Origin: an uncultured Bacilli bacterium
Lineage (GTDB): Bacteria; Bacillota_I; Bacilli_A; RF39; UBA660
Reading direction: 5' to 3'
Assembly (NCBI GenBank): GCA_934085675.1
Contig: CAKOHH010000004.1
Location: forward strand, 9,709 to 73,708
Length of the DNA: 64,000 nucleotides
The position numbers and the translations under genes are program-made. Position 1 is the stretch's first letter; every line of letters begins with the position of its first letter. The notes under the pieces were generated by a model that worked only from the letters and a program-made list of their open reading frames with translations, ran no database searches and was not told where the DNA came from. This document shows, in pieces, positions 1 to 64,000 of this stretch.

Positions 1-1
1 A

Positions 2-154
2 ACGGCAAAAAAATTTCGTGACTTTTTACGCGAAGAAAAAGAGAAAAGTAAAATAATTATTATTGCCTCCCACATCAAAGAAGATTTAAACTACCTTTGT
101 GACACCGTATACCGGTTTAATGATGGAAAGTTGTTAATAGAAAATGAAAAATAA
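2..154 (+). CDS. ABC transporter ATP-binding protein, C-terminal fragment (5' end outside window)
   Basis: Frame 2 reads ...KIIIIASHIKEDLNYLCDTVYRFNDGKLLIENEK*, typical of an ABC ATPase C-terminus, and is followed directly by membrane-protein genes. Confidence 0.4.
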   Translation, partial: TAKKFRDFLREEKEKSKIIIIASHIKEDLNYLCDTVYRFNDGKLLIENEK

Positions 155-842
155 CCCTTTATTAAATAGCCAAAAATCTCAAACAAAATTTATTTTTCTT
201 TTATTGATAATAATATCTTTCTTTGGTGTTACCGACCTTGCTATCGAAACAGGTTTCATAAAAGGCTTAGAAAAAATTTATACCCATTTTTGGATTATTA
301 TCTGTTTACTTATTTGTCTTTTCATTCAAACGATTCATTTTACAAGTCTTTATAAAAAAAATTATCCTTTCTTAATACGGCAAAAAAATCAAAAAGAAAA
401 TTTAAAAATATTATTAAAGCAACTTCTTATACAAAATTCAATTCTTATTTTAATTTCTTTCTTTTTAACTTCAACAGGTCTAGCTTTAAAATATTTTGGC
501 TTTATCTCTTTCGATGGTTTTCCTCATGCCCTTTTTGTTTTAATAAGATTTAGCATTTATTTAAATCTTCTAAATTTCTTTGTTGCGATAATCTACTGGA
601 TATCAAATATAAAATGGACTATTTTAACAGAGATTACTATTTTTATCTTTATTTTTATATGTCCTATAAAAGTAACACCATTTAACTCTTTTTATTTTAA
701 CTTTGCTAATTATTTATTAGCTAATCCTTTTACAAATGAAATACTTGAAATAACTTGTAGCATTATTAATGTTTTTCTAATGACACTAGTTGACTATATA
801 TTATTTAGATTAGCCTTCTTAAAAAGAAATGATGTGGGGTGA
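144..842 (+). CDS. polytopic membrane protein, ABC-2-type permease-like
   Basis: 232 aa, strongly hydrophobic with multiple predicted TM segments; overlaps the ABC ATPase stop. Confidence 0.45.
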   Translation: MKNNPLLNSQKSQTKFIFLLLIIISFFGVTDLAIETGFIKGLEKIYTHFWIIICLLICLFIQTIHFTSLYKKNYPFLIRQKNQKENLKILLKQLLIQNSILILISFFLTSTGLALKYFGFISFDGFPHALFVLIRFSIYLNLLNFFVAIIYWISNIKWTILTEITIFIFIFICPIKVTPFNSFYFNFANYLLANPFTNEILEITCSIINVFLMTLVDYILFRLAFLKRNDVG

Positions 843-1461
843 AATTATGAATTATTTCATAAATATTATGTTAAGTGATTTGAAAAGAAAAAAGAACTTT
901 TTATTATTCTTCTTAATTGCCTTTATTATTTTAGAAATAGGCATTTATTATTTTTCTGCCCTTAAAACAGATTATAATTTTTTCTTTGGGGCCTATGATT
1001 ATAAAGAAAATGCTTTACTATGCTATATTCTAAAAATATTCAAAGTTATTGGGCCATTTTATCTCTACTACTATTTAACAATAAATGATTTCAAAATCCA
1101 CTATTCACATATCTTTGTTCGCATAACAAGAAAAACTTGGTTAAAGAAAAAAATAATGAGTTATATTATCATTATGTTAATTTTAAAAACTTTTAACTTT
1201 TTATTTTGTCTTCTGCTATATCACAAGATACCACCTTTATTTCTTTTGTTCGAAGATTTACTTTTAGATATAAATATTATCTTTTGCAGTTTCCTTTATA
1301 TTTTTAGCCAAAATACATTTTTTAAAGTTTTACCATTAGCATTACTTTTTGTATTTTACTTTTATATAGGTTTAGATAAAATAGGATTATATATTTTTTT
1401 TAGTCTCTTCTTATTTAGTATCATTTGGTTAATACCCTCTAATATGAAATTAGAAAGATGA
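829..1461 (+). CDS. polytopic membrane protein (second permease-like subunit)
   Basis: 210 aa hydrophobic ORF overlapping the previous gene by 14 nt. Confidence 0.45.
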   Translation: MMWGEIMNYFINIMLSDLKRKKNFLLFFLIAFIILEIGIYYFSALKTDYNFFFGAYDYKENALLCYILKIFKVIGPFYLYYYLTINDFKIHYSHIFVRITRKTWLKKKIMSYIIIMLILKTFNFLFCLLLYHKIPPLFLLFEDLLLDINIIFCSFLYIFSQNTFFKVLPLALLFVFYFYIGLDKIGLYIFFSLFLFSIIWLIPSNMKLER

Positions 1462-1462
1462 A

Positions 1463-1490
1463 AAAAGTCCCTAAAAGGACTTTTTTTAAC
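1463..1490 (+). terminator. rho-independent terminator
   Basis: Hairpin agtcc-ctaaaa-ggact followed by a T7 run just after the stop codon of 829..1461. Confidence 0.55.
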
Positions 1491-1495
1491 ATATT

Positions 1496-1572
1496 TGGTG
1501 ATCCGTACGAGATTCGAACCCGTGAATGTAACCTTGAGAGGGTTATGTGTTAAGCCCCTTCACCAACGGACC
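1496..1572 (-). tRNA. tRNA-Glu, anticodon CUC
   Basis: The reverse complement GGTCCGTTGGTGAAGGGGCTTAACACATAACCCTCTCAAGGTTACATTCACGGGTTCGAATCTCGTACGGATCACCA folds as a cloverleaf: 7-bp acceptor stem with one G-U pair, 3-bp D-stem typical of tRNA-Glu, anticodon loop CUCUCAA, GTTCGAATC T-loop and encoded CCA. It is very similar to the Bacillus tRNA-Glu as I remember it. Confidence 0.7.
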
Positions 1573-1773
1573 ATTTCTTCTTAACAATTAATAGTTTATC
1601 ATTAATAAAGTTCTTTTACAAGTATGTTTTTTTTGCTAAATTTTCTATATAATTACAGTTCAGTCAAGGAACTAGAAAATAAGTGAGTTTTCGCTCACTT
1701 TATAGGTTCTATAATATTTTTACCTTCAAAAGCATTGATTAAAGCATTAAGAATATCTTTTTATTATATATTT

Positions 1774-2508
1774 TTATGAATTTATCCTTTTCAAACTATC
1801 AAATATGTACTTGCCATTTTGCTTGTGAAAAGTATAAATATATGTACTAGATTTATCTATGTAATTATTAATTTCTATATTGTAGTTATCAGAAGATGAT
1901 GTTTCAATATAATCTAGTAAATCTTTTTGATCGTAATTGCTATAAATGTATATTCTACTAGAATAATCGTTCCAATCATTATATATATAAATTGATTTCT
2001 CAGTAATTTGAATTATATCATTCATTTCAATTGCATCTACAATCTTACGTTGAAAAGACTCAAATTGATTTCCACCACAGCCAGCTATTAATTTGTACTG
2101 TTCTGTATCTTTGTCATAATTATATCCGCAACCATAATCATTTAATGTATACACATCCTGATGAGTAAAAGTCATATTGTAACCTAGAACAGAATAGATA
2201 CTTTTCTCAATGTTTGCTTTTGGTATTATTAATTTATCCGCATTTGGATGTTCCTTTAGATAACTGGTAATACCAATATTTAAAATGTATTTATCAGTTA
2301 ATCCAGAATTTTCATATAACTCTTTTAAAACATTTGCATCATTACTTGGATTTATTAAATTATATAAATCTTGAACAATCGAAGAATTTATATCTAAATG
2401 ATTAGAGATTGTATGTTCTTTGATAGAATTATCTTGTATAAAAATATATATAATAATTCCTGAAAATATAATAAATAAACTTATAAATATTCCTACTTTT
2501 TTCTTCAT
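1774..2508 (-). CDS. membrane-anchored hypothetical protein
   Basis: 244 aa with an N-terminal TM/signal anchor and an Asn/Tyr-rich extracytoplasmic region; no recognisable motif. Confidence 0.45.
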   Translation of the reverse strand: MKKKVGIFISLFIIFSGIIIYIFIQDNSIKEHTISNHLDINSSIVQDLYNLINPSNDANVLKELYENSGLTDKYILNIGITSYLKEHPNADKLIIPKANIEKSIYSVLGYNMTFTHQDVYTLNDYGCGYNYDKDTEQYKLIAGCGGNQFESFQRKIVDAIEMNDIIQITEKSIYIYNDWNDYSSRIYIYSNYDQKDLLDYIETSSSDNYNIEINNYIDKSSTYIYTFHKQNGKYIFDSLKRINS

Positions 2509-2530
2509 AGATTTCTCCTCTCAAAATTTA

Positions 2531-3886
2531 TTATGAATAGTATATGGCTCTTTTTCCAAACTGATTATACATTTTTTCAAATTGTACCCTAGCATAAGTC
2601 TCTATTTTACCAGTGTAAGAATCAGAAACATAAATCACATTACTATTATATCCAACTATAACAACACTATGCAAATCACAAATCCATTGAATTCTTTCTC
2701 CAGTTTCTTTATAAATCCATGAAGTACAAACTTTTGTATTTCTTAAATTAATAGACACCCATACTTGGACAGGAATACTTTTTTTTACTAATTCTAAAAC
2801 ATTATTTAAGGAATTACCTGTATAATCGATTATTCCGGCTTTATAATGGTTTGCCACATTGATAATTGGTTTTTGATATACTCCATATCCATGAATATCT
2901 CTTGGATCTCCAACGAATTCAATTTCTGGATTTCCCCCAAAAAGAGTACCATTTACTAGATAAGGCTTATCACCTTTCTTTAATCTATCAACAATATCAT
3001 CAGGAGTAACATTTATATTATAAAAGCGTAATAAATTATATAATGCTATACTTTCACATCCGTTTGGGTATTTTGGATACTGTGAATACGTTGGAAAATT
3101 ATTAATTAAATAAGTTATATCTTTTTCTTTTACGGTGATTTCTCTAACTTGCGATGTTTTATTTCCTAGAGAATCTTGGGAATAATAATAAATTTTATAC
3201 TTTCCTGCTTTAGAATAATTAACTTGGGAATCATCTATATCAAATGGCATTTCACCAAATCTTTCATCATAAGATGACACCCCCTCTTTTAAATTTATAC
3301 TATTACCAATTTCAAAAATTATAGGTGTAAGTCCTGAAATTTTAGGGCCCTCCTTGTCTTCTTTAATAGTAAGTTTAGCATTTTTACTTGACTCATTACC
3401 AAATTCATCAACAATCACAATATTTATATCATGTTCGCCAACTGTTTTATCGCAAGATATATCTTTTATAGTATAGTTAGAATACTCATTAATTTTGGTA
3501 ATAAAATCACTAGCTTTTGGAATTTCTTCATCTATATATATACTAAGATTTTGAACCTCAAATTCTGGTGCTTTTAAATCTTTAATGATTAACTTACTGA
3601 CAAATTTTTCATTATCAATAATGATATTTATATTATACTCGCCAAGTGTTTTGAAAAAAGATAAATCTACATCATTACAAGCAGATGGATTATAATCATA
3701 TAAAAAGTCATTGACTGTTAATTCGCTTCCAACGTCTATAATAAGTTCTTTTTTTATGTTTTTAGATAGGTTATACCTTTTTATTATTTTTAGACTTACT
3801 GGAATCATTATTATAGTTAAAAACACCAATACTAATAGTATGATTTTTTTCTGTTTTTTTCTTTTCCGTATCAAAGAAATCACCAT
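2531..3886 (-). CDS. membrane-anchored peptidase C39-like (papain-fold) domain protein
   Basis: 451 aa with an N-terminal TM segment. The C-terminal ~190 aa carry a Cys...His arrangement (YPNGCESIAL ... DLHSVVIVGY) like the Peptidase_C39_2/YvpB family. Ig-like repeats lie in the middle. Confidence 0.5.
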   Translation of the reverse strand: MVISLIRKRKKQKKIILLVLVFLTIIMIPVSLKIIKRYNLSKNIKKELIIDVGSELTVNDFLYDYNPSACNDVDLSFFKTLGEYNINIIIDNEKFVSKLIIKDLKAPEFEVQNLSIYIDEEIPKASDFITKINEYSNYTIKDISCDKTVGEHDINIVIVDEFGNESSKNAKLTIKEDKEGPKISGLTPIIFEIGNSINLKEGVSSYDERFGEMPFDIDDSQVNYSKAGKYKIYYYSQDSLGNKTSQVREITVKEKDITYLINNFPTYSQYPKYPNGCESIALYNLLRFYNINVTPDDIVDRLKKGDKPYLVNGTLFGGNPEIEFVGDPRDIHGYGVYQKPIINVANHYKAGIIDYTGNSLNNVLELVKKSIPVQVWVSINLRNTKVCTSWIYKETGERIQWICDLHSVVIVGYNSNVIYVSDSYTGKIETYARVQFEKMYNQFGKRAIYYS

Positions 3887-4094
3887 ATCTTTCTTTTATA
3901 TTATATAGTATAAAGTATTGATTTAAAAGACACAATGTAGTTTATAATATATAAAATAAAATTTGTACTCAAAAGGTTTATACATTTAAGCACCTTCACC
4001 AATGAGGCATTTTTTCTTAACAAACAATTACAAGTATGTTTTGTATTTGAATATTCATAAAATTTTCTATATAATTACCCTAGGAGGATAAACT

Positions 4095-5000
4095 ATGCAA
4101 AAAGAAACTATTAAAACAAATTCTAAACAAGATAATTTACCTATCGAAATAACTTTGTATATTCCTGAAAAGGATATTAAAGGAATTGTGCAAATTTCCC
4201 ATGGTATGGCTGAACATAAAGAAAGATATGAAAACTTTCTAACCTTTCTGTGTCAAAATGGTTTTGTTGTGGCAATAAGTGATCACCGTGGTCATGGAAA
4301 AAGTATTTTAAAAAAGGAAGACTTAGGCTATTTTTATGATGAAACAAGTGATTTTATTGTCGAAGATTTACATGACATCACTTTACTTTTAAAAGAAAAA
4401 TATCCGGATAAATCACTTATTTTATTTGGTCATAGCATGGGGTCTTTAGTCGTTCGTAAATACATTCAAAAATATGATAAGGATATTGATAAATTAGTCG
4501 TATGTGGTTCTCCTAGTAAAAACAATTTAGTAGACATCGCTATTTTCTTAACCAAAATAATTAAGCTTTTTAAAGGAGATAATTATCGAAGTAAACTTAT
4601 TCAAAATTTAGCTTTTGGAAGTTATAGTAAAAAAAGTGATTTTAGTGATAATGCTTGGCTTTCTTTTAATAAAGACAACGTTTTAGCCTATGATAAAGAT
4701 GAATACTGTGGTTTTATCTTTACAACAAATGGTTTTCTAAATTTATTTAGATTAATGAAAAGTGTTTATCAAAAAAGAAACTATACAGTTCATAATAAGG
4801 ATTTACCTATTTATTTTATTGCTGGCGAAAATGACCCTGTTATTATAAATAAAAAAGCATGGTTAAAAAGTCAAGAATTTCTAAAGTCATGTGGTTACCA
4901 AAATATTGCTTCTACTCTTTACCCTCACATGAAACATGAAATATTAAATGAAACTGATAAAGATAAAGTTTATCAAGATATATTAAATTTTTGTAAATAA
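4095..5000 (+). CDS. alpha/beta hydrolase (lysophospholipase / monoacylglycerol lipase-like)
   Basis: 301 aa with the nucleophile elbow GHSMGS, an HRGHGKS motif and a late His; good RBS (aggagga) upstream. Confidence 0.7.
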   Translation: MQKETIKTNSKQDNLPIEITLYIPEKDIKGIVQISHGMAEHKERYENFLTFLCQNGFVVAISDHRGHGKSILKKEDLGYFYDETSDFIVEDLHDITLLLKEKYPDKSLILFGHSMGSLVVRKYIQKYDKDIDKLVVCGSPSKNNLVDIAIFLTKIIKLFKGDNYRSKLIQNLAFGSYSKKSDFSDNAWLSFNKDNVLAYDKDEYCGFIFTTNGFLNLFRLMKSVYQKRNYTVHNKDLPIYFIAGENDPVIINKKAWLKSQEFLKSCGYQNIASTLYPHMKHEILNETDKDKVYQDILNFCK

Positions 5001-5001
5001 A

Positions 5002-5032
5002 AAATGAAGTGCTCTACATTTCATTTTTTTTA
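5002..5032. terminator. bidirectional rho-independent terminator between convergent genes
   Basis: Hairpin aaatgaag-tgctctac-atttcat flanked by A/T runs on both sides. Confidence 0.4.
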
Positions 5033-5856
5033 TTATCATAATCATCCAAAAAGGAATGAACTTCACTACCCTCACGATAACCTAAAACACAATCTAAATT
5101 AATATTACTCATACTTTTAAAAATATTGTAATCAATATCTTTATTTATTTTTCGTAAATTTTTAATAAGTTCTTTAATCTCTTTGCGCTTACTCGTCCCA
5201 TCATTAATTAAGGAACATCCTTCAGTAAAGCGACAAGCACAATTAATAAAAGTAAGTTCATTATAATTTTTCCAAGAAATAATATCTTCTTCATGTATAT
5301 GATACATTGGTCTAATAAGTTCAATCCCAGAAAAATTATCACTATGTAATTTCGGCATCATTGTTTTTACTTCACAACCGTAAAACATAGAAAGAAGTGT
5401 TGTTTCAATGACATCATCAAAATGATGGCCCAGACTTATTTTATTACAGCTTTTTTCTTTGGCGTAGTTATAAAGGTAGCCTCTTCGCATGCGTGCACAT
5501 AAATAACAAGGACTTTTGCCAGGATACTTTTCGACAACATCAAAAATATCTGATTCAAAAATTTCAATTGGCACACCTAATATTTCGGCATTTTCTTTAA
5601 TTTTATTTAAATTATAATCATTATAACCAGGATTCATAACAACAAAACAAACTTCAAAATTAATTTGCCCATGTCGTTTTAATTCTTGAAATAATTTAGC
5701 CATCAAAAAAGAATCTTTACCACCACTGATACAAACCATAATTTTGTCATTTTCTTTTACTAATTCATAATCTTTAATGGCTTTAATAAATCTTGTCCAA
5801 ATTGTCTTACGATATTTTTTTATAATACTTCTTTCAATTTCTTTTGTTTTATCCAT
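5014..5856 (-). CDS. PP-loop ATPase, TtcA-like tRNA 2-thiocytidine synthetase family
   Basis: 280 aa with the SGGKDS PP-loop motif and Cys clusters (CYLCARMRRG, CACR) typical of TtcA. Confidence 0.6.
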   Translation of the reverse strand: MDKTKEIERSIIKKYRKTIWTRFIKAIKDYELVKENDKIMVCISGGKDSFLMAKLFQELKRHGQINFEVCFVVMNPGYNDYNLNKIKENAEILGVPIEIFESDIFDVVEKYPGKSPCYLCARMRRGYLYNYAKEKSCNKISLGHHFDDVIETTLLSMFYGCEVKTMMPKLHSDNFSGIELIRPMYHIHEEDIISWKNYNELTFINCACRFTEGCSLINDGTSKRKEIKELIKNLRKINKDIDYNIFKSMSNINLDCVLGYREGSEVHSFLDDYDNKKNEM

Positions 5857-6960
5857 CTAAATCACACTTTCTAAAACGGTAATTAGTTTATCTAGTTCCT
5901 CTTTTGTTGTCAAGTAAGATAGACTAACTCTTATGGAAGAAGAAGCTAGGCGTTTATTTTTCGTTAAAGCATAGACAAGTTTAGATGGTGTATTTAAAGG
6001 GCAGCAACTTGTTTTAGCCGAAACAATAATTCCTTTTTCTTCTAATAAGGAAACTAGGTCATTCGCATTCATTTTTAACACACTAAAATTCACAAAGTAA
6101 ACTGATGAACGAGAGGTATTATTGATGACAATATCTTTTTTATTTTTTAAATAATCTAACAGATAAGTTTGTAATTCTAATACATAAGAATGGTGTTTAT
6201 TTTGTTCTTCTAAGGCCAGTTTTAAAGCCGTATAAAAAGCAACAATATTAGGAAGTATAGGTGTACCACTGCGATAGTTTGTTGTACTTCTTCCCCCGTG
6301 AAGTAAAGGGACTAATTCTACATTTTCTTTTTTTATAAGAATAGAAGTGCCATCTAAGCCACTTAATTTATGAGCAGAAATGGTTGCTAAATCAACATTT
6401 GTAAAATTAAAAGGTTCTTTACCTATTATCTGAGTCGCATCCGTATGAAAATAAGTATGAGGATATTTTTTTAACATTTTACCGATTTCATCAATAGGTT
6501 CTACAATACCAAGTTCACTATCCATCGCGGTAACACTTACAAAAATTGTATCCGGACGAAGTCTTTTTTCAATCTCAAAAGGCGTAATAATTCCCTCTTC
6601 ATTTACAGGAACCACTTCTATCTCAAAACCTTTTTCACTCATGTAAGTTAAAGGACTTAAAATAGAAGAATGCTCTAAACTACTTACCAATATATGTTTG
6701 CCAAAGTTTTTGTATCTTTCTAAAATACCTTTGACTGCTAAATTATTAGATTCGGTAGAACCAGATGTATAAATAATTTCATCAGGTAAAACACCTAATA
6801 AATCAGCTATTTTTTTAGTAGTATCTTGAATTTTCTCATTTGCTTTTGTTCCTAAAATATGGTTAGAATTGGGATTAGCAAAATCTTGGCATGCCATAAT
6901 AAAACTATCTAACACTTCTTTGCGGACCAATGATGCCGCGGCATAATCAAAATAAATCAT
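5857..6960 (-). CDS. cysteine desulfurase (class V aminotransferase, NifS/IscS-like)
   Basis: 367 aa with aminotransferase-V fold signatures, the PLP lysine in SAHKLSG and a conserved Cys near the C-terminus; adjacent to the TtcA-like gene. Confidence 0.7.
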   Translation of the reverse strand: MIYFDYAAASLVRKEVLDSFIMACQDFANPNSNHILGTKANEKIQDTTKKIADLLGVLPDEIIYTSGSTESNNLAVKGILERYKNFGKHILVSSLEHSSILSPLTYMSEKGFEIEVVPVNEEGIITPFEIEKRLRPDTIFVSVTAMDSELGIVEPIDEIGKMLKKYPHTYFHTDATQIIGKEPFNFTNVDLATISAHKLSGLDGTSILIKKENVELVPLLHGGRSTTNYRSGTPILPNIVAFYTALKLALEEQNKHHSYVLELQTYLLDYLKNKKDIVINNTSRSSVYFVNFSVLKMNANDLVSLLEEKGIIVSAKTSCCPLNTPSKLVYALTKNKRLASSSIRVSLSYLTTKEELDKLITVLESVI

Positions 6961-6985
6961 AAATTCACCTCAAACATTATTTATT

Positions 6986-7222
6986 TTATGGTTTGTTAGC
7001 TTTTTTAGCAAGATAATTTTGAGCATAAGAACATAAACCGATTATTTCCTTATTTGGATATAAATCTATAAAATAATCCATGATATCTTTAGCTAATCCT
7101 AAACCTCTTTTGTTTTCTTTAACCCAAACTTTATCAATATAAAGGGTGTGTTCTTTTTCATGGTAATCAAGACTTACCCACTCATTTTCATCTTTTATTT
7201 TATTTTTTTCTAATATATACAT
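6986..7222 (-). CDS. small GNAT-like acetyltransferase domain protein
   Basis: 78 aa; the RGLGLAKDIMDYFIDL segment resembles the GNAT acetyl-CoA binding motif. Confidence 0.35.
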   Translation of the reverse strand: MYILEKNKIKDENEWVSLDYHEKEHTLYIDKVWVKENKRGLGLAKDIMDYFIDLYPNKEIIGLCSYAQNYLAKKANKP

Positions 7223-7288
7223 AATACCACCTTCATTCGCCGTGCCAAAAGATTACTTTTCTCTTATCCTATAGTAGGGGGGATCTTT

Positions 7289-7690
7289 ATGCGAATTATA
7301 TTTATTACTATTCTAACAGTTTTTATCCAAGTTAGTGAGTTTTTATATGGAAGTATTGATTACTTACTTCTTTCTTTATTTACTCTTTTTCTTCTTAATT
7401 ATTTTCTTTCTTTATTTATTGAAATAAAAAATAAAACATTTAAAAAGAGAGATATTATTTTAAAAATGTTTAAAATATTTGGTTATCTCTCTTTAATCAC
7501 TGTTGCTGTTTTTCTAGAACATATTTTCACCTTAGATAACGTTCGTAAATTAGTGCTAGAAACATTCTTCATAAATGAAGTGAGCTGTATTTTTAAACAT
7601 GCCATGGCACTTGGCCTTAAAATACCTGATTTTTTAATTAATTATTTACAAAAACTTTTAGATTCTTTAACAAAACCGATTAAGCCTTAA
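7289..7690 (+). CDS. holin-like membrane protein (phage_holin_4_1 / TcdE-like family)
   Basis: 133 aa with 3 TM segments; the C-terminal FINEVSCIFKHAMALGLKIPDFL resembles the NE.SILEN..LG.P signature of this holin family. Confidence 0.45.
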   Translation: MRIIFITILTVFIQVSEFLYGSIDYLLLSLFTLFLLNYFLSLFIEIKNKTFKKRDIILKMFKIFGYLSLITVAVFLEHIFTLDNVRKLVLETFFINEVSCIFKHAMALGLKIPDFLINYLQKLLDSLTKPIKP

Positions 7691-7702
7691 ATTAAAGATA
7701 TT

Positions 7703-9349
7703 TTAAGACAAAGAATTGATTCTTTTTTCTAATTCTTCTTTTCCTAAAATAAGCATTATATCGTATAAATTTGGTGTTTTAGAACGTCCTGTCAAGGCAA
7801 CTCTTATAACAGTAGAAACATCAGCAACATTGCCTTTAAAGTTTTCAGGATTTTTCTTATATTCTTTCATATTAGAAGCATAACCAAGTTCATCACATAA
7901 AAGTTTTATTTTATTAAACCAATCTTCTTGATTATCTTTTTCATCATAATATTTTGTAATATAAGTTTGTAAAATATTTTTTATTTCATCCATATCATTT
8001 ATTTTTTGCCATTCGTAAGTTTCACATGCAAACTCGCCATACATATAGGAAATATTGTTTTTAATTTCACTAAACATGGCATAATCTTTACGTGGTTTTT
8101 CACATTCTCTTTCAATATTTAAAGTAGCAATGATGATATCTTTGTAAGTTTCTAAATCAGAAGAAAATTCTTCGTCATATATTTTAGCCCAAGATAAAAG
8201 TTCATTATAAAACTTTTCAGCACTAATGCGACTTAAATAGTTACGAGAAATATTAAGGAGTTTTTCCATATCAAATAAAGCTCCACTTGTACTCATGTTA
8301 TCAAATGACACATAAAAATCATTAATATTTTTATCAGGATTATTTAAAAACCATTCTTCAAAGTTAGAGTTAGCAAGAGTTAGTAAATAGATTTTAACAG
8401 CTTCTTTAGGAATACCTTTTTCGCTGTAATAAGCTACATTAGCTTCAGGATCTTTTCTCTTACTAATTTTTCTTCTTTTACCATCTTCTTCTTTTTGAAT
8501 CGTTGCTAAATGAGCATAATGAGGAACAGGGAACCCTAAAGTATTAAATAAATCCACATGGACTGGCAAGCTACTTACCCATTCATCACCACGAGTTACA
8601 TGTGTTGTTCCCATTAAAGTATCGTCAACTGCATGGGCAAAATGATAAGTTGGAATACCATCACTTTTTAATAAAACAATATCCATGTCATTTTCTGGAA
8701 ATTCAATACGACCTTTAATACAGTCATTAACAACAATTTTATTGTCAAAGCTTCCTTTACTTTTTAAACGAATAACATAAGGAATTCCTGCTTCTACTTT
8801 TTCTTTTACTTCTTCCATGGTCATAGCCCGTTCTTTACTAGCCCAAATGCCATAGTAACCAATTCTTTGTTTTCTTTTTTGTTGTTTTTCCGTAATTTCT
8901 TTTTTTTCTTCTTCGGTTAAAAAAGATGGATACGCTAAATCTTTAATAAGTAAATCTTTTACAAAAGCTTGATAAATATCTACTCTTTTACTTTGAACAT
9001 AAGGAGCATAATCTCCTACATAATGATTTATGTCTATTGGATATTCATCAAAATTAACCTCATATTCTTTAACAGAATTAATAATTTGGTCAATGGCATC
9101 TACAACTAAACGTTTTTGATCGGTATCCTCGATTCTTAAAAAACAGACACCACCTGATTCATGAGCCAGTCTTTCAGCCACGATTGCTTGGTAAAGAGTT
9201 CCAATATGAACAAAGCCCGTTGGACTTGGGGCAATACGAGTTACCATAGCCCCTTCTTTTAAATTTCTTTTTGGATATTTTTTTTCATAGTAAGTTCTAT
9301 CATGTAAAACATTAGGTAAAAGCATACTAGCATATTCTTCTCTTGTCAT
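7703..9349 (-). CDS. gltX: glutamate--tRNA ligase (GluRS/GlnRS class I family)
   Basis: 548 aa with RIAPSPTGFVHIGTL (HIGH motif), FLRIEDTDQKR and KISKR (KMSKS). Confidence 0.8.
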   Translation of the reverse strand: MTREEYASMLLPNVLHDRTYYEKKYPKRNLKEGAMVTRIAPSPTGFVHIGTLYQAIVAERLAHESGGVCFLRIEDTDQKRLVVDAIDQIINSVKEYEVNFDEYPIDINHYVGDYAPYVQSKRVDIYQAFVKDLLIKDLAYPSFLTEEEKKEITEKQQKRKQRIGYYGIWASKERAMTMEEVKEKVEAGIPYVIRLKSKGSFDNKIVVNDCIKGRIEFPENDMDIVLLKSDGIPTYHFAHAVDDTLMGTTHVTRGDEWVSSLPVHVDLFNTLGFPVPHYAHLATIQKEEDGKRRKISKRKDPEANVAYYSEKGIPKEAVKIYLLTLANSNFEEWFLNNPDKNINDFYVSFDNMSTSGALFDMEKLLNISRNYLSRISAEKFYNELLSWAKIYDEEFSSDLETYKDIIIATLNIERECEKPRKDYAMFSEIKNNISYMYGEFACETYEWQKINDMDEIKNILQTYITKYYDEKDNQEDWFNKIKLLCDELGYASNMKEYKKNPENFKGNVADVSTVIRVALTGRSKTPNLYDIMLILGKEELEKRINSLS

Positions 9350-9354
9350 TTTAT

Positions 9355-9775
9355 TTCCTTCTTTCTAAAATAAAAAGATGGTACACCCAAAGGACGAATC
9401 TATCGTGGTACCACCTTATTTTTTTTCTTCTTTTGATAACGGGAAATACCCGGATTATACTTAAACGCACAACCAACTCCAAAGTTTCTTCAAAATATTG
9501 CTTTATCTATTTCCACCAATAAACATAGATTCTCTATAAAAGCAAAATATTTTTACTCTTCTTCTTCTCTGCTTTCAAAAATATTTTAAAAGTTTTTCTT
9601 TCGTTTGTCAACTTCAATTAACAAAATGTTAAGAGTCGGTCATTAAACTTATCTATCATTTCTTTTTTATGTTAACGATGCGGGAAACAAATTATAAATA
9701 GCATTTTCATATTATGATTATCCTTTTGTTTATAAAATATAAGTTTTAACTAATTATTTTAATTTGCAAAATAAA
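9355..9775 (-). promoter_or_regulatory. long 5' leader of gltX; candidate T-box riboswitch
   Basis: A ~430 nt untranslated leader. The minus-strand sequence AAUAAGGUGGUACCACGAU ~50 nt upstream of the ATG resembles the T-box consensus AGGGUGGUACCGCG and is followed by a hairpin and a U run. Confidence 0.35.
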
Positions 9776-9777
9776 TA

Positions 9778-10359
9778 TCATATTTTAAAAGATTTATCCG
9801 TTTCTTTTAAAGATTGGACAGCATGATCAATAGTTCCCGTAACTAAATGACTTACCTTTAAAACAATCATTTCCGGATTTTCATACATATCTTTATCAAT
9901 CCATTCAAAAACAATGGAAACAAACGCATATTTATAAAAGTTAGTAATAAATTTTTTATCTTCCTCACGCAAACCTTTACCTTTAGATTTCTTAGTAATT
10001 TCATCATAAATAATAGGATAAACCAAACGATAAAGATTAGTTCTTAGTACTTCTCTTGAAACGGAGTGGTAAATGTTTTCGACAAATATTTTTTCTTCTA
10101 ACATAATTTTAAAAACAATTAAAAATTTATCTTCCCATGTCTCATATTCTTCTTTTTTCTTTATAAGATGGTCGACATCATCAATACAAATCCATTCGGC
10201 CAAATCAGGAATATCTTGAAAATGATAATAAAAAGTTTGTCTGTTAATATTACATTGACAAGCAATATCATTCACAGTGATTTTATTAAATGGTTTTTCT
10301 TTTAGTAAATCTTTAAAAGTATACGCAATGGCTTTTTTAGTGGTTAAACTACTCATCAT
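9778..10359 (-). CDS. TetR/AcrR family transcriptional regulator
   Basis: 193 aa with an N-terminal TetR HTH (ITVNDIACQCNINRQTFYYHF). Confidence 0.7.
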   Translation of the reverse strand: MMSSLTTKKAIAYTFKDLLKEKPFNKITVNDIACQCNINRQTFYYHFQDIPDLAEWICIDDVDHLIKKKEEYETWEDKFLIVFKIMLEEKIFVENIYHSVSREVLRTNLYRLVYPIIYDEITKKSKGKGLREEDKKFITNFYKYAFVSIVFEWIDKDMYENPEMIVLKVSHLVTGTIDHAVQSLKETDKSFKI

Positions 10360-10427
10360 ATATCACCTCTTAAATATTATATCGAAAAAAAAGATGAAAT
10401 AAATCATTATTCCATTCTTTTTTGAAT

Positions 10428-12218
10428 TTATTTAAATAAACCACTTGCTTTTAATAAGATTTCTAAATCAGTACCTTTTATTTTCTTTTCAAGGACTTTG
10501 ATAAGTTGTCTTTCTGTAAAATTAAGAGGAAGTTCATCGACTGATTTTTTATCCACAGCATAATAACATGCTTTTAAAAGTTCACGAACATCATATTTAC
10601 TTCCCCATACTTCTGGAACTGCCCTATCCACTTTTAAAAGGGTATAAACGGCTTCCATACCTGTTCTAATAGAATACTCGGTTGTGAAAATAGTATCTCT
10701 AGGTGTTTCAGCAAATTGACCAATAAAAGCAAAGTTTACCGCACCATTTGGAACAACAAGAGGTCTATCTATTTCTTCTCTTGGTTCAAAAAAGGCATTA
10801 ATGTAAGGCATATAGCATGTTGTTGTATTACATTTATCTGCATACATTTCAATTTTTTTATCTTCTACACCAATATGATAAAGCCACTCTTCACATACTT
10901 CTTTACCTGTGCAATCTTGAATTGGCTTTTTAACGAAGTTACCATCTTTTGTCGTATTTAAAGCATATACCCAGACTAAAATACTGTCTTTATTTTGAGA
11001 TTTAAATTGTGGTTGACGGTTGATTGTCCATGATAAATACCAATTATCCATGCTGTCTTTTACGGTAACAATACCACCCGTGGTTACTTTACCATCTCTT
11101 GGATCACGCTTACAAATATTTATGATATGCTTAATAATTTTGTCATCACTCACTTCGATAGTTGCACTCATCCAGTTAGTTTCATCAACATGACTACAGA
11201 ATTTATCCGGATTACCAAATTCACCATTTAAAGCCTGTTTAGCAATATTTTTCCATAAATCCCAAGATTCTCCATAGCCATTTTTTATTTTAGATAAATC
11301 AGGAACATGCGTTTGATCTCCATAGCAAGAAGTATCCGTACAACAACCATTTGTAATGAAAACTAAATCATCTTCAATAAGATCAATTGTTTTTTCCTCT
11401 CCTTCTTTTTCATAAATAATTTGGGTAGCTACTTTTTTATCTTTCGTATTTTCAAAGATAACATTTTTAACATTCATGCCATATTCTATTTTTACCCCAT
11501 GACTTTCTAAATATTTTGTTAAAGGTAAAATCATCGATTCATATTGATTATATTTTGTAAAACGCAAGGCTGAAAAGTCTGGTAATCCATCAATGTGATG
11601 AACATAGCGGCATAAATATCTTTTCATTTCTAAGGCTGAAGACCATTTTTGAAAAGCAAACATGGTTTGCCAATAAAGCCAAAAATTTGTACTCCAGAAA
11701 GTATTTGGTAAAACATCAGATATTTTTTTATTTTCAAGGTCTTTTTCTGGGGTAATGAATAACTTGGATAAAGCCATAGCTGATTTTTTATCAAGTTTAA
11801 ATAGCTTATCGGTATGAGCATCCTCGCCACGATTTACGGTTGCTCTACAAAGTGAATAATTCGGGTCATGTTTATTTAACCAATAATATTCATCAAGAAC
11901 TGATACATCCGGAGTTTCAATTGATGGAACACTTCGAAACATATCCCACATGCATTCGAAATGATTATCCATTTCTCTTCCACCACGCATATAAAAGCCC
12001 TTGGTAGTATCTTTTCTACCATCACAAGAACCACCAGCCAAATCAAGTTTTTCTAATAAATGAATATGTTCTCCTTTCATTTGACCATCTCTTAGTAGGT
12101 AAAAAGCTGCGGATAACCCCGCTAAACCTGTACCTATAATATAAGCTGATTTTTTATCAACTCCTTCTGGTTTTTCGGGACGTGCAAACGCTTCATATGT
12201 TCCCGCTGCATAATACAT
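10428..12218 (-). CDS. oleate hydratase (MCRA, myosin-cross-reactive antigen family), FAD-dependent
   Basis: 596 aa with an N-terminal FAD motif IIGTGLAGLSAAFYL and high overall similarity to the MCRA family. Confidence 0.8.
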   Translation of the reverse strand: MYYAAGTYEAFARPEKPEGVDKKSAYIIGTGLAGLSAAFYLLRDGQMKGEHIHLLEKLDLAGGSCDGRKDTTKGFYMRGGREMDNHFECMWDMFRSVPSIETPDVSVLDEYYWLNKHDPNYSLCRATVNRGEDAHTDKLFKLDKKSAMALSKLFITPEKDLENKKISDVLPNTFWSTNFWLYWQTMFAFQKWSSALEMKRYLCRYVHHIDGLPDFSALRFTKYNQYESMILPLTKYLESHGVKIEYGMNVKNVIFENTKDKKVATQIIYEKEGEEKTIDLIEDDLVFITNGCCTDTSCYGDQTHVPDLSKIKNGYGESWDLWKNIAKQALNGEFGNPDKFCSHVDETNWMSATIEVSDDKIIKHIINICKRDPRDGKVTTGGIVTVKDSMDNWYLSWTINRQPQFKSQNKDSILVWVYALNTTKDGNFVKKPIQDCTGKEVCEEWLYHIGVEDKKIEMYADKCNTTTCYMPYINAFFEPREEIDRPLVVPNGAVNFAFIGQFAETPRDTIFTTEYSIRTGMEAVYTLLKVDRAVPEVWGSKYDVRELLKACYYAVDKKSVDELPLNFTERQLIKVLEKKIKGTDLEILLKASGLFK

Positions 12219-12509
12219 ATTTTATTCCTCCTCGTATAATAGTTTTTGTAAGTGATTTATCATTGATATTTTGCTTACAAAAACTATTCTTTCTTTTATA
12301 ATTAACAATTACATTGTAATATTGTTAAATAACTTCTTCAATCATCAATTTTTAAAGAATGCAATAAATTATATATACTTTAATTAAATTGCAGTAATAA
12401 TCATCCAACTATAATAAATTGTTCAAATATTAGACAAATATACTTTTTTGTATAAAAAAAGAACCATAGTGATTCATATCTTTTTCAATACTTTCATTTT
12501 CTAAAGCCT

Positions 12510-13012
12510 TTAATTTTGCTTTTTTTCAAATAAGTATAATGCTCTTAGAGAATTAAATTCTTTCATATTTCTGTCACATCTCATGACATCTTGTTTAATA
12601 TATGTTGGTCTTTCTACCTCTTCTATTTTATCACCATTTGCTTTTTGTTCGGGCACATTTACATCTAATAATATTTCAAACCATGCAGCCACGATATGCC
12701 TATGACAAATTTATCATTCGATTCATAACATAATAATATTGAGTTATCTAATTTTTGATAAACTTCTTCTGGATTCAATTTTTGTAATACTTGGTTTCAA
12801 TATTTTTGAACATAATACCTATTGTTTTCTTCCTCAGAAACTTTTCCAATATTATCGTGCCATTGTTTCCAAAATGAAAATTTTGGAGCCAACTCAGGAT
12901 AACATCTTCCTTGATAATTAGTGCCTTTTCCCCGGTCACCAGAAATGGAATATGTAATATATTTGTCTATTTTCCAATCATTATAACTACTGGTGCTAAT
13001 CATGCGTTCCAC
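12510..13012 (-). pseudogene. DUF488 (YeaO-like) gene disrupted by an in-frame TGA and a frameshift
   Basis: Three frames joined read ...YPELAPKFSFWKQWH...YVQKY(TGA)NQVLQKL...ILLCYESNDKF/CHRHIVAAWFEILL, matching DUF488 motifs (ELAPS..L..W, LLC.E....CHR). Confidence 0.35.
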
Positions 13013-13264
13013 CCTTTCTTTTTAATCTTTTACTAAAAAGAATACATTCATAAATCGTTATTTTTAATGTTGTATTACAGTTTATTTAACCATAAAAAAA
13101 ACTACCATGTGAGTAATTTTTATGTTATTTCGAAAAGTTCGAGTATTTAAACAATCTGGTGCGATAGTTAAGATAGTCCGAAACCATCACAACAAATAAA
13201 TAAACAATTTAATTCTATAACCATTATACCATGCCTTTTATTAATTCTATAAATTATTTTTATA

Positions 13265-13305
13265 AAAATGAAAAAGACCTAGAGCTTCTAAAGTTTTCTA
13301 GGCAC
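13265..13305 (-). terminator. terminator hairpin module, copy 1 of a repeated 41-bp element
   Basis: Minus sense gtgcctagaaaactttagaagctctaggtc followed by a T run, directly downstream of 13339..14226; ~88% identical to 14240..14280. Confidence 0.55.
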
Positions 13306-13338
13306 TTTTCAATATTATTATATGTTATAAATTAATAT

Positions 13339-14226
13339 TTATACAATATAAAAGTCTTTATCAAATCCCATTACTTTTAATACTTCATCAATAGTAATTG
13401 AAGTTAAATTATCTTTTAATGTATATAATTCTTTTGTAATTAAACTACTCATTTCTATTGCTTGATTATTTTCTAATAATAGTTCTAACGATTTAATTAT
13501 TATATACATATTTGTGTGTAATGCTTTTTCAGGTGACTTTTTAGCTTTATCTAATCTAATATAGAAAGCACTTCTATAAGTATATAATCTATCATCATGA
13601 GCTGCTATATTACGAACTGAAGTTAAATTACCAAGAATATTTTTTAATATTCTATCATTTACATGAAATTGTTTACTGATTTCTTGTCTATCTTGTTGTT
13701 TCATTAAGCCATAAAACTTACTAATAGTTCCAAGAGATAAGATTTTAGTAACAACCCATGGTGGAACAAAACCATACTTACTCATATAATGAGTTATTGC
13801 ATCATGTTTGCCATTTCCTTTATCAATTTCATTTTTAATTTCTTCAATTAGTTTTTCTATGTGTTCTAAGTTAGAATTATCATCTTTTAAATCAAAGTTA
13901 TTAGTATTTAAATAATCTTCTAACCCATATTTTTCAGCAAATAGATTAGCAATCTTAGTTTTTATTACAGCCTCTATTTCAAGAATATATTTAAGCATTA
14001 TTATTTTTAAATTCTTATCAAATTTATACATTGCAAATATTTCTTCAAATGAAGCATTATCTTTATAGTTTTCTCCTATTTTAAATATCCATTTATAGGA
14101 GTTTACTATTGAATAATAAGAATACTTTTCAATTAAATATCTAACATTATTTTCTTCTTTTATTGATACACCTTTTGAATTTAATATTTCTATTAATTCA
14201 GTTGTTGATTTAAATTCCTTAGCCAT
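13339..14226 (-). CDS. Abi_2 family abortive-infection protein (AbiD/AbiF-like, HEPN-type)
   Basis: 295 aa with MYKFDKNLKIIMLKYILEIEAVIKTKIA and the VRNIAAHDDRLY (R-x4-H HEPN) motif characteristic of Pfam Abi_2. Confidence 0.7.
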   Translation of the reverse strand: MAKEFKSTTELIEILNSKGVSIKEENNVRYLIEKYSYYSIVNSYKWIFKIGENYKDNASFEEIFAMYKFDKNLKIIMLKYILEIEAVIKTKIANLFAEKYGLEDYLNTNNFDLKDDNSNLEHIEKLIEEIKNEIDKGNGKHDAITHYMSKYGFVPPWVVTKILSLGTISKFYGLMKQQDRQEISKQFHVNDRILKNILGNLTSVRNIAAHDDRLYTYRSAFYIRLDKAKKSPEKALHTNMYIIIKSLELLLENNQAIEMSSLITKELYTLKDNLTSITIDEVLKVMGFDKDFYIV

Positions 14227-14239
14227 TTTTACCTCCTAT

Positions 14240-14280
14240 AAAATGAAAAAGACCTAGGGCTTCAAAAGTTTCCTAGGCAC
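14240..14280 (-). terminator. terminator hairpin module, copy 2 of the repeated 41-bp element
   Basis: aaaatgaaaaagacctagggcttcaaaagtttcctaggcac, nearly identical to copy 1 and directly downstream of 14336..15400. Confidence 0.55.
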
Positions 14281-14335
14281 ATCTCGATAAATAATATACA
14301 CTTTTTATCGATAAAATGCAATACTTTTGAAAAAA

Positions 14336-15400
14336 TTATTGAATTTTATTTTTTAGAGATTCTATAATTTTTATAACATCATCAACAGAAAATCCTTTTT
14401 TATCATCATATTTATTTGTATATGTATTTTGAACTTGACCAAACATTTTTATAGATAAAGTTTTCTTTATTTCTTCTCTATTTTCTGGTTCCATATTTTC
14501 TAAATAAACATCAATTGAAGCAAGTTCCAGTTCCTGTTTTCTATAATATACTTCATCTTTTCTAGAATTTGAAGCTTGTTTTGCTGTATATGTAGCAGCA
14601 CCCATTAAAATAGCACTTACTATATATTTAAATATAGTAAATTTATTATAATCTTTTGAAGTTATAGTCACATAAAGCATTAATCCAAATGCTATTAAAA
14701 ATAATATAATAGTTATCACTTGCCATACTATTCTTTCATTATGCGACATATCTGCATTTTTCTTATATTCACTAATTCTAGCTTTTTCCTCAACAATTCC
14801 TATTAATTTTGAAATTTTTTTATCTTTTTCAGCAATAATTCTTAGCAATTCTTCAAATTTGCTTTTATATTCTTCAGATAACGTATTAAAATTATCCATT
14901 AATTCTTTTTTGCTATTATCTTTTAATTCATCTATACTATTTTTTTCAGTGGTAATTATTTCATCTATATTTCTCTTTGATTCATCGATAAATTTATCTA
15001 CATTATGTTTTAAATCAATTTGATTATTATTAAGACTATCAAGCTTATCATTTACTTCTTTTATTTTATTATTTAATTCTGTATTTTCTTTCTCTATATT
15101 ATCCTTTTGTTGCTTTATATAGCCTAATATATCACTAACTTCATTTTCAAGATTACTACTTTGTTTTGTTATTTCATATTTATAATTTCTAATATAGTTT
15201 TTTATGTTAGATTTATTATTTAATATCATATTAAAATCAATATATTTTAATAAACTTTTAATTATTGAATCACTGGTAGTCAACATATTTGATATATAAT
15301 CGCTATTACCTTGCAAAAAGTCATTACAGTAACTGTTAAAATTATTATAGTCATTGCTTATATCATCAGATATTAATTCTTCATCTATATTTTCAACCAT
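14336..15400 (-). CDS. coiled-coil protein with C-terminal transmembrane segments
   Basis: 354 aa: a long Asn/Lys/Glu-rich coiled-coil region followed by two predicted TM helices (IVWQVITIILFLIAFGLMLYV, IVSAILMGAATYTA). Confidence 0.5.
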   Translation of the reverse strand: MVENIDEELISDDISNDYNNFNSYCNDFLQGNSDYISNMLTTSDSIIKSLLKYIDFNMILNNKSNIKNYIRNYKYEITKQSSNLENEVSDILGYIKQQKDNIEKENTELNNKIKEVNDKLDSLNNNQIDLKHNVDKFIDESKRNIDEIITTEKNSIDELKDNSKKELMDNFNTLSEEYKSKFEELLRIIAEKDKKISKLIGIVEEKARISEYKKNADMSHNERIVWQVITIILFLIAFGLMLYVTITSKDYNKFTIFKYIVSAILMGAATYTAKQASNSRKDEVYYRKQELELASIDVYLENMEPENREEIKKTLSIKMFGQVQNTYTNKYDDKKGFSVDDVIKIIESLKNKIQ

Positions 15401-15615
15401 AGTATCAATAGTTTTTAATTTAAATAATAGTTTATTAACTTTTTTAAATTCAATACTATCTAAATCATTTACCTTAAATATTCCTCAATTTCATAAATAT
15501 TTTCTTTAAAGTCATATTTCACTTTTGTTTCAATCATAATACTGCCTCCTAGTTACTAAAAAAAGAGCATAGTATTCCTTATCGTATTAATAAGTCTCTA
15601 CTAGCCCTTGTCTAA

Positions 15616-16104
15616 TTATTTATTTTTTCTCTTAAGTAATTTTTTTATACTTTTTTCTTGAGCATAGCCTTCTGGTAATTTCATTGGAATATGTCCTTGT
15701 TTAAACCAAAGAACATCTCTTAAAGAATAAAACTTAAATTCTAATAAATCACATTTTGTAACTATGTCAGCATGATTTTTTCTTTCTTCTTCTGTCATTG
15801 AATTAAATGTAGTAGCAATTTTATCTCGTTCTTCTCCGATACTTTCTGCTAATTTAATTATTTCATCTTCACTTAAATCTTTAACTTCATCATAATCAAT
15901 CATCCAATCTAAGTCTTTAAAGTATTCTATTTCTGATTCTTTATCGAACTTAACAAAATCATATCTATTACTATCATTAATTATAGTAACACCATTACCA
16001 AAAACTTTCATAAATATAGAAGCAGGTATTGGTAAATCAGATGAATTTAAATATGAAATATCATTTTTTTGAACATATGCCGAATCATTAGTAATTATTT
16101 TCAC
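15616..16104 (-). CDS. hypothetical protein
   Basis: 162 aa acidic ORF in the accessory islet; no motif recognised. Confidence 0.4.
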   Translation of the reverse strand: MKIITNDSAYVQKNDISYLNSSDLPIPASIFMKVFGNGVTIINDSNRYDFVKFDKESEIEYFKDLDWMIDYDEVKDLSEDEIIKLAESIGEERDKIATTFNSMTEEERKNHADIVTKCDLLEFKFYSLRDVLWFKQGHIPMKLPEGYAQEKSIKKLLKRKNK

Positions 16105-16351
16105 GTAAAACCCTCCTTTGTCTAGTTATTTATTATAACATAACTATTATAAAATTAATCTTTTTTACAATCATTTTACATTATAATTCAAAATCATCAT
16201 CACGATCATTGTGTTTTTCATAGTAATCATTATGAATTATTTTAATATCTTTATCATCTAATATATCTTTATAGTATAATTCATCAATCATTTCATGAGT
16301 TTTTTTATCATTACTGAAAAATTTATTTTGTAAATACATTAAGAATTTTCT

Positions 16352-16663
16352 CTATATTTGTTTAAATGTATCTACTATTTCTTGAAGTTTATCAACTTTA
16401 TCTTCAAGTTCTGATAATTTAATCTTCTTACCTAGGTTATTAGCATATATATCACTTGAATAATTAAAAGCTAGAAAGGTTATATCATTAATTATTATTC
16501 TATGTGGTTCCAGATATGTAAGTTTAGTTTTATCTATTGTTCTTAAATTACCATTAATAATAATTGGTTTAACTCTACAAAACTCACAAATAAATTCTAA
16601 TCTCTTTCTTAATGATTCTTCCATTCTAACTTCTTGCTTGATAACATTTACCATTTTAATCAA
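16352..16663 (-). CDS. hypothetical protein
   Basis: 103 aa ORF adjacent to tRNA-Thr with a C-terminal coiled-coil. Confidence 0.4.
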   Translation of the reverse strand: MIKMVNVIKQEVRMEESLRKRLEFICEFCRVKPIIINGNLRTIDKTKLTYLEPHRIIINDITFLAFNYSSDIYANNLGKKIKLSELEDKVDKLQEIVDTFKQI

Positions 16664-16772
16664 TCCTTTCTTTGAAAGACTTTTTTCTAAACAAGAAAAA
16701 AATCAATCCTAATTTAGAATTGATTGTCTATTTATTCTCGAAACTATAAAAAGGTTCGAGCGGATTTCACTA

Positions 16773-16846
16773 TGGTGCCGATTGGCAGAATTGAACTGTC
16801 CTCTGATGCTTACCATGCATCTGTACTACCACTGTACTAAATCGGC
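16773..16846 (-). tRNA. tRNA-Thr, anticodon GGU
   Basis: The reverse complement GCCGATTTAGTACAGTGGTAGTACAGATGCATGGTAAGCATCAGAGGACAGTTCAATTCTGCCAATCGGCACCA has a 7-bp acceptor stem, a GTAC/GTAC D-stem and a GATGC/GCATC anticodon stem with loop AUGGUAA. The T-stem carries one A-C mismatch. CCA is encoded. Confidence 0.65.
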
Positions 16847-16908
16847 ATACATTAATCTTATCATAAAATAAGACTAATGCAAGATAAAATGAATTTATAA
16901 CTTAAAAT

Positions 16909-17526
16909 TTATTTTAAACCTTGAACTTTATTAGAAAGATTAACAAAATCATCGTTACCTTCATAATATCTACGGTCAAATAAAATCCAACCATCAGAGG
17001 CATTTTCAACCTGAGGTTTAATTGAATTTTTAATATCTTCAGGATAATATTCAATATCCTTTAAGGCATTTTCTAAAGTAAAATATCCATCCATTTCATA
17101 TTTTTTAGCTTGGATATCAGACTCTAATTTGCTGACGTATAAAACGAATTTGGCATCTTTTGTTTTCTCAGCAACTGCTTCATCATATAAGTTCAAAAGT
17201 TCATCACGCATTTGTAATGGCTCAAGCATAGATATGATATTTTCTCTATCTGCTTCTTTCTTTTCCTCTTTAGATAAAACACTATGTTCAGAAGTTTTTG
17301 CTTTTACAAGTTCTTTTACAAATAACATTTTAAAAATTTTAGCAAAATCAATGTCGTTATAACCTTTTAGTTCACTTATAATACCAATTACTAATGTCAT
17401 AGTACCATAAATATGATCAGCAACAGATTCAATCTTATCGGCTGGAATACCAACCTCTTTCCAACCTGTACGAATTACATCCTTTAATTTGTTAGCTTCT
17501 AAATAAAAATTTATTACATTTTCCAT
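16909..17526 (-). CDS. HD-domain hydrolase (YfbR-like 5'-deoxynucleotidase family)
   Basis: 205 aa; N-terminal ...RTGWKEVGIPADKIESVADHIYGT... matches the HD superfamily/YfbR pattern. Confidence 0.55.
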   Translation of the reverse strand: MENVINFYLEANKLKDVIRTGWKEVGIPADKIESVADHIYGTMTLVIGIISELKGYNDIDFAKIFKMLFVKELVKAKTSEHSVLSKEEKKEADRENIISMLEPLQMRDELLNLYDEAVAEKTKDAKFVLYVSKLESDIQAKKYEMDGYFTLENALKDIEYYPEDIKNSIKPQVENASDGWILFDRRYYEGNDDFVNLSNKVQGLK

Positions 17527-17615
17527 ATTTTTAATGTCTCCTTTCGGTTATATTATATCATTCTGAAATAACTTTGCAATAAATTTTACAATCAAACTTA
17601 TTTAGCCAAAATCGA

Positions 17616-19577
17616 CTATGTCAACAAGAAATGAAGAATGAATGTTAAAAATAAACCGGTCACTGTTGGAATTAAAAAGGCCAAAAAGGTATAACTCCAA
17701 CTTTTACTTTCTTTTTTTATTGATAAAAGAGTTGTTGTACATGGATAATGACAAAGGGATATGATTAAAAAGCATATGGCTGTTATGTATGTCCAACCAT
17801 TATTTACTAAAATATGCCTTAAACTTTCCATTGATGTATAAGAAACTAAGGCGTTACTTTTGGTATAACAAAGTAAAAGTGATGGGATAACTATTTCATT
17901 TGCAGGCATTCCTAAGATAAAAGCTAAAATAATAGCCCCATCAAGGCCAAACAAATGGCCAAAATTATTTAACTTAGTAACTAATAATAAAAGAAAAGTA
18001 CTATTTCCTAATTGCCAAGAAGCTAAAAGATAAATTAAAATTCCTAAAGGAAAGGAAACTAACATGGCTCTTTTTAAAACGGGAAAAGCTTTTTCTTTTA
18101 AGGCTTGTGAAAAAGTTTTCCAGATAGATGGTCTTCTAAAAGTTGGTAATTCTAAAATAAACATAACTTCTTCTTTTTTAAAGATAAAATGATTCAAAAT
18201 TTTTGTCCAAAGAAAAGTTAAAATGATACCCAAAGTGATAATTAGTAATAATCCTAATGCAACTAAAAGACTACTAAATAAGGAATTATCTGTCACAAAA
18301 AATAAGCTTATCATTGTTATCATGGCTGGAAAACGACCATTGCAAGGCATAAAATTATTAGTTAACATGGCTAAAAGTCGCATTTTTTTATCTTCCATAA
18401 TCCTTGAGTTTGTCACACCAATCGCGTTACAACCAAGACCCATACACATTGTTAAACTTTGTTTGCCACAAGATCCACATTTTTTAAATGGTTTATCCAT
18501 ATTAAAAGCAATTCTTGGAAATAAACCGTAATCTTCTAAATATGAAAAAAGAGGAAAGAAAATAATTAGTGGAGGCATCATAACTGATACTACCCAATAA
18601 AAGGTCCGATATCCACCTAAAATGAGAGGATGTAAAATAAAATCAGGTAAAAAAGAAAAGAACATTAATAAATATTTTTCACCACTTGCGAAAAAAGAAA
18701 ACATAAAGTCTGATGGGATATTTGACGCAAAAATCGTTAACCAAAGAATAACTAAAAAAATAATACTGGTGACAACAAAAGAAGAAATTTTATGACTAAG
18801 AATTTTATTCCAAAAAATATCTTCTTTTTTTAAAGTTTGCTTTTTTCTTTCAACAATATTTTCTAGTAATTTATCCGCACAATGAATATAACTTTTTAAT
18901 AGTTCTTCCCGACTTATATAGTTTTTATAAAAACGTAACACTTTTTGTAAACTTTCATTTTTACAAGGTTTTTCTTGATATAAATAAGAAACAGGTTTAT
19001 CAACGTAGGAATTGGTAAGCTTTAAATAATTAGCAATTTTACCTTCATGTTTTACTTTAAAAATATTAGGATTTACTTTAAAATGGTTCATTTCATCACA
19101 TAATCTAGCACACCCAGTTCCATCGCTTGCTTTTGTAATAATAATAGGAACATTTAACCTTTGTTGCAATTTAATGACATCAATATTTATCTTTTGAGAT
19201 GTTGCTTCATCCATTAAATTTAAACAGATAATTACCTTGTCAGTAACATCTAAAACTTCTAAAAGTAAAACTATACTTCTTTCTATATTCGAGGCATCTA
19301 AAACAACCACGGCTAAATCATAATCTAAAGAACAAACAAAAGATGAGGCAATTTTTTCTTCTTTACTTTCACCTATCAAAGAATAGGTTCCTGGTAAATC
19401 AACAACTTCCCAAAGTGTATCTTTATAGCTAAATGTAGCATAAGCATTTTTGACTGTTTTACCTGTCCAATTACCTGTATGTTCATTTTTATGAGTTAAA
19501 AAATTAAATAACGAGGATTTACCAACATTAGGATTACCAACAAAACATGCTCTTTTCTTTTTCATATTATCACCCAT
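17616..19577 (-). CDS. feoB: ferrous iron transporter FeoB
   Basis: 653 aa with an N-terminal G-domain (GNPNVGKSSLFN, DLPG) followed by a polytopic membrane domain. Confidence 0.85.
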   Translation of the reverse strand: MGDNMKKKRACFVGNPNVGKSSLFNFLTHKNEHTGNWTGKTVKNAYATFSYKDTLWEVVDLPGTYSLIGESKEEKIASSFVCSLDYDLAVVVLDASNIERSIVLLLEVLDVTDKVIICLNLMDEATSQKINIDVIKLQQRLNVPIIITKASDGTGCARLCDEMNHFKVNPNIFKVKHEGKIANYLKLTNSYVDKPVSYLYQEKPCKNESLQKVLRFYKNYISREELLKSYIHCADKLLENIVERKKQTLKKEDIFWNKILSHKISSFVVTSIIFLVILWLTIFASNIPSDFMFSFFASGEKYLLMFFSFLPDFILHPLILGGYRTFYWVVSVMMPPLIIFFPLFSYLEDYGLFPRIAFNMDKPFKKCGSCGKQSLTMCMGLGCNAIGVTNSRIMEDKKMRLLAMLTNNFMPCNGRFPAMITMISLFFVTDNSLFSSLLVALGLLLIITLGIILTFLWTKILNHFIFKKEEVMFILELPTFRRPSIWKTFSQALKEKAFPVLKRAMLVSFPLGILIYLLASWQLGNSTFLLLLVTKLNNFGHLFGLDGAIILAFILGMPANEIVIPSLLLCYTKSNALVSYTSMESLRHILVNNGWTYITAICFLIISLCHYPCTTTLLSIKKESKSWSYTFLAFLIPTVTGLFLTFILHFLLT

Positions 19578-19843
19578 ATTAAAGAGGCATCTTCATCACG
19601 AAGTGTAAATATCGTACTTGCTGTTTTATAAGCCCTTGCGCCTTTTAAAGGACTTTCTAACATACCAGTTATTGTTTTACCTTCTAAAACACCAAAATGC
19701 AATAATTTAAAGCGTTTTTTTTCTGGTAAGAAAATACTTTTAATTATAACAGGTTCATTTAAAGGAATATCTGTTAATTTTTTTAGCATACTATCACATC
19801 CTATTAATAAGTTATGCCATTCTAAAATATTTGTCCTATGCAT
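19562..19843 (-). CDS. feoA: FeoA family protein
   Basis: 93 aa SH3-like FeoA domain overlapping the feoB start. Confidence 0.6.
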   Translation of the reverse strand: MHRTNILEWHNLLIGCDSMLKKLTDIPLNEPVIIKSIFLPEKKRFKLLHFGVLEGKTITGMLESPLKGARAYKTASTIFTLRDEDASLIWVII

Positions 19844-19868
19844 ATCTTTTTAAAAAGGGGGCTTTTTT

Positions 19869-20144
19869 ATGTTTCCTTTTAATATCGACCCACAGCTTTA
19901 TGCTTTATCAGCCACTTTGGTTGGTGCCGCAATTGCCCCATCAATGAATTCCTTAGAAAGCGTAAGCATTGGTAACTGGCTTGTTTTACTAGGAGATTAT
20001 TTAATTGCCTACTCAGGCCAACTTGCCCTTATAAATAATAAACAAAATAATCAGAATCAAAATATTGATATTAATACTATTTTGAATACTTTAGAAAAAA
20101 TAGAATGTGAACTGGAAAAGTTAAAAAAAGAAGGCAAAATTTAA
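19869..20144 (+). CDS. small hypothetical protein
   Basis: 91 aa ORF that exactly fills the gap between feoA and dnaI; hydrophobic N-terminal half and Asn/Gln-rich linker. Confidence 0.35.
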   Translation: MFPFNIDPQLYALSATLVGAAIAPSMNSLESVSIGNWLVLLGDYLIAYSGQLALINNKQNNQNQNIDINTILNTLEKIECELEKLKKEGKI

Positions 20145-21013
20145 TGTCTTCTATTTTCACTAATCATTTCTGTATCTATAGAAAGTTGTTTAATTCTTTC
20201 CATAATTCTCCGTGATTTTATTTTTTCTTCACTAGAATCATCCATGCAAAAATGTTTTTCTAATTCTGAAAGAGTTAAATTAGATGTAAAGAATGTTGTT
20301 AAATTACGATTCATTCTAGCCTGTAAAATCGTCCCTAATACTTCATCTCTTCCCCACTCACTTACTTTTTCGGCCCCGATATCATCAATACATAAAATAT
20401 CAATAGTTTGATATTCAAAAAGTCTTGCTTCATATTGTTCCCAATCTGATTTTAAAACCCGTAAAGTTTCAGGAAAATAAATAATTTTTACTTTGGCATC
20501 TTTTTTTTCTTTTAATTCATGAAGTAAAGCACTTATTAAAAAGGTTTTTCCAGCCCCAAAATTACCATGTAAATAAAGTCCTTTCATAGGTTTAGAAAAA
20601 GAAAATTCTTGATAAAAATTGTCTAACCATTTTATAACTAAAATTCTTTTTTTATCTTTAACATCAATATCTTTCATCCTAGCGGTCGTATTAATTTGTT
20701 CTTCACTCATTTTTTGTTTTTTTTCTTTAATTTCTTTCATTTTATATTTACATGGTTTATAGGTTGGATAAATCGTTTCATCCTTTTTCACTAAAATATT
20801 GATATGACCTTTTAAAGCATTCTTACATTCATATAAACCTTCACAATTTTGACAATTCTGTAATTCACTTAAAATATCTAAAAGTTTAGTTGTTCTAGTA
20901 AGAGCTTCTTCTTCTGTTAAATGTAATTTGGATATTAAAGCCTTAAATTGAGGATTTCTTGAAGCATCTTCATAATTTTTTTTTAAACTTTCATAGTCCT
21001 TTTTAAAGTACAT
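20141..21013 (-). CDS. dnaI: primosomal protein DnaI / helicase loader (IstB-like AAA+)
   Basis: 290 aa with a Walker A motif (LYLHGNFGAGKTFLISAL), Walker B (LCIDDIGAE) and an N-terminal Cys-rich region. Confidence 0.65.
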   Translation of the reverse strand: MYFKKDYESLKKNYEDASRNPQFKALISKLHLTEEEALTRTTKLLDILSELQNCQNCEGLYECKNALKGHINILVKKDETIYPTYKPCKYKMKEIKEKKQKMSEEQINTTARMKDIDVKDKKRILVIKWLDNFYQEFSFSKPMKGLYLHGNFGAGKTFLISALLHELKEKKDAKVKIIYFPETLRVLKSDWEQYEARLFEYQTIDILCIDDIGAEKVSEWGRDEVLGTILQARMNRNLTTFFTSNLTLSELEKHFCMDDSSEEKIKSRRIMERIKQLSIDTEMISENRRH

Positions 21014-21567
21014 ATTTCTTCTTCCTTTCTTCTTTCTTTTTGTTCTTCTTCATATATTTTTAAATAAATAGTTAAATTTTTATCATTTATAAAATTCATA
21101 CAACAATGTCCCGTAATTTGATTATAAAAATAAAAGTTATTTGTATTTTTAGCAACATAGTCACAAGAAACAATTCCTATTTTATGGGTATTTTGTATAA
21201 AGTAAACAAATTCTTGTCCTGTCAAAAGATAATTTCTTTCTTTCGCATATAAAACTAAATCTTCATAATTGTTAACGTCTTCCTTATTTAATTTTATATT
21301 TCTTCGTCGTAAAGTTGTTTTATCTGATAATGAAACATTAGTCCAACAGTTAAAAAAGAAATGATCTGGCGTTTCAAAAAACATTTGGACATTCAATAAT
21401 TCAGGACTTTCTTTTTTTTCTATAACAGAAACACATTGTAATGAGTAAGAAGAGGCTTTAATTAATTCATATTCACAGAAAGAAAGTAAATAATTTCTTT
21501 CAATAATATATTGTTCTAAATCAATATAACTAAAAATGTCTCGTTCATCAACACTAATATCATTCAT
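20983..21567 (-). CDS. hypothetical protein with internal duplication, inserted between the dnaB-like gene and dnaI
   Basis: 194 aa; two ERNYLL(S/T) repeats suggest a duplicated domain; overlaps both neighbours. Confidence 0.45.
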   Translation of the reverse strand: MNDISVDERDIFSYIDLEQYIIERNYLLSFCEYELIKASSYSLQCVSVIEKKESPELLNVQMFFETPDHFFFNCWTNVSLSDKTTLRRRNIKLNKEDVNNYEDLVLYAKERNYLLTGQEFVYFIQNTHKIGIVSCDYVAKNTNNFYFYNQITGHCCMNFINDKNLTIYLKIYEEEQKERRKEEEICTLKRTMKV

Positions 21568-22840
21568 ATTTTTTCAACATACTTTCTAATTCTTTTTCTT
21601 CTTCTTCAGTCATGCTTTCTTTGCTTATTTTTTCATCAAACCATACAGGTGGTTCTTCACTCACTTTTTTTACAGATACTTTATTAAATTTATTAACATA
21701 TTTTTTATGTTCTTTCTCTGCAACTTCCATCGCATCTTTGGCGGTTTCAATACCAAGACGTTTCCACTGCCCTGCAATCGTTTCTACAAAAGCATTATTA
21801 AGTTTATTATTATTTTTCTTTAAAACATAATCAATTAAAACATTTACAACAGCAGGTTTTAAACCAACATCTTCAAGCAAATATTCTAATAATTTTAAAT
21901 CTCTTACCGTAGGTGTTCCCGTTTTATATTTAGCACATAAAAAATCATAAGGTGTTGTGTTTTCAAAAACTTCAATGATTCTGCCCTTTTTAGAAGTATC
22001 ACCACTAGGACTTTTTAAGTATTCTGGTTGAGCACGATAGATAAGGGTTGGAAGTTTACCATGATTATTATACTGATAATATTTTCTTGTTTGGATTCTT
22101 AAGGTATCTTTATCAATGGCCCCTTTTTCATTTATAGAAAGTCTTATAATCTCACACATTTTTAAAGTATCAATATTGTAAACAAAAGAAAGATTATTAA
22201 TTAAAGACTTCATTCGTTTATTTAAAATTTTTTCATTTAACATTCCTTTGGGTAAAGATGATATTAAAAGGTCAAAATCAATTTGGTCTTGAACATTTAA
22301 AGGTAGAGTTTCTCTTCCTAAAGCCTCGATAGTTGGAACTTCACTAGATGATTTAAAAACTTCATCAAAATGGCTGGTCACTTCTTCATAGCCTTTTAAA
22401 TTAATATTTAAAACGCTATATTCTTTTTTTAACAAATTATATTCAAATGCTCCGATATTATTATATAGAACAACATTAAAAATAGGATTTTGAAAAAATT
22501 CTTTAGGATTCATCGGTGAATATAACTCATAAACATAATTATTTGGCTCACTCGCCATAAAATAAGTTCTTAAAAGACCAACCCCTTCTAAGGTTTGACG
22601 AGCCAGTTTTATACTATCTAAATTTGTTTTTAAAATAGTCATTAAATGATGATGATTATAATCAGCACTAACAAAATTATAACGGTCTAAATCTCGCCAT
22701 AAAGTGAGATATAAACTAACTGCTAAAGAGCCAATAATGGGCTCATAAAGACTAACTAAGTATTTACGGTCTTGATCAGTTAAAATTGTTTTATTTACAA
22801 TCATATATTTATCAGCTGGTAAAAGGGTAACTACTGCCAT
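21560..22840 (-). CDS. replication initiation and membrane attachment protein (Bacillus DnaB/DnaD-like)
   Basis: 426 aa; N-terminal LLPADKYMIVNKTILTDQDRKYLVSLYEPIIGSLAVSLYLTLW resembles the B. subtilis DnaB N-terminus; the gene order matches dnaB-dnaI. Confidence 0.55.
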   Translation of the reverse strand: MAVVTLLPADKYMIVNKTILTDQDRKYLVSLYEPIIGSLAVSLYLTLWRDLDRYNFVSADYNHHHLMTILKTNLDSIKLARQTLEGVGLLRTYFMASEPNNYVYELYSPMNPKEFFQNPIFNVVLYNNIGAFEYNLLKKEYSVLNINLKGYEEVTSHFDEVFKSSSEVPTIEALGRETLPLNVQDQIDFDLLISSLPKGMLNEKILNKRMKSLINNLSFVYNIDTLKMCEIIRLSINEKGAIDKDTLRIQTRKYYQYNNHGKLPTLIYRAQPEYLKSPSGDTSKKGRIIEVFENTTPYDFLCAKYKTGTPTVRDLKLLEYLLEDVGLKPAVVNVLIDYVLKKNNNKLNNAFVETIAGQWKRLGIETAKDAMEVAEKEHKKYVNKFNKVSVKKVSEEPPVWFDEKISKESMTEEEEKELESMLKKYE

Positions 22841-22905
22841 ACTAAAGACCGCCTTCCTACTTTTATTATATAGAATTATTAATTTTAAGACAAGAAAAAA
22901 AGACC

Positions 22906-23610
22906 TTATTTTTTTGAAGTCTTTATTTTTTTTATTTCTTGTGGTTCTTCTTTATGATTTAAGATAGTTATTTGGGCTTCTAAGTTTTCTACCTTGGCTG
23001 TTAAAGCCTTATTTTGATTATTAGTAACTGCCAATATGATTCCAGTTGCCGCAGCAAGGAAAACAAAATTCCAAATAATAACCGCTGTACTTGAAGTTCC
23101 TGATGCTTTTTTAGAATCGCCATTTTCAATTTCTTTTAAAATATCGTAACGAGCGTCTTTTTTTGTATCATACAAACTTTTAATAGCGCTTTTAATTTTT
23201 TCATCATAAGAACTACTATATCCTGTAAATACTTGGTCGCCAATAACAATGAAAGGCACTCCATCAGCACTCTTATCTAAAACTTTCGCAGCCTTATCCA
23301 TTAAATCTGCATTTGAAGAATTACTCCATACTTCATATCCAACAACTTTAAAGTATTTGCCATACTCAGGAATGATACTATTTAAAAATTCTAAGAATTT
23401 TTGACAATATCCACAACTTTGACCATAGAATAAATAAACAATTGCTTGATCATCATTTTCACTATAGTTACTAAAATCATGAGTAATATTCTTTGATGTT
23501 AAAATTTCGTCTAAGTTTTCACCTTTGACTTCATCAGCAAAAACATGAGTTGGTAAAATCATAACTACCAATAATAATAAAGTTATCCAAACTTTTTTCA
23601 TAAACAACAC
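22906..23610 (-). CDS. thioredoxin-fold thiol-disulfide oxidoreductase, secreted/membrane-anchored
   Basis: 234 aa with a signal peptide, a CGYC active-site motif and a C-terminal TM anchor. Confidence 0.55.
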   Translation of the reverse strand: MLFMKKVWITLLLLVVMILPTHVFADEVKGENLDEILTSKNITHDFSNYSENDDQAIVYLFYGQSCGYCQKFLEFLNSIIPEYGKYFKVVGYEVWSNSSNADLMDKAAKVLDKSADGVPFIVIGDQVFTGYSSSYDEKIKSAIKSLYDTKKDARYDILKEIENGDSKKASGTSSTAVIIWNFVFLAAATGIILAVTNNQNKALTAKVENLEAQITILNHKEEPQEIKKIKTSKK

Positions 23611-23617
23611 TCTCTTT

Positions 23618-23905
23618 CTAATTTAATTTATCAAATAAACTGATAACATCATCAATAGCACTTAAATTATCATTCTTTAACTCATCAACGATACAAGTTT
23701 GTAAATGATTTTTGAGCATTTCCGTACCAAGGCTTTTTAAAGATTTATTAATTGCAGAAATTTGAATCATTATTTCATCACAATAACGATCTTCCAAAAC
23801 CATTTCTTTAACGCCTCTTACTTGACCTTCAATGATATTTAAGCGTTTTATTAAATTTTTCTTTTCTTCGGTGCTTCGATGTTTTTTGCAAATACATTTT
23901 GCCAT
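23618..23905 (-). CDS. csoR: CsoR/RcnR family metal-sensing transcriptional repressor
   Basis: 95 aa with a DUF156 pattern (LIKRLNIIEGQVRGVKEMV, C and H ligands). Confidence 0.65.
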   Translation of the reverse strand: MAKCICKKHRSTEEKKNLIKRLNIIEGQVRGVKEMVLEDRYCDEIMIQISAINKSLKSLGTEMLKNHLQTCIVDELKNDNLSAIDDVISLFDKLN

Positions 23906-23948
23906 TTTTCATCACCGACTTCATTATATACCCTTATGAGGTATAAAA

Positions 23949-24569
23949 TCAATTATCTTTTAGTTTTTTCACCATTTTTTCATAATTATCACTTAAACAA
24001 ATATAAGAACCCGCGACCACCTCATCAACATAAGGCCTTACCATTTTTATGGTAAAATCGTTAATTCCCCCATCAACTGAAATTTCTTTATGAAATAATT
24101 CTCTTATATTTTTTAATTTTTCAGGCGTTGTTTCTATAAATGTTTGTCCTCCTTTACCTGGATGAACACTCATAACTAAAATAGAATCAATCTCATTAAA
24201 ATAAGGAGATAATTTACTAATATCCGTTTCAGGATTAATGGCTAACCCTTTTTCTATACCTAGCCGATCAAGTAATAAAAGACAGTCTTTCACATTATCT
24301 ATTTCACAGGGAATCGTGATGCGCATTGGTCTTAAAATACTTAAATCTACAATCGTATTAAAAGGATTTTCCATCATTAAATGGATATCTAACTTCTTTG
24401 TACTCTCATTTAATAGGGCTAAGACTGGTTCTTTTTGATAATTATTCTCGCCACAAAAAAGACCATCCATTAAATCAACATGTAAATAATCACCTGTTGT
24501 TTCATTTATTTTTTTTATAGTTGTTAAACTATCTTCCTTACTTTTTAAATAGGAAATAGATACTTTCAT
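23949..24569 (-). CDS. rpe: ribulose-phosphate 3-epimerase
   Basis: 206 aa with HVDLMDG and VMSVHPGKGGQ motifs of the RPE family. Confidence 0.75.
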   Translation of the reverse strand: MKVSISYLKSKEDSLTTIKKINETTGDYLHVDLMDGLFCGENNYQKEPVLALLNESTKKLDIHLMMENPFNTIVDLSILRPMRITIPCEIDNVKDCLLLLDRLGIEKGLAINPETDISKLSPYFNEIDSILVMSVHPGKGGQTFIETTPEKLKNIRELFHKEISVDGGINDFTIKMVRPYVDEVVAGSYICLSDNYEKMVKKLKDN

Positions 24570-24608
24570 ATAATCAAGTCCTCTCTAAAAGATTATAACA
24601 CATTTTTC

Positions 24609-27047
24609 TTATTCTCTTTCTTGATAATTAAAATCTCTAATTTGTTTGTTATCAAAATCAAAATCAACAGTAATATCACCTATTTGGTTATCTTTATAAG
24701 CAAGAAAAACAAGATATATTTTACCATCTTTCATTAAGATATCTCCCATAGTTTGGGATAAATAATAATCTTTAAAAATTTCTTGAAAAAGCACTGGTAA
24801 ATTTTTATATTCTTCTTGAATGCTTTTTAATAAAGAAGAATATTTAGATGAACTTACATCTATATTAGATATAATTCTTGCCAAGATATATTTAAAGGTA
24901 TTGTCACTATCTAAAGTCGTATCCTTTTCCTTCTTATATAAATCAATTAAGGCCTCAGCAATTAAAATAGTTTGTTTATCATTTACATTTTTAATAACTT
25001 GCGTTTGAGCCGTAAAAGCATCTAATAAAGAAGTAACTTCTTCTTTTGAATATCCTAATTGAAACCATAATTCTTTAAAATATTCATCACTTGCAAAATA
25101 CCATTTAGAAATATTTTCACTACCGAGGATGTATTCTAAAGCTTCTAGAATATGGGGTGCAGGAGCATAGGAATCCATTTCGTTGGTAAAATATTTAGCC
25201 GTATAAATTTCAGCCCCAGCTTCGGTGATAAAGTTGGTATTTAAATAAAGTCTTTCACAATCTTTTAAATTAGATGAAGAAACTTTATAATCACTAGCAC
25301 ACTTATAAAGATTGTAAGAATATGTGTTTTTATTTATAGAAAAATCAACAAAGTGCATTAGTTCATGATAAAGCGTACCCTTATCTTTTTCATGATAATT
25401 TATCGTGGTTGTCCCATCAATATATAAAGCAGCCACCCCAGTTGGTAAGTCAGAAGTATAGGATATATTTAATTCTTTTAATTTTTTTAAAAAAGAAAAT
25501 TCATCTAAATAATTTTTAGCATCTACAACTACAGAAAAAATATTCATAACTTCTTGTTGGTAAGGTTCTAAAGATTTATTTTTGGTAACTAGATAAGCAT
25601 ATTTTGTAAAGAAATCTTCATTATCTTCTATTTTCTTCTCCATATTTTGTAAATTATATGTTGCTATAACCTCTTCTTTGTTTAAAGGTATTTCTTCTTT
25701 TTGATTAATGTCTATTTTATTTCCTTTTTCTATTTTATAAAGATAAGTATGAAATAAAGTTTTCGCGACAAGGAGATTATCATAAAAAATAGCTTCGTTA
25801 TAGGAAATATTACTTATTTTCTCACTATTTTGATAAAGGGTTATTGCCCCCGATTGTAAAGAAGTATAGCAAAAAGAATCTTGACATGTTGCATAAGAAA
25901 ACGCATCAGAAATAATATTCAAATTTTTATCTAAAAAATAAGATTTTGCAGTTATCAAATCATAACCTTCATAAAGAGTATCATTTAAAACACTAATTTC
26001 TATATTTTCCTTAACAAGTTTTCCTTTTTCATCATAAATTTTAATACTATTTTGATCATTTTCTAAAAAATAGCCCATGATATACTGACCAACTTTTTGA
26101 AAACGGTTGGCATATATCATCTCATCTTTAGTTTTTAAAAAACTTTTTGTTTCTAAAGAACCTACAAAAACATCTTTAAAAGGTTCTTCATAATAAAGAC
26201 TACAACTATCTATTATAAGAGTACCATCCTTATTTACTAATTTTCCACCCTCTTGACAGTCCGTAAAATCCATATAATAATCATTAATATTTGTATGATT
26301 TTGATAAATTTTATTGTTGTAAATATAATAAGTACCATCCTTATTTTTTAATACATTATTTTCACTAATAGTAACATCATCTAAAATGATTTTTTTAGCT
26401 ATTGTATTAACGATTTTATAGGTATCATCATATGATAAGGCAAAGTAAGATGGTACACCGGTATAATTTTCAAAGTTAACATAAGAATTAAAGGATTTAG
26501 CCATAACTTCTTTGGTTGTTAAATCAATCATTTCATTTTCTTGATTATTAAAGAAAAGAAGTAAGATATCATTAATGATTGTATAATAAGAAATGTCTTT
26601 AGCCTGATCATTTGCTAAAGTATAAATTTCTTTTAATTCTTTATTATAAAGGGTATTGTTTATAAAGAAATATTCTTCACTATTTAAATTAGTTAAATTT
26701 TCTTCTCCCTCTAATAAAACTTCACCAGTTAAAGAAAGTATTTTTATATGAGTATTATTTTTAATGGCCAGAAATGTGTTATTTAAAATATGATAATCTG
26801 TATAATTTTCATTATATTGAAATAATTCTTGATTTTCAAAATTATAAAGTGTTATGCCCTTTTCGTTTTCAAGTAAATAAAAGTTAGGATAAACTTTTGC
26901 TTCTGGATTATCAAGCGTTATCATAGAAGTGATATTTAAAGTTTCTTCATTAATTTTTTTATTTTTAAATAAATAAAAGCCACCATTTAAAAGAACTATT
27001 CCTATTAAAATGATGGTTAATATTAAAATTACTTTTTTCTTTTTCAC
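24609..27047 (-). CDS. large membrane-anchored extracytoplasmic protein with an HExxH motif
   Basis: 812 aa with an N-terminal TM anchor, an Asn/Tyr-rich body and a zincin-like LYHELMHFVD motif in the C-terminal third. Confidence 0.5.
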   Translation of the reverse strand: MKKKKVILILTIILIGIVLLNGGFYLFKNKKINEETLNITSMITLDNPEAKVYPNFYLLENEKGITLYNFENQELFQYNENYTDYHILNNTFLAIKNNTHIKILSLTGEVLLEGEENLTNLNSEEYFFINNTLYNKELKEIYTLANDQAKDISYYTIINDILLLFFNNQENEMIDLTTKEVMAKSFNSYVNFENYTGVPSYFALSYDDTYKIVNTIAKKIILDDVTISENNVLKNKDGTYYIYNNKIYQNHTNINDYYMDFTDCQEGGKLVNKDGTLIIDSCSLYYEEPFKDVFVGSLETKSFLKTKDEMIYANRFQKVGQYIMGYFLENDQNSIKIYDEKGKLVKENIEISVLNDTLYEGYDLITAKSYFLDKNLNIISDAFSYATCQDSFCYTSLQSGAITLYQNSEKISNISYNEAIFYDNLLVAKTLFHTYLYKIEKGNKIDINQKEEIPLNKEEVIATYNLQNMEKKIEDNEDFFTKYAYLVTKNKSLEPYQQEVMNIFSVVVDAKNYLDEFSFLKKLKELNISYTSDLPTGVAALYIDGTTTINYHEKDKGTLYHELMHFVDFSINKNTYSYNLYKCASDYKVSSSNLKDCERLYLNTNFITEAGAEIYTAKYFTNEMDSYAPAPHILEALEYILGSENISKWYFASDEYFKELWFQLGYSKEEVTSLLDAFTAQTQVIKNVNDKQTILIAEALIDLYKKEKDTTLDSDNTFKYILARIISNIDVSSSKYSSLLKSIQEEYKNLPVLFQEIFKDYYLSQTMGDILMKDGKIYLVFLAYKDNQIGDITVDFDFDNKQIRDFNYQERE

Positions 27048-27321
27048 AATAATTCCTACTCTCTAGGATTATTTTAACATGAATTTTAAGATAATGCTTT
27101 ATTATTTATATAAGGATATAGCCATTAAAATAAATATTATTATAATTAATTTCTAAATATACATATTTAGGCAAAACATAATTGTTGATAAACATCAATT
27201 TGTTTATTACATTAATAATATATTATTTGTATGGGGTTCGTGGTATCTCAGACGGTAAGAACTGGTTTATCCAGTTTTTATTTTTGGAATGAAAACATAT
27301 TTTTACACTTCATTTCAACTA

Positions 27322-28518
27322 TTATTTTCTTTTCATTACACAAAGAATTTCTGCATGTTTACTATAAGAAAACATATCGTAAAGTTTTATTGACTGAATT
27401 TCATAGTATTTAGTAAACTCTTTTAAATCTCTTACTAACGTTAATGGGTTACAAGAAACATATAAAATTTTAGGAATATTAGCGTCAATAAGTGTCTTTA
27501 TCACAATAGGTTTTAAGCCACTTCTTGGTGGATCTACTAAAGAAAGTGTAACATTATGTTTTACCTTAGGTAAAATATTTTCTACTTTGCCAACATTAAA
27601 AGATACGTTTTCAATATGATTTAAACGGGCATTTTCTAAAGCCATTAAAATTGCCTCTTTATTTTCTTCGATACCTATAACACTCTTAGCTTTTAAAGCC
27701 AAAGGAAGAGAAAAGAAACCTACTCCACAGTAAAGATCATATACTTCATCTTTAGGATTTACATAAGTCATGACATCTTTTTTTATCTTTTCGGAAATAT
27801 AGGCATTTACTTGAAAGAAGGAATGAAAAGAATAACGATAATAAATATTTCCTCTTTGTTCTTCTAAAATATTGGTCCCATAAACCAGTTTATTATTAAG
27901 TAAAATACCTTTAATCGAGTGCTTTTTTGTTAATTGTTCTAAAATAGAAATTTTATCTTGGGTTTTAATATTTAAAAGCATATCCCCTTTACTGTTTGTT
28001 TGAATAACAAGTTCACCATTTTGAAAATGAAACATGGAAAAGTCTTTTAAAAGACTCTCAATAAAAGTACTTAACAAAAAGCAATTTCTAATGGGAATGA
28101 AACGATGACTTTGTTCTTCATAGTAACCAAACTCTCCTTCTTGGACCTTTAAACTCACTTTATTACGATAACCTAAAACAGGTCTTGAAGGTTCTATTTC
28201 TAAAGAAGAAAAAGAAATATTGTTTTGTTTTAATAAATCACTGATAATTTCTTTTTTATACTTTAGGGAATTTGCATAGGAAAGATGCGAAAAAGTACAA
28301 CCACCACAAAGACTACTATAAGGGCAAAAAGAAGGTATTCTTTCCGGACTTTTCTTTATTATTTCATTAAGCCTAGCGACATTATAATGCTTTTCACACT
28401 TTTCTAAACTGATATCAACAACTTCCCCATTTAAAGCTTTAGGAACAAATGTCACCTTACCATCAATATGACAAAGTCCTCTTCCTTCATAATCAAATTT
28501 TTCAATACATACTTTCAT
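27322..28518 (-). CDS. rlmD: 23S rRNA (uracil-C5)-methyltransferase RlmD/RumA family (TRAM + Fe-S + SAM MTase)
   Basis: 398 aa with an N-terminal TRAM domain, an Fe-S cluster Cys motif (CPYSSLCGGC), a SAM motif (DLYCGVGFF), DPPRSG and the catalytic SCNP. Confidence 0.8.
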   Translation of the reverse strand: MKVCIEKFDYEGRGLCHIDGKVTFVPKALNGEVVDISLEKCEKHYNVARLNEIIKKSPERIPSFCPYSSLCGGCTFSHLSYANSLKYKKEIISDLLKQNNISFSSLEIEPSRPVLGYRNKVSLKVQEGEFGYYEEQSHRFIPIRNCFLLSTFIESLLKDFSMFHFQNGELVIQTNSKGDMLLNIKTQDKISILEQLTKKHSIKGILLNNKLVYGTNILEEQRGNIYYRYSFHSFFQVNAYISEKIKKDVMTYVNPKDEVYDLYCGVGFFSLPLALKAKSVIGIEENKEAILMALENARLNHIENVSFNVGKVENILPKVKHNVTLSLVDPPRSGLKPIVIKTLIDANIPKILYVSCNPLTLVRDLKEFTKYYEIQSIKLYDMFSYSKHAEILCVMKRK

Positions 28519-28743
28519 AAGATCATCGCTTTCTTTTTAAAAGAGTATCATATGCTAACTTTTTTTGCAAGAAACGCATAATTTTTGTTAATCCTTAGTT
28601 AAACTATCACCTATAATTTATCTCTACAATATAAAGATAAGTTTCTTCACCAAAAGAAAATAAATTTTGAAAAATTTCCATATGTAAAGAAAAAAACTGT
28701 CGAAATTAATTACATAATTTATCAACAGTCCCTACCTAATATA

Positions 28744-29121
28744 TTATTTATTTTTATGATACTTTATTATATAAGTATTATAAAAATCATGTTGCGTAAC
28801 TTTAATTTCAAATTCTAAATCAGAATAGACAGAATTTAAACTTTTTTCTAAATTTTCTAACTCTTTTGTTAAAGATTCATAATCTTTTTTAGAGCGAAAA
28901 GTTGCCACATGAGAACAGCATTCCGATACAAAACAAGATTTTTCAGGAATATCAATCTTGTCCTTTGTAACTAATTCATATTGTTTTTGATTATAAAGTG
29001 TTTGACAACGATTTCCAAATTCATCCCTAGGATTAATTATAAAATTATAAACCAAGTAAATACTCACTAGCAAAATCAATATAGAAATAATAATAGTTCT
29101 TTGTTTCCAACCATTTCTCAT
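28744..29121 (-). CDS. small membrane-anchored hypothetical protein
   Basis: 125 aa with an N-terminal TM segment and Cys pairs; lies between rlmD and its truncated duplicate. Confidence 0.45.
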   Translation of the reverse strand: MRNGWKQRTIIISILILLVSIYLVYNFIINPRDEFGNRCQTLYNQKQYELVTKDKIDIPEKSCFVSECCSHVATFRSKKDYESLTKELENLEKSLNSVYSDLEFEIKVTQHDFYNTYIIKYHKNK

Positions 29122-29250
29122 AAATTTCTCCTTTTCCCAAAAAAACTCTTGTTTTTAACCATCGTTAGCACATCTGCTCATCAATTAATGTTAATTATAA
29201 CATAATTTTTTTATTTCATATACTTTTCTTTCTGATTAAATTATATATGA

Positions 29251-29877
29251 TTAAAAATGTTTCAATAAAGATCTTTGTAATGGTTTAGTAAATTCTTCTA
29301 AAATAGAAATTTTATCTTGGGTTTTAATATTTAAAAGCATCTCCCCTTTACTATTTGTTTGTATAATAAGTTCGCCATTTTGAAAATGAAACATAGAAAA
29401 ATCTTTTAAAAGACTTTCAATAAAAGGACTTAACAAATAACAATTTTTAATAGGAATGAAACGATGACTTTGTTCTTCGTAGTAGCCAAACTCTTTTTCT
29501 TCTACTTTTAAACTTACTTTATTACGATATCCTAAAACAGGTCTTGAAGGAATAATTTCTAAAGAAGAAAAAGAAATATTGTTTTGTTTTAATAAATCAC
29601 TGATAATTTCTTTTTTGTACTTTAGGGAATTTTCATAGGAAAGATGAGAAAAAGCACAGCCACCACAAAGACTACTATAAGGGCAAAAAGAAGGTATTCT
29701 TTCTGGACTTTTCTCTATTATTTCATTAAGTTTAGCTACGTTATAATGCTTTTCACTCTTTTCTAAACTGATATCAACAACTTCGCCTTTTAAAGCCTTA
29801 GGTACAAAAGTTACTTTACCATCAATATGGCAAAGTCCTCTCCCTTCATAATCAAATTTTTCAATACGTACTTTCAT
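29251..29877 (-). pseudogene. truncated duplicate of the rlmD 5' half (TRAM + Fe-S region only)
   Basis: 208 aa ORF about 90% identical at protein and DNA level to the N-terminus of 27322..28518; the duplication extends about 75 bp upstream of the start codon, and the ORF lacks the MTase domain. Confidence 0.6.
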
Positions 29878-29968
29878 AAAATCATCGCTTTCTTTTTAAG
29901 AAGAGTATCATATGCCAACTTTTTTTTCAAGAAACGCATAAATTTTTTTCCTTTGTTTCATATTAAAA

Positions 29969-31417
29969 ATGGTGATATCAATGCAAAATATAATTTTAAG
30001 GCAAATAGAAAAACAATTTGAAAACAATACTGATTTTGTCATTAAAAAAATCAAGATAAACTACCGAACAACTTTATACGTTTTATATTTAGAAAGTGTC
30101 ACTGGTAGTGATAAAGTTAATGATTATATTTTAAAAAACATTACTCTTTTAACAGCCTTAAAAAAGAAATCATTTAAGGATATTCAAAGTTTAATTCCGG
30201 CACCTCATACTTTAATTTTAAATAAAATAGATGAAATCGAATTTTATATAACAAATGGCTTTACTATTGTTATTAAAGGTAGTGAGATTTTAGCTTTAGA
30301 AACCAAAGCAGATATTACAAGAGGAATACCGGAGGCTAAAACAGAACAGGACGTATTTGGACCTAAAGATGCTTTTACAGAAAATATTCAAATTAATTTA
30401 GGTCTTGTTAAAAGAAGAATTAAATCTAGCACCTTGAAAGACTTAAATGTTGTCATAGGTAGAAAAACTAATACAACTTTAAATATTTTATATTTTAATG
30501 ATATTGTTAAAAAAGATAGTCTTGATAAAATTTATAAAAAACTTAAAAAGATAGATATTGATGGTATTATTGATTCAGGTGTTATTGCCGAATATTTAGA
30601 AGAAGAAAACAAGACCCATTTTCCAACAGTTATTAAAACAGAAAGACCTGATTATGTATCTAGTGCTTTAATGGCCGGAAAAATAGTTATTTTAATAGAT
30701 ACATCCCCTTTTGCCCTTATATTGCCAGCTTTTTTTGGTGATTTTATTAATCCTGTCAGTGATGATTATCGTAAAACAAATAATATTAATTTTTTAAAAG
30801 TATTACGTTTTATGTGCTTTTTTATAACAATGATGGCACCTGGTCTTTACATTGCCCTTATTAATTATAATCCTGAAACTATTCCCTCTTCTTTACTTAT
30901 TAACTTTTCGGCTCAACGAAATAATGTACCTTTTCCTACTTTGGTAGAAGCTATTTTAATGCTTTTTATTTATGAAATCTTAAGAGAAAGTGATCTTCGT
31001 TTTCCTAACACTTACGGAAGTGCTATTTCCATACTTGGGGCTTTAATACTTGGTGAAGCAGCCGTATCAGCCGGTTTTGTTAGTCCAATTATGATTATCG
31101 TCATTGCCTTTACCTTTATTACAAGTTTAATATTTACGGAAACAGAACTTGTTGATGCCGCGCGTTATTTTAGAATTATTTTTCTTTTTGCCGCGGCCTT
31201 GTATGGCCTTTATGGCATCGTTTTAGCTTTTATCTATTTTCTCATTCATGTTATTGAAATTAAAACATTAGATGAACCTTATTTTTATCCTCTAGCCCCT
31301 TTTGATTTCAAATATTTAATGCAAGGTCTTCTTAAAAACAATTTTTCTAAAAACACGGAAAGAAGCCCTTTACTTACCGAACAAAACTTTACGAAACAAA
31401 GGAGGATTGACAAATGA
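29969..31417 (+). CDS. gerAA: spore germination protein, GerA family A subunit
   Basis: 482 aa; ITRGIPEAKTEQDVFGPKDAFTENIQINLGLVKRRI matches the GerA-family A-subunit signature; C-terminal TM cluster. Confidence 0.75.
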   Translation: MVISMQNIILRQIEKQFENNTDFVIKKIKINYRTTLYVLYLESVTGSDKVNDYILKNITLLTALKKKSFKDIQSLIPAPHTLILNKIDEIEFYITNGFTIVIKGSEILALETKADITRGIPEAKTEQDVFGPKDAFTENIQINLGLVKRRIKSSTLKDLNVVIGRKTNTTLNILYFNDIVKKDSLDKIYKKLKKIDIDGIIDSGVIAEYLEEENKTHFPTVIKTERPDYVSSALMAGKIVILIDTSPFALILPAFFGDFINPVSDDYRKTNNINFLKVLRFMCFFITMMAPGLYIALINYNPETIPSSLLINFSAQRNNVPFPTLVEAILMLFIYEILRESDLRFPNTYGSAISILGALILGEAAVSAGFVSPIMIIVIAFTFITSLIFTETELVDAARYFRIIFLFAAALYGLYGIVLAFIYFLIHVIEIKTLDEPYFYPLAPFDFKYLMQGLLKNNFSKNTERSPLLTEQNFTKQRRIDK

Positions 31418-32490
31418 AAAAATTGCTTTTTATTCTTCTTATTCCTCTTTTTTTAGGAGGTTGTTATGACTATCAAGAATTAAATGATTTAGCCATTATT
31501 TCAGGGATTGCCATTGATTATGAAGATGATTATGAGGTTACTTTTGAAGTTTTGGAATGTCAAAAAGAAAGCGATGAAAAAGCATCTTATGTAAAAGCAA
31601 CTGGTAAAACAATTTCTGAAGCCTTCGCCAATGCTGATTTAAAAATTCATAAAGAAGGCTATTTTGCCCATGTTAAAGTGATTTTATTTAGTGAAGAAAT
31701 CGCTAAAAACTATATGCAAGATGTGACTGACTACATTTTAAGGGAACCTAATATTCGCAAAATTTTTTACCCTCTTATCGTTTTAGACGGAAAAGCATCT
31801 TCAATACTTGAAAATAATAATGAAGCATCTCCAGTGACATCTGTGGCTCTAGAAAAAGCCCTTACTAATAATCGTTCTACTCCCAAAATAGCAATTACCA
31901 TGGATTTTGAAACTTTGATGAATAACTTTGTTGACTCTAAAAAAGATGCTTATTTAAATACAATAAAAAAAGATGAAACAACAACTTTTGCTCTTTCCGG
32001 AATGGCCTTATTTAAGGGTTATCAAATGGTTGGACAATTAAATGAACAAGAAACTTCTTTATTTAATTTGCTTAAAAATACAAGTGATAATACGTTTATT
32101 AAAATGGCCTGTCCTTTTAAAGAAGATAAAACTATTGCCATTGATTTATATCATAATCGCGATACAGATATAAAAGTAAAAGAAGATAATATTGTTATTG
32201 ATTCTTCTTTAAAAGGAAGTATTGTTGAAGATAATTGTGAAATAGATTTTCGTACTTCTTCTAGTTATGAAGAGTTGAGCCATTCTTTTAGTGAAGAAAT
32301 CAAAAAGGAAATAGATCATTTAATTAAAAAAATTCAAAACCTCCAAAGTGATGTGTTAGAATTTCAAAATATTTATTATCAAAAAGAAAGGAAAGAATTA
32401 ACAAATTGGTATTTAAAAGATACGTTAGTTAATATCAATTTAGATATCAATAAAAATGGGTTAATTTTTGAGGTGAATCCAAATGAATGA
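31414..32490 (+). CDS. gerAC: spore germination lipoprotein, GerAC family
   Basis: 358 aa with a lipobox (LFLGGC), translationally coupled to gerAA; unusually C precedes B in this operon. Confidence 0.6.
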   Translation: MKKLLFILLIPLFLGGCYDYQELNDLAIISGIAIDYEDDYEVTFEVLECQKESDEKASYVKATGKTISEAFANADLKIHKEGYFAHVKVILFSEEIAKNYMQDVTDYILREPNIRKIFYPLIVLDGKASSILENNNEASPVTSVALEKALTNNRSTPKIAITMDFETLMNNFVDSKKDAYLNTIKKDETTTFALSGMALFKGYQMVGQLNEQETSLFNLLKNTSDNTFIKMACPFKEDKTIAIDLYHNRDTDIKVKEDNIVIDSSLKGSIVEDNCEIDFRTSSSYEELSHSFSEEIKKEIDHLIKKIQNLQSDVLEFQNIYYQKERKELTNWYLKDTLVNINLDINKNGLIFEVNPNE

Positions 32491-33496
32491 ACGTAAAATA
32501 TTTGTTTTATCTTACTTTTTAGGGCGGGTTTTTTTCTTAGGTTTTGGCTTTTCTTATCTTTTAAAACTAACTGGTAAAGATACTTATATATGCGCTATTT
32601 TAGGAACTATTTTCGGTGCTGGTATTATCTATCTTTATGGGAAACTCAAAGAAAAGATTAATCTTATTCCTCTAAAAAAAGATAATAGTCTTTGGAAATA
32701 TATACTTTTAGTTATCTTTTTTCTTTTTAATATTTTAATTTATACTCAAATAGCCTTTATTTTCCAAACGTTTGCTGATTCTTTTTTCCTACTTAAATCG
32801 CCTATATATTTTATTTCATTTCCCATTCCTTTTTTGGTCTTTCGAGCTTGTAAAAAAGGGTTAACTACGATTGCTAAAGTTGGCGAAATTTTAATGCCTA
32901 TTTCTTTCATTTTATTTATTTTTGCAGGTCTTGGTTTAATAAAGTACTTTAAAATAGAATCTTTTTTACCTGTTTTAACAACGAATACTCCTTCTTTACT
33001 TAAAGGTACTTTGTATTATACTTGTTATAGTACAGCCCCTTTTTTACTTTTACTTAATATGGAAGCAAAAAAAAACAAATACGTTTTAAAATATTTGTTT
33101 TCATCTTTAACAGTCATTATGATGTCTCTTTTTATCATCGGCGTTTTAGGGCCAAATCTTATTAAAATTTATCGTTATCCTGAATATATGACTTTAAAGA
33201 AAATTAAACTGTTTAATTTTATTGAAAAAGTAGAAAATATTATTTCAGTTACGTGGTTGTTTGATTTATTTATGACGTTATCTATTGCTGGCAATAATTT
33301 AAAGGAATGCTTACCAAAAAAAGGTTTAAAAATTACTTTCCCTATTTTACTTTTTCTTCTTTATCTTGTTACATTACTTTGTGGCATTTATTATCCCAAA
33401 GAATTAGTTTTATATGAGATTTTACCAATACTATTAGGTATATTTGAACTGGTTAGCTTAATACTATTATTCATTTATAGTAAAGAGAAAAACTAA
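32483..33496 (+). CDS. gerAB: spore germination protein, GerAB family (APC-like permease)
   Basis: 337 aa polytopic membrane protein overlapping the gerAC stop. Confidence 0.6.
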   Translation: MNERKIFVLSYFLGRVFFLGFGFSYLLKLTGKDTYICAILGTIFGAGIIYLYGKLKEKINLIPLKKDNSLWKYILLVIFFLFNILIYTQIAFIFQTFADSFFLLKSPIYFISFPIPFLVFRACKKGLTTIAKVGEILMPISFILFIFAGLGLIKYFKIESFLPVLTTNTPSLLKGTLYYTCYSTAPFLLLLNMEAKKNKYVLKYLFSSLTVIMMSLFIIGVLGPNLIKIYRYPEYMTLKKIKLFNFIEKVENIISVTWLFDLFMTLSIAGNNLKECLPKKGLKITFPILLFLLYLVTLLCGIYYPKELVLYEILPILLGIFELVSLILLFIYSKEKN

Positions 33497-33504
33497 AGTA
33501 TTCA

Positions 33505-34056
33505 TTAAGTCGGTATTTTGTAATGGGAAAAATAATAAAAGCAATCTTTTTGTTCACATGTTGTACCATCTTTTTTGTGCTTATACTCCACCACAAAATA
33601 AAAAATATTATTCTCATCATCATCTAAAGTATTTAAATAACTCATTAAATTCTTGTCGGAACAAATTGTCGTATATTTTCCCTTTGGACAAGTTATTATC
33701 TCAGAAACTTTAGAAGGAATTAAGTAAATGGCTTCAACATGAAGTTCAGACCACATATTTCCAAAAAATTTCCCTTCCTTTTGATAATCTGGAAAAAGAT
33801 TGGCTTGACTACGATAAATGATTTCATAGTTACTTTTTCCTTCCTTTAAATTATCTACTAAATCACTTAATTTAAAACTTTCTAAGTAACGATATAAATA
33901 ATACGTCTCATAAATTTTGGGAGGATCATCATATCTTAATCTTCTTGTTTCTCTATTATTTGTCGCAACAAATAATGTATATAAAACCATTAAAGAAGTA
34001 ATTAAAAAGCCTGTTACAACAATGGTTTCAATAAAGACAAAACCGTTTTTTTTCAT
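33505..34056 (-). CDS. prepilin-type N-terminal domain protein (minor pseudopilin)
   Basis: 183 aa; N-terminal KKNGFVFIETIVVTGFLI is a class III signal (G/F..E) followed by a hydrophobic helix. Confidence 0.5.
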   Translation of the reverse strand: MKKNGFVFIETIVVTGFLITSLMVLYTLFVATNNRETRRLRYDDPPKIYETYYLYRYLESFKLSDLVDNLKEGKSNYEIIYRSQANLFPDYQKEGKFFGNMWSELHVEAIYLIPSKVSEIITCPKGKYTTICSDKNLMSYLNTLDDDENNIFYFVVEYKHKKDGTTCEQKDCFYYFSHYKIPT

Positions 34057-34067
34057 GACTTACCTCC

Positions 34068-34676
34068 TTATTTTTTAACTAAAAAGAAAAATTCTAAATC
34101 ATCAATGGCATTATCACTAGCCCCGGTTGAAACCGGAATGATAATATGATAATATTTAAAATCAGGTTCAACAGCATAATCTTCATTTTTAGGACATGAA
34201 TTATCAACACAGTTAAAATCAGGTTTGCCATCGCCATTAATATCAACTGGTTCATAAATTTTACTTTCGGCAGAAAAATTAATTTTTATATTAGCAAGAT
34301 CAAACACTTCTTCATCATTATCTTTACTTAAAGAAAAGCTTTCTTTTTCCCCTGCGGCATTTTTATAAGTTATTTTTTTACTTTCAACTTCCAGGTTCAC
34401 TTTGCCGTAAGTACCGTCTCCTGTTTGAAAATTTAAAGTTATTTTATTTGCATCTACATTTACTTGACTAACATCCGTAATGTTATTATTTAAAATATCT
34501 TCTTCGACATCTTTAATAATTGTTGCCCTACTAACTAGAAAATCTTTTGCGTAAGATGTATGTTTAGATTCATATTGAATATCATTTAAAAGACTAAATA
34601 AAAATAACATGACGACTGAAATAAGGGCAATGCTGATAACAATTTCCAAAAGTGTCATGCCCTTTTTATTTAACAT
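34068..34676 (-). CDS. prepilin-type N-terminal cleavage/methylation domain protein (pseudopilin)
   Basis: 202 aa; N-terminal NKKGMTLLEIVISIALISVV is a prepilin motif. Confidence 0.55.
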   Translation of the reverse strand: MLNKKGMTLLEIVISIALISVVMLFLFSLLNDIQYESKHTSYAKDFLVSRATIIKDVEEDILNNNITDVSQVNVDANKITLNFQTGDGTYGKVNLEVESKKITYKNAAGEKESFSLSKDNDEEVFDLANIKINFSAESKIYEPVDINGDGKPDFNCVDNSCPKNEDYAVEPDFKYYHIIIPVSTGASDNAIDDLEFFFLVKK

Positions 34677-34679
34677 TAT

Positions 34680-35384
34680 TTAGACACCTCCTAAAAACTC
34701 AATTAAAACAGGTGATAAAATAACGAGTAAGATAATAGGAATGAAAAACAATACGGAAATGATACTTATTTTAGTTGGAAGTTTACCAATACGTCCTTTG
34801 ATTTCCAAAATTCTTTTATCTCTTAAAAAATCAAGTTGGTTATTTAAAGATTCTTCAATACTATTACCAAAGACACTAGCTTGAACAATATTTAAAATGG
34901 CATTATTAATCGCATCACTTGGTATTCTTTCTTTCATGCTGGTCATAGCTTCGGGAAAACTTTTACCTAGACGCATTTCACTTAAAGACTTTTGAAATTC
35001 TTTGGATAACTCACTATCAACATTCTTACTTGTAATAGTTAAAGAAGATGTTAAGTTACGACCACTTTCGAGGGTTAAGGCAAGAACTTCGAAAAAGAAA
35101 ATAGCTTCTTCTTCTAGTTTTTCTTCTCTTTTTTTTATAGGTAAATCGAGAATAAAATATTCACTTAAAAAATGGAAAAGAACGACTGAGATTGGGGCTA
35201 CAAAAAAGCCATTTTTAAAGAAAATTAAGATAACCACAAATAAAATAAGGCTTAACATTAAACGTGTATTTAATAAATCAATGGGGTCATATTTACAATT
35301 AATACCTAAAAGTTTCACCTTTTTGGTTATTTTTTTGATGGTACTATCTAAGTATATTTTTTTAACAATACTATTTTTTTTCAT
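34680..35384 (-). CDS. tadC: Tad pilus inner-membrane platform protein TadC-like (T2SSF domain)
   Basis: 234 aa membrane protein positioned next to TadB/TadA; its TM-cytoplasmic-TM topology is typical of this family. Confidence 0.5.
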   Translation of the reverse strand: MKKNSIVKKIYLDSTIKKITKKVKLLGINCKYDPIDLLNTRLMLSLILFVVILIFFKNGFFVAPISVVLFHFLSEYFILDLPIKKREEKLEEEAIFFFEVLALTLESGRNLTSSLTITSKNVDSELSKEFQKSLSEMRLGKSFPEAMTSMKERIPSDAINNAILNIVQASVFGNSIEESLNNQLDFLRDKRILEIKGRIGKLPTKISIISVLFFIPIILLVILSPVLIEFLGGV

Positions 35385-36388
35385 TACATCTTCACCTCCA
35401 TGACACGTTTGATAATAAAGATATATAAACTATAAAATAAAACGGTGACGAAAAGTAAAATACGTCCTAAAGTAGTTTCAAACATTGGGGTAAAATAAGT
35501 CGGATTTAAAATGTAAATAGCTAAAATAAACAAAAAGGGCATAACACAAAGCGTACGATAAACAAAGATAGAAGCACTCGTTAAACTTTGCATTTCTTGT
35601 TTAAGTTTCTTTTTACTAAAGAAAGATTTTTCAATTGTTCCAAAGACTTTGACAATATTACCACCGGTTTTATTTAAAAGTGTTAAAGAACTAGCAATAT
35701 ATTTGGCGTCATCTAATTTGACACGATTATAAAAACGGTCAAAGACTACTTCAATAGATAAGCCATAAGTCATATCCATATATATCTTTTTAAATTCATC
35801 ACTAATAGGGCCTTCTAACTCATCTCTTACAATTACGACAGCCTGCATTATATTGCGTCCTGATTTAAAACTGTTATTCATAATAATGATTGCTTTTAAT
35901 AAATCTTCTTCTATTTTCTTTCTTTTCTTTTGAAAACCAATGTAAAGGAAAACGTCAGGAATATAAAAGCCTAAGATAAATACTAAAAACATAAAAGGTA
36001 ATGATAACGAAGTAAGTTGAAACATAGATGAAACAAAACTTAAAATAACGAGTAAGATTCCGGTAAAAAACTTCACCGTCATATAATCCATAGAAGAGAC
36101 TTTATCTTTATTTTCATATTTAATAAATTTGTCATAACGAAGGCTATGTTTTTTTAAAACCTCCGAATGACTTAAAAGATTGGTTACTTTTTTCATTACT
36201 TTATAAAGAAAATTCATAATATAATCAAAAATACTTTTTTCTTCATCGACAACACTTTTTAAGGTAAAAGCATCAAATCTTTTTTGGAGTTTAATAGCTC
36301 TTTTTTGGTGTAATAAATAAATGATGAGTAAAAGTAAAATAATAATCATAATTCCTTGGGTAATAACAATTTGTAATGAGTACTCCAT
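35384..36388 (-). CDS. tadB: Tad pilus inner-membrane platform protein TadB-like (T2SSF domain)
   Basis: 334 aa membrane protein downstream of the secretion ATPase, with a T2SSF-like topology. Confidence 0.5.
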   Translation of the reverse strand: MEYSLQIVITQGIMIIILLLLIIYLLHQKRAIKLQKRFDAFTLKSVVDEEKSIFDYIMNFLYKVMKKVTNLLSHSEVLKKHSLRYDKFIKYENKDKVSSMDYMTVKFFTGILLVILSFVSSMFQLTSLSLPFMFLVFILGFYIPDVFLYIGFQKKRKKIEEDLLKAIIIMNNSFKSGRNIMQAVVIVRDELEGPISDEFKKIYMDMTYGLSIEVVFDRFYNRVKLDDAKYIASSLTLLNKTGGNIVKVFGTIEKSFFSKKKLKQEMQSLTSASIFVYRTLCVMPFLFILAIYILNPTYFTPMFETTLGRILLFVTVLFYSLYIFIIKRVMEVKM

Positions 36389-36403
36389 AACATACCTCCT
36401 TTC

Positions 36404-37738
36404 CTATTTTATATGAAACATTTCATCAATTTCGGTAATACCTCTTGAAGCAATTTTTTTATAAACTTTTGGCACTTCTTTATCATAAAGAATATATTCG
36501 CCATCTACTTCCCCATTGTCAGTTAAGCCTTTTTGATGGAAAGCAAAGATTTCTTTTAAGTTAATATCGCCATCATGAAAACTTTCTAGTTCACATATAG
36601 ACGTTACTTTTCTTTTACCATCGTTCATTCTTTCAATATTAACAACAAGGTCTATGGCACTGACAATATACTCTCTGATAGCTTTAATAGGAATATCAAG
36701 TCCACTCATTAAAACCATGGTTTCTAAACGGTTTAAAGCATCTTTAGCCCCATTTGCGTGAAGCGTTGTTAAAGAACCTTCATGTCCTGTATTCATGGCT
36801 TGAAGCATATCAAAAGCTTCTTTACCACGAACTTCCCCAACAATGATACGATCAGGTCGCATACGAAGAGCATTGATAACTAAGTCACGAATGGTAATTT
36901 CCCCTTCATTATCATAGTTAGTCACTCTTGTTTCCAAAGAAATAACGTGTTCTTTTTCCAGTTTTAACTCGGCGGCATCTTCAATAGTAATAATACGTTC
37001 ATTATCTGGAATAAAACTACTTAAAATATTTAAAAGAGTTGTTTTACCTGAACCCGTTCCACCACAAATAATGATATTACATTTTCCTTTGACGGCAGCT
37101 TCTAAAAATGTGGCCATATAAGGTGTCATAGAACCGATTCTTATCATGTCATCGGCACTTGTCATTTCTTTTTTAAATTTACGAATGGTAATAACAGGTC
37201 CTTTCGTAGATAAAGGCGGAATAACAGCATTAATACGAGAACCATCTTTAAGTCTTGAGTCAACCATTGGGTTTGTCGCATCAATGGTTCTACCCATAGG
37301 TCCTATCATTCTTTCAATGGTTCTTATAATATGTTCATCATTAATAAATGAGACACTTTCATCTTTAATAAGTTGCCCATCAATTTCAATATAAATTTCT
37401 TTAGGGCTATTGACCATTATCTCAGTAATATTTTTATCTTCTAAAAGTTCCGTTAAAGGACCATAGCCATTAATTTCATTATCAATTAAATTATATAAAT
37501 GACTTCTTTCTAAGTTTGTTAAATCGTATCCTTCAATAGATTTATCAATTTCATCATTAATAAATTGTTGTAAAAGCTTATCTTCCGGTATTTCTTGATC
37601 AATTAAATTTTCAACAATTTTAACTCTTAATTCATCTAATAATTTTTTATCAGGAAAGACTTCATAATCACTGACATCATTAAACTTTGGTTTTTTTCTT
37701 TCAATATTAAAAGCTTCAATTAAACTAGTTTTGCTCAT
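36404..37738 (-). CDS. tadA: Tad pilus secretion ATPase TadA/CpaF (type II/IV secretion NTPase)
   Basis: 444 aa with Walker A ([12 protein letters not shown]), Asp and His boxes (GEVRG, TGHEGS) typical of the CpaF/VirB11 family. Confidence 0.85.
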
Positions 37739-38507
37739 TATTATCCCCTCCTAAAAAACTGACTGCCAAATTCATCATAGTCGTATAATCCTTATTAAAA
37801 ATATTAGGTGCTTTTGGCTGTAGCATTGGAATTTCTCCATTCATAACATAGGAATCCATATTTTTTAAAAAGAACTCGGAGGAAATTTCATAGTCAATAT
37901 TATTTTTAATAATGGTTTTCATATCATAAAGAGTAAAATATTTTTTAAAAGGGTCACGGCTATTATTTAGTAAAATTTTGTAATTGGTTTTATCTAAGTC
38001 TTTAAAAATAGAAAGTAGACTCTTCATATTTTTTAAATCCATGGGATCATTTTCTATGACAAATAAAATATTATCAGCGGCATCTAAAACAACTAAATTT
38101 AATTCATTCAAATTATGATTAGTATCAATTAAAACCATGTCATAATGGAACATTGCTTTATCTAAAAGAATTTCAATATATTTAGAATCTATCTTAGAAG
38201 CTTGTCTTGGATCTTTAGGACTTGGCATAATATCAATATTTTCATTATATTTCACAACATAGTCATTAAAATCTTTAAAACGGTTATTGTTGTAATCATC
38301 TACGAAATTATAAATGGTTTTATCAAAGACTTTATTAGTAGCAAGAGCAATACCACCACTAGATAAATCCAAATCAACAATTAAAACATGTTTATTTATT
38401 TGTGAATAAATCGCGGCAAGATTGAGTGTTAAAATAGTTTTTCCAACACCACCTTTACCTGAAAACAAACATAAACTTTTTCCTATTTTCTTTTTCATAT
38501 TCCCCAT
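37725..38507 (-). CDS. TadZ/CpaE-like ParA/MinD-family ATPase
   Basis: 260 aa with the deviant Walker A motif GKGGVGKT; overlaps the tadA start. Confidence 0.6.
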   Translation of the reverse strand: MGNMKKKIGKSLCLFSGKGGVGKTILTLNLAAIYSQINKHVLIVDLDLSSGGIALATNKVFDKTIYNFVDDYNNNRFKDFNDYVVKYNENIDIMPSPKDPRQASKIDSKYIEILLDKAMFHYDMVLIDTNHNLNELNLVVLDAADNILFVIENDPMDLKNMKSLLSIFKDLDKTNYKILLNNSRDPFKKYFTLYDMKTIIKNNIDYEISSEFFLKNMDSYVMNGEIPMLQPKAPNIFNKDYTTMMNLAVSFLGGDNNEQN

Positions 38508-38508
38508 C

Positions 38509-38877
38509 CTATTCTTCTGTAATTTTAATTTTTCCGTTCTCTTTAATTCCTTTACGTTTTACTTTCACATCATACTTTTGTAATCCGACAATTTTGCCAA
38601 ATAAAGAACTCATTTCGTATTCTACATTAACACCTACTTCATTATCGGTTCTTTTAATAACAAGTTTATCTGTGGAAATATCGTTTTCTTCTAATGTTTT
38701 AGATATGACTGTAACATCATCTTTATTAAAATATTCTTTGATAGCTACATCTACTATGTTTTTAGTCTTTAAAACTTTATTTTCTAGCATTCCAACATCC
38801 ACAACAAGAGCCATCATGGTAATGATAATTGGCACCAAAATAACAAAGATAATAAGTGTTTGACCTTTATTATTCAT
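38509..38877 (-). CDS. TadG-like pilus assembly protein (Tad pseudopilin)
   Basis: 122 aa; N-terminal NKGQTLIIFVILVPIIITMMALVVDVG matches the TadG-like N-terminal motif. Confidence 0.5.
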   Translation of the reverse strand: MNNKGQTLIIFVILVPIIITMMALVVDVGMLENKVLKTKNIVDVAIKEYFNKDDVTVISKTLEENDISTDKLVIKRTDNEVGVNVEYEMSSLFGKIVGLQKYDVKVKRKGIKENGKIKITEE

Positions 38878-39220
38878 AGCTTATTACCTCACTTACGGTG
38901 ACATCATAAGGATTTTTGAAGATTAATGATAGACCTGGTGTAACGATGTTGACTTCTTTTTTTAAAGTGAAAGTAACATTTTTATTTTCTTCGTTTTTGA
39001 TTTCTAGTTTAATAGTATTATCATCTCCTGATAATGTCGTTAAAATTTCATCATAACTTTTTTGATTTCGATATAGGTCTAATACATTAGACATTTTATT
39101 TTCTAAACGATTTTGAATAAATATAATTTTGCCGACATCAATAATAGCTAATAACATAAAAATAAAAATTGGTAAAATAATGACAAACTCAACAAGGGCT
39201 TGACCTTTTTTATTTCTCAT
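38870..39220 (-). CDS. TadE-like protein
   Basis: 116 aa; N-terminal KKGQALVEFVIILPIFIFMLLAIIDVG fits the TadE family signature. Confidence 0.6.
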   Translation of the reverse strand: MRNKKGQALVEFVIILPIFIFMLLAIIDVGKIIFIQNRLENKMSNVLDLYRNQKSYDEILTTLSGDDNTIKLEIKNEENKNVTFTLKKEVNIVTPGLSLIFKNPYDVTVSEVISYE

Positions 39221-39447
39221 TTTTGGCCTTCTTTTTCTTGTTTGATTTTATATTCTTCTTCGGTTAAACATTCAGCGCTACCAGGTTTTTCCCCTTCAAC
39301 ATAAACATTGCCAACTAATTCACACGATGTTTTAACAATCGTATCTTTTAAATACCCACCAAAATAAGAAACAATACTTACTGTAATCACACTAATAATG
39401 GCCACGATTAAAACATACTCCACAAGAGCTTGTCCTTTAGAATCCAT
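39217..39447 (-). CDS. flp: Flp/Fap family type IVb pilin
   Basis: 76 aa with the G/XXXXEY processing motif (KGQALVEYVLIVAII) followed by a hydrophobic stretch. Confidence 0.6.
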   Translation of the reverse strand: MDSKGQALVEYVLIVAIISVITVSIVSYFGGYLKDTIVKTSCELVGNVYVEGEKPGSAECLTEEEYKIKQEKEGQK

Positions 39448-39573
39448 ACTATCACTCCCTCTAGTATAGAATTATTATATCAAATATTTTTTTTAATAAC
39501 AATAACGGATAAAGTTGATTTTTTAACAAAAATTATGCCAAATAAAAAAAGAAGATTAACTTATCTTCCTATT

Positions 39574-41352
39574 TCATTTTTCTTTACGACTTTGTAAATA
39601 ATTTTGTAAGGTTTTAGCCACCTTTTCAGGCACATATTTTTGTAAATCTTCTAAGGATGCTTCTTCCATGGCCTTTACACTACCAAAGGCTTTAATAAGT
39701 TCTTTTTTTCTTTTTTCACCTATACCTTCAATATTATCTAAGACACTGGCAATAGAGCCTTTACTTCTTATGGTGCGATGATAATTAATTGTAAAACGAT
39801 GGACTTCATCTTGCATTCTTGTTAAATAATGAAAAACTGGACTTTCTTTAGGAATATCAATAATTTCTAAGGTATCACCATCTACTAAATCATTTGTTCT
39901 ATGTTTATCATTTTTCTTTAAACCACATACTTTAATGGACAGATTTAGACTATCTAAAACTTCTTTACAAGCATGAATCTGACCAATACCACCATCGACA
40001 ATGATAAGATTTGGTAATTCTGTTTTTTCTACTAAAGCCCTTTGATAACGACGGTAGATAACTTCGCGCATCATATCATAATCATCATTTTTATCATACA
40101 TAATTTTATATTTACGATATTCATTTTTAGATGGAAGACCATTTTTAAAAACGACCATACAAGAAACTGACCAATCGCCAAACAAATTAGAGTTATCAAA
40201 TAAATCAATCCGGTCTAAAAGAGGAAGATGTAATATTTCTTTTAAAGTTTCATTAGCCCCTTCTGTTTGATCTTCTTTTTTCTTTAAAATTTCAAATTCT
40301 TGTTCAAAGTTTATTTTGGCATTTTCTAATGCCATATTAACTAAATCTTTTTTCTGTCCTTTTAAAGGAACGACAATTTTATTTTCAAAATAAGTTTTTA
40401 AAATATCTGTTTCTGTCTCACTTTGAACTAATATTTCTTTGGGTATTTCATGACGAGCATAGAAAAGTTCTAAATATTGTTCCATATCACTTTGAAAGTC
40501 TTCAACAACAGGAAAAATATCAGTATGTCCCCCCACTATTTTGCCATTTCTTAAAAAGAGAATTTGCACCGAAATATAACCATTTTGAAAGTATGTTCCA
40601 ACAACATCACGGTTTGTTAAATCTTGTAAAGTTATTTTTTGCTTATCCAAAACAATATTAATATAATCTAATTCTTTTTTGAGTTCTAACGCTAATTCAA
40701 AATTTAAAGCTTCACTATATTTAGCAATTTTTTCTTCTATTTTATCTTTTAGGATTTTATCATTACCTGATAGAAAGCTTAATATTTCTTCACTCATTTT
40801 TTGCTGTGTTTCTATGCTCACTTTTTTCTCACAGTAGCCAAGACACTCACCAATGTGATAATAAAGGCAGACTTTTTTAGGATTACCATCACATTTTTTT
40901 AAAGGATATAAGCGGTTTAAAAGATTTACTATTTTTCTTGCGGCATAAGCATTTGGGTAAGGGCCAAATAATTTTTTATGGTCCTTTTTTCTAATTTGCA
41001 AATATCTAGATACTTTTAACTTAGGATAAGGATGTTCAATGTATTCGATATAAGGATAACTTTTATCATCTTTAAGTAAGATATTATATTTAGGATTATA
41101 TTGTTTAATCAAATTAATTTCCAAAAGAAAGGCTTCCATTTCACTAGAAGTGACAATATAAGATAAATCGGTGATTTCAGAAACTAATCTTGCTGTTTTT
41201 CCTGTTTGAGTGCGATTAAAATAAGAGTTGACCCGGCGATGAAGATTTTTAGCCTTACCCACATAAATAATCACACCGTCTTTATTTTTCATTTGATAAC
41301 TTCCTGGTAAATTAGGAATATTGGCTAACTTTTCTTTTAACATAACACTCAC
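39574..41352 (-). CDS. uvrC: excinuclease ABC subunit C
   Basis: 592 aa with an N-terminal GIY-YIG domain (GVIIYVGKAKNL), a UvrBC domain and C-terminal RNaseH-like and HhH regions. Confidence 0.85.
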   Translation of the reverse strand: MSVMLKEKLANIPNLPGSYQMKNKDGVIIYVGKAKNLHRRVNSYFNRTQTGKTARLVSEITDLSYIVTSSEMEAFLLEINLIKQYNPKYNILLKDDKSYPYIEYIEHPYPKLKVSRYLQIRKKDHKKLFGPYPNAYAARKIVNLLNRLYPLKKCDGNPKKVCLYYHIGECLGYCEKKVSIETQQKMSEEILSFLSGNDKILKDKIEEKIAKYSEALNFELALELKKELDYINIVLDKQKITLQDLTNRDVVGTYFQNGYISVQILFLRNGKIVGGHTDIFPVVEDFQSDMEQYLELFYARHEIPKEILVQSETETDILKTYFENKIVVPLKGQKKDLVNMALENAKINFEQEFEILKKKEDQTEGANETLKEILHLPLLDRIDLFDNSNLFGDWSVSCMVVFKNGLPSKNEYRKYKIMYDKNDDYDMMREVIYRRYQRALVEKTELPNLIIVDGGIGQIHACKEVLDSLNLSIKVCGLKKNDKHRTNDLVDGDTLEIIDIPKESPVFHYLTRMQDEVHRFTINYHRTIRSKGSIASVLDNIEGIGEKRKKELIKAFGSVKAMEEASLEDLQKYVPEKVAKTLQNYLQSRKEK

Positions 41353-41387
41353 CTTCTTTATTTAGTATTTCCTTTTTACTTTTTTTA

Positions 41388-41771
41388 TTGTACCATATTT
41401 TCAAGGTGATGATGATGAAACTTTTAAATACTTATGAATATGAAATTAAAAAATCTAAATTTATATCTTATTTATACGAACTTGATGATAAAGAAGAAGT
41501 TAAAGAAATTTGGAATAATTTAAAAAAAGAACATAAAAAGGCTCGTCATATTCCATACGCATACATTTTTTATAATACGGCTGGGAAAAGCGATGACAAA
41601 GAACCATCTGGAACGAGTGCGGCACCAATTTATCAAAATTTGGGAAGAAGTAGCCTTAATCACCATGTTATTTTTGTTGTCCGCTATTTTGGTGGGATTA
41701 AACTAGGCGCCGGTGGTCTTATTCGCGCCTATAATGAAGCCGCGGCTAAAGTTTTAGAAAAAACAGGTTAA
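41388..41771 (+). CDS. IMPACT/YigZ family N-terminal domain protein (UPF0029)
   Basis: 127 aa; ...GTSAAPIYQNL...VIFVVRYFGGIKLGAGGLIRAYNEAA matches the YigZ N-terminal domain. Confidence 0.6.
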   Translation: MYHIFKVMMMKLLNTYEYEIKKSKFISYLYELDDKEEVKEIWNNLKKEHKKARHIPYAYIFYNTAGKSDDKEPSGTSAAPIYQNLGRSSLNHHVIFVVRYFGGIKLGAGGLIRAYNEAAAKVLEKTG

Positions 41772-41879
41772 TTTTATAAGAAAAGTATTGGTTTTACCAA
41801 AAAATAATTAATTCACTCTTGTTTTCAGTTAATTATTTTGTTAGAATTATACTTGACTTAACGAAGAAAGGAGATATGT

Positions 41880-42143
41880 ATGGCTAATATTAAAAGTTCA
41901 AAAAAAGCGATTAAAGTTATTGCTAAAAAAACAGAAAATAATCACGAATTAAAAGCACGTGTTAAAAACTGTATTCGCTTATGCGATAAAGCAATTGAAG
42001 CTGGAGATAAAGAAACTGCTCAAAAACTCCTTGCGGATACTCAAAAATATATTGATAAAGCTGCAAGCAAAAACCTAGTTAAGAAAAATACAGCAGCTCG
42101 TCAAAAATCAAGACTTTCACACAAAGTAAAAGAAATGGCTTAG
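41880..42143 (+). CDS. rpsT: 30S ribosomal protein S20
   Basis: 87 aa starting MANIKSSKKAIKV..., typical bS20; RBS aaggaga upstream. Confidence 0.85.
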   Translation: MANIKSSKKAIKVIAKKTENNHELKARVKNCIRLCDKAIEAGDKETAQKLLADTQKYIDKAASKNLVKKNTAARQKSRLSHKVKEMA

Positions 42144-42157
42144 TTCCATTTCTTTTT

Positions 42158-42907
42158 TTACATTGCAGTATAACCACCATCACAAGCAAGAATACTGCCT
42201 GTAATAAAGCTTGCTTTATCGCTTAATAGAAAGCAAATAGTATCAGCTATTTCTGTATCTTTTCCTAATCTTTTAATAGGTAAACTTTGGGCCATAGCCT
42301 TTTTCATTTCTTCAGGTGCCATAGCTAAAATTGGTGTATCTACATAACCTGGTGCTACGGCATTAATACGGATATTTTTATCAGCATACATTAAGGCCGC
42401 AGTTCTTGTCATTTGTATAATAGCCCCTTTAGAAGCTGAATAAGCATAAGATGTAGCACTTCCGACAAGACCATACATACTTGCTGTATTAACAATGGCT
42501 CCCTTGCCATTTTTAAGCATTTCTTTTAAGGCATATTTATTACATAAATACATGCCAGTTTGATTTACCCCAATTACTTGATTCCATTCTTCTATTGATA
42601 CTTCGTCTAAAATATTTGGTGAACCTCCAATACCTGCATTGGAAACCATATAGTCTAAATGTCCAAATTTTTGGATAGTCTTATTTATCATGTTTTTTAC
42701 ATCTTCTTCTTTAGAAACATCCGTTAGAATTCCTAAAGTATGAGCTTCATTTCTTAAGCTACTTACAACATCATCTAAATTTTTAGAAACATCGGCAATA
42801 ACGACATTAGCCCCGTTTTCTAAAAGTTTTTTTACGGTGGCAAGACCTATGCCTGATGCCCCGCCTGTTACAATGGCAACTTTATCTTTAAAATTCATTT
42901 TTTTCAT
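42158..42907 (-). CDS. SDR family NAD(P)-dependent oxidoreductase (3-oxoacyl-ACP reductase-like)
   Basis: 249 aa with the cofactor motif TGGASGIGLA, NAGI and the catalytic YSASKGA. Confidence 0.8.
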   Translation of the reverse strand: MKKMNFKDKVAIVTGGASGIGLATVKKLLENGANVVIADVSKNLDDVVSSLRNEAHTLGILTDVSKEEDVKNMINKTIQKFGHLDYMVSNAGIGGSPNILDEVSIEEWNQVIGVNQTGMYLCNKYALKEMLKNGKGAIVNTASMYGLVGSATSYAYSASKGAIIQMTRTAALMYADKNIRINAVAPGYVDTPILAMAPEEMKKAMAQSLPIKRLGKDTEIADTICFLLSDKASFITGSILACDGGYTAM

Positions 42908-43258
42908 TCTCCTTTACTATTATAAGCATATCACAATTAGTAATAGAATGTTAATTTTTTTCTTAGTACTTTAACAACTAAGATTTATGTCATTTAGTTT
43001 GAACTATTTATAATAATAATTTTGATAAAACTAAACATTATTTTTTAACAGGAAGTGATTTTTATTTTAAATTGCTCTTTTCAGGGGGCATAGCGCAATG
43101 GGTAAATCATACCTGTTTAACCCCTTTAAAATCAACGTTTTCAAGACACATAGTTTAAAAATATTTAATCTTGCACAGCAAAATTTATCCAAATTGTTGT
43201 GCAAAAACTGCGCAAAGCAATTAAAAGCATATATAGTTTATGTAGCTATATATGCTTT

Positions 43259-44560
43259 TTATATACATTTGAAAATGATTTTTTCTGCTTCAAACTCAAT
43301 TTTATAGATATTACCTATTTCCTCAACCTTCTGAATAATACATTCTTTAAAAATAGTTTCATTATCTTTTAAAGTGATTTTTTTATTAAATATAGTAACA
43401 AAATCAAGTTTAGTAACTAACTCAAATTTATTTCCTTGCTTACAATATTTTTTTGTGTCTTTATTGATTTCTAACGATTGATTAAATTTCATTTTTTCAT
43501 TAATGGTACACTTTTTCCCTGTACTCTCTGCATATAATATATTAATAGATTTTTCTTCTCTTAGAATTTCATCTAAATTATATTTAATATTAATATTTTT
43601 AGTTTTAGAAATATATAATACTTTTTCTATCAAACCTGCTAACCTTTTAAAGAATTTCTTTTCCTTGTTAGTATGACCCTTTGCTTCAAAATTATTAAAA
43701 GTAAAAATATTTTGGTTTAGTTTCTTATTACTAACATTAATATTTGTATTATTATCATCCATTAAATATTTATATTTAAGCATTTTTAAATTATATTCAC
43801 AATCATTAAGATATTTTTCTCTAATTGAAATAGTAATATTAAATTTACCAGAAACACCATCATCAGTCTTTTCCATATTTGTTAATGAAATTGCAACATT
43901 AAAAGGCTCTTCAGTGGATTCTTTATTTGTTAATTTAATATTATCTCCTTCTCTCTTTTCTAGCCTTAAGCTTGTATCAATACGGAATGAATAATCAGAA
44001 TTATAAATATCAATTGCGTAAACCTGTGCAGGCGGCATTGGTGAAGGACATATATATAATTTTACACCTTCACTACCATATTTATTTGCATGTCCAACTG
44101 GATTTTCAAACTCACCTAAAAATTCCTTCATACTTATAATATTGGGAATTTCAACGGGTTTATCAGTTTTTTCTGCTTGTTCAATTAATTCATTCAAACC
44201 ATTTTTTCTAAATTTATCAGCTTCTTCAACAGAATCAAATTTCATATTATACTTTAAGTGTATTGGAAATTTTTTATATGCATCATCTGTTTTTGCACTT
44301 GCTTCAAAGCTAATTTTTTTACCGTTAAACTTTGGAACAATTTCAAAATCTTCTTGAAGTTGCTTAGGCAATAGTTTTTTTGTTAGAATATCTGTCCCAA
44401 CATCTAGACGATCTGTAAATAAATCTTCGATTTTTGTAATATCTTTATAATTGTTATTAATGCTATCTAAAGATAAAGCATCAGTCTGATTATTAACAAC
44501 TGTTATATCTATATTGCAGCCCTTATTTTTTTCAACATTTAATAAACTATTGTTTTGCAT
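43259..44560 (-). CDS. hypothetical protein (island cargo, no recognisable domain)
   Basis: 433 aa Lys/Asn-rich ORF with no identifiable catalytic motif, preceded by a translationally coupled 51-codon ORF. Confidence 0.5.
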   Translation of the reverse strand: MQNNSLLNVEKNKGCNIDITVVNNQTDALSLDSINNNYKDITKIEDLFTDRLDVGTDILTKKLLPKQLQEDFEIVPKFNGKKISFEASAKTDDAYKKFPIHLKYNMKFDSVEEADKFRKNGLNELIEQAEKTDKPVEIPNIISMKEFLGEFENPVGHANKYGSEGVKLYICPSPMPPAQVYAIDIYNSDYSFRIDTSLRLEKREGDNIKLTNKESTEEPFNVAISLTNMEKTDDGVSGKFNITISIREKYLNDCEYNLKMLKYKYLMDDNNTNINVSNKKLNQNIFTFNNFEAKGHTNKEKKFFKRLAGLIEKVLYISKTKNINIKYNLDEILREEKSINILYAESTGKKCTINEKMKFNQSLEINKDTKKYCKQGNKFELVTKLDFVTIFNKKITLKDNETIFKECIIQKVEEIGNIYKIEFEAEKIIFKCI

Positions 44561-44702
44561 TATTATCTCCTGAATCGTTTATTGATATATTACAGTTTTT
44601 ATTTTTTTTAATATCATATTTTGACTTTTTTTCAACTTTTATACTTATATCTTGTCCAAAAATCTTTTTTACAAAATCAATTATCTTTTTAACAATTTTC
44701 AT
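44547..44702 (-). CDS. possible 51-aa Lys-rich micro-protein translationally coupled to 43259..44560
   Basis: ATG at 44702 to TAG at 44547; reads MKIVKKIIDFVKKIFGQDISIKVEKKSKYDIKKNKNCNISINDSGDNNAKQ and overlaps the downstream start by 14 nt. It is below the ORF-track length cut-off. Confidence 0.25.
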   Translation of the reverse strand: MKIVKKIIDFVKKIFGQDISIKVEKKSKYDIKKNKNCNISINDSGDNNAKQ

Positions 44703-44810
44703 TATATCACCACCAATTAAATAATAATTTAATTAACATAATGACACTTATGACACTTTTTTATATGATACACTATGCATATTAAGTGACATAAGTGACA
44801 TACCAGTTAT

Positions 44811-46589
44811 TTACACATATTCCTCTTTCCAATGGATTATAGTATTGTTTATACACTCGTTCCATTGCTTGTATGAATCCAAACTTAATGTATTTTTGTG
44901 AATATCTCTTATTAATTCAACAAAGTATTTTATATGTATGTTTTTAGCATATATAAAACTTATCATGTCACTATATTGTTCAATTGTTAATGGTATTACA
45001 GGAACTGGATTACCCATCCAACTTTCCTTGTTTAAAAGGAAAAATTGCCAATCTGTTCTTTTATTTATAGAATTAGAAATAAATAATCCGTACACTTCTT
45101 TACCAGCATCTTGATCTATGAATTTCATAACATGATCAATAACACTAGAGCCTTCGTGTTCCCATTGTTGTACTCCACTCATAAGTGATACCTCCGGTAT
45201 TAAAATAGTGTCATTATAATAAAGTTCCATATCAGGTGTATTATTTTTACCTGGAGCAAAACTTTTAGGAGTTAAATCTTCTTCTACATCAAAATTTCTA
45301 ACAACATTTTGATTACCATCTATAGCTACTAAAGACTTCCATGTATTACATTCAAGCCATAATGCAGCCATATCTTCGCTCTCTCTTGATTTAATAGAAT
45401 CGAATCTATCAGTAATTTCTTTCCTAGTATCTTCATTTTTAGAAGTATATTTAATAAAGATTTCTTCATTCAATGTAGTTAATTTAGTAATTAATTCTTC
45501 TTCAAATAATTTTAATTCTGTTGAACTATCCATTGAATTGACTTTAGAATATAATTCTGCAGAATCTAATTCAATCTCCAATTCATATTTTTCATTAAAT
45601 ATATGAATAGTTTTATCTAATAAATTAATCTTATCAACTAATAATGATTTTCGATCATCCTTATTTTCCCAAGGAAGATTTATATTATCCGGATTACCAT
45701 ACCATTCCATATAAGCGTCAAGATTATCATTATTGATAGTTATAAATGAATATTTGCTATTAATTAATTCAACCTTTTTCTTAGAATGTTCAGCAATTCT
45801 AACCTTTTTATATAGTCCTCTACCAGAAATATCAAATAATCTAGTAAAATCAAGGGCTCTCATAATAGAATCTATATATGACAAAGGATCACCTTTATAA
45901 AGTTCTTTCACATAATCAAAATATTCTTTTGCATACTTATTGAAGATTTCTTTACATTCACTAGATTTCATTTTATTATCTAGCGCATTATAGTCTGCTC
46001 TAAATTTTTTTATAGAATTTGCCAAAGAATCATACTGAGATATATCATTACATAAGAAAATATATGCCAATTCATATCCATTTAAGTATTCAAGATCTAG
46101 TAATAATTTGATTATTATTTGTAATGGAAAAACTCTATTTCCATCTTTTATATCACGTCCGTAATTAGTGCATACAGAAGGAAAATTTATTTTTAAAAGT
46201 TGTTTTAAAAATAATTCACTATCAAATTTACCTTCTGAAATTAGTTTTCCTGCTTTAGTAACTCTAATTAATCCTTCATTATCAATATATCCAAATCCAT
46301 AAAATTTATATGTAGCAAGATCATTTCTAGCATTACTTTCAGAATCTGCTTTACCATCTTTAGTACCATTTAGATAATCTTCATAAGATAAACCATTAAT
46401 AGGAGAATCCTCTTCCTCTAGTTGTGCATCAAAATAATACTTTCTTCTAATTGGGTGAATCTTTATATTATTTGCATCAAGCTTATTAGCTGTATAATTC
46501 CAATTTTCATTTTCTAAATTTGAAAAATATTTAAACCATTGAACTGTTTTAATTACACTTCGTGGTTTATTTCTCCAGCCCCAACTCAT
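44811..46589 (-). CDS. AlwI/BstNBI-family type IIS restriction endonuclease (or nicking enzyme) homolog
   Basis: 592 aa. The segments YKFYGFGYIDNEGLIRVTKAGKLI...FLKQLLKINFPS and the C-terminal NTPDMELYYNDTILIPEVS match my recollection of N.BstNBI/RE_AlwI-family enzymes. It lies immediately downstream of a DNA MTase. Confidence 0.55.
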   Translation of the reverse strand: MSWGWRNKPRSVIKTVQWFKYFSNLENENWNYTANKLDANNIKIHPIRRKYYFDAQLEEEDSPINGLSYEDYLNGTKDGKADSESNARNDLATYKFYGFGYIDNEGLIRVTKAGKLISEGKFDSELFLKQLLKINFPSVCTNYGRDIKDGNRVFPLQIIIKLLLDLEYLNGYELAYIFLCNDISQYDSLANSIKKFRADYNALDNKMKSSECKEIFNKYAKEYFDYVKELYKGDPLSYIDSIMRALDFTRLFDISGRGLYKKVRIAEHSKKKVELINSKYSFITINNDNLDAYMEWYGNPDNINLPWENKDDRKSLLVDKINLLDKTIHIFNEKYELEIELDSAELYSKVNSMDSSTELKLFEEELITKLTTLNEEIFIKYTSKNEDTRKEITDRFDSIKSRESEDMAALWLECNTWKSLVAIDGNQNVVRNFDVEEDLTPKSFAPGKNNTPDMELYYNDTILIPEVSLMSGVQQWEHEGSSVIDHVMKFIDQDAGKEVYGLFISNSINKRTDWQFFLLNKESWMGNPVPVIPLTIEQYSDMISFIYAKNIHIKYFVELIRDIHKNTLSLDSYKQWNECINNTIIHWKEEYV

Positions 46590-46598
46590 ATAAACCTC

Positions 46599-47717
46599 CT
46601 AAAAATCATAATTAGTGATCAATAAATGTTCAACATCTTTATCATTTCTATTCATAAAACTTACTAAATATTTTTTATCAAACGATTCTATATTAAATCC
46701 TCTATCTTTATATAAGTCATATATAAAATCTGTATTTTTTATAATTAACATAAACTTAGCTTTTGTTTTTGATAAGTAATTTGCTAATCTTATTTGATCA
46801 TCTTTATCAAAATCATTTTTTGCATATGTAGAAAATTCAGTATCGTATGGAGGATCTAAAAACATGAAATCATTCTCTGTTAATTCTACTTTGTTACAAA
46901 AAACTTCAAAATCATAATTACATATTTTTGTTTTACTCATATATTTATTTAATTCATCAGAAGATACATAATCTATCTTTTTAGTAAAGTCTTTTCTGTT
47001 ATAACTGATTCCACCATAAGGTACATTAAATTCACCATTAGCATTATATCTAAACATAGATGCATAGCAAAAATCTCTAACAAAATAAAATACTGCGCAA
47101 TAGAATTCATCACTTAACTTCAATTTTTTCTTATTATTATAAAGGTATCTAAAATACATATAGTAAGCGCTTTTAAAGGCACACTCAATATTACTCATTA
47201 TATCGCTTACATTCATTTCATTTCGTTCAAGCTCAATTTTTTTCATTCTGTTTAATTTTGATATTAAATTCTTCTTAACTTCTTTAATAAAATTATATAA
47301 ATTAATATCAAAATCTTCTTCTAATAGACTATTTAATTCTTTAGTATGTTTTTCAACAAACTTTTCCACTAATTCATCAGCACTATTTTTGTTACTTTTA
47401 ACTTTATCATAAATATCAGATAATTCATTTGTATTATCTTCAACCAAACGTTGAAGCGAAATCCAATTCTTATTTATTTGATTTAAGCTATCAATAAAAC
47501 CTTTATCATGTTTTTTTATCATTTTATAAAGTAACATTAATTCATCAGATTTATCATTAATAACCGAATTTTCACAATTTATATTTAGATATACTGCTCC
47601 TCCACCTACAAATGGTTCAACATATCTATTAAAATTTTTAGGCAAGTTTTTTAAAATTATTGGCAGTTCTTTTTCTTTACCACCTGCCCACTTAATAAAC
47701 GTCTTTCTATTTTGCAT
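46599..47717 (-). CDS. Dam-like (alpha-class, D12) N6-adenine DNA methyltransferase
   Basis: 372 aa with FIKWAGGKEKE (motif X/I region), EPFVGGGAV (SAM binding) and DPPY (motif IV) in alpha-class order. Confidence 0.8.
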   Translation of the reverse strand: MQNRKTFIKWAGGKEKELPIILKNLPKNFNRYVEPFVGGGAVYLNINCENSVINDKSDELMLLYKMIKKHDKGFIDSLNQINKNWISLQRLVEDNTNELSDIYDKVKSNKNSADELVEKFVEKHTKELNSLLEEDFDINLYNFIKEVKKNLISKLNRMKKIELERNEMNVSDIMSNIECAFKSAYYMYFRYLYNNKKKLKLSDEFYCAVFYFVRDFCYASMFRYNANGEFNVPYGGISYNRKDFTKKIDYVSSDELNKYMSKTKICNYDFEVFCNKVELTENDFMFLDPPYDTEFSTYAKNDFDKDDQIRLANYLSKTKAKFMLIIKNTDFIYDLYKDRGFNIESFDKKYLVSFMNRNDKDVEHLLITNYDF

Positions 47718-47733
47718 ACAGTATCCCCCAATC

Positions 47734-48573
47734 TTAATTTATTAAATCTATATATATAGTTTTACCATCGTATTTCCAAACAGACTTAGATGGATTAAAT
47801 ACATTATCTTTAGTTAATAATCCATATTTTCTGTACATTTCAGTTATTCCTTGTGAAAAATATCTTCTATCTGAACTTATCCTTACATCTTTAATATCAT
47901 TTCCATTAAAGCATAAATCGAATTTATCACAGTCAGAAGGCAATTCATCAAATATTGCACGAGGAATACTAATAATCCTAGCTCTTATATCATTTGCGGT
48001 AATATCTTTTTCAATATCACTGACAATATATTCATTAGCATTATCATCAACAATATTTTCAACAACAGAATTCTTTTTATAAAATTTATTTAATTCATCA
48101 TAACTAAATACTGGTTTATATACAAATCCAATATTATTTTCAATACAAATATCAACTAGCATTTTTCCGTCAATTAATACAATTGGTCTGTCATCACTTG
48201 TTTCTGCTTTTAATTTGGCTGGGCTAGAGAACATAGCAGTAGTAATAACAATTCCTTTTTCACCAGATGTCATATTACCTCTTAGCTTATCTATAATATC
48301 AACAGATATTTTTTCGGATGGTTTAAATCTTTTAGCTTGTACGATATATTTTACAGAATCATCATTATTATTGATAACACCATATCTTATGCCTTCCAAA
48401 TCAACTCCACCATCTCCAGAACGTTTTGTAACTCTTACTTCATCTAATCCAAGACATTCCAATAATGGTTTTAAAAAATCTTCAAAATCATATCCAGTTT
48501 CAAACGATTTATATAATGCTTCAAGTATTGCTTCCTTTTCTTTTTGATCTAACTCAATCTTTTTCATACACAA
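47734..48573 (-). CDS. Mrr_cat (PD-(D/E)xK) restriction endonuclease domain protein with an unknown C-terminal domain
   Basis: 279 aa; the N-terminal ~150 aa match Mrr_cat (FEDFLKPLLECLGLDEVRVTKRSGDGGVDLEG...YIVQAKRF...GIVITTAMFSSPA); the C-terminal ~130 aa are uncharacterised. Confidence 0.65.
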   Translation of the reverse strand: MCMKKIELDQKEKEAILEALYKSFETGYDFEDFLKPLLECLGLDEVRVTKRSGDGGVDLEGIRYGVINNNDDSVKYIVQAKRFKPSEKISVDIIDKLRGNMTSGEKGIVITTAMFSSPAKLKAETSDDRPIVLIDGKMLVDICIENNIGFVYKPVFSYDELNKFYKKNSVVENIVDDNANEYIVSDIEKDITANDIRARIISIPRAIFDELPSDCDKFDLCFNGNDIKDVRISSDRRYFSQGITEMYRKYGLLTKDNVFNPSKSVWKYDGKTIYIDLIN

Positions 48574-48576
48574 CTC

Positions 48577-49101
48577 CTATATATCTTTAGGCAACTTACT
48601 GTAATCATATTTAGTTGCTATCTCTTTTAATTCTTGTATTTCTTTATCAATATCTTCTAATGCTTTATCTAATGTATAATCGGTTTCTGCGGCCTCTTTT
48701 ATTAATCTTAAACCTAATTTTATTTCATTTAAGTTTTGCATTATCTTTAATGTTTTTTTTCTTTTATTAGCATCCCAATCTAAAATATCGTATTTAAATA
48801 ATCTACATTCTTCTATAGTATTCTTTAAATCTTTTGTAGATTTATTTTTAAACTCATCATGAGAAAACCAACTCACAACTTCATTATAACCAGCAGCATT
48901 TAAAAGCTGTTGTAATGATAAATCTAATTCTTCTGCAATTCTTTTCAAAATTTCTGGATCTGGTTTAGCTACTCTACCATTTTCTATATCATTTAAAGAA
49001 GAATTACTTATTCCAACTCTTCTTGCAAGTTCTCTTTGAGAATACTCTTTTGCAGTTCTTCCTCCAACAATTAATGTAGTTAATGCTTCACTATTGTTCA
49101 T
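48577..49101 (-). CDS. XRE-family HTH transcriptional regulator (candidate controller or repressor of the R-M operon)
   Basis: 174 aa with an N-terminal HTH (SQRELARRVGISNSSLNDIENGR) and a C-terminal helical domain ending KYDYSKLPK; first gene of a 4-gene minus-strand operon. Confidence 0.7.
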   Translation of the reverse strand: MNNSEALTTLIVGGRTAKEYSQRELARRVGISNSSLNDIENGRVAKPDPEILKRIAEELDLSLQQLLNAAGYNEVVSWFSHDEFKNKSTKDLKNTIEECRLFKYDILDWDANKRKKTLKIMQNLNEIKLGLRLIKEAAETDYTLDKALEDIDKEIQELKEIATKYDYSKLPKDI

Positions 49102-49229
49102 AATTTCACTTCCTTAAAAGTCTTCTTATTCTCTTTCCTATTCATTATATCACATTTTGTCAGTTTTACAAAACATTTTTGTTCGGAATACTTGACAATT
49201 AAATTTATTTATAACTATATTGGTTTTTA

Positions 49230-50625
49230 TAGATTTTTATTGAAAGTGCACAATTAATGTGCAATAAGTTTAAGAAACATATATAATATCTTCTTAAGCA
49301 ATTTGTTTGTCATTAAGGAGGTATTGAAAATGACAAATTATTCTCATTTGTCTTATGAAGATAGAAGAAATATTGAAGATGGATTAAATGCAAATAAATC
49401 CATAAATCAAATTGCTAAAGAATTATGCAGAAATCATTCTACAATCTTAAGAGAAATAGATAGAAACAAAAAATATTCGGAACCATCAACCTGGAACAAT
49501 TATAAAATTACTCATCCGGATTTGGATTTGTCTTGTGAAAGATTAAAACATTCCCCTTATGTTTGTAATGGTTGTAAATCTAGAAGTGGCTGTCGAAAAA
49601 TTAGATGGACTTACTATGCTAGAGAATCTCAAAAATCATATGAAGAATTAATTAAATCTTGTAGACAAGGTGTTAATCTAACTTTAGAAGAAATACATGC
49701 TATTAACGAAACTATAACTCCTCTTGTCAAAAAAGGTCAGACAACTAATCATTTGTATATTAATCATCCTGATATTTTAGATTTCAGTAAAAGTTCTTTT
49801 TATCGTTATATTAAAGATGGAATTTTTGAATTTGGTCCTTTAGATTTTCCAAGAATTGTTAAATATTAAAAAAGAAAAAATTCAAGTCAAAGAAGAACAA
49901 GAAAAGAACGTGAAATACTGATTAATAGAAAATATACTGATTTTATCGAATTTATTTCTAACAATCCAGATTTAAATATTGTTGAAATGGATACTGTTGA
50001 AGGTCTACAAACAGAATCCGATTGTTTCCTTACATTACTTTGGAGAAAGTCTAAATTAATGCTTATATTTAAATTAGAATTCCAAATAACGGATGAAGTA
50101 ACAAGAATTTTTGAAACATTACAAGTTCTTATTCCTTTAGATATTTATAAAATATTTATTTCAAATCATTCTTACTGACAATGGTCACGAATTTTTTGAC
50201 GTTAGTAATATTGAATGTATCCATTCAACGGGTGAATATGTCACTCATCTATTTTTTTGTGATCCACATGCTTCTAGTCAGAAAGGAGCCATTGAAAAAA
50301 ATCATGAATTCATTAGATATATTTTACCTAAAGGTTCCTCTTTCAAAAATATTACTCAGGAAGACTGTCATCTAATTATGAATACTATTAATTCATTATG
50401 TAGAGATTCATTGAATGGTAAATCACCTTATGAAGCAATGCTATTTTTATGTAGTGAAGATAATTAAAATTATTAAATTGTTATTATATTGAACCTGATA
50501 ACGTTAATTTAACAAATAATTTATAAAAGCAAAAATAATTATGGCTCAAACTATAATTATTCCTACGACAAACAAGTTGCCAAAAATCCAATAATTTGTT
50601 TTATGTAGGCGTTGTGCACTTAGTT
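49230..50625 (+). mobile_element. IS30-family insertion sequence, decayed
   Basis: Contains a disrupted IS30-type transposase gene, flanked by imperfect inverted ends sharing agtgcacaa (49240s and reverse complement at about 50600). Confidence 0.55.
49303..50470 (+). pseudogene. IS30-family transposase, disrupted by a stop and at least one frameshift
   Basis: ORF1 carries the IS30 N-terminal HTH (LSYEDRRNIEDGLNANKSINQIAKELCRNHSTILREIDRN). Later frames carry DTVEG...LLTLLWRKSK and TDNGHEFF...KSPYEAM (DDE region) split across frames. Confidence 0.6.
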
Positions 50626-50770
50626 TTAAAAATGTCACAATTCCTGCAATTTTTTGACGTGGAACTAAAGTTCTTTGTCGACATATAATATATCACATTT
50701 TTTAATTTTTATTACTTTAACGACTTAAAAAAGTGCATTTTCTTATGAGAATACACATTTTATACACATT

Positions 50771-51860
50771 TTGAGTCGTAATGCACATAATTATGCACTT
50801 TATTTAGAATTCAACGGTGTATATAAAACTAAAGATGGTAAGATATGGTTTTATAAGACTCAATATGAAGATATTGATGGAACTCATAAAACTAAGAAAT
50901 CAGGTATATATACAACTAAAAAAGAAGCAGAAAATGCTGAGTTTGAATTTAAATTAAAAATATGAGAATATGAGAATATGAGAATACCAATAATGTGACT
51001 TTTGAAGAAATGATTAGAATGTTTATTGATTTTAGAAAAGATAAAGTTAAGGAAAACACATTATATGTGTTATAACAATAAATTACCTTATTTAAAATCA
51101 CTATATAAAGTTAAACTTAAAGATTTTAACTACCCTCCTTTTGAAAGATGGCATGATGAAATAAATAGTACTCATCTTGCTACAAGAACTAAGAATAACA
51201 TTTATAAAATATTAAAAACTATTTTAAATTATGCTACTGCATGGCATGATTTTATCTTTGCTAAGGCATATCCTAAAATGTATAACTTTAATGATCCTAA
51301 TGAATTCCCTAAAGAACAATTATTTTTTACTTACGAGGAATTCAGATAATTTTTCTCCGTTGAAACTGATATCAAATGGGTCGGCATTTTTGAAATATTA
51401 TATTACTGTAGATTAAGACGTGGTGAACTTAGAGGATTACAATGAAAAGATATCTATTTTAAAGATAGAACATTAAGTATATCCAAACAAATTAATGACC
51501 GCTGTGGATCCGTTAAAAATTGGTGATTCTCAGTTTCAAAAACTAAAAGTAGTAATAAGAATATTAAAGATGCCACAAGCCCTCGCAAGCGACCTTAAAG
51601 CAATGAAAAACAAGGCAGAAAAGATACCTAGATTCAATGATAATTTCTTTGTCGCAGGAGATATGCTTCCTGTATGTAGCAATACACTTACTAATCATAA
51701 AAATGCTAATTGTAAATTAGCTAATGTTAAACAGATTCGATTACATGATTTCAGACATTCTTGTGCATCTCTTCTGGTTAATAAAGTTGCTAATGTTCAT
51801 GTTGTAGCAAAATACTTAGGACATACAAAAGTTGAAGAAACATTAAAAACTTATTAACAA
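50771..51860 (+). pseudogene. tyrosine recombinase/phage integrase, decayed (multiple frameshifts, TGG to TGA, lost C-terminal Tyr motif)
   Basis: The N-terminal arm-binding-like ORF, the core-binding segment (VTFEEMIRMFIDFRKDKVKENT..., KLKDF...WHDEIN) and the catalytic C-terminus (IRLHDFRHSCASLLV...AKYLGHTKVEETLKTY*) lie in three different frames. GLQ(TGA)KDIY sits where the W of GL.W.D is expected. Confidence 0.65.
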
Positions 51861-51948
51861 CTATTTACAAGTACTTTGGACGAAGTAGTTGCCATAATAG
51901 ATAATTTAGATAATTATAAAACCGATGATAATTAGTCACCGGTTATTT

Positions 51949-53388
51949 TTATACTTTAGACACTATTAAACTTGTTTTTTCTTGAAGTACATTTAAAAAT
52001 TCTTTGTGTGCATGTTCATAACATTTTAATGCTCTAATTATATCTGCATCTGTTATTGGTAAAATCAAACCATGCTCATCTAAGTAGGTATCTGCACAAC
52101 TATTAATAAACTTATCATACTTTTCAATTGTCCTACACGATAATATACCAATTTGTCCTCTTCTGGTGCTAAATCTTCCAAGCAATTGATCTAATTCTGG
52201 ATTCTGTGGATCATTTTTATAGTTTTTACATTCGACTATTATTTGTAGGCTTGTCATCTTAATCTTATCTGATATTACTGCAAAATAGCCCTCTTCAGCT
52301 ATATTGGAAAAAATAATATCAATTCTTTTTCTTCCCTCATGGATTTTTTCCTCTTTTCGTGGATTAGATAAATCTGGATAAGTTAAGAACTCATATATTC
52401 CTATCATTAAGTTATGATAATCAGAAGCACTATCTGTTCCAACTGGAATGGACTTTAATTTTTCTATCATAAAATTAGATACATCTTCATAATTAACCTC
52501 AGTCAATAGTTCTCCATTCATACAATTAGTATTCTTGTTTTTACTCTTAAAATCATTAAAAATTTCTGGGTGTTTAACTGTAAAATCCAAGATATATTTT
52601 TTATCCATTACTGGTTCTTTTTCAATAATAGACTTTTTTGTAACATATCTTTCTTTTGTTGTTTTTCTAATTTTTACCAAAGATGTTTCGTTTTCAATAT
52701 TTTCCTTTTGTAAAAAGTTTAAAATAAAATGTTGTCTATATTTTGATGGTGTATATGTTTCACAGAAGCTTATAATTGATTTTGGTACTAATAATACAGG
52801 TGTATTATCTACTACCAACCTATCAATATATTTGTTTTCCCATTTGTGGGTTTCCATATTCCAACAATACCCTGATGGTACATTTTTAGTAAGAAGAATA
52901 TTATTTAACTCACATTGTTCAATTGTATATTCTAAGAGTTTTATTCTGATAATATTTGTTATTAAATCTGACAATTTATCTCTGTCTATATTTTCAATAA
53001 ACATTCTCAAATCCTCAATATTTTCTAATACACCATATTCTATAGCCTTACTATTCTTTAATTGTGTAAAAATATCCAAGGTACCACTTTGTCCAATACC
53101 TTTCCCTCTTGATTTATTCTTTGATAATCCAAGATGTGTTTCATTTACTTCGCCTATTCTGGTACAAATCATTCTTGCTTTATCATCCATATTGTTTTTT
53201 AACAAACCAATTAAATATGAGAAGAAATCTTGTAACAAGTCGTTACATGCCACTGTAAAATCAGAGTTACATTTTGCTATTAACGTTGAATCAACAAATA
53301 AAGGAATATCTTTTTCAGTATCAATATTTACAAAATCTAATTCTAATTGTGTTTTATTCAAATTATAAATATTACTAATTGTTGCCAT
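51949..53388 (-). CDS. hypothetical protein with a C-terminal PD-(D/E)xK nuclease-like domain
   Basis: 479 aa; the C-terminal ~130 aa show GRKRIDIIFSN...LQIIVECKNYKN...QIGILSC, consistent with a restriction-endonuclease-like D...(D/E)xK core; the N-terminal 340 aa are unassigned. Confidence 0.5.
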   Translation of the reverse strand: MATISNIYNLNKTQLELDFVNIDTEKDIPLFVDSTLIAKCNSDFTVACNDLLQDFFSYLIGLLKNNMDDKARMICTRIGEVNETHLGLSKNKSRGKGIGQSGTLDIFTQLKNSKAIEYGVLENIEDLRMFIENIDRDKLSDLITNIIRIKLLEYTIEQCELNNILLTKNVPSGYCWNMETHKWENKYIDRLVVDNTPVLLVPKSIISFCETYTPSKYRQHFILNFLQKENIENETSLVKIRKTTKERYVTKKSIIEKEPVMDKKYILDFTVKHPEIFNDFKSKNKNTNCMNGELLTEVNYEDVSNFMIEKLKSIPVGTDSASDYHNLMIGIYEFLTYPDLSNPRKEEKIHEGRKRIDIIFSNIAEEGYFAVISDKIKMTSLQIIVECKNYKNDPQNPELDQLLGRFSTRRGQIGILSCRTIEKYDKFINSCADTYLDEHGLILPITDADIIRALKCYEHAHKEFLNVLQEKTSLIVSKV

Positions 53389-53389
53389 A

Positions 53390-54016
53390 TTACCTCACTT
53401 TTGACCACTGACAATCATCATCTTCTGGAATTTGATCTATACTAGTAGGTCTTATTATTTCATTAACTTTATATAGTTCCATTAACATATCCTTAGTTTC
53501 TTCAATGGAAATATTAAAATTATTAGCAATTTCTTTAGTAGTAGTAGCATAATTCATACAAATATATTTATATATTTCATCTAAATTAACTATACTTGAA
53601 CTAATTAACTGTGATTCCCCTGTTTCTAAATAATTCAAAAAATTAAGTGTATTGATTATGCAATTGACAACATATAAAGATTCCTCATTTGATAAAACAT
53701 TATTATCATGTGCATAACTTTTATTATTTCTTATATCATTAAACTTTTCAAAAATGGATATAGATTGTTTTAATGCTTGAATACTAAATTCACTAATTTG
53801 ATTTTCACTTGAATAATACTTTATTAGCATGCCCATTAAACTATGTAAAGGTAGTCCTTCATTTTTATCATTTAAAATATCAATATTATGCAATAAACAA
53901 TAACTTCTAATTTTTTTGATAGTAAAAGTATGTAATCGATCTAATGCAAGTACCGCTTCACCATCTGCTAAAGATTTTCTTATGTCTTTCTTTAATTTTT
54001 CCAATTGTGCATCCAT
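53390..54016 (-). CDS. HEPN-motif protein with a C-terminal winged-helix-like domain
   Basis: 208 aa; DIRNNKSYAHDNN gives an R-x6-H HEPN-type motif within a helical N-domain; the C-terminal YATTTKEIANNFNISIEETKDMLMELYK looks like a wHTH. Its stop overlaps the start of 51949..53388. Confidence 0.5.
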   Translation of the reverse strand: MDAQLEKLKKDIRKSLADGEAVLALDRLHTFTIKKIRSYCLLHNIDILNDKNEGLPLHSLMGMLIKYYSSENQISEFSIQALKQSISIFEKFNDIRNNKSYAHDNNVLSNEESLYVVNCIINTLNFLNYLETGESQLISSSIVNLDEIYKYICMNYATTTKEIANNFNISIEETKDMLMELYKVNEIIRPTSIDQIPEDDDCQWSKVR

Positions 54017-54032
54017 GTAATATCCTCCTTAT

Positions 54033-54052
54033 AAAAGAAAAAATTCTATACT
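54033..54052. promoter_or_regulatory. 20-bp perfect palindrome (candidate operator) just upstream of the HEPN operon RBS
   Basis: ctatactttaaattgtatag is a perfect palindrome, about 10 nt upstream of the aaggagga RBS of 53390..54016. Confidence 0.35.
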
Positions 54053-54193
54053 TTAAATTGTATAGAACTCTATGATTACATTATACTACTTTATCTCTCA
54101 AATGTCTGCAATAATCATGCAATTTTAACAAAAATTGTTCCCGAGTTGTTCCCAAGAATTATTTTCAATTTTACATATGCCCGCAAACCCTTA

Positions 54194-54224
54194 TAAAATG
54201 GGCATAAAAAATGAGAGCACGGTT
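54194..54224 (-). terminator. rho-independent terminator for 54387..55244
   Basis: Minus sense gagagcatttaaccgtgctctc followed by attttttat. Confidence 0.5.
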
Positions 54225-54386
54225 AAATGCTCTCTTCAGGGGGAAAATTATACCCTGATTTTTTGTCATATTTTTCATTATTATTGATTTATCACTTGCT
54301 ATATTTCTCGTAAATAGCCCTATTTTACCTATCAAGACCTATGTAATTGTTCCCCATTTGTTTCCAAAAAAGCCATTACATATTAG

Positions 54387-55244
54387 TTATTTACTACCCA
54401 ATATATCTGCTATTATCACTTTATATTTACTTTTGTTTATTTGACAATCTAATGCTTTAGTTAATTCTTTTATATCTTCTTCAACTAAGTCTTTTTTATC
54501 TATTAAAGTTTCATATACTACTTTTATCTTTTCTTGATTTTCGATTATGTATTTATTATTTGTATCATAATAGAAATATCTTTTAATAAAACTTTTGCTA
54601 TCTTTTACATCATTGATATAGTAAGTAATATTCATCATATTTACATATGTACATAAATCTATTAAATTTAAATCAAACTTGCTTTCGTCATTACCTATTT
54701 TTTTATTTAGAAAATTTAAATACATATATTCTATTACTAACATCATATATTTTAGATTCCCTAACAAATAGTTTTTATACTTAAATGTTTTGTTCATGTA
54801 CGATACAAGTTCTTTTAGACTACATGGATGAATAATTTTGCAAAGGTATTTATATATATTATTGAAATCTTCTGGTTCAAAATAATCTGTAAATATTAAA
54901 CTGCAATTTTCTACTAATACTTTACGTAATTCTCCTGATGATGTATCTAAAGTAGTTTTGATTTTTTTGTCATATGAAGTTGCAATTATATAAATAATAT
55001 TTTCATACAATGTTCTTAACACTGTAGCAGCATTTAATAAATCCTGTCTATTAATTAATTCATTTACCAATTCAAAATCTACTTTCACCTTTTCATATGT
55101 AGGTTTTGAATTTGTATATTTACTTATCTTTTTAAATTCAAAACAATCAATTTCGTCACTAAAAACATAGTTAGCACAATTTAATAATTTCATACATTTC
55201 TTGTAATCCTTCATCTTCTTAATAAACAAACTTGCATTAGCCAT
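54387..55244 (-). CDS. hypothetical protein
   Basis: 285 aa with a good RBS (aaagaggtgaaatt); Tyr/Asn/Lys-rich, no recognisable domain. Confidence 0.45.
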   Translation of the reverse strand: MANASLFIKKMKDYKKCMKLLNCANYVFSDEIDCFEFKKISKYTNSKPTYEKVKVDFELVNELINRQDLLNAATVLRTLYENIIYIIATSYDKKIKTTLDTSSGELRKVLVENCSLIFTDYFEPEDFNNIYKYLCKIIHPCSLKELVSYMNKTFKYKNYLLGNLKYMMLVIEYMYLNFLNKKIGNDESKFDLNLIDLCTYVNMMNITYYINDVKDSKSFIKRYFYYDTNNKYIIENQEKIKVVYETLIDKKDLVEEDIKELTKALDCQINKSKYKVIIADILGSK

Positions 55245-55276
55245 AATTTCACCTCTTTTAAGTATCTATTATACAC

Positions 55277-55302
55277 TAAAAAAGCCTGGATTTTACCAGG
55301 CT
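55277..55302 (-). terminator. rho-independent terminator for 55417..56562
   Basis: Minus sense gaagcctggtaaaatccaggctttttt. Confidence 0.6.
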
Positions 55303-55416
55303 TCTAATTATTACAGGTCAAAGACATAAAACCAAAATGACACAATGACGTATTGTTTGTGAGACCCCTACTCTCACTTTTTATGTCATAGTGTCACTTC
55401 CTATTTATATATTTGA

Positions 55417-56562
55417 TTAATCATTATTTTTTTTGCTATTAAAATCTATTTTTAATATTTTATATTTATCATTTTTTAAAATATTAATATCATTAGTCGG
55501 AAAAATTTTAGATTGCTCATTACCAAACAATGAATTTAACATAATTTTTTTCACTTCTAGATAATGCTTTCTTTCAGCAATAGAGTTATTTATCGTAAAT
55601 GTCACAAAATCACCATTGGCATCATCTAAATCTTTTATATCAATGCCTTGTATTATATCTTGATATATTTCATTAGAAATACCATCATAATAAGCAAGTG
55701 TTTTATCAATACCTAACTGTCTTGCTACATAATATAAAATATCTGTTTCAGTCATTATACTATCCGCATTTTCCATATAACTATGAACTTGTTCAATCAT
55801 ATCATTGTATCTTTTTCTCTCTTCTTGTTCATTATAATTTTCCCAATTATTAATTACATCTGATATTTTATCTGAAAAATCTGATAATAATTCAATATGC
55901 GTACTTATATATGAAGATAACATATGATCATACATACCAAGAAAATTTATCATATAATTATTTATTCCTTGTAATTCAATATCTTTAGCATTTTTAAATT
56001 TACTATGTAATAATTGTTCAAGATTAATATCGTATTCAATAAATATAGCCTCAATAGTTTTTTTTGCAAAATATTTTATAACAATATCACTTGAGTTATA
56101 TAGATCAAACATATACAAAAAACCCATTCCTACTTCTCTAGAATAATCATCATCATTTTGTTTAGCCTTACATATTTCTATTCCTAATCTTTTACTAAAG
56201 AAAATAGTGTCAACTATCATTTTATATTTTGTAGCTTTTTCATTATCTTTCTTTAATGTTAAATCTAACATAATTAAAGCCAATTCTATTCTTTCTAATG
56301 AGTCACCTACCTCCTTTAAATATTTATCTGCAATATCTGTAATAAATTTTAAGTCGTTATTATAGGCTAAAACCATAAATTTGACCATTTCATAATCTTT
56401 TTTTACTTTTTCAGAACATAAATTATAGATTTTTTTATCATTTGTTTCTTTTATAACTTGAATCATAAAATCTTTATCATCTTCTAATTCTTCTATTTGA
56501 TAATTTTTGATATCTTCACCTTTAATATATTTATTAATCAATTCTTTACTATATTTTTTCAT
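55417..56562 (-). CDS. hypothetical acidic protein
   Basis: 381 aa; 15 bp downstream of the sigma-like gene, so probably cotranscribed with it; no motif recognised. Confidence 0.45.
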   Translation of the reverse strand: MKKYSKELINKYIKGEDIKNYQIEELEDDKDFMIQVIKETNDKKIYNLCSEKVKKDYEMVKFMVLAYNNDLKFITDIADKYLKEVGDSLERIELALIMLDLTLKKDNEKATKYKMIVDTIFFSKRLGIEICKAKQNDDDYSREVGMGFLYMFDLYNSSDIVIKYFAKKTIEAIFIEYDINLEQLLHSKFKNAKDIELQGINNYMINFLGMYDHMLSSYISTHIELLSDFSDKISDVINNWENYNEQEERKRYNDMIEQVHSYMENADSIMTETDILYYVARQLGIDKTLAYYDGISNEIYQDIIQGIDIKDLDDANGDFVTFTINNSIAERKHYLEVKKIMLNSLFGNEQSKIFPTNDINILKNDKYKILKIDFNSKKNND

Positions 56563-56577
56563 TATAAAATCCTCCTA

Positions 56578-57507
56578 TCATATATAGTTCCTGATTTTTG
56601 CACTTCTTCTTAAATATCTTAATGATTTTGCTTCTATTTGTCCTACTCTTAATTTTGTTAAACTATGTCTCTTCCCAACCATTTCCAACGTTTCAGGTTT
56701 TCCACTATCTAATCCAAATCTTTCATGAATAATAGATTTTTTTCTTTCATCAATAAGTACACTATCAACATCTTTTTTAAACTTTTCATTATAAATTTTT
56801 TCAATTACTTTATCTTCATAATTTATCTCATCCTTAAAGTTATTATTTAATCTATCAAACATACCAATATTAATAATAACTCTAATAAATTCATATATTT
56901 TTGTTTTTGCTATATTTAAAGTACATTCGTTTTTTATATTTAAATTTGTATAAATTTTATCTAATAATGGAATTACATTTTCAACATCTATAGTACGATA
57001 ACAGAACCAGTTGTTATATTCTTTACATTTTGATATAAAATCATTAGCATTAAAATTTTTTCCACTATTTTTTAAATAGATATAACTGCTCAATAAAGCA
57101 ATTAAACACTCAGTAGAAATACCAAACTGCTCTTTAATCACTATTTCATCCCCACATAATTTTTTATATACTTCGCTAAAAAATGAAGTTGTAAAAATAT
57201 TTGAAAAACTGTCAACTTTTAATAAATCGCCATTATATATTTTATTAATCCAAACTTCATTAAAAGAACTAATAATATCATCCATATCAAATGAAAAAGA
57301 ACAAAACATTTCAATATCATTTCTTTTTATATAATCATAAACAACATAAAGTGTTCCTAATATGATTTTATCCATATATATTTTTTTAATATTAATATCA
57401 CTAGACATATTAGCTTTCTTGTATAATTCTTTTGTTTCTTCAATCTTTAATCTTTCAATTGAAGATATTTTTTTTTGCCATTTTTCTAATTTACTAATGT
57501 TCTTCAT
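56578..57507 (-). CDS. divergent sigma-70 family RNA polymerase sigma factor
   Basis: 309 aa. The C-terminal ERFGLDSGKPETLEMVGKRHSLTKLRVGQIEAKSLRYLRR is a clear sigma-70 region 4. The N-terminal KIYMDKIILGTLYVVYDYIKR...DMDDIISSFNEVWINKIY resembles region 2. Confidence 0.6.
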   Translation of the reverse strand: MKNISKLEKWQKKISSIERLKIEETKELYKKANMSSDINIKKIYMDKIILGTLYVVYDYIKRNDIEMFCSFSFDMDDIISSFNEVWINKIYNGDLLKVDSFSNIFTTSFFSEVYKKLCGDEIVIKEQFGISTECLIALLSSYIYLKNSGKNFNANDFISKCKEYNNWFCYRTIDVENVIPLLDKIYTNLNIKNECTLNIAKTKIYEFIRVIINIGMFDRLNNNFKDEINYEDKVIEKIYNEKFKKDVDSVLIDERKKSIIHERFGLDSGKPETLEMVGKRHSLTKLRVGQIEAKSLRYLRRSAKIRNYI

Positions 57508-57779
57508 TATAAACTCCCCCCTATTTTGTTTTACTAATTTTTTAATTTTTCTTTGACTTTTTATACATCCAAAATAACAATCATTATCTTCAAATACATT
57601 AATTTTATTAAATTTTTTTCCTAATGAATCATAAAATTGTTTGTATAAAAGTAGTATATATTTTGAAATAATTTTTCCCCCTTTCAGAAATCACTAGTAT
57701 TATATGTCAAAATGTGATATAGTTAAAATATATATTTTTTATGTCATATATAACTATTGGTTATAAAAGGAGAATTCAT

Positions 57780-58682
57780 ATGAATGTAAATTTAGAATTA
57801 TATAAAGTATTTTATTACGTTGCAAAAAATAAAAGTATCACTCGTGCAGCAAATGAATTATCTATTAGTCAACCCGCTATAAGTAAATCTATAAAAACAC
57901 TAGAGGAGCAAATTAATACTCAACTATTCATCAGAAAAAGAGATGGTGTTTCTTTGACAGAAACAGGGAATACAATATATAAAAAAATCAAAGAAGCTAT
58001 GGAACTTATTGATTCAGCAGAAAATGATTTAAAATCATTAACAAATTTGGAATATGGTACTATTAATATCGGAGCTAGTAAAACAATAATACATGAATTT
58101 TTAATGCCATATATCAAATCTTTTCATAAAGACTACCCAAATATAAATATTAGAATATTCACCGATAAAACCTCCGATTTAATTAAAAAGTCAAAAATGG
58201 GATTAATAGATGTTATTTTTACTAATATGCCATTTAATCTACCAAGCGAATTTGAATCAATAAATGTAATGAACCTGCATGATTGTTTTGTAGCAAATCA
58301 AAATTTTAATTATCTAAAAAATAAAGTAATAGATAAAGATTCATTTCAAAAATTACCTTTATTAATACTAACTAAGGGAGCAACCAATAGAATTAGATTA
58401 GATGATTACTGTTCCAGCAATAATATGATTATAAAGCCTGAAATGGAATTTGGAAGTAATACACTAATTAAAGAATTCGCTATAGCCGGATTTGGAATTG
58501 GAATGTTAACAGAAGAACATGTTAAAGGAGAAATTAATAATGGTGATTTATTTAAATTAAATATAAATTTTAAATTAAAAGATAAATATTTAGGATTAAT
58601 CTATAATAAGGATAATTTAAATTTGGTATCAAAAAAATTCATAAAATACATCAAAAAAAATACTGCTGATAAAAATCAATAG
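57780..58682 (+). CDS. LysR family transcriptional regulator
   Basis: The N-terminal HTH (LELYKVFYYVAKNKSITRAANELSISQPAISKSIKTLEEQI) and the LysR substrate-binding domain are both present. Start chosen at the ATG at 57780 preceded by aaaggag; the ORF track extends to 57741. Confidence 0.8.
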   Translation: MNVNLELYKVFYYVAKNKSITRAANELSISQPAISKSIKTLEEQINTQLFIRKRDGVSLTETGNTIYKKIKEAMELIDSAENDLKSLTNLEYGTINIGASKTIIHEFLMPYIKSFHKDYPNINIRIFTDKTSDLIKKSKMGLIDVIFTNMPFNLPSEFESINVMNLHDCFVANQNFNYLKNKVIDKDSFQKLPLLILTKGATNRIRLDDYCSSNNMIIKPEMEFGSNTLIKEFAIAGFGIGMLTEEHVKGEINNGDLFKLNINFKLKDKYLGLIYNKDNLNLVSKKFIKYIKKNTADKNQ

Positions 58683-58686
58683 TATT

Positions 58687-59940
58687 TTATTTTTTAAATT
58701 TATTATTCGTATTACTTAATACATTACTTAAGTCTTTAAAATAATTAATAAGATTAGTAAAATCCATTGCTTCACTAAAATCATCATACGCTTGTACAAA
58801 TAATTCAAATTGTTCTTCTTCACTAAACACTTTTACATGTGCACCGTCACTGCCTTCAGAACCAATAAGTCCAATTTTTTTAATTATTGCAGGTTTTGAA
58901 TACATAAATAGGTCTTTTTTGTTCTCACTACTATCAATTTGTAATGTTTCAACATATTGATTATTTTCTTTATTTACCAATCCAAAATATGCCCAGGGAT
59001 ACTTTTTAAAAGTTTCTGCCCTTGATACCATTGCAACAGTGCTGTTAGAATTTCTAGATAAAGTTTTTTGCTCACCAAAGTTATTCTTGCCTAATTTGGC
59101 AACTAATGAAACTTTTTCAAATGGACCATACTTTAAAAAAGTTTGTGATTTTGATCTTATTTTATAATAATTCAATAACTGTGTAGTACTGTTAGTTTGG
59201 AAATCATTTATTCTAAAATCTTTAATTGATAATATTTTTTTTACATAATCTTCACTGTATTGTAATAAATCATTATTACCATCTATATCGGTTAAAATCC
59301 AATGCAATATATCAATAGAATTCATATTTTTATTACCAGTTAATCTTTGAAAATCAGGATTATTTTTTAATTGTTCAGTTGTTACCCCTAATAAGTGTAA
59401 TAATTGTTTCTCTTTTATTTGAAAATTGAAATATTCACTTGAATCCAAATTATTTGTTGTTAATTCAGCAATTAATTCCTTATTATTATAAACTTTATAA
59501 TAAACTTGAACTGCTTCTTTCATTAGAAGTAACGTTTTTTGAATTTCATTTACATTCATATCAATATTAGATTTATCGTATATTAAATAATTTCCACTTT
59601 TATCTTTTACTGGCTCAACTAATTTTCTATGATATTTATCAGCAATAGAATCACTTTTACCTTCTTTAATTAATAATTTTTCATAATACTGCTTTACACT
59701 AATAAAATAACTTTCTAATAAACCTTTAAATGTAATATCATTATCATATTTATCATTTCTTATTATATTATAACAATCACTTTGATCTTCCAAAACATGA
59801 ATTACATCTTCAATAGAATTATTAATTAACATATATTCACAATCATATATACCTTTTGACTTAAGTTCTTTATTAATCATTGATATTACTTTTCTGAAAT
59901 CTAATATTTGATGAAGTTTAATCTCCATTGCTTCATTCAT
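58687..59940 (-). CDS. hypothetical protein
   Basis: 417 aa with no recognisable motif; lies immediately downstream of the degraded HTH paralog. Confidence 0.45.
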   Translation of the reverse strand: MNEAMEIKLHQILDFRKVISMINKELKSKGIYDCEYMLINNSIEDVIHVLEDQSDCYNIIRNDKYDNDITFKGLLESYFISVKQYYEKLLIKEGKSDSIADKYHRKLVEPVKDKSGNYLIYDKSNIDMNVNEIQKTLLLMKEAVQVYYKVYNNKELIAELTTNNLDSSEYFNFQIKEKQLLHLLGVTTEQLKNNPDFQRLTGNKNMNSIDILHWILTDIDGNNDLLQYSEDYVKKILSIKDFRINDFQTNSTTQLLNYYKIRSKSQTFLKYGPFEKVSLVAKLGKNNFGEQKTLSRNSNSTVAMVSRAETFKKYPWAYFGLVNKENNQYVETLQIDSSENKKDLFMYSKPAIIKKIGLIGSEGSDGAHVKVFSEEEQFELFVQAYDDFSEAMDFTNLINYFKDLSNVLSNTNNKFKK

Positions 59941-59959
59941 TTTTTCTACCTCCTATAAA

Positions 59960-60439
59960 CTAATTTTTCTTAGGTAATTTTTTATAATCATATTTATCCA
60001 TTATTGGATTAAGTAATTCTTGTGCTTTATTTAATTCTTCTACTGCTTGTTCTAATGTATATTTTCTTTTACCATTTTTAAGTATTTTTAAATGTTCTGC
60101 TACTTCAAATATTATAAATCTTAACTTTTCTTGCTTTTTCTCTTTTAGTAAAATCAAATTGCAATAAAACTGTTTCTTTGATGGACTACTATTATTAGGC
60201 ACTTCATTATTTGTTTATTCTTGTTCCAATGGCATACCTATTGAGTAAATATATGCATTATTCCACATCTTCTAATTCATCAAAAGGCCATTTAAAGTAC
60301 TTCTACTTATTTCCAATAATTTAGCAAGTTCTCTTCGAGAAATTTCCTTTGCAATTCTGGCATTCTCAATAATATTTTCACTTCTTTCTTCTAAATTATT
60401 TCTTCTAGATTTGATTTTATCACTTTTTTTTAAATTCAT
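59960..60439 (-). pseudogene. XRE-family HTH regulator, pseudogenised paralog of 48577..49101
   Basis: An N-terminal frame (60439 downward) reads MNLKKSDKIKSRRNNLEERSENIIENARIAKEISRRELAKLLEISRSTLNGLLMN* (HTH) and stops. The C-terminal ORF 59960..60202 ends ...KYTLEQAVEELNKAQELL...KYDYKKLPKKN, paralogous to the C-terminus of 48577..49101. Confidence 0.5.
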
Positions 60440-60535
60440 CTACAAAAAGACTACGAAAATTTATTTCATGTCTTTGACCTATTTTTATTTTCGGTAGCAA
60501 TTGCACAATAAACTCATATTTGATAAAATAATAAT

Positions 60536-61513
60536 GTGATGGATATGAAAAAGAAAATATTGGATATAATTACTTTAACCTTTTGTTTTGGATGGCTTTT
60601 CATTGTTGTAGTTAATCTCGACAAAGCAACATTTTGGATAGAAAAAATGCTTCAAAAGAATAACCAAATCACCTTGGAAGATAAAAATGAATATTTTAAA
60701 GATGATACTTATCAATTTGTTAAAAATACAGATAATTTTCTTCCTTTAAGTAAAAATGATCTTAAAAATATTTTTTATACGATTGTTAACAGTGGTTGGA
60801 AAAAATTCACCTTCTATTGTCCAAGTGAATATACAGAATGTTTAAATGACGTGAAAGATATGAGTCAAAATCAAGATCTTCTAACTCATCTAAATAACTA
60901 CGTTCATCCTTTTAATGGCTTTTCCAACGTAAAAACTATTATTAGTGAAAACAGAGAAATCACGGTTTCTATTGACTACTTTTATACAGAAGATGAGATA
61001 AAAGTAATTAACGATAAAGTAGATGAAATACTAAAAAAACAAATAAACGATTCTATGAGTATCGAAGATAAAATAAGAGCTATTCATGATTATATCATCA
61101 ATAATACCAAATATGATGTAGCGAGAAACAATGATGGCAAAAGTCCTTATCATTCTTACACGGCTTATGGTCCTCTTTTAGAAGGATATGCCACTTGCAA
61201 TGGTTACACAGATGCCATGGCCTTATTTCTTATCAAAATGAACATTCCTAATTTCAAAGTTGCCATGACTCCAGAAGATAATGAAACTATAGATGGTCAT
61301 GTTTGGAATGCCGTTTATTTAAATAATAATTGGTATCATCTAGACCTTACTTGGGATGATCCTGTTAGTAATGATGGAAAAGATTATTTACAACATAAAT
61401 ATTTTTTAATCACAACTAAAGAACTAAAAGAAATTGACAGTGGGGATGTTCCTGTTTTAGAACACCAATTTAAAACAAGTATTTATCCTGAATTAAAAGA
61501 AAAACAAGCCTAA
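60536..61513 (+). CDS. transglutaminase-like cysteine peptidase domain protein, membrane-anchored
   Basis: 325 aa with an N-terminal TM segment and a transglutaminase core (GYATCNGYTDAMALF, DGHVWNAVYL, HLDLTWDD: Cys-His-Asp). Confidence 0.7.
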   Translation: MMDMKKKILDIITLTFCFGWLFIVVVNLDKATFWIEKMLQKNNQITLEDKNEYFKDDTYQFVKNTDNFLPLSKNDLKNIFYTIVNSGWKKFTFYCPSEYTECLNDVKDMSQNQDLLTHLNNYVHPFNGFSNVKTIISENREITVSIDYFYTEDEIKVINDKVDEILKKQINDSMSIEDKIRAIHDYIINNTKYDVARNNDGKSPYHSYTAYGPLLEGYATCNGYTDAMALFLIKMNIPNFKVAMTPEDNETIDGHVWNAVYLNNNWYHLDLTWDDPVSNDGKDYLQHKYFLITTKELKEIDSGDVPVLEHQFKTSIYPELKEKQA

Positions 61514-62373
61514 ACTTGCTTTTCAATAAAAGATGATACATCATCAATCGTTTTAGAAAAATCTTCATAACAAACGGAAAACCAATGAATTGGTAATTGA
61601 TGATTAAAAAAAGTATATTGTCTCTTGGCATAATGCCGAGAGTTTTTTTTGATAAGTTCTTTCGTTTCCTCTAAAGAAAGATTACCATCAAAATATGAAT
61701 ATAATTCTTTATAGCCGATAGCCGTTTGTAAAGCTTTAGAATTTAAATGCTCATTATAAAACTTTCTTACTTCCTCTAGAAGTCCTTCTGCAAACATCAT
61801 ATCAACTCTTCTATCAATAATGTTATATAAATTATTTCTATCCGTTGTAAGACCAATAAAAATAGTATTATAAAGAGACTTTGGTTCAACTAAAGAAGTT
61901 GTTTCTTTTTGTAAAAATCTTATCATACGCCGACGATTATTGGGATGAATTAAACATTTTTCATCTTTTTTTAAACACATTTGATAAAGCTCTTCATTAC
62001 TATATTCATCATAAGTTTCCTTATTTTCTTCTACAGAAAAACGATAATCAAATAAAGCAGCTTTTAAATAAAGGCCCGTACCGCCGACAAAAATAATAGT
62101 TTTATCTTTATTTTCTTCAATAATTTTTCGGGCATCTTTTTGATAATCATAAACAGTATAATTAACTTCTGGGGAAACTATGTCAAAAAGATAATGATTC
62201 ACCCCTTCTTTTTCACTTTCTTTTATCTTCGCCGTGCCAATATCCATACCTTTATAAACTTGCATGGCATCACAGTTAACAATAATCCCGTGATATTTTT
62301 TAGCAAGGGCTACACTTAATTTTGTTTTACCAACACCAGTTGGTCCTGTTATAGCTATAATCATTTTCATCAC
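61510..62373 (-). CDS. miaA: tRNA dimethylallyltransferase
   Basis: 287 aa with the P-loop AITGPTGVGKT and the DAMQVYKGMDIGTAK motif. Confidence 0.85.
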   Translation of the reverse strand: MMKMIIAITGPTGVGKTKLSVALAKKYHGIIVNCDAMQVYKGMDIGTAKIKESEKEGVNHYLFDIVSPEVNYTVYDYQKDARKIIEENKDKTIIFVGGTGLYLKAALFDYRFSVEENKETYDEYSNEELYQMCLKKDEKCLIHPNNRRRMIRFLQKETTSLVEPKSLYNTIFIGLTTDRNNLYNIIDRRVDMMFAEGLLEEVRKFYNEHLNSKALQTAIGYKELYSYFDGNLSLEETKELIKKNSRHYAKRQYTFFNHQLPIHWFSVCYEDFSKTIDDVSSFIEKQV

Positions 62374-62375
62374 CT

Positions 62376-64000
62376 TTAATTCATACTTCTTTTAAACATT
62401 CTCTCCAAATCATAAATACTAAATTTAATAATGGTTGGTCTGCCATGAGGACAATTATAAGGATTATCACAGGCACAAAGTTCATCTAATAACTCTTCTT
62501 GGGCTTCATGAGAAATATGCATATTTGCCTTAATACTCATTTTACAAGATAAAGTAATCGCAATACTTTCATTAAATTTAACGCGGTCAAAACCATCTAA
62601 ACCAGCAATAATAAGATCAATAATTCTTCTTATACTTTCTTCTTCATGTCCTTTTAAAAGCCATGTAGGATGTGCTTTAACGACAAAAGTATTAACGCCA
62701 AACTCTTCTATTTGAAAACCCATATCTGTTAAAACAGGAAGTTCATTTTTTAATTTTAAAAAATCGCTGCCATTTAATTCAATTGTAATAGGGAATAATA
62801 AGTTAGTAGTACTTACTTCTTTAGCTTTTAAAGCGCGCATATTTCTTTCATAGTTTACTCTTTCTTGAGCAGCATGTTGGTCAATTAAGTAAACACCGTT
62901 TTCATTTTCAGCAATAATATATGTACCATGAGCAACTCCAACAGGATAAAGTTTTAATTTTTTCATTTCAGGATTAACGATAACATCTTCTGTAGGTATC
63001 TCTTTTGTTTGGCTTTCTTCTGCTCTTACAAAATCAAAGGTCGTTTGAATATTAGAAGGTTTTACTTCTTCATCTGCTTCCTTCACAACATTTTCGACAA
63101 TTTCTTCTTTAAACGGATTACTTTCTGGCATTCTTAAAACTGCATCTGGTATTAAAAGGGCTTTATAAAGAGCTTGTTTTAAGGTGTTATAAATCAAATC
63201 ATATAAAACAGGCATTTTTTCTATTTTAATATCTTGCTTAGTCGGATGAATATTAACATCTATTAAAGTTGGATCCGTATAAATATTTAAAACAACGATA
63301 GGAAATTTAATATCTGGTTTATATGTATAATACGCATCATTAATAGCTTTATTGACATCATAATTTTTTACGACACGACCATTTACCATAACAATCATAT
63401 GGTTACGATTACTTTTTAAAATTTCTGGTTTGGCAATATAACCTTGTAAGTCAAAATCATCATTACTATTTCTTACTTCAATCATTTTTGAAGAAACACT
63501 TACGCCATAAATTTCATGAATTGTTTTTAATAAATCACCACTGCCACTTGTCTTAACTAAATCTTTACTATCATGATTAAGTGTAAAAGAAATATTCGGG
63601 TGCGCTAAAGATAGTTTTTCAAGGTAGCATACACAACTAGCAAGCTCGGCAGAATCACTTTTTAAATATTTTAATCTAGCCGGTGTATTATAAAAAAGAT
63701 TTGTAACCGTAATTTTAGTTCCTTTTCTTAAATCCCCAGATTCATCTACTAAAATATGTCCACCTTCGATAATGATATGTGTACCAATAGTTCCATCACT
63801 TGTTGTCATTTCTGTTTTAGAAACACTGGCAATAGAAGGTAGGGCCTCACCACGGAAGCCTAAAGTATCAATGAAAAATAAATCATCATCTTTATAAATC
63901 TTACTAGTTGCATGTCTTTGAAAAGATAAATGAGCATCTTCCCTACTCATTCCTGAACCATTATCAATAACCTCGATTTTCTTTTTACCGCCTTCTATTA
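62376..64000 (-). CDS. mutL: DNA mismatch repair protein MutL (5' end lies beyond the window edge)
   Basis: The MutL transducer and C-terminal dimerisation regions are present. The reading frame continues upstream of the listed Met (...IEGGKKKIEVIDNGSGMSRED...) to the window end. Confidence 0.85.
   Translation of the reverse strand, partial: IEGGKKKIEVIDNGSGMSREDAHLSFQRHATSKIYKDDDLFFIDTLGFRGEALPSIASVSKTEMTTSDGTIGTHIIIEGGHILVDESGDLRKGTKITVTNLFYNTPARLKYLKSDSAELASCVCYLEKLSLAHPNISFTLNHDSKDLVKTSGSGDLLKTIHEIYGVSVSSKMIEVRNSNDDFDLQGYIAKPEILKSNRNHMIVMVNGRVVKNYDVNKAINDAYYTYKPDIKFPIVVLNIYTDPTLIDVNIHPTKQDIKIEKMPVLYDLIYNTLKQALYKALLIPDAVLRMPESNPFKEEIVENVVKEADEEVKPSNIQTTFDFVRAEESQTKEIPTEDVIVNPEMKKLKLYPVGVAHGTYIIAENENGVYLIDQHAAQERVNYERNMRALKAKEVSTTNLLFPITIELNGSDFLKLKNELPVLTDMGFQIEEFGVNTFVVKAHPTWLLKGHEEESIRRIIDLIIAGLDGFDRVKFNESIAITLSCKMSIKANMHISHEAQEELLDELCACDNPYNCPHGRPTIIKFSIYDLERMFKRSMN

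Follow-up and report, generated by a model that had tools for sequence, protein, structure and literature searches.

The locus described here, at positions 44810..49227 on the minus strand of the window (the whole 64,000-nucleotide stretch of uncultured Bacilli DNA that was analysed), is by our best guess a 4.4-kb portable anti-phage defence cassette comprising a promoter and genes for a helix-turn-helix (HTH) regulator, an Mrr_cat/B3-like accessory nuclease, a DNA methyltransferase (MTase) and a restriction endonuclease (REase). In the explanation that we favour, and to which we give even chances, a MlyI/PleI-style Type IIS restriction-modification (R-M) pair, the HTH protein and a modification-dependent, Type IV-like accessory nuclease make up one portable operon.

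The sequence-only reading had described a tightly coupled R-M operon of four co-oriented minus-strand genes, and the ORFs are exactly as it gave them: the HTH regulator at 48577-49101 (174 aa), the Mrr_cat gene as first called at 47734-48573 (279 aa), the MTase at 46599-47717 (372 aa) and the REase at 44811-46589 (592 aa). The gaps between these ORFs are 3, 16 and 9 nt in the order HTH, Mrr_cat, MTase, REase, in keeping with the 3 to 16 bp reported, but the first of them needs correction: the true start of the Mrr_cat gene is most likely the ATG at 48567, which gives the 277 aa common to all homologues and hence a gap of 9 nt, not 3. The GGAG Shine-Dalgarno sequence of this gene overlaps the HTH stop codon; the MTase gene is preceded by GGGGG, and the AGGAGG of the REase gene likewise overlaps the upstream stop codon. 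Pfam returned HTH_3, Mrr_cat, MethyltransfD12 and RE_AlwI, which upholds all four family assignments. On an independent Tenericutes MAG contig (L021), nucleotide homology extends exactly from 49227 to 44810 at 97.6% identity with unrelated flanks, and the recurrence of the same four genes at this identity indicates a real, conserved unit.

The HTH regulator matched Pfam HTH_3 (1.3e-14) and, over residues 15-143, an NCBIfam SlrR-like model (1.7e-7). Upstream of it, a consensus scan yielded a candidate operon promoter at 49144..49171 on the minus strand, TTGTAA-16 nt-TATAAT with the TG of an extended -10, matching the consensus at 10/12 positions; promoter-like sites in the region are no more numerous than in shuffled sequences. 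The promoter block is conserved in L021 and in a close relative of the locus, L013, where HTH gene and promoter are 89% identical at the nucleotide level and the HTH gene stands directly upstream of the MTase-REase pair. The operons of L001 and L005 are also headed by HTH homologues (41% at the amino-acid level). Operons under a controller (C) protein are headed by a small HTH gene with operator (C-box) repeats at its own promoter. Here the HTH gene heads the operon behind a conserved promoter block; palindromes are only weak, and the protein is SinR/SlrR-like with a length of 174 aa. We regard this Xre/SinR-like HTH_3 protein as a candidate C protein.

Judged by its sequence, the 592-aa protein is an RE_AlwI-family Type IIS restriction endonuclease and a relative of N.BspD6I. 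Residues 106-540 cover positions 13-439 of the 441 in the Pfam RE_AlwI model (9.5e-39), residues 80-550 match N.BspD6I (2ewf; 2.3e-29), and the top-scoring PADLOC models, of the REase_II class, describe nicking endonucleases (5e-30 and 6e-26); the near-full-length Pfam match and the N.BspD6I match confirm the family membership proposed earlier. The C-terminal cleavage domain (approximately residues 410-592; 44814..45362, minus strand) aligns with N.BspD6I and also with the BspD6I small subunit (2p14; 3.3e-10). The PD-(D/E)XK site of Nt.BspD6I is reportedly formed by D456, E469, E482 and H489. Alignment to the PDME...GEVT...E...H block of N.BspD6I places D453, E466, E477 and H486 of the window protein at these positions, and the site is intact. 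The BstNBI/BspD6I heterodimer is the closest solved relative, over some 470 residues and with its D/E/E/H active-site residues conserved, but beyond the conserved blocks few residues are identical, and the window has no small-subunit gene: a tblastn search of the whole window for a second, paralogous copy of the cleavage domain returned only the REase itself.

The MTase is, from its sequence, an alpha-class (D12/Dam-family) N6-adenine DNA methyltransferase belonging to a "long" clade. It matched Pfam MethyltransfD12 (4.5e-34) and TIGR00571 (5.5e-52), and in the alignment the D12 core is present, with motif I (FVGGG) N-terminal and DPPY C-terminal. The 372 aa contain a single D12 domain, 9 nt upstream of the REase gene, as expected from the claim that one Dam-like enzyme is the only MTase; PADLOC double-domain MTase models matched it only at its N-terminal motif. 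The suggestion that a protein longer than Dam might have a changed target-recognition domain (TRD) proved apt. Identity to DpnM-type GATC enzymes is only ~30-35%, and the alignment to DpnM (2dpm) falls into two pieces (query 6-78 with 13-85, and query 184-371 with 95-283), separated by an insertion of ~96 aa in the target-recognition region (residues 79-183; 47169..47480, minus strand). Members of the long clade share this insert and, in addition, an 8-aa hairpin insert after PYGG, and a collinear DpnM/Dam-type TRD and beta-hairpin are absent from the alignment. The MTase of L001, by contrast, matches 2dpm at 1e-79. Within the long clade, partners of RE_AlwI and of PF09520 (MjaII/TdeIII/"HinfI") REases are intermixed: the window enzyme is 73% identical to the PF09520-linked MTase of L005 and 70% to the RE_AlwI-linked MTase of L018, and these two are 81% identical to each other. 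Whether or not the other two genes are present, a single long D12 MTase accompanies an RE_AlwI REase in L013, L014, L018-20 and L035, and L018 consists of the MTase and REase pair alone.

The accessory nuclease (47734..48573, minus strand, as first called) combines an Mrr_cat/MspJI-like PD-(D/E)XK domain with a C-terminal domain of predicted B3-like fold. It matched Pfam Mrr_cat (4.9e-20) and MspJI in the PDB (3.3e-5); with its AF2 model (pLDDT 84), Foldseek retrieved MspJI (1e-7) and AspBHI (4e-6), so that its closest nuclease relatives are these modification-dependent enzymes, together with PADLOC mREase models. In the nuclease domain (residues 26-143; 48145..48498, minus strand), which aligns to the GDGGVD and QAK segments of MspJI, the catalytic D58...Q79-A-K81 motif is intact, and D54, G55, G56, D58, Q79, A80 and K81 are invariant among 28 homologues. 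MspJI, AspBHI and E. coli Mrr share this nuclease domain in sequence, predicted fold and D...QxK motif. Those enzymes begin with an SRA-like or winged-helix reader, whereas the window protein begins with the nuclease and ends with the B3-like reader; a further difference is that its gene lies within a Type II operon.

The C-terminal domain itself (~97 aa; 47737..48033, minus strand) belongs to an un-annotated family, with no sequence match in Pfam or the PDB. Modelled alone, it reached a pLDDT of 95, and the only significant Foldseek matches were to plant B3 domains (1yel, 2e-4; 4i1k, 9e-3; TM 0.47-0.57), none to prokaryotic B3-like structures; we assign the B3-like, DNA-binding pseudobarrel fold with moderate confidence. 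In its modular composition of nuclease and pseudobarrel-type DNA-binding domain the protein would resemble BfiI, EcoRII, NgoAVII/NgoFVII and UbaLAI, although no relationship to these was found at the sequence level and the fold comparison gave plant B3 only, at a TM of ~0.5. Pfam and the fold matches revealed no known modified-base reader (SRA-like, Mrr_N winged helix or the like). RAMA- and HARE-HTH-nuclease fusions are known from N6-adenine R-M systems (PMC4738411), and they likewise carry a small DNA-binding domain on an REase-fold nuclease encoded in operons with adenine MTases; the window domain is not a RAMA domain, however, as RAMA (PF18755) gave no Pfam match even at E<=10 and neither CcrM nor MPND RAMA structures were among the Foldseek matches of the full-length and domain models.

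The presence of an extra Mrr_cat nuclease had been called unusual; it turns out to be a recurrent accessory module, found inside adenine-methylating restriction operons of many gut and oral bacteria. Compared with the otherwise collinear L013, the gene is an exact presence/absence cassette of 866 nt. Most homologues reside in DpnII-type GATC operons with D12 and DpnA-like MTases; the remaining Type II settings are long-D12 with PF09520, long-D12 with AlwI, DpnM-like with PDLC03513, and N6_N4 with PDLC03487, and these five kinds of N-methylating operon span phyla. Homologues also occur in a Type I locus and sometimes alone, with no nearby MTase and beside housekeeping genes in ~10 of 39 genomes. 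An m5C MTase motif lies near the gene in only one of the 39 loci. One copy, 79% identical to the window protein and nearly the same in its C-terminal domain, travels with a DpnM-like GATC MTase (1e-79 to 2dpm), from which the action of the nuclease seems independent of the methylation specificity of its operon.

The sequence-only reading argued that a single MTase requires a palindromic core in its target, and this is supported: with one alpha-class D12 enzyme as the only MTase, a quasi-palindromic site is implied. MlyI, which cleaves GAGTC with a single MTase recognising GASTC (PMC4081073), provides the precedent: in MlyI and PleI (GAGTC), an RE_AlwI-family REase adjoins one adenine MTase, which serves for either strand because the site is quasi-palindromic (PMC4081073). 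This likeness is drawn from the published description, and the window cassette adds the HTH regulator and the second nuclease. The RE_AlwI family includes GGATC and GAGTC enzymes; PF09520 includes the GGNCC enzymes MjaII and TdeIII, as well as "HinfI", whose membership rests on a label in newer Pfam. For an adenine MTase that serves both families, GANTC is the one motif that fits, and GANTC-type methylation best explains the sharing of the clade. Depletion of GASTC in the window is weak (O/E 0.62, z -2.6, against 0.96 for GAWTC) and is also seen in unrelated loci. The earlier prediction of GATC methylation and AlwI-like GGATC cleavage is probably wrong. Its fullest form, which we consider unlikely, makes the MTase Dam-type, the REase an AlwI isoschizomer and the Mrr_cat/B3-like protein a second, m6A-sensitive GATC endonuclease, with GATC as the site of every accessory-carrying operon. 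The prevalence of DpnII-type operons among the homologues and the pairing of the 79% copy with a DpnM-like MTase would agree with this, since one shared specificity needs no switching; the MTase scores above the threshold for the TIGR00571 "dam" subfamily, AlwI sites would be protected by a GATC MTase (PMC4081073), and no other tetramer in the window is as strongly depleted as GATC (O/E 0.37). Throughout these gut lineages, however, GATC is depleted, also in unrelated loci without such systems, and the split alignment and inserts set the MTase apart from DpnM. Moreover, long-clade MTases serve PF09520 REases as well, with 81% identity between partners of one and the other REase family, and the known PF09520 enzymes cut 5-bp G-x-N-x-C sites and not GATC. 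AlwI (GGATC 4/5) shares the Pfam family of the REase, but has a GGATC and a GATCC MTase joined in a single fused chain (PMC4081073), unlike the single-domain enzyme here. DpnII/MboI/LlaDCHI-type operons, the commonest home of the accessory homologues, have DpnM and DpnII in place of the long-clade MTase and RE_AlwI REase.

For the accessory protein, a modification-dependent, Type IV-like nuclease is our best guess from sequence. The B3-like domains characterised in REases (EcoRII, BfiI, NgoAVII) read unmodified specific sequences and not modified bases, which runs counter to the Type IV reading, as do the place of the gene directly after the HTH gene, as in a classical C-R pair, and the layout of L050 and possibly L047, where it encodes the sole recognisable nuclease beside a D12 MTase and has the look of an ordinary methylation-sensitive REase. 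These points, together with the architecture of BfiI, EcoRII and UbaLAI, the occurrence of the same C-terminal domain on an NgoFVII-like PLD nuclease (P0305) and the exclusive linkage to N-methylating MTases, would suit a protein that is itself a methylation-sensitive Type IIS-like REase reading the site of its partner MTase, so that the window would hold two REases under one protecting MTase. We think this possible but doubtful: the C-terminal domains of the window protein and of P0011 are ~90% identical with unchanged conserved polar positions, although one accompanies a long and the other a DpnM-like MTase, N194, D195, R197 and W266 do not vary among homologues from five types of R-M operon, and ~10 of 39 genomes carry the gene with no MTase close by. 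That the protein instead replaces the BspD6I/BstNBI small subunit, cutting the second strand for a nicking RE_AlwI enzyme, is very improbable. The nickase relatives of the REase and the missing canonical subunit invite the idea, but a true small subunit is paralogous to the cleavage domain of its large partner, and the Mrr_cat protein is unrelated to it; the close MTase-REase pairs of L013 and L018 lack the accessory gene, and most homologues stand alone or go with DpnII or other REases.

Under the MlyI/PleI-style explanation, the operon would be transcribed from the promoter upstream of the Xre/SinR-like regulator, and the MTase is predicted to methylate both strands of a degenerate palindrome of the GANTC/GASTC type, so that a single enzyme would suffice. 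The REase, of FokI-like architecture, would recognise only the asymmetric GAGTC form of this motif and cleave a few base pairs outside it; since no small-subunit gene is present, it would probably dimerise transiently to do so. The accessory nuclease would be an optional, separately mobile element inserted between regulator and MTase, in which a B3-like DNA-binding domain is joined to the MspJI/Mrr-type catalytic domain. The R-M core is an ordinary Type IIS pair, and the interest of the locus lies in the accessory Mrr_cat gene, an uncharacterised second nuclease that most likely acts as a second barrier, restricting DNA in a modification-dependent (Type IV-like) manner compatible with N6-adenine methylation.

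The four minus-strand ORFs were recovered at the positions where the sequence-only reading had placed them, and its assignment of the locus to an R-M operon, together with all four gene families, was matched by Pfam. The operon comprises genes for an HTH protein (48577-49101; 174 aa; HTH_3, 1.3e-14), a nuclease with an Mrr_cat domain (47734-48573; 279 aa; Mrr_cat, 4.9e-20), an MTase (46599-47717; 372 aa; MethyltransfD12, 4.5e-34) and an REase (44811-46589; 592 aa; RE_AlwI, 9.5e-39). Shine-Dalgarno-like sequences lie at or near the gene junctions (GGAG overlapping the HTH stop, GGGGG ahead of the MTase start and AGGAGG overlapping the MTase stop), which points to tight translational coupling. 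Because the Mrr_cat homologues all start with MKK and are 277 aa long, the true start of the window gene is probably the ATG at 48567, 9 nt past the HTH stop. A promoter-like TTGTAA-16-(TG)TATAAT at 49171-49144 is conserved in the related loci L013 and L021; promoter-like matches in the scan were no better than in shuffles, and the promoter/terminator scan revealed no terminator. The HTH protein is SinR/SlrR-like, and its counterparts head the related operons L001, L005 and L013. Autoregulation of the unit is plausible; upstream of the HTH gene we found weak AT-rich palindromes only and no convincing operator repeat.

The nickase N.BspD6I (2ewf; 2.3e-29) can be aligned to the REase along ∼470 residues, and the C-terminal 180 residues of the REase match the small subunit of BspD6I (2p14; 3.3e-10) as well. 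The active-site block of the REase, PDME...EVS...E...H (Asp453, Glu466, Glu477 and His486), agrees with the BspD6I residues. No second copy of the cleavage domain, as would be expected for a small subunit, was found anywhere in the window, and the heterodimer model of BstNBI/BspD6I was therefore rejected as inapplicable.

In the MTase, motif I (FVGGG) is N-terminal and DPPY is C-terminal, which places the enzyme in the alpha class. Its alignment with DpnM is confined to two pieces, residues 6-78 and 184-371, indicating an insert of ∼96 aa in the target-recognition region. Identity to DpnM-like enzymes is 30-35%, whereas the match of the L001 MTase to DpnM reaches 1e-79; judged by these alignments, the window enzyme falls outside the DpnM/Dam orthologues and belongs instead to a clade of Dam-family MTases of 370-395 aa (denoted long-D12) that share the insert and have eight extra residues after the PYGG hairpin. 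Changes in the beta-hairpin (EcoDam Asn120 to Ala, Leu122 to Met) were dropped as an argument against GATC, given that T4 Dam has Ser and Met at the equivalent positions, and the insertions alone were used. Long-D12 enzymes are the sole MTase beside RE_AlwI in the window, L013, L014, L018-20 and L035, and the sole MTase beside REases of the PF09520 family in L005-8, L022 and L101-107, the latter arrangement being found in Anaerofustis stercorihominis DSM 17244 and [Eubacterium] hominis, among others. MTases from the two sets intermix: that of L018, linked to RE_AlwI, shares 81% identity with the PF09520-linked one of L005, and for the window enzyme the values are 73% (L005) and 70% (L018).

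This clade membership bears directly on the recognition sequence. The sequence-only reading had predicted GATC methylation and GGATC cleavage as in AlwI, which is probably wrong, the MTase lying in a clade common to RE_AlwI and PF09520 REases. With identities of 70-81% among the intermixed MTases, a single methylation motif must guard against both REase families. Known RE_AlwI specificities are GGATC (AlwI) and GAGTC (MlyI, PleI and BstNBI); PF09520 is the MjaII/TdeIII (GGNCC) family, for which the newer Pfam label is ‘HinfI’, and the names of PF09520 homologues read ‘TdeIII family’ or ‘MjaII’ only, with no HinfI link among them. Given an adenine MTase, the motif that fits both families is GANTC or a subset of it. 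The GANTC-type reading is also supported by precedent: MlyI (GAGTC) is served by a single MTase with the target GASTC, whereas AlwI is served by two MTases in one fused chain (Pingoud, Wilson and Wende review, PMC4081073). For Moth_0026, an MTase annotated as Dam whose motif is of the GA(N)TC type, the REBASE prediction is GASTC and the measured motif is GAWTC (PMC6700114). A literature search for GANTC together with a ‘D12 class’ MTase found nothing. Motif depletion was tried as a test of specificity and cannot decide. GATC is the most depleted tetramer in the window (62 sites versus ∼167 expected; O/E 0.37), yet comparison of the window with pooled loci shows a similar depletion in unrelated loci, so that these lineages avoid GATC generally; O/E values of 0.62 for GASTC, 0.96 for GAWTC and 1.23 for GGATC derive from 5-mer counts too small to discriminate. 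Depletion of CTTA/TAAG in the window was almost as strong (O/E 0.64, z -10.8). Overall, we consider methylation of GANTC/GASTC with cleavage at GAGTC the probable specificity and the pairing of GATC methylation with GGATC cleavage unlikely, what is left falling to some other specificity.

The Mrr_cat protein, hereafter the accessory nuclease, consists of two domains. The N-terminal Mrr_cat domain (residues ∼26-143) has its nearest relatives, by sequence and predicted structure, in the modification-dependent enzymes MspJI and AspBHI, and it also matches PADLOC models of methyl-directed REases. Asp58, Gln79 and Lys81 correspond to the D...QxK motif of MspJI, and none of the three varies among 28 homologues. 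The C-terminal domain of ∼97 residues gave no sequence match in Pfam or the PDB, profile search included. Its AF2 model (pLDDT 95) has only plant B3 domains as significant structural neighbours (1yel, 2e-4; 4i1k, 9e-3; TM ∼0.5), which supports a B3-like fold with moderate confidence; identity as a RAMA domain was rejected, neither Pfam nor Foldseek giving support. Library-wide, the domain occurs almost only in Mrr_cat fusions of ∼280 aa and fragments thereof. The exception, P0305 on a 2-kb contig, joins it to an NgoFVII-like PLD nuclease and so has the layout of BfiI/NgoAVII, in which a nuclease is combined with a B3-like reader.

Comparison with related loci reveals modularity at two levels. 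The window is collinear with L013, whose REase is 85% identical, over 49225-48578 (promoter and HTH gene, 89%) and 47711-44814 (M and R genes, 85%); between these blocks, 866 nt with the Mrr_cat gene in the window correspond to 24 nt in L013, which makes this gene an exact presence/absence cassette. L021 comes from an uncultured Tenericutes MAG, probably of the source lineage; its homology to the window (97.6%) begins and ends precisely at 49227 and 44810, the flanks being unrelated, and such sharp limits indicate that the four-gene unit also moves as a block. In related Tenericutes/Bacilli contigs, the slot downstream of recG holds HTH-M-RE_AlwI (L013) or HTH-Mrr-DpnM-like-REase (L001), an arrangement that suggests a hot spot of cassette exchange.

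Full-length homologues of the accessory nuclease were found in 39 species-level genomes, with carriers in Clostridia, Bacilli/Tenericutes, Fusobacterium, Bacteroidales and Pasteurellaceae; PLSDB and phage records, which lack annotation, gave matches as well. About 20 loci are DpnII-type GATC operons (D12 M, DpnA-like M and DpnII R) in which the position of the gene varies, Fusobacterium vincentii (SB055, NZ_CP084075, 659320-660108) and Ruminococcus bromii ATCC 27255 being among the carriers. The gene also accompanies long-D12 with RE_AlwI (window/L021 and, with another gene order, L035), long-D12 with a PF09520 REase (L005-8 and L022), a DpnM-like MTase with a REBASE-type REase (DUF6996/6997/7226; PADLOC PDLC03513, 2e-98; L001-4), and an N6_N4 MTase with a PDLC03487 REase (L031 and L051). 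In L050 and perhaps L047 it is the sole nuclease gene recognised near an MTase, in L058 it lies in a Type I locus, and in ∼10 loci (e.g. L023, L037 and L038) it is solitary, with housekeeping or mobile-element genes as neighbours; one solitary carrier is Gallibacterium trehalosifermentans CCM 7539. An m5C-MTase motif was nearby in only one locus of this census. In L001-L004 (7698-8969), the protein downstream of the DpnM-like MTase is a 423-aa DUF6996-DUF6997-DUF7226 chain that matches the REBASE-derived Type II REase model PDLC03513 over its full length (2.3e-98); the three DUFs together thus appear to form a restriction endonuclease, which is probably GATC-related.

What the accessory nuclease attacks can be addressed through a natural swap. 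The window protein, encoded with the long MTase, is 79% identical to P0011, encoded with a DpnM-like GATC MTase; their C-terminal domains are ∼90% identical, and the conserved polar positions are the same. The family phylogeny does not track MTase type, and Asn194, Asp195, Arg197 and Trp266 are invariant throughout. Together with the solitary copies, these sequence relationships argue that the target differs from the site of the neighbouring MTase, as do the resemblance of the catalytic domain to MspJI and the fact that the companion MTases are exclusively N-methylating. An ordinary methylation-sensitive REase whose B3-like domain reads the site, as such domains do in EcoRII and BfiI, would accord with the Mrr_cat gene directly following the HTH gene and with loci that contain M and Mrr only; the swap and the invariant residues make this doubtful, and an all-GATC model, if true, would strengthen it. 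A role resembling the BspD6I small subunit is very unlikely.

We tentatively favour a modification-dependent, Type IV-like nuclease compatible with m6A self-marking. In a fuller version of this reading, the Type II REase would attack unmodified invaders, the Type IV-like nuclease would attack those that escape the REase by carrying other modifications, and m6A-type methylation would be the sole self-mark that both arms tolerate. The accessory nuclease resembles, in its logic, the RAMA- and HARE-HTH-nuclease fusions of N6-adenine R-M systems (Iyer et al., PMC4738411). The searchable literature yielded no description of it (Mrr, B3-like and DpnII) and, so far as that literature shows, this accessory of adenine-methylating Type II operons has not been described before. 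The fuller proposal of an undescribed family with a B3-like pseudobarrel as reader of (perhaps modified) DNA, inserted as a swappable cassette into N6-adenine Type II operons for a two-arm attack, is possible but slightly more speculative.

The variable island in which the four-gene unit sits is flanked by uvrC/rpsT and miaA/mutL; neighbours of the unit are remnants of IS30 and of an integrase as well as a pair of PDC-M36A-like and Abi_C genes. The mobile-element remnants immediately upstream (49303-50375 and 50771-51857, plus strand) comprise an IS30-type transposase split across several frames (HTH_38, weak transpos_IS30) and a tyrosine integrase in separate Arm-DNA-bind_4 and Phage_integrase fragments. 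At 51949-54016 (minus strand), a 479-aa protein with no Pfam domain has a PADLOC match to PDC-M36A, a candidate defence family (4.9e-43); a 208-aa Abi_C (abortive infection C-terminus) protein comes directly after it, the pair probably being a second defence module of the island. Just beyond the limit of homology, at 44740-44800, tandem 9-mers built on a TGTCA core occur as two perfect or near-perfect pairs (TGTCACTTA twice at 44800-44783; AGTGTCATA/AGTGTCATT at 44757-44740); a promoter-like site overlaps them, and they may be an operator or recombination site. The promoter-like site precedes a 51-aa ORF overlapping the start of a 433-aa ORF (43259-44702, minus strand) directly downstream of the REase gene; neither ORF has a match in Pfam, NCBIfam or PADLOC, and 75-aa and 635-aa ORFs take their place in L013 and L021. 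Proteins of 818-916 aa with a Sigma70_r4 or PIN-TPR-GreABC domain lie directly downstream of R-M operons in L001 (9276-11813), L005 (9032-11782) and L041 (1267-3723), and the island itself encodes a 309-aa Sigma70_r4 protein (56578-57507); these may represent a further linked defence component.

The M-R core is one more Type IIS system of the known MlyI/PleI-like kind. Its wider relevance lies in the large long-D12 clade, which is usually annotated as Dam and probably methylates GANTC-type sites, a specificity that bears on how gut-microbiome methylomes are read and on making these organisms transformable. The accessory nuclease carries more weight, being conserved, with intact catalytic residues and an unannotated, predicted DNA-binding domain, and recurring in adenine-methylating operons. 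If modification-dependent with a new reader fold, it would provide a new class of tool enzyme and would show clearly how Type II and Type IV restriction can be joined in a single transcription unit.

Follow-up and report, generated by a model that had tools for sequence, protein, structure and literature searches.

One promoter, two predicted nucleases: a probably modular stack of putative defence genes for a HEPN protein and a DUF8370 nuclease in an uncultured Bacilli bacterium

Do two closely packed genes that encode a predicted RNase and a predicted DNase make up one two-component immune system, or are they separate genes that share a promoter? The question is raised by a locus within a 64,000-nt stretch of DNA (hereafter, the window) of an uncultured Bacilli bacterium, where an original prediction made from the letters alone saw an overlapping gene pair and proposed a candidate undescribed system of phage defence. 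Both genes, here called A and B, are present in the open reading frame listing at the places and lengths given to them (Table 1). They do not overlap, however: the TAA of A (53392-53390) and the ATG of B (53388-53386) are separated by the single base 53389, i.e., a 1-nt spacer. The defence-island and mobile-element setting of the locus is real, and the flanks hold what had been described there, i.e., a decayed integrase, an IS30-type HTH fragment and R-M genes (AlwI-like REase, Dam-class MTase and an Mrr_cat protein). The integrase remains consist of an Arm-DNA-bind_4 N-terminus, a middle piece and a Phage_integrase C-terminus, and the gene is intact (373-374 aa) in two related loci (L007 and L012). 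DNA common to the window, L005, L007 and L012 reaches down to 50828, and at its upstream end (54243-54252) similarity to the window stops at 54252 for L005 and at 54243 for L007; att-like direct repeats were looked for around this 3.4-kb shared segment and no convincing one was found. The terminator scan returned four terminator-like sites against 0.5 expected, and the hairpin upstream of A, ~10-20 nt inside the upstream end of the shared segment, is kept in L086 and L090 with compensating changes in the stem. Purifying selection acts on both genes, with dN/dS values of 0.16-0.27 (A) and 0.07-0.23 (B).

Table 1 Features of the A-B locus, in coordinates of the window
Feature	Position	Strand	Basis
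Gene A, 208 aa	53390..54016	(-)	ORF; HEPN + wHTH
Gene B, 479 aa	51949..53388	(-)	ORF
B N-terminal domain, residues 1-295, DUF8370 core	52504..53388	(-)	PDC-M36A + PF28123
B C-terminal PD-(D/E)xK domain, residues ~300-479 + stop codon	51949..52491	(-)	fold + motif
SD AAGGAGG of A	54024..54030	(-)	sequence; kept in leader alignment of related loci
Inverted repeat TTCTATAC-N8-GTATAGAA, then T-run; between -10 box and RBS	54044..54067	(-)	arms 100% complementary
Sigma-70-like promoter, CAGACA-17-TATAAT	54080..54108	(-)	10/12 matches; best match of a promoter scan that overall was not above chance
Tandem GGGAACAA-N3-GGGAACAA, ~120-140 nt 5' of A start codon	54133..54158	(-)	repeat search
Terminator-like hairpin, 3' of B, end of A-B operon	51920..51944	(-)	terminator scan
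Terminator-like hairpin GAGAGCA...TGCTCTC + T-run, closes upstream transcription unit	54213..54234	(-)	terminator scan
Decayed tyrosine integrase, convergent with B, 3 ORF fragments	50771..51857	(+)	profile matches + shared DNA

Profile and fold searches upheld the reading of A as a HEPN protein with a winged helix. Residues ~1-135 are an Abi_C-type HEPN domain, with the four-helix HEPN fold seen in the fold search, and residues ~143-208 a winged helix-turn-helix. The protein matches PF14355 (Abi_C; E 7.6e-9, 36 bits vs a cut-off of 24, residues 59-127), a domain carried by all A homologues among the matches listed; a sequence search against the PDB gave no significant match. The HEPN motif DIRNNKSYAHDNN is present as predicted and has the Rx4-6H form with a polar residue after the arginine (R96-N97-x5-H103, with R96 encoded at 53731-53729 and H103 at 53710-53708); across 25 homologues there is no variation at R96, N97, S100, A102, H103, D104 and N105. 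By these signatures A is predicted to be an AbiJ/SadR-type Abi_C HEPN RNase with inverted domain order. SadR, experimentally shown to be a single-gene ssRNA RNase defence, requires its RN...H motif (PMC13590631), and A shares with this group the Abi_C profile, the HEPN fold, the R-N-x5-H arrangement with the commonest spacing of the family and a gene location in defence or mobile-element islands; PADLOC misses it, as has been reported for all Abi_C proteins (PMC13590631). It differs in that the HEPN domain stands at the N-terminus, with a winged helix at the C-terminus in place of the sensor domain that normally comes first (AbiJ has an AbiJ-NTD-type domain before the HEPN, whereas in A the HEPN comes first), and in that A mostly heads an operon and is not a lone gene. 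Relatives of 250-280 aa have a ~125-aa N-terminal domain with the HEPN at the C-terminus, and the 208-aa architecture forms a small clade (~30 clusters at 90% identity) whose members of known source come from metagenome assemblies of the gut, the rumen and the like. The interest of A lies in a validated Abi_C RNase domain re-used, in inverted HEPN-wHTH order, at the head of variable, putatively defensive operons.

For B, the same kinds of search confirmed the predicted PD-(D/E)xK nuclease. Its C-terminal domain has a restriction-endonuclease-like fold, and D357 (52320-52318), E386 (52233-52231) and K388 (52227-52225), i.e., a complete D...(D/E)xK triad, are invariant in 43 sequences. The fold matches listed for B are restriction or defence nucleases, FokI-type enzymes among them; they align over lengths of the size of the C-domain, and none is at E<=1e-3 in Foldseek. 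With B as a whole as the query, none of those listed falls to the N-domain, for which no solved homologue was recognisable. A sequence search against the PDB was likewise without significant match, Pfam Mrr_cat (PF04471) stayed below threshold (E 0.038, 14.5 bits vs a cut-off of 21), and a marginal likeness of residues 62-124 to the lambda-cI HTH (profile vs PDB, E 0.24) was taken as noise. The N-domain, modelled with a pLDDT of mostly 80-93, is strongly conserved across phyla, and its invariant residues include many glycines and acidic ones. B homologues carry PF28123 (DUF8370) in precomputed annotation, and B itself matches the PADLOC candidate PDC-M36A (PDLC04597, E 4.9e-43, residues 4-250; PDLC04598, E 9.3e-14). 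The family comprises at least 1208 clusters at 50% identity in many phyla, annotated uniformly as "hypothetical". The description of the pair as undescribed holds just in part: A falls into Pfam Abi_C and the AbiJ/SadR family, and B belongs to a large family known just as a candidate PADLOC entry, of which the A-B locus is a compact, natively promoted example.

A literature search on PDC-M36 and DUF8370 yielded no paper text, just a supplement line defining the cassette. PDC families (Payne et al., bioRxiv 10.1101/2024.01.29.577857) were nominated for embedding in BREX, DISARM or type I R-M, and PDC-M36 is a three-gene cassette, FAM_01399>>FAM_00303>>FAM_00303. B is alike in that it matches both PDC-M36A models and that some DUF8370 members lie inside type I R-M; it differs in that the DUF8370 gene is solitary in most genomes. 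A PADLOC scan of nine window genes (A and eight others) matched no other PDC-M36 model, and other PDC-M36 components were absent from the 25 families most matched by 139 neighbours of DUF8370 genes and from the partners in relatives, a comparison in which the FAM identifiers were not mapped to the A/B letters.

Comparison with other genomes did not bear out the proposal of a conserved toxin/effector system of two genes. A stands upstream of the DUF8370 gene in just 2 of 84 DUF8370 loci, both of them near-identical relatives of the window (95-98% identical), and more than 95% of the sampled DUF8370 genes are without an A-like or HEPN partner. Across the same 84 loci (Bacillota, Bacteroidota, Pseudomonadota, CPR and others), no conserved neighbour of B emerged. 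In close relatives each gene also occurs without the other. B is found without A in L006 and L012, as X-B under the same promoter as in the window (in L012 the promoter is 93% identical to that of the window), with X, a 255-aa family unrelated to A, standing where A would be. A is found without B in L086-89, L094, L095 and L209-214, and in L095 it is 1 of 208 residues off the window copy, with a deletion that runs from B codon ~28 through the integrase. Because each occurs without the other, A and B are probably two separate anti-phage genes on one promoter. The single-gene SadR is a further argument for this, as an example of Abi_C proteins working by themselves. Identities to the window are 99.8% for A and 94.4% for B in L007 (nucleotides), 67% and 87% in L085 (amino acids), and ~55% for A and 26% for the B N-domain in L090, figures that show different histories of A and B, without co-divergence. 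The explanation that we favour, with a probability of roughly 60%, is that, beside a decayed integrase, a conserved promoter and leader drive a stack of defence genes that varies in composition and whose members act independently. The series A-B, X-B, A-X-B, A-X and A-deltaB constitutes a natural deletion set, which argues for modular, independent action; it is from this presence and absence that we infer independence.

Downstream of A, the related loci differ widely. X follows in L086-88, X and then B in L085, a divergent DUF8370 nuclease (B2) in L090, a 416-aa coiled-coil/TM protein and then an integrase in L212-213 and, across an intergenic gap, a Schlafen-like protein (L209-211) or a NERD-HRDC protein (L089); directly upstream of A in L086 are an AbiN-like gene and UzuA (E 1e-77), and L001 contains DarT/NADAR and Fic. 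A-B (1 nt), A-X, X-B and A-B2 are all closely packed and the order is always A, X, B. The same tight packing and fixed order would be expected of a functional complex. It could be explained by a two-component system, in which A is a sensor, a regulator or a second-line suicide module and the downstream effector is interchangeable, i.e., B, B2, X, the membrane protein and perhaps the gap-separated Schlafen-like and NERD proteins. This would suit the first place of A ahead of many different effector-like genes, as well as the published idea that a HEPN RNase serves as the suicidal back-up to an associated DNase (PMC3710099). A HEPN-DUF8370 partnership that recurs could be read from the occurrence of A before two deeply diverged DUF8370 nucleases, together with an unrelated Sulfurovum genome (L051) where 3 nt separate a DUF8370 nuclease gene from the ZnR-DUF4145 HEPN gene upstream of it. 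Nevertheless, we judge a two-component system unlikely, given the mass of DUF8370 genes without such a partner, the X-B loci on the same promoter, the intact A of L095 after deletion of B and the missing co-divergence. Moreover, the L051 partner is built like RAZR, a described zinc-finger RNase immunity protein with the same zinc ribbon and DUF4145 HEPN make-up (PMC13017515).

A bolder proposal, which we hold to be rather improbable, makes A (or X when A is absent) the leader sensor or licensing module of one promoter cassette with plug-in effectors, i.e., DUF8370 nucleases, the membrane protein, a reverse transcriptase, type I R-M and perhaps the gap-separated Schlafen-like gene. The DUF8370 N-domain would in addition represent a new fold, of a sensor or an enzyme, and nuclease-less copies on small Bacillus plasmids would be decoys or inhibitors; were it true, the locus would represent a two-layer immune operon of the plug-and-play type. 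We regard it as highly improbable that A and B are a toxin-antitoxin or addiction module, in which one protein neutralises its partner and the pair stabilises the integrative element: single genes are intact in close relatives (L012 and L006 without A, L095 without B), both proteins are effector-like, no MNT domain was found in A, B or the flanking ORFs, as a HEPN-MNT toxin-antitoxin pair would have, and no other antitoxin-like partner is present.

HEPN RNase genes beside REase-type genes are a known theme of defence loci (PMC3710099), with operons and fusions such as DUF4145-REase and the wHTH-HEPN-REase protein EC042_2821 (Anantharaman et al. 2013, PMC3710099). The A-B locus likewise unites a HEPN RNase, a restriction-fold DNase and a winged helix without a methylase; it differs in that A (Abi_C) and B (DUF8370) are two separable proteins in facultative association. 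The A-B locus opens no new category of immunity.

The part that the stacks have in common is the promoter and leader. What had been described as a 20-bp perfect palindrome is in fact two 8-bp perfect arms (54044-54051 and 54060-54067) with an 8-nt spacer; as RNA, the stem extends to 11-12 bp (-13.3 kcal/mol, z -3.7). All A-led operons have this inverted repeat between the -10 box and the SD, where it would serve either as a hairpin or attenuator of the leader RNA or as an operator, and the TATAAT box is conserved across an alignment of 10 loci. The repeat invites the view that A is mainly a transcriptional autoregulator, with its winged helix on the inverted repeat at the transcription start, its HEPN domain a ligand or RNA sensor and B the sole effector. 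We regard this as improbable, since the repeat persists in X-B loci without A, even at 80% promoter identity (L006), and since the catalytic R-x6-H and RN dipeptide of A are invariant, as in active Abi_C RNases. In addition, among the 11 consensus pairs of the hairpin (two with compensatory changes), the G-U-compatible changes, along with a loop that varies from ~6 to 10 nt, favour an RNA hairpin over a dimer operator. Farther upstream, the tandem GGGAACAA motif has a second copy at 54345-54370 (85% identical), and TTGTTCCC occurs five times in the window vs 0.99 expected. The tandem motif was found 5' of the first gene of A- or X-led operons in 15 loci (the same locus being sampled repeatedly in places), in L006 its sole match lies elsewhere in the locus, and beyond these sites there was none in 1.95 Mb of retrieved loci; the motif may bind a regulator or serve as an arm-type site for an integrase.

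The surroundings of B in other genomes bear on what it does. B-family genes stand as solitary genes in mobile-element, R-M or defence settings, and the adjoining genes in 77 DUF8370 loci are a mixture of integrases, resolvases, type I S subunits (directly ahead of the DUF8370 gene in L029 and L037), GmrSD, Mrr, Schlafen and DarT. As integrases and resolvases are the commonest neighbours, and as N-domain-only DUF8370 proteins occur on small Bacillus plasmids, one of them directly after rep, B could be not an immune protein but a mobile-element nuclease or DNA-processing protein, e.g., for integration, replication or homing. Against this, no recombinase is a fixed partner, such neighbours being found on both sides and both strands, DUF8370 genes also sit inside type I R-M and beside GmrSD, Mrr, DarT and Schlafen genes, the cleavage domain is of the FokI/Mrr type found in restriction enzymes, and DUF8370 had no match in 50,697 GenBank phage genomes; such a role therefore seems very improbable to us. 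No conserved methylase neighbour was seen across the 84 loci, which speaks against a Type II/IIS R-M system, and the methylase of the window is part of a separate AlwI/Dam unit 4 kb from A-B. In fold and D...ExK triad the C-domain of B is like those of FokI, Nt.BspD6I, the LlaBIII nuclease domain, MspJI and AspBHI, and like type IIS and type IV enzymes B combines an N-terminal recognition module with a C-terminal cleavage module, in common with the latter without a cognate methylase. Its N-domain is unrelated to FokI recognition domains and SRA-like readers and, unlike specificity domains, is highly conserved across phyla, a pattern more in keeping with a conserved ligand or enzymatic site than with DNA-sequence recognition that varies. 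Shedu (SduA) likewise unites an N-terminal regulatory domain and a PD-(D/E)xK nuclease in one polypeptide; however, B has no DUF4263 or PADLOC Shedu match, its nuclease is nearer to FokI/BspD6I and its N-domain is a different one. Since no cognate methylase travels with it, B may act in the manner of type IV enzymes or Shedu.

Taken with the favoured reading of independently acting genes, these features allow a mechanism to be sketched. We postulate that the A-B operon forms the end of a small defence islet linked to an integrase, in a low-GC gut Bacilli ("Tenericutes") bacterium. A cassette of tandem GGGAACAA motif, -10 box, hairpin and SD would drive A and B there and, in related genomes, a varying string of one to three immunity genes. 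Upon infection, a HEPN dimer of A with a composite R96/H103 site would degrade RNA and abort the infection, and the winged helix could sense nucleic acid or autoregulate the operon. The N-domain of B, for its part, would recognise an invader-specific ligand or DNA feature and thereby license the FokI/Mrr-like C-domain to cut DNA.

Further observations concern the partners of A in related loci. Conserved flanks suggested that in L006 and L012 X had replaced A in an exact exchange of cassettes; L085 (A-X-B) and L086 (A-X) instead show the L006/L012 state to be one of differential loss from a longer array. X has an invariant RN...RH motif, which raised the idea of a cryptic HEPN; the hhalign probability (A2 vs A3) was below 1%, and a profile search of X against the PDB gave no match. 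The C-terminus of B2 in L090 matched nothing in Pfam or the PDB and, read by eye (GRGPVDYKF...LIEFK), looks like a divergent PD-(D/E)xK domain.

The two minus-strand genes, a 208-aa HEPN-wHTH gene (gene A) and a 479-aa DUF8370 nuclease gene (gene B), belong to a locus that is very probably immune-related, and our analysis supports a conserved promoter/leader driving a stack of separable defence genes, variable in content, at an integrase-linked hotspot. Both open reading frames are present and co-oriented exactly where the original prediction had placed them, but the overlap claimed for them is refuted, as the gene A stop (TAA, 53392-53390) is followed by 1 base and then the gene B ATG (53388-53386). 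By sequence inspection, GAGG lies 4 bases 5' of this ATG; the SD sequence of gene A is AAGGAGG. A terminator scan gave four terminator-like sites against 0.5 expected.

Coordinates of the operon, its surroundings and related features (window positions unless a fetched homologous locus, L, is named)
Feature	Position	Strand	Details
Gene A ORF	53390..54016	minus	208 aa
Gene B ORF	51949..53388	minus	479 aa
Terminator-like hairpin	54234-54213		upstream of promoter
Terminator-like hairpin	51944-51920		after gene B
Inverted repeat	54044-54067		arms TTCTATAC / GTATAGAA, 8-nt separation
Leader hairpin + U-run	54017-54078		just 5' of gene A SD sequence
Tandem GGGAACAA-N3-GGGAACAA motif	54133-54158	minus	promoter region; second half GGGAAC
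Second copy of tandem motif	54345-54370	minus	212 nt from first
Tyrosine integrase	50771-51857		3 ORF fragments
IS30-type HTH_38 fragment	49303-49869		188 aa; adjoins broken integrase
Separate restriction cluster	44811-49101
AlwI-like REase	in 44811-49101		592 aa
D12/Dam-class methylase	in 44811-49101		372 aa
Mrr_cat protein	in 44811-49101		279 aa; matches PADLOC PDC-S02 and type IV mREase models
HTH_3 protein	in 44811-49101		174 aa
285-aa gene	within 54387-57507	minus	weak DUF5677 match
381-aa gene	within 54387-57507	minus	weak DUF4116 match
309-aa gene	within 54387-57507	minus	Sigma70_r4; C-terminus similar to PADLOC MzaA
Family X	L006 and L012, 5225-5992
Family X	L085, 841-1599
Family X	L086, 8631-9395
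Nuclease-less DUF8370	L202, 2434-3456		B. cereus plasmid pMRY14-0100_7
Nuclease-less DUF8370	L204, 8004-8951		B. amyloliquefaciens plasmid

Gene A matches Pfam Abi_C above threshold (E 7.6e-9) and, weakly, a FaeA-type winged helix (residues 146-189), and R96, N97, S100, A102, H103, D104 and N105 are invariant across 25 full-length homologues; thus, the HEPN plus wHTH assignment was correct. The motif spacing, R-polar-x5-H, is the commonest reported among Abi_C proteins (PMC13590631). The domain architecture is unusual within this family: in the many "abortive infection family" relatives of 250-280 aa, similarity is confined to residues ~2-132 of gene A, and their HEPN region is C-terminal, after a ~125-aa N-terminal domain, i.e., opposite to gene A. 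Gene A is most likely a predicted AbiJ/SadR-like abortive-infection RNase. SadR functions as a single gene, for which the RN...H motif is needed (PMC13590631).

The PD-(D/E)xK nuclease call for gene B is upheld by the invariance of D357, E386 and K388 (n = 43 sequences) and by the fold matches listed, which comprise FokI-type and other restriction or defence nucleases and whose aligned lengths correspond to the C-terminal 180 residues. Local Pfam gave Mrr_cat alone, below threshold (E 0.038); the newer family PF28123 (DUF8370) is present in all gene B homologues. The confidently modelled N-terminal 295 residues have no recognisable solved homologue among these listed matches, and in a sequence search this domain alone as query retrieved at least 1208 clusters at 50% identity (E ≤ 1e-3); among the top matches, 90 of 96 full-length proteins carry the same nuclease domain and six have other C-termini. 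The pair had been mapped to no named system, and PADLOC placed one half of it, gene B, as a candidate PDC-M36A (PDLC04597, E 4.9e-43, residues 4-250; PDLC04598, E 9.3e-14, residues 128-471), while no model matched gene A, consistent with the published statement that all Abi_C proteins go unrecognised by PADLOC (PMC13590631). PDC-M36, one of 145 "guilt-by-embedding" candidate systems, is defined by the cassette FAM_01399>>FAM_00303>>FAM_00303 (bioRxiv 10.1101/2024.01.29.577857). Gene B is most likely a putative stand-alone nuclease without methylase, in which the conserved N-domain would control cleavage by a FokI/Mrr-like domain, much as in type IV restriction enzymes or Shedu.

Scanning a one-genome-per-species collection for gene B gave 448 matching stretches, and 80 loci from many phyla were retained. 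By tblastn and HMM, gene A occurs in these solely in L005 and L007, whose gene B is 95-98% identical to that of the window. No other neighbour family recurs at a fixed position across the B loci, and the nearest neighbours (77 loci) are mixed: integrases, resolvases, type I S subunits, GmrSD, Mrr, Schlafen, DarT and KilA-N. L006 and L012 have gene B behind X, an unrelated ~255-aa family, under the same promoter (identity of the L012 promoter to that of the window, 93%) and lack gene A. From the side of gene A, A-B is found in the window, L005 and L007 (= L093), and A-X-B in L085; elsewhere gene A precedes X and methylases (L086-88), a DUF8370 protein only 26% identical to gene B in its N-domain (L090-92), a 416-aa coiled-coil/transmembrane protein and then an integrase (L212-213), a Schlafen-like protein (L209-211), NERD-HRDC (L089) or unknowns (L214, L094). 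In L095, where gene A differs from the window copy by 1/208 residues, gene B is deleted together with the integrase and a repressor-like gene, and its first ~28 codons now continue in frame into the part encoding the C-terminal 201 aa of a gene that normally sits past the integrase (5629-6303). Divergence of the two genes is discordant (nucleotide identity to L007, A 99.8% and B 94.4%; amino acid identity to L085, A 67% and B 87%), and both are under purifying selection (dN/dS 0.07-0.27). Conservation of the pair is thus limited to a few near relatives, and a dedicated HEPN plus DNase two-gene system, as originally predicted, is unsupported, since each gene occurs apart from the other.

A cooperative arrangement is nonetheless a possible reading, given the tight gene packing, the repeated placement of gene A as first gene and one independent adjacency (L051): the RNase encoded by gene A would back up, or license, effectors that can be exchanged, a role already proposed for HEPN-REase loci (PMC3710099). 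The L051 case (5225-5992) comes from a Sulfurovum MAG, where a protein combining a zinc ribbon with DUF4145 (HEPN) ends 3 nt 5' of a DUF8370 nuclease gene; its make-up is that of RAZR, a zinc-finger RNase immunity protein (PMC13017515). Neighbourhoods of HEPN and REase are a published theme, and Abi_C and DUF8370/PDC-M36A are already catalogued. The new elements are the inverted HEPN-wHTH architecture of gene A, the widespread DUF8370 N-domain without assigned fold or function, and a modular islet (integrase-linked, with promoter, A and B) carrying a conserved leader.

The "20-bp perfect palindrome" reported in this leader does have perfect arms, though of 2 x 8 bp with an 8-nt gap. Folded as RNA, it gives a stem of 11-12 bp with a U-run behind it (-13.3 kcal/mol, z -3.7), and it is conserved among related loci with two compensatory pairs and variable loop length. 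As the hairpin is retained even in relatives without gene A, an attenuator or RNA element is more likely than an operator bound by A. The tandem motif (minus strand at the window copies, TTCTTGGGAACAACTCGGGAACAATT) precedes the first gene of A- or X-led operons in 15 fetched loci, and in 1.95 Mb of fetched DNA the other copies are one elsewhere in L006 and one more in the window. This motif may bind a regulator or be an arm-type site for an integrase.

The segment from terminator to integrase (54252-50828) is 94-96% identical to L005 and L007. Directly 5' of it in L007 and L095 lies recG, as is also the case for numerous operons headed by A or X (L086, L090, L206, L212), and at its other end L007 has an intact tyrosine integrase and an S24-type repressor-like gene. 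L007 and L012 encode the full-length integrase (373-374 aa); in the window it is broken into three ORFs with an IS30-type fragment alongside, which suggests that the islet is immobilised. Past it come the IS30-type HTH fragment, an HTH_3 gene, an Mrr_cat protein, a Dam-class methylase and an AlwI-like REase, so the predicted mosaic-island setting of decayed integrase, IS30 and R-M genes was borne out. In L086 (6296-7644), an AbiN-like gene (208 aa) and a UzuA homologue (246 aa, E 1e-77) sit immediately 5' of A-X; together with the other loci, this suggests that, in this lineage, the region downstream of recG is a hotspot for defence genes. Three minus-strand genes 5' of gene A in the window are not found in the relatives' islets.

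Family X, which the window lacks, is an uncharacterised candidate for a defence gene (~254-255 aa, 39 clusters at 90% identity), with an invariant FRN-x5-RH motif and no match in Pfam, PADLOC or PDB. It sits between A and B or in place of A, and is also found alone, ahead of a reverse transcriptase or ahead of a type I R-M system.

The 416-aa coiled-coil/two-TM protein of L212 (4637-5887) is 39% identical to a window ORF (14336-15400, minus) and may represent a membrane effector family. The DUF8370 protein behind the gene A homologue in L090 (8645-10105, 486 aa) has a different C-terminus (precomputed Pfam match DUF8371) with, by eye, a divergent PD-(D/E)xK motif (GRGPVDYKF...LIEFK). Nuclease-less DUF8370 N-domain proteins (~315-340 aa) occur on small Bacillus plasmids (4.6-15 kb), in one case directly after rep; they retain the conserved acidic and glycine motifs and might be decoys, inhibitors or have autonomous activity.
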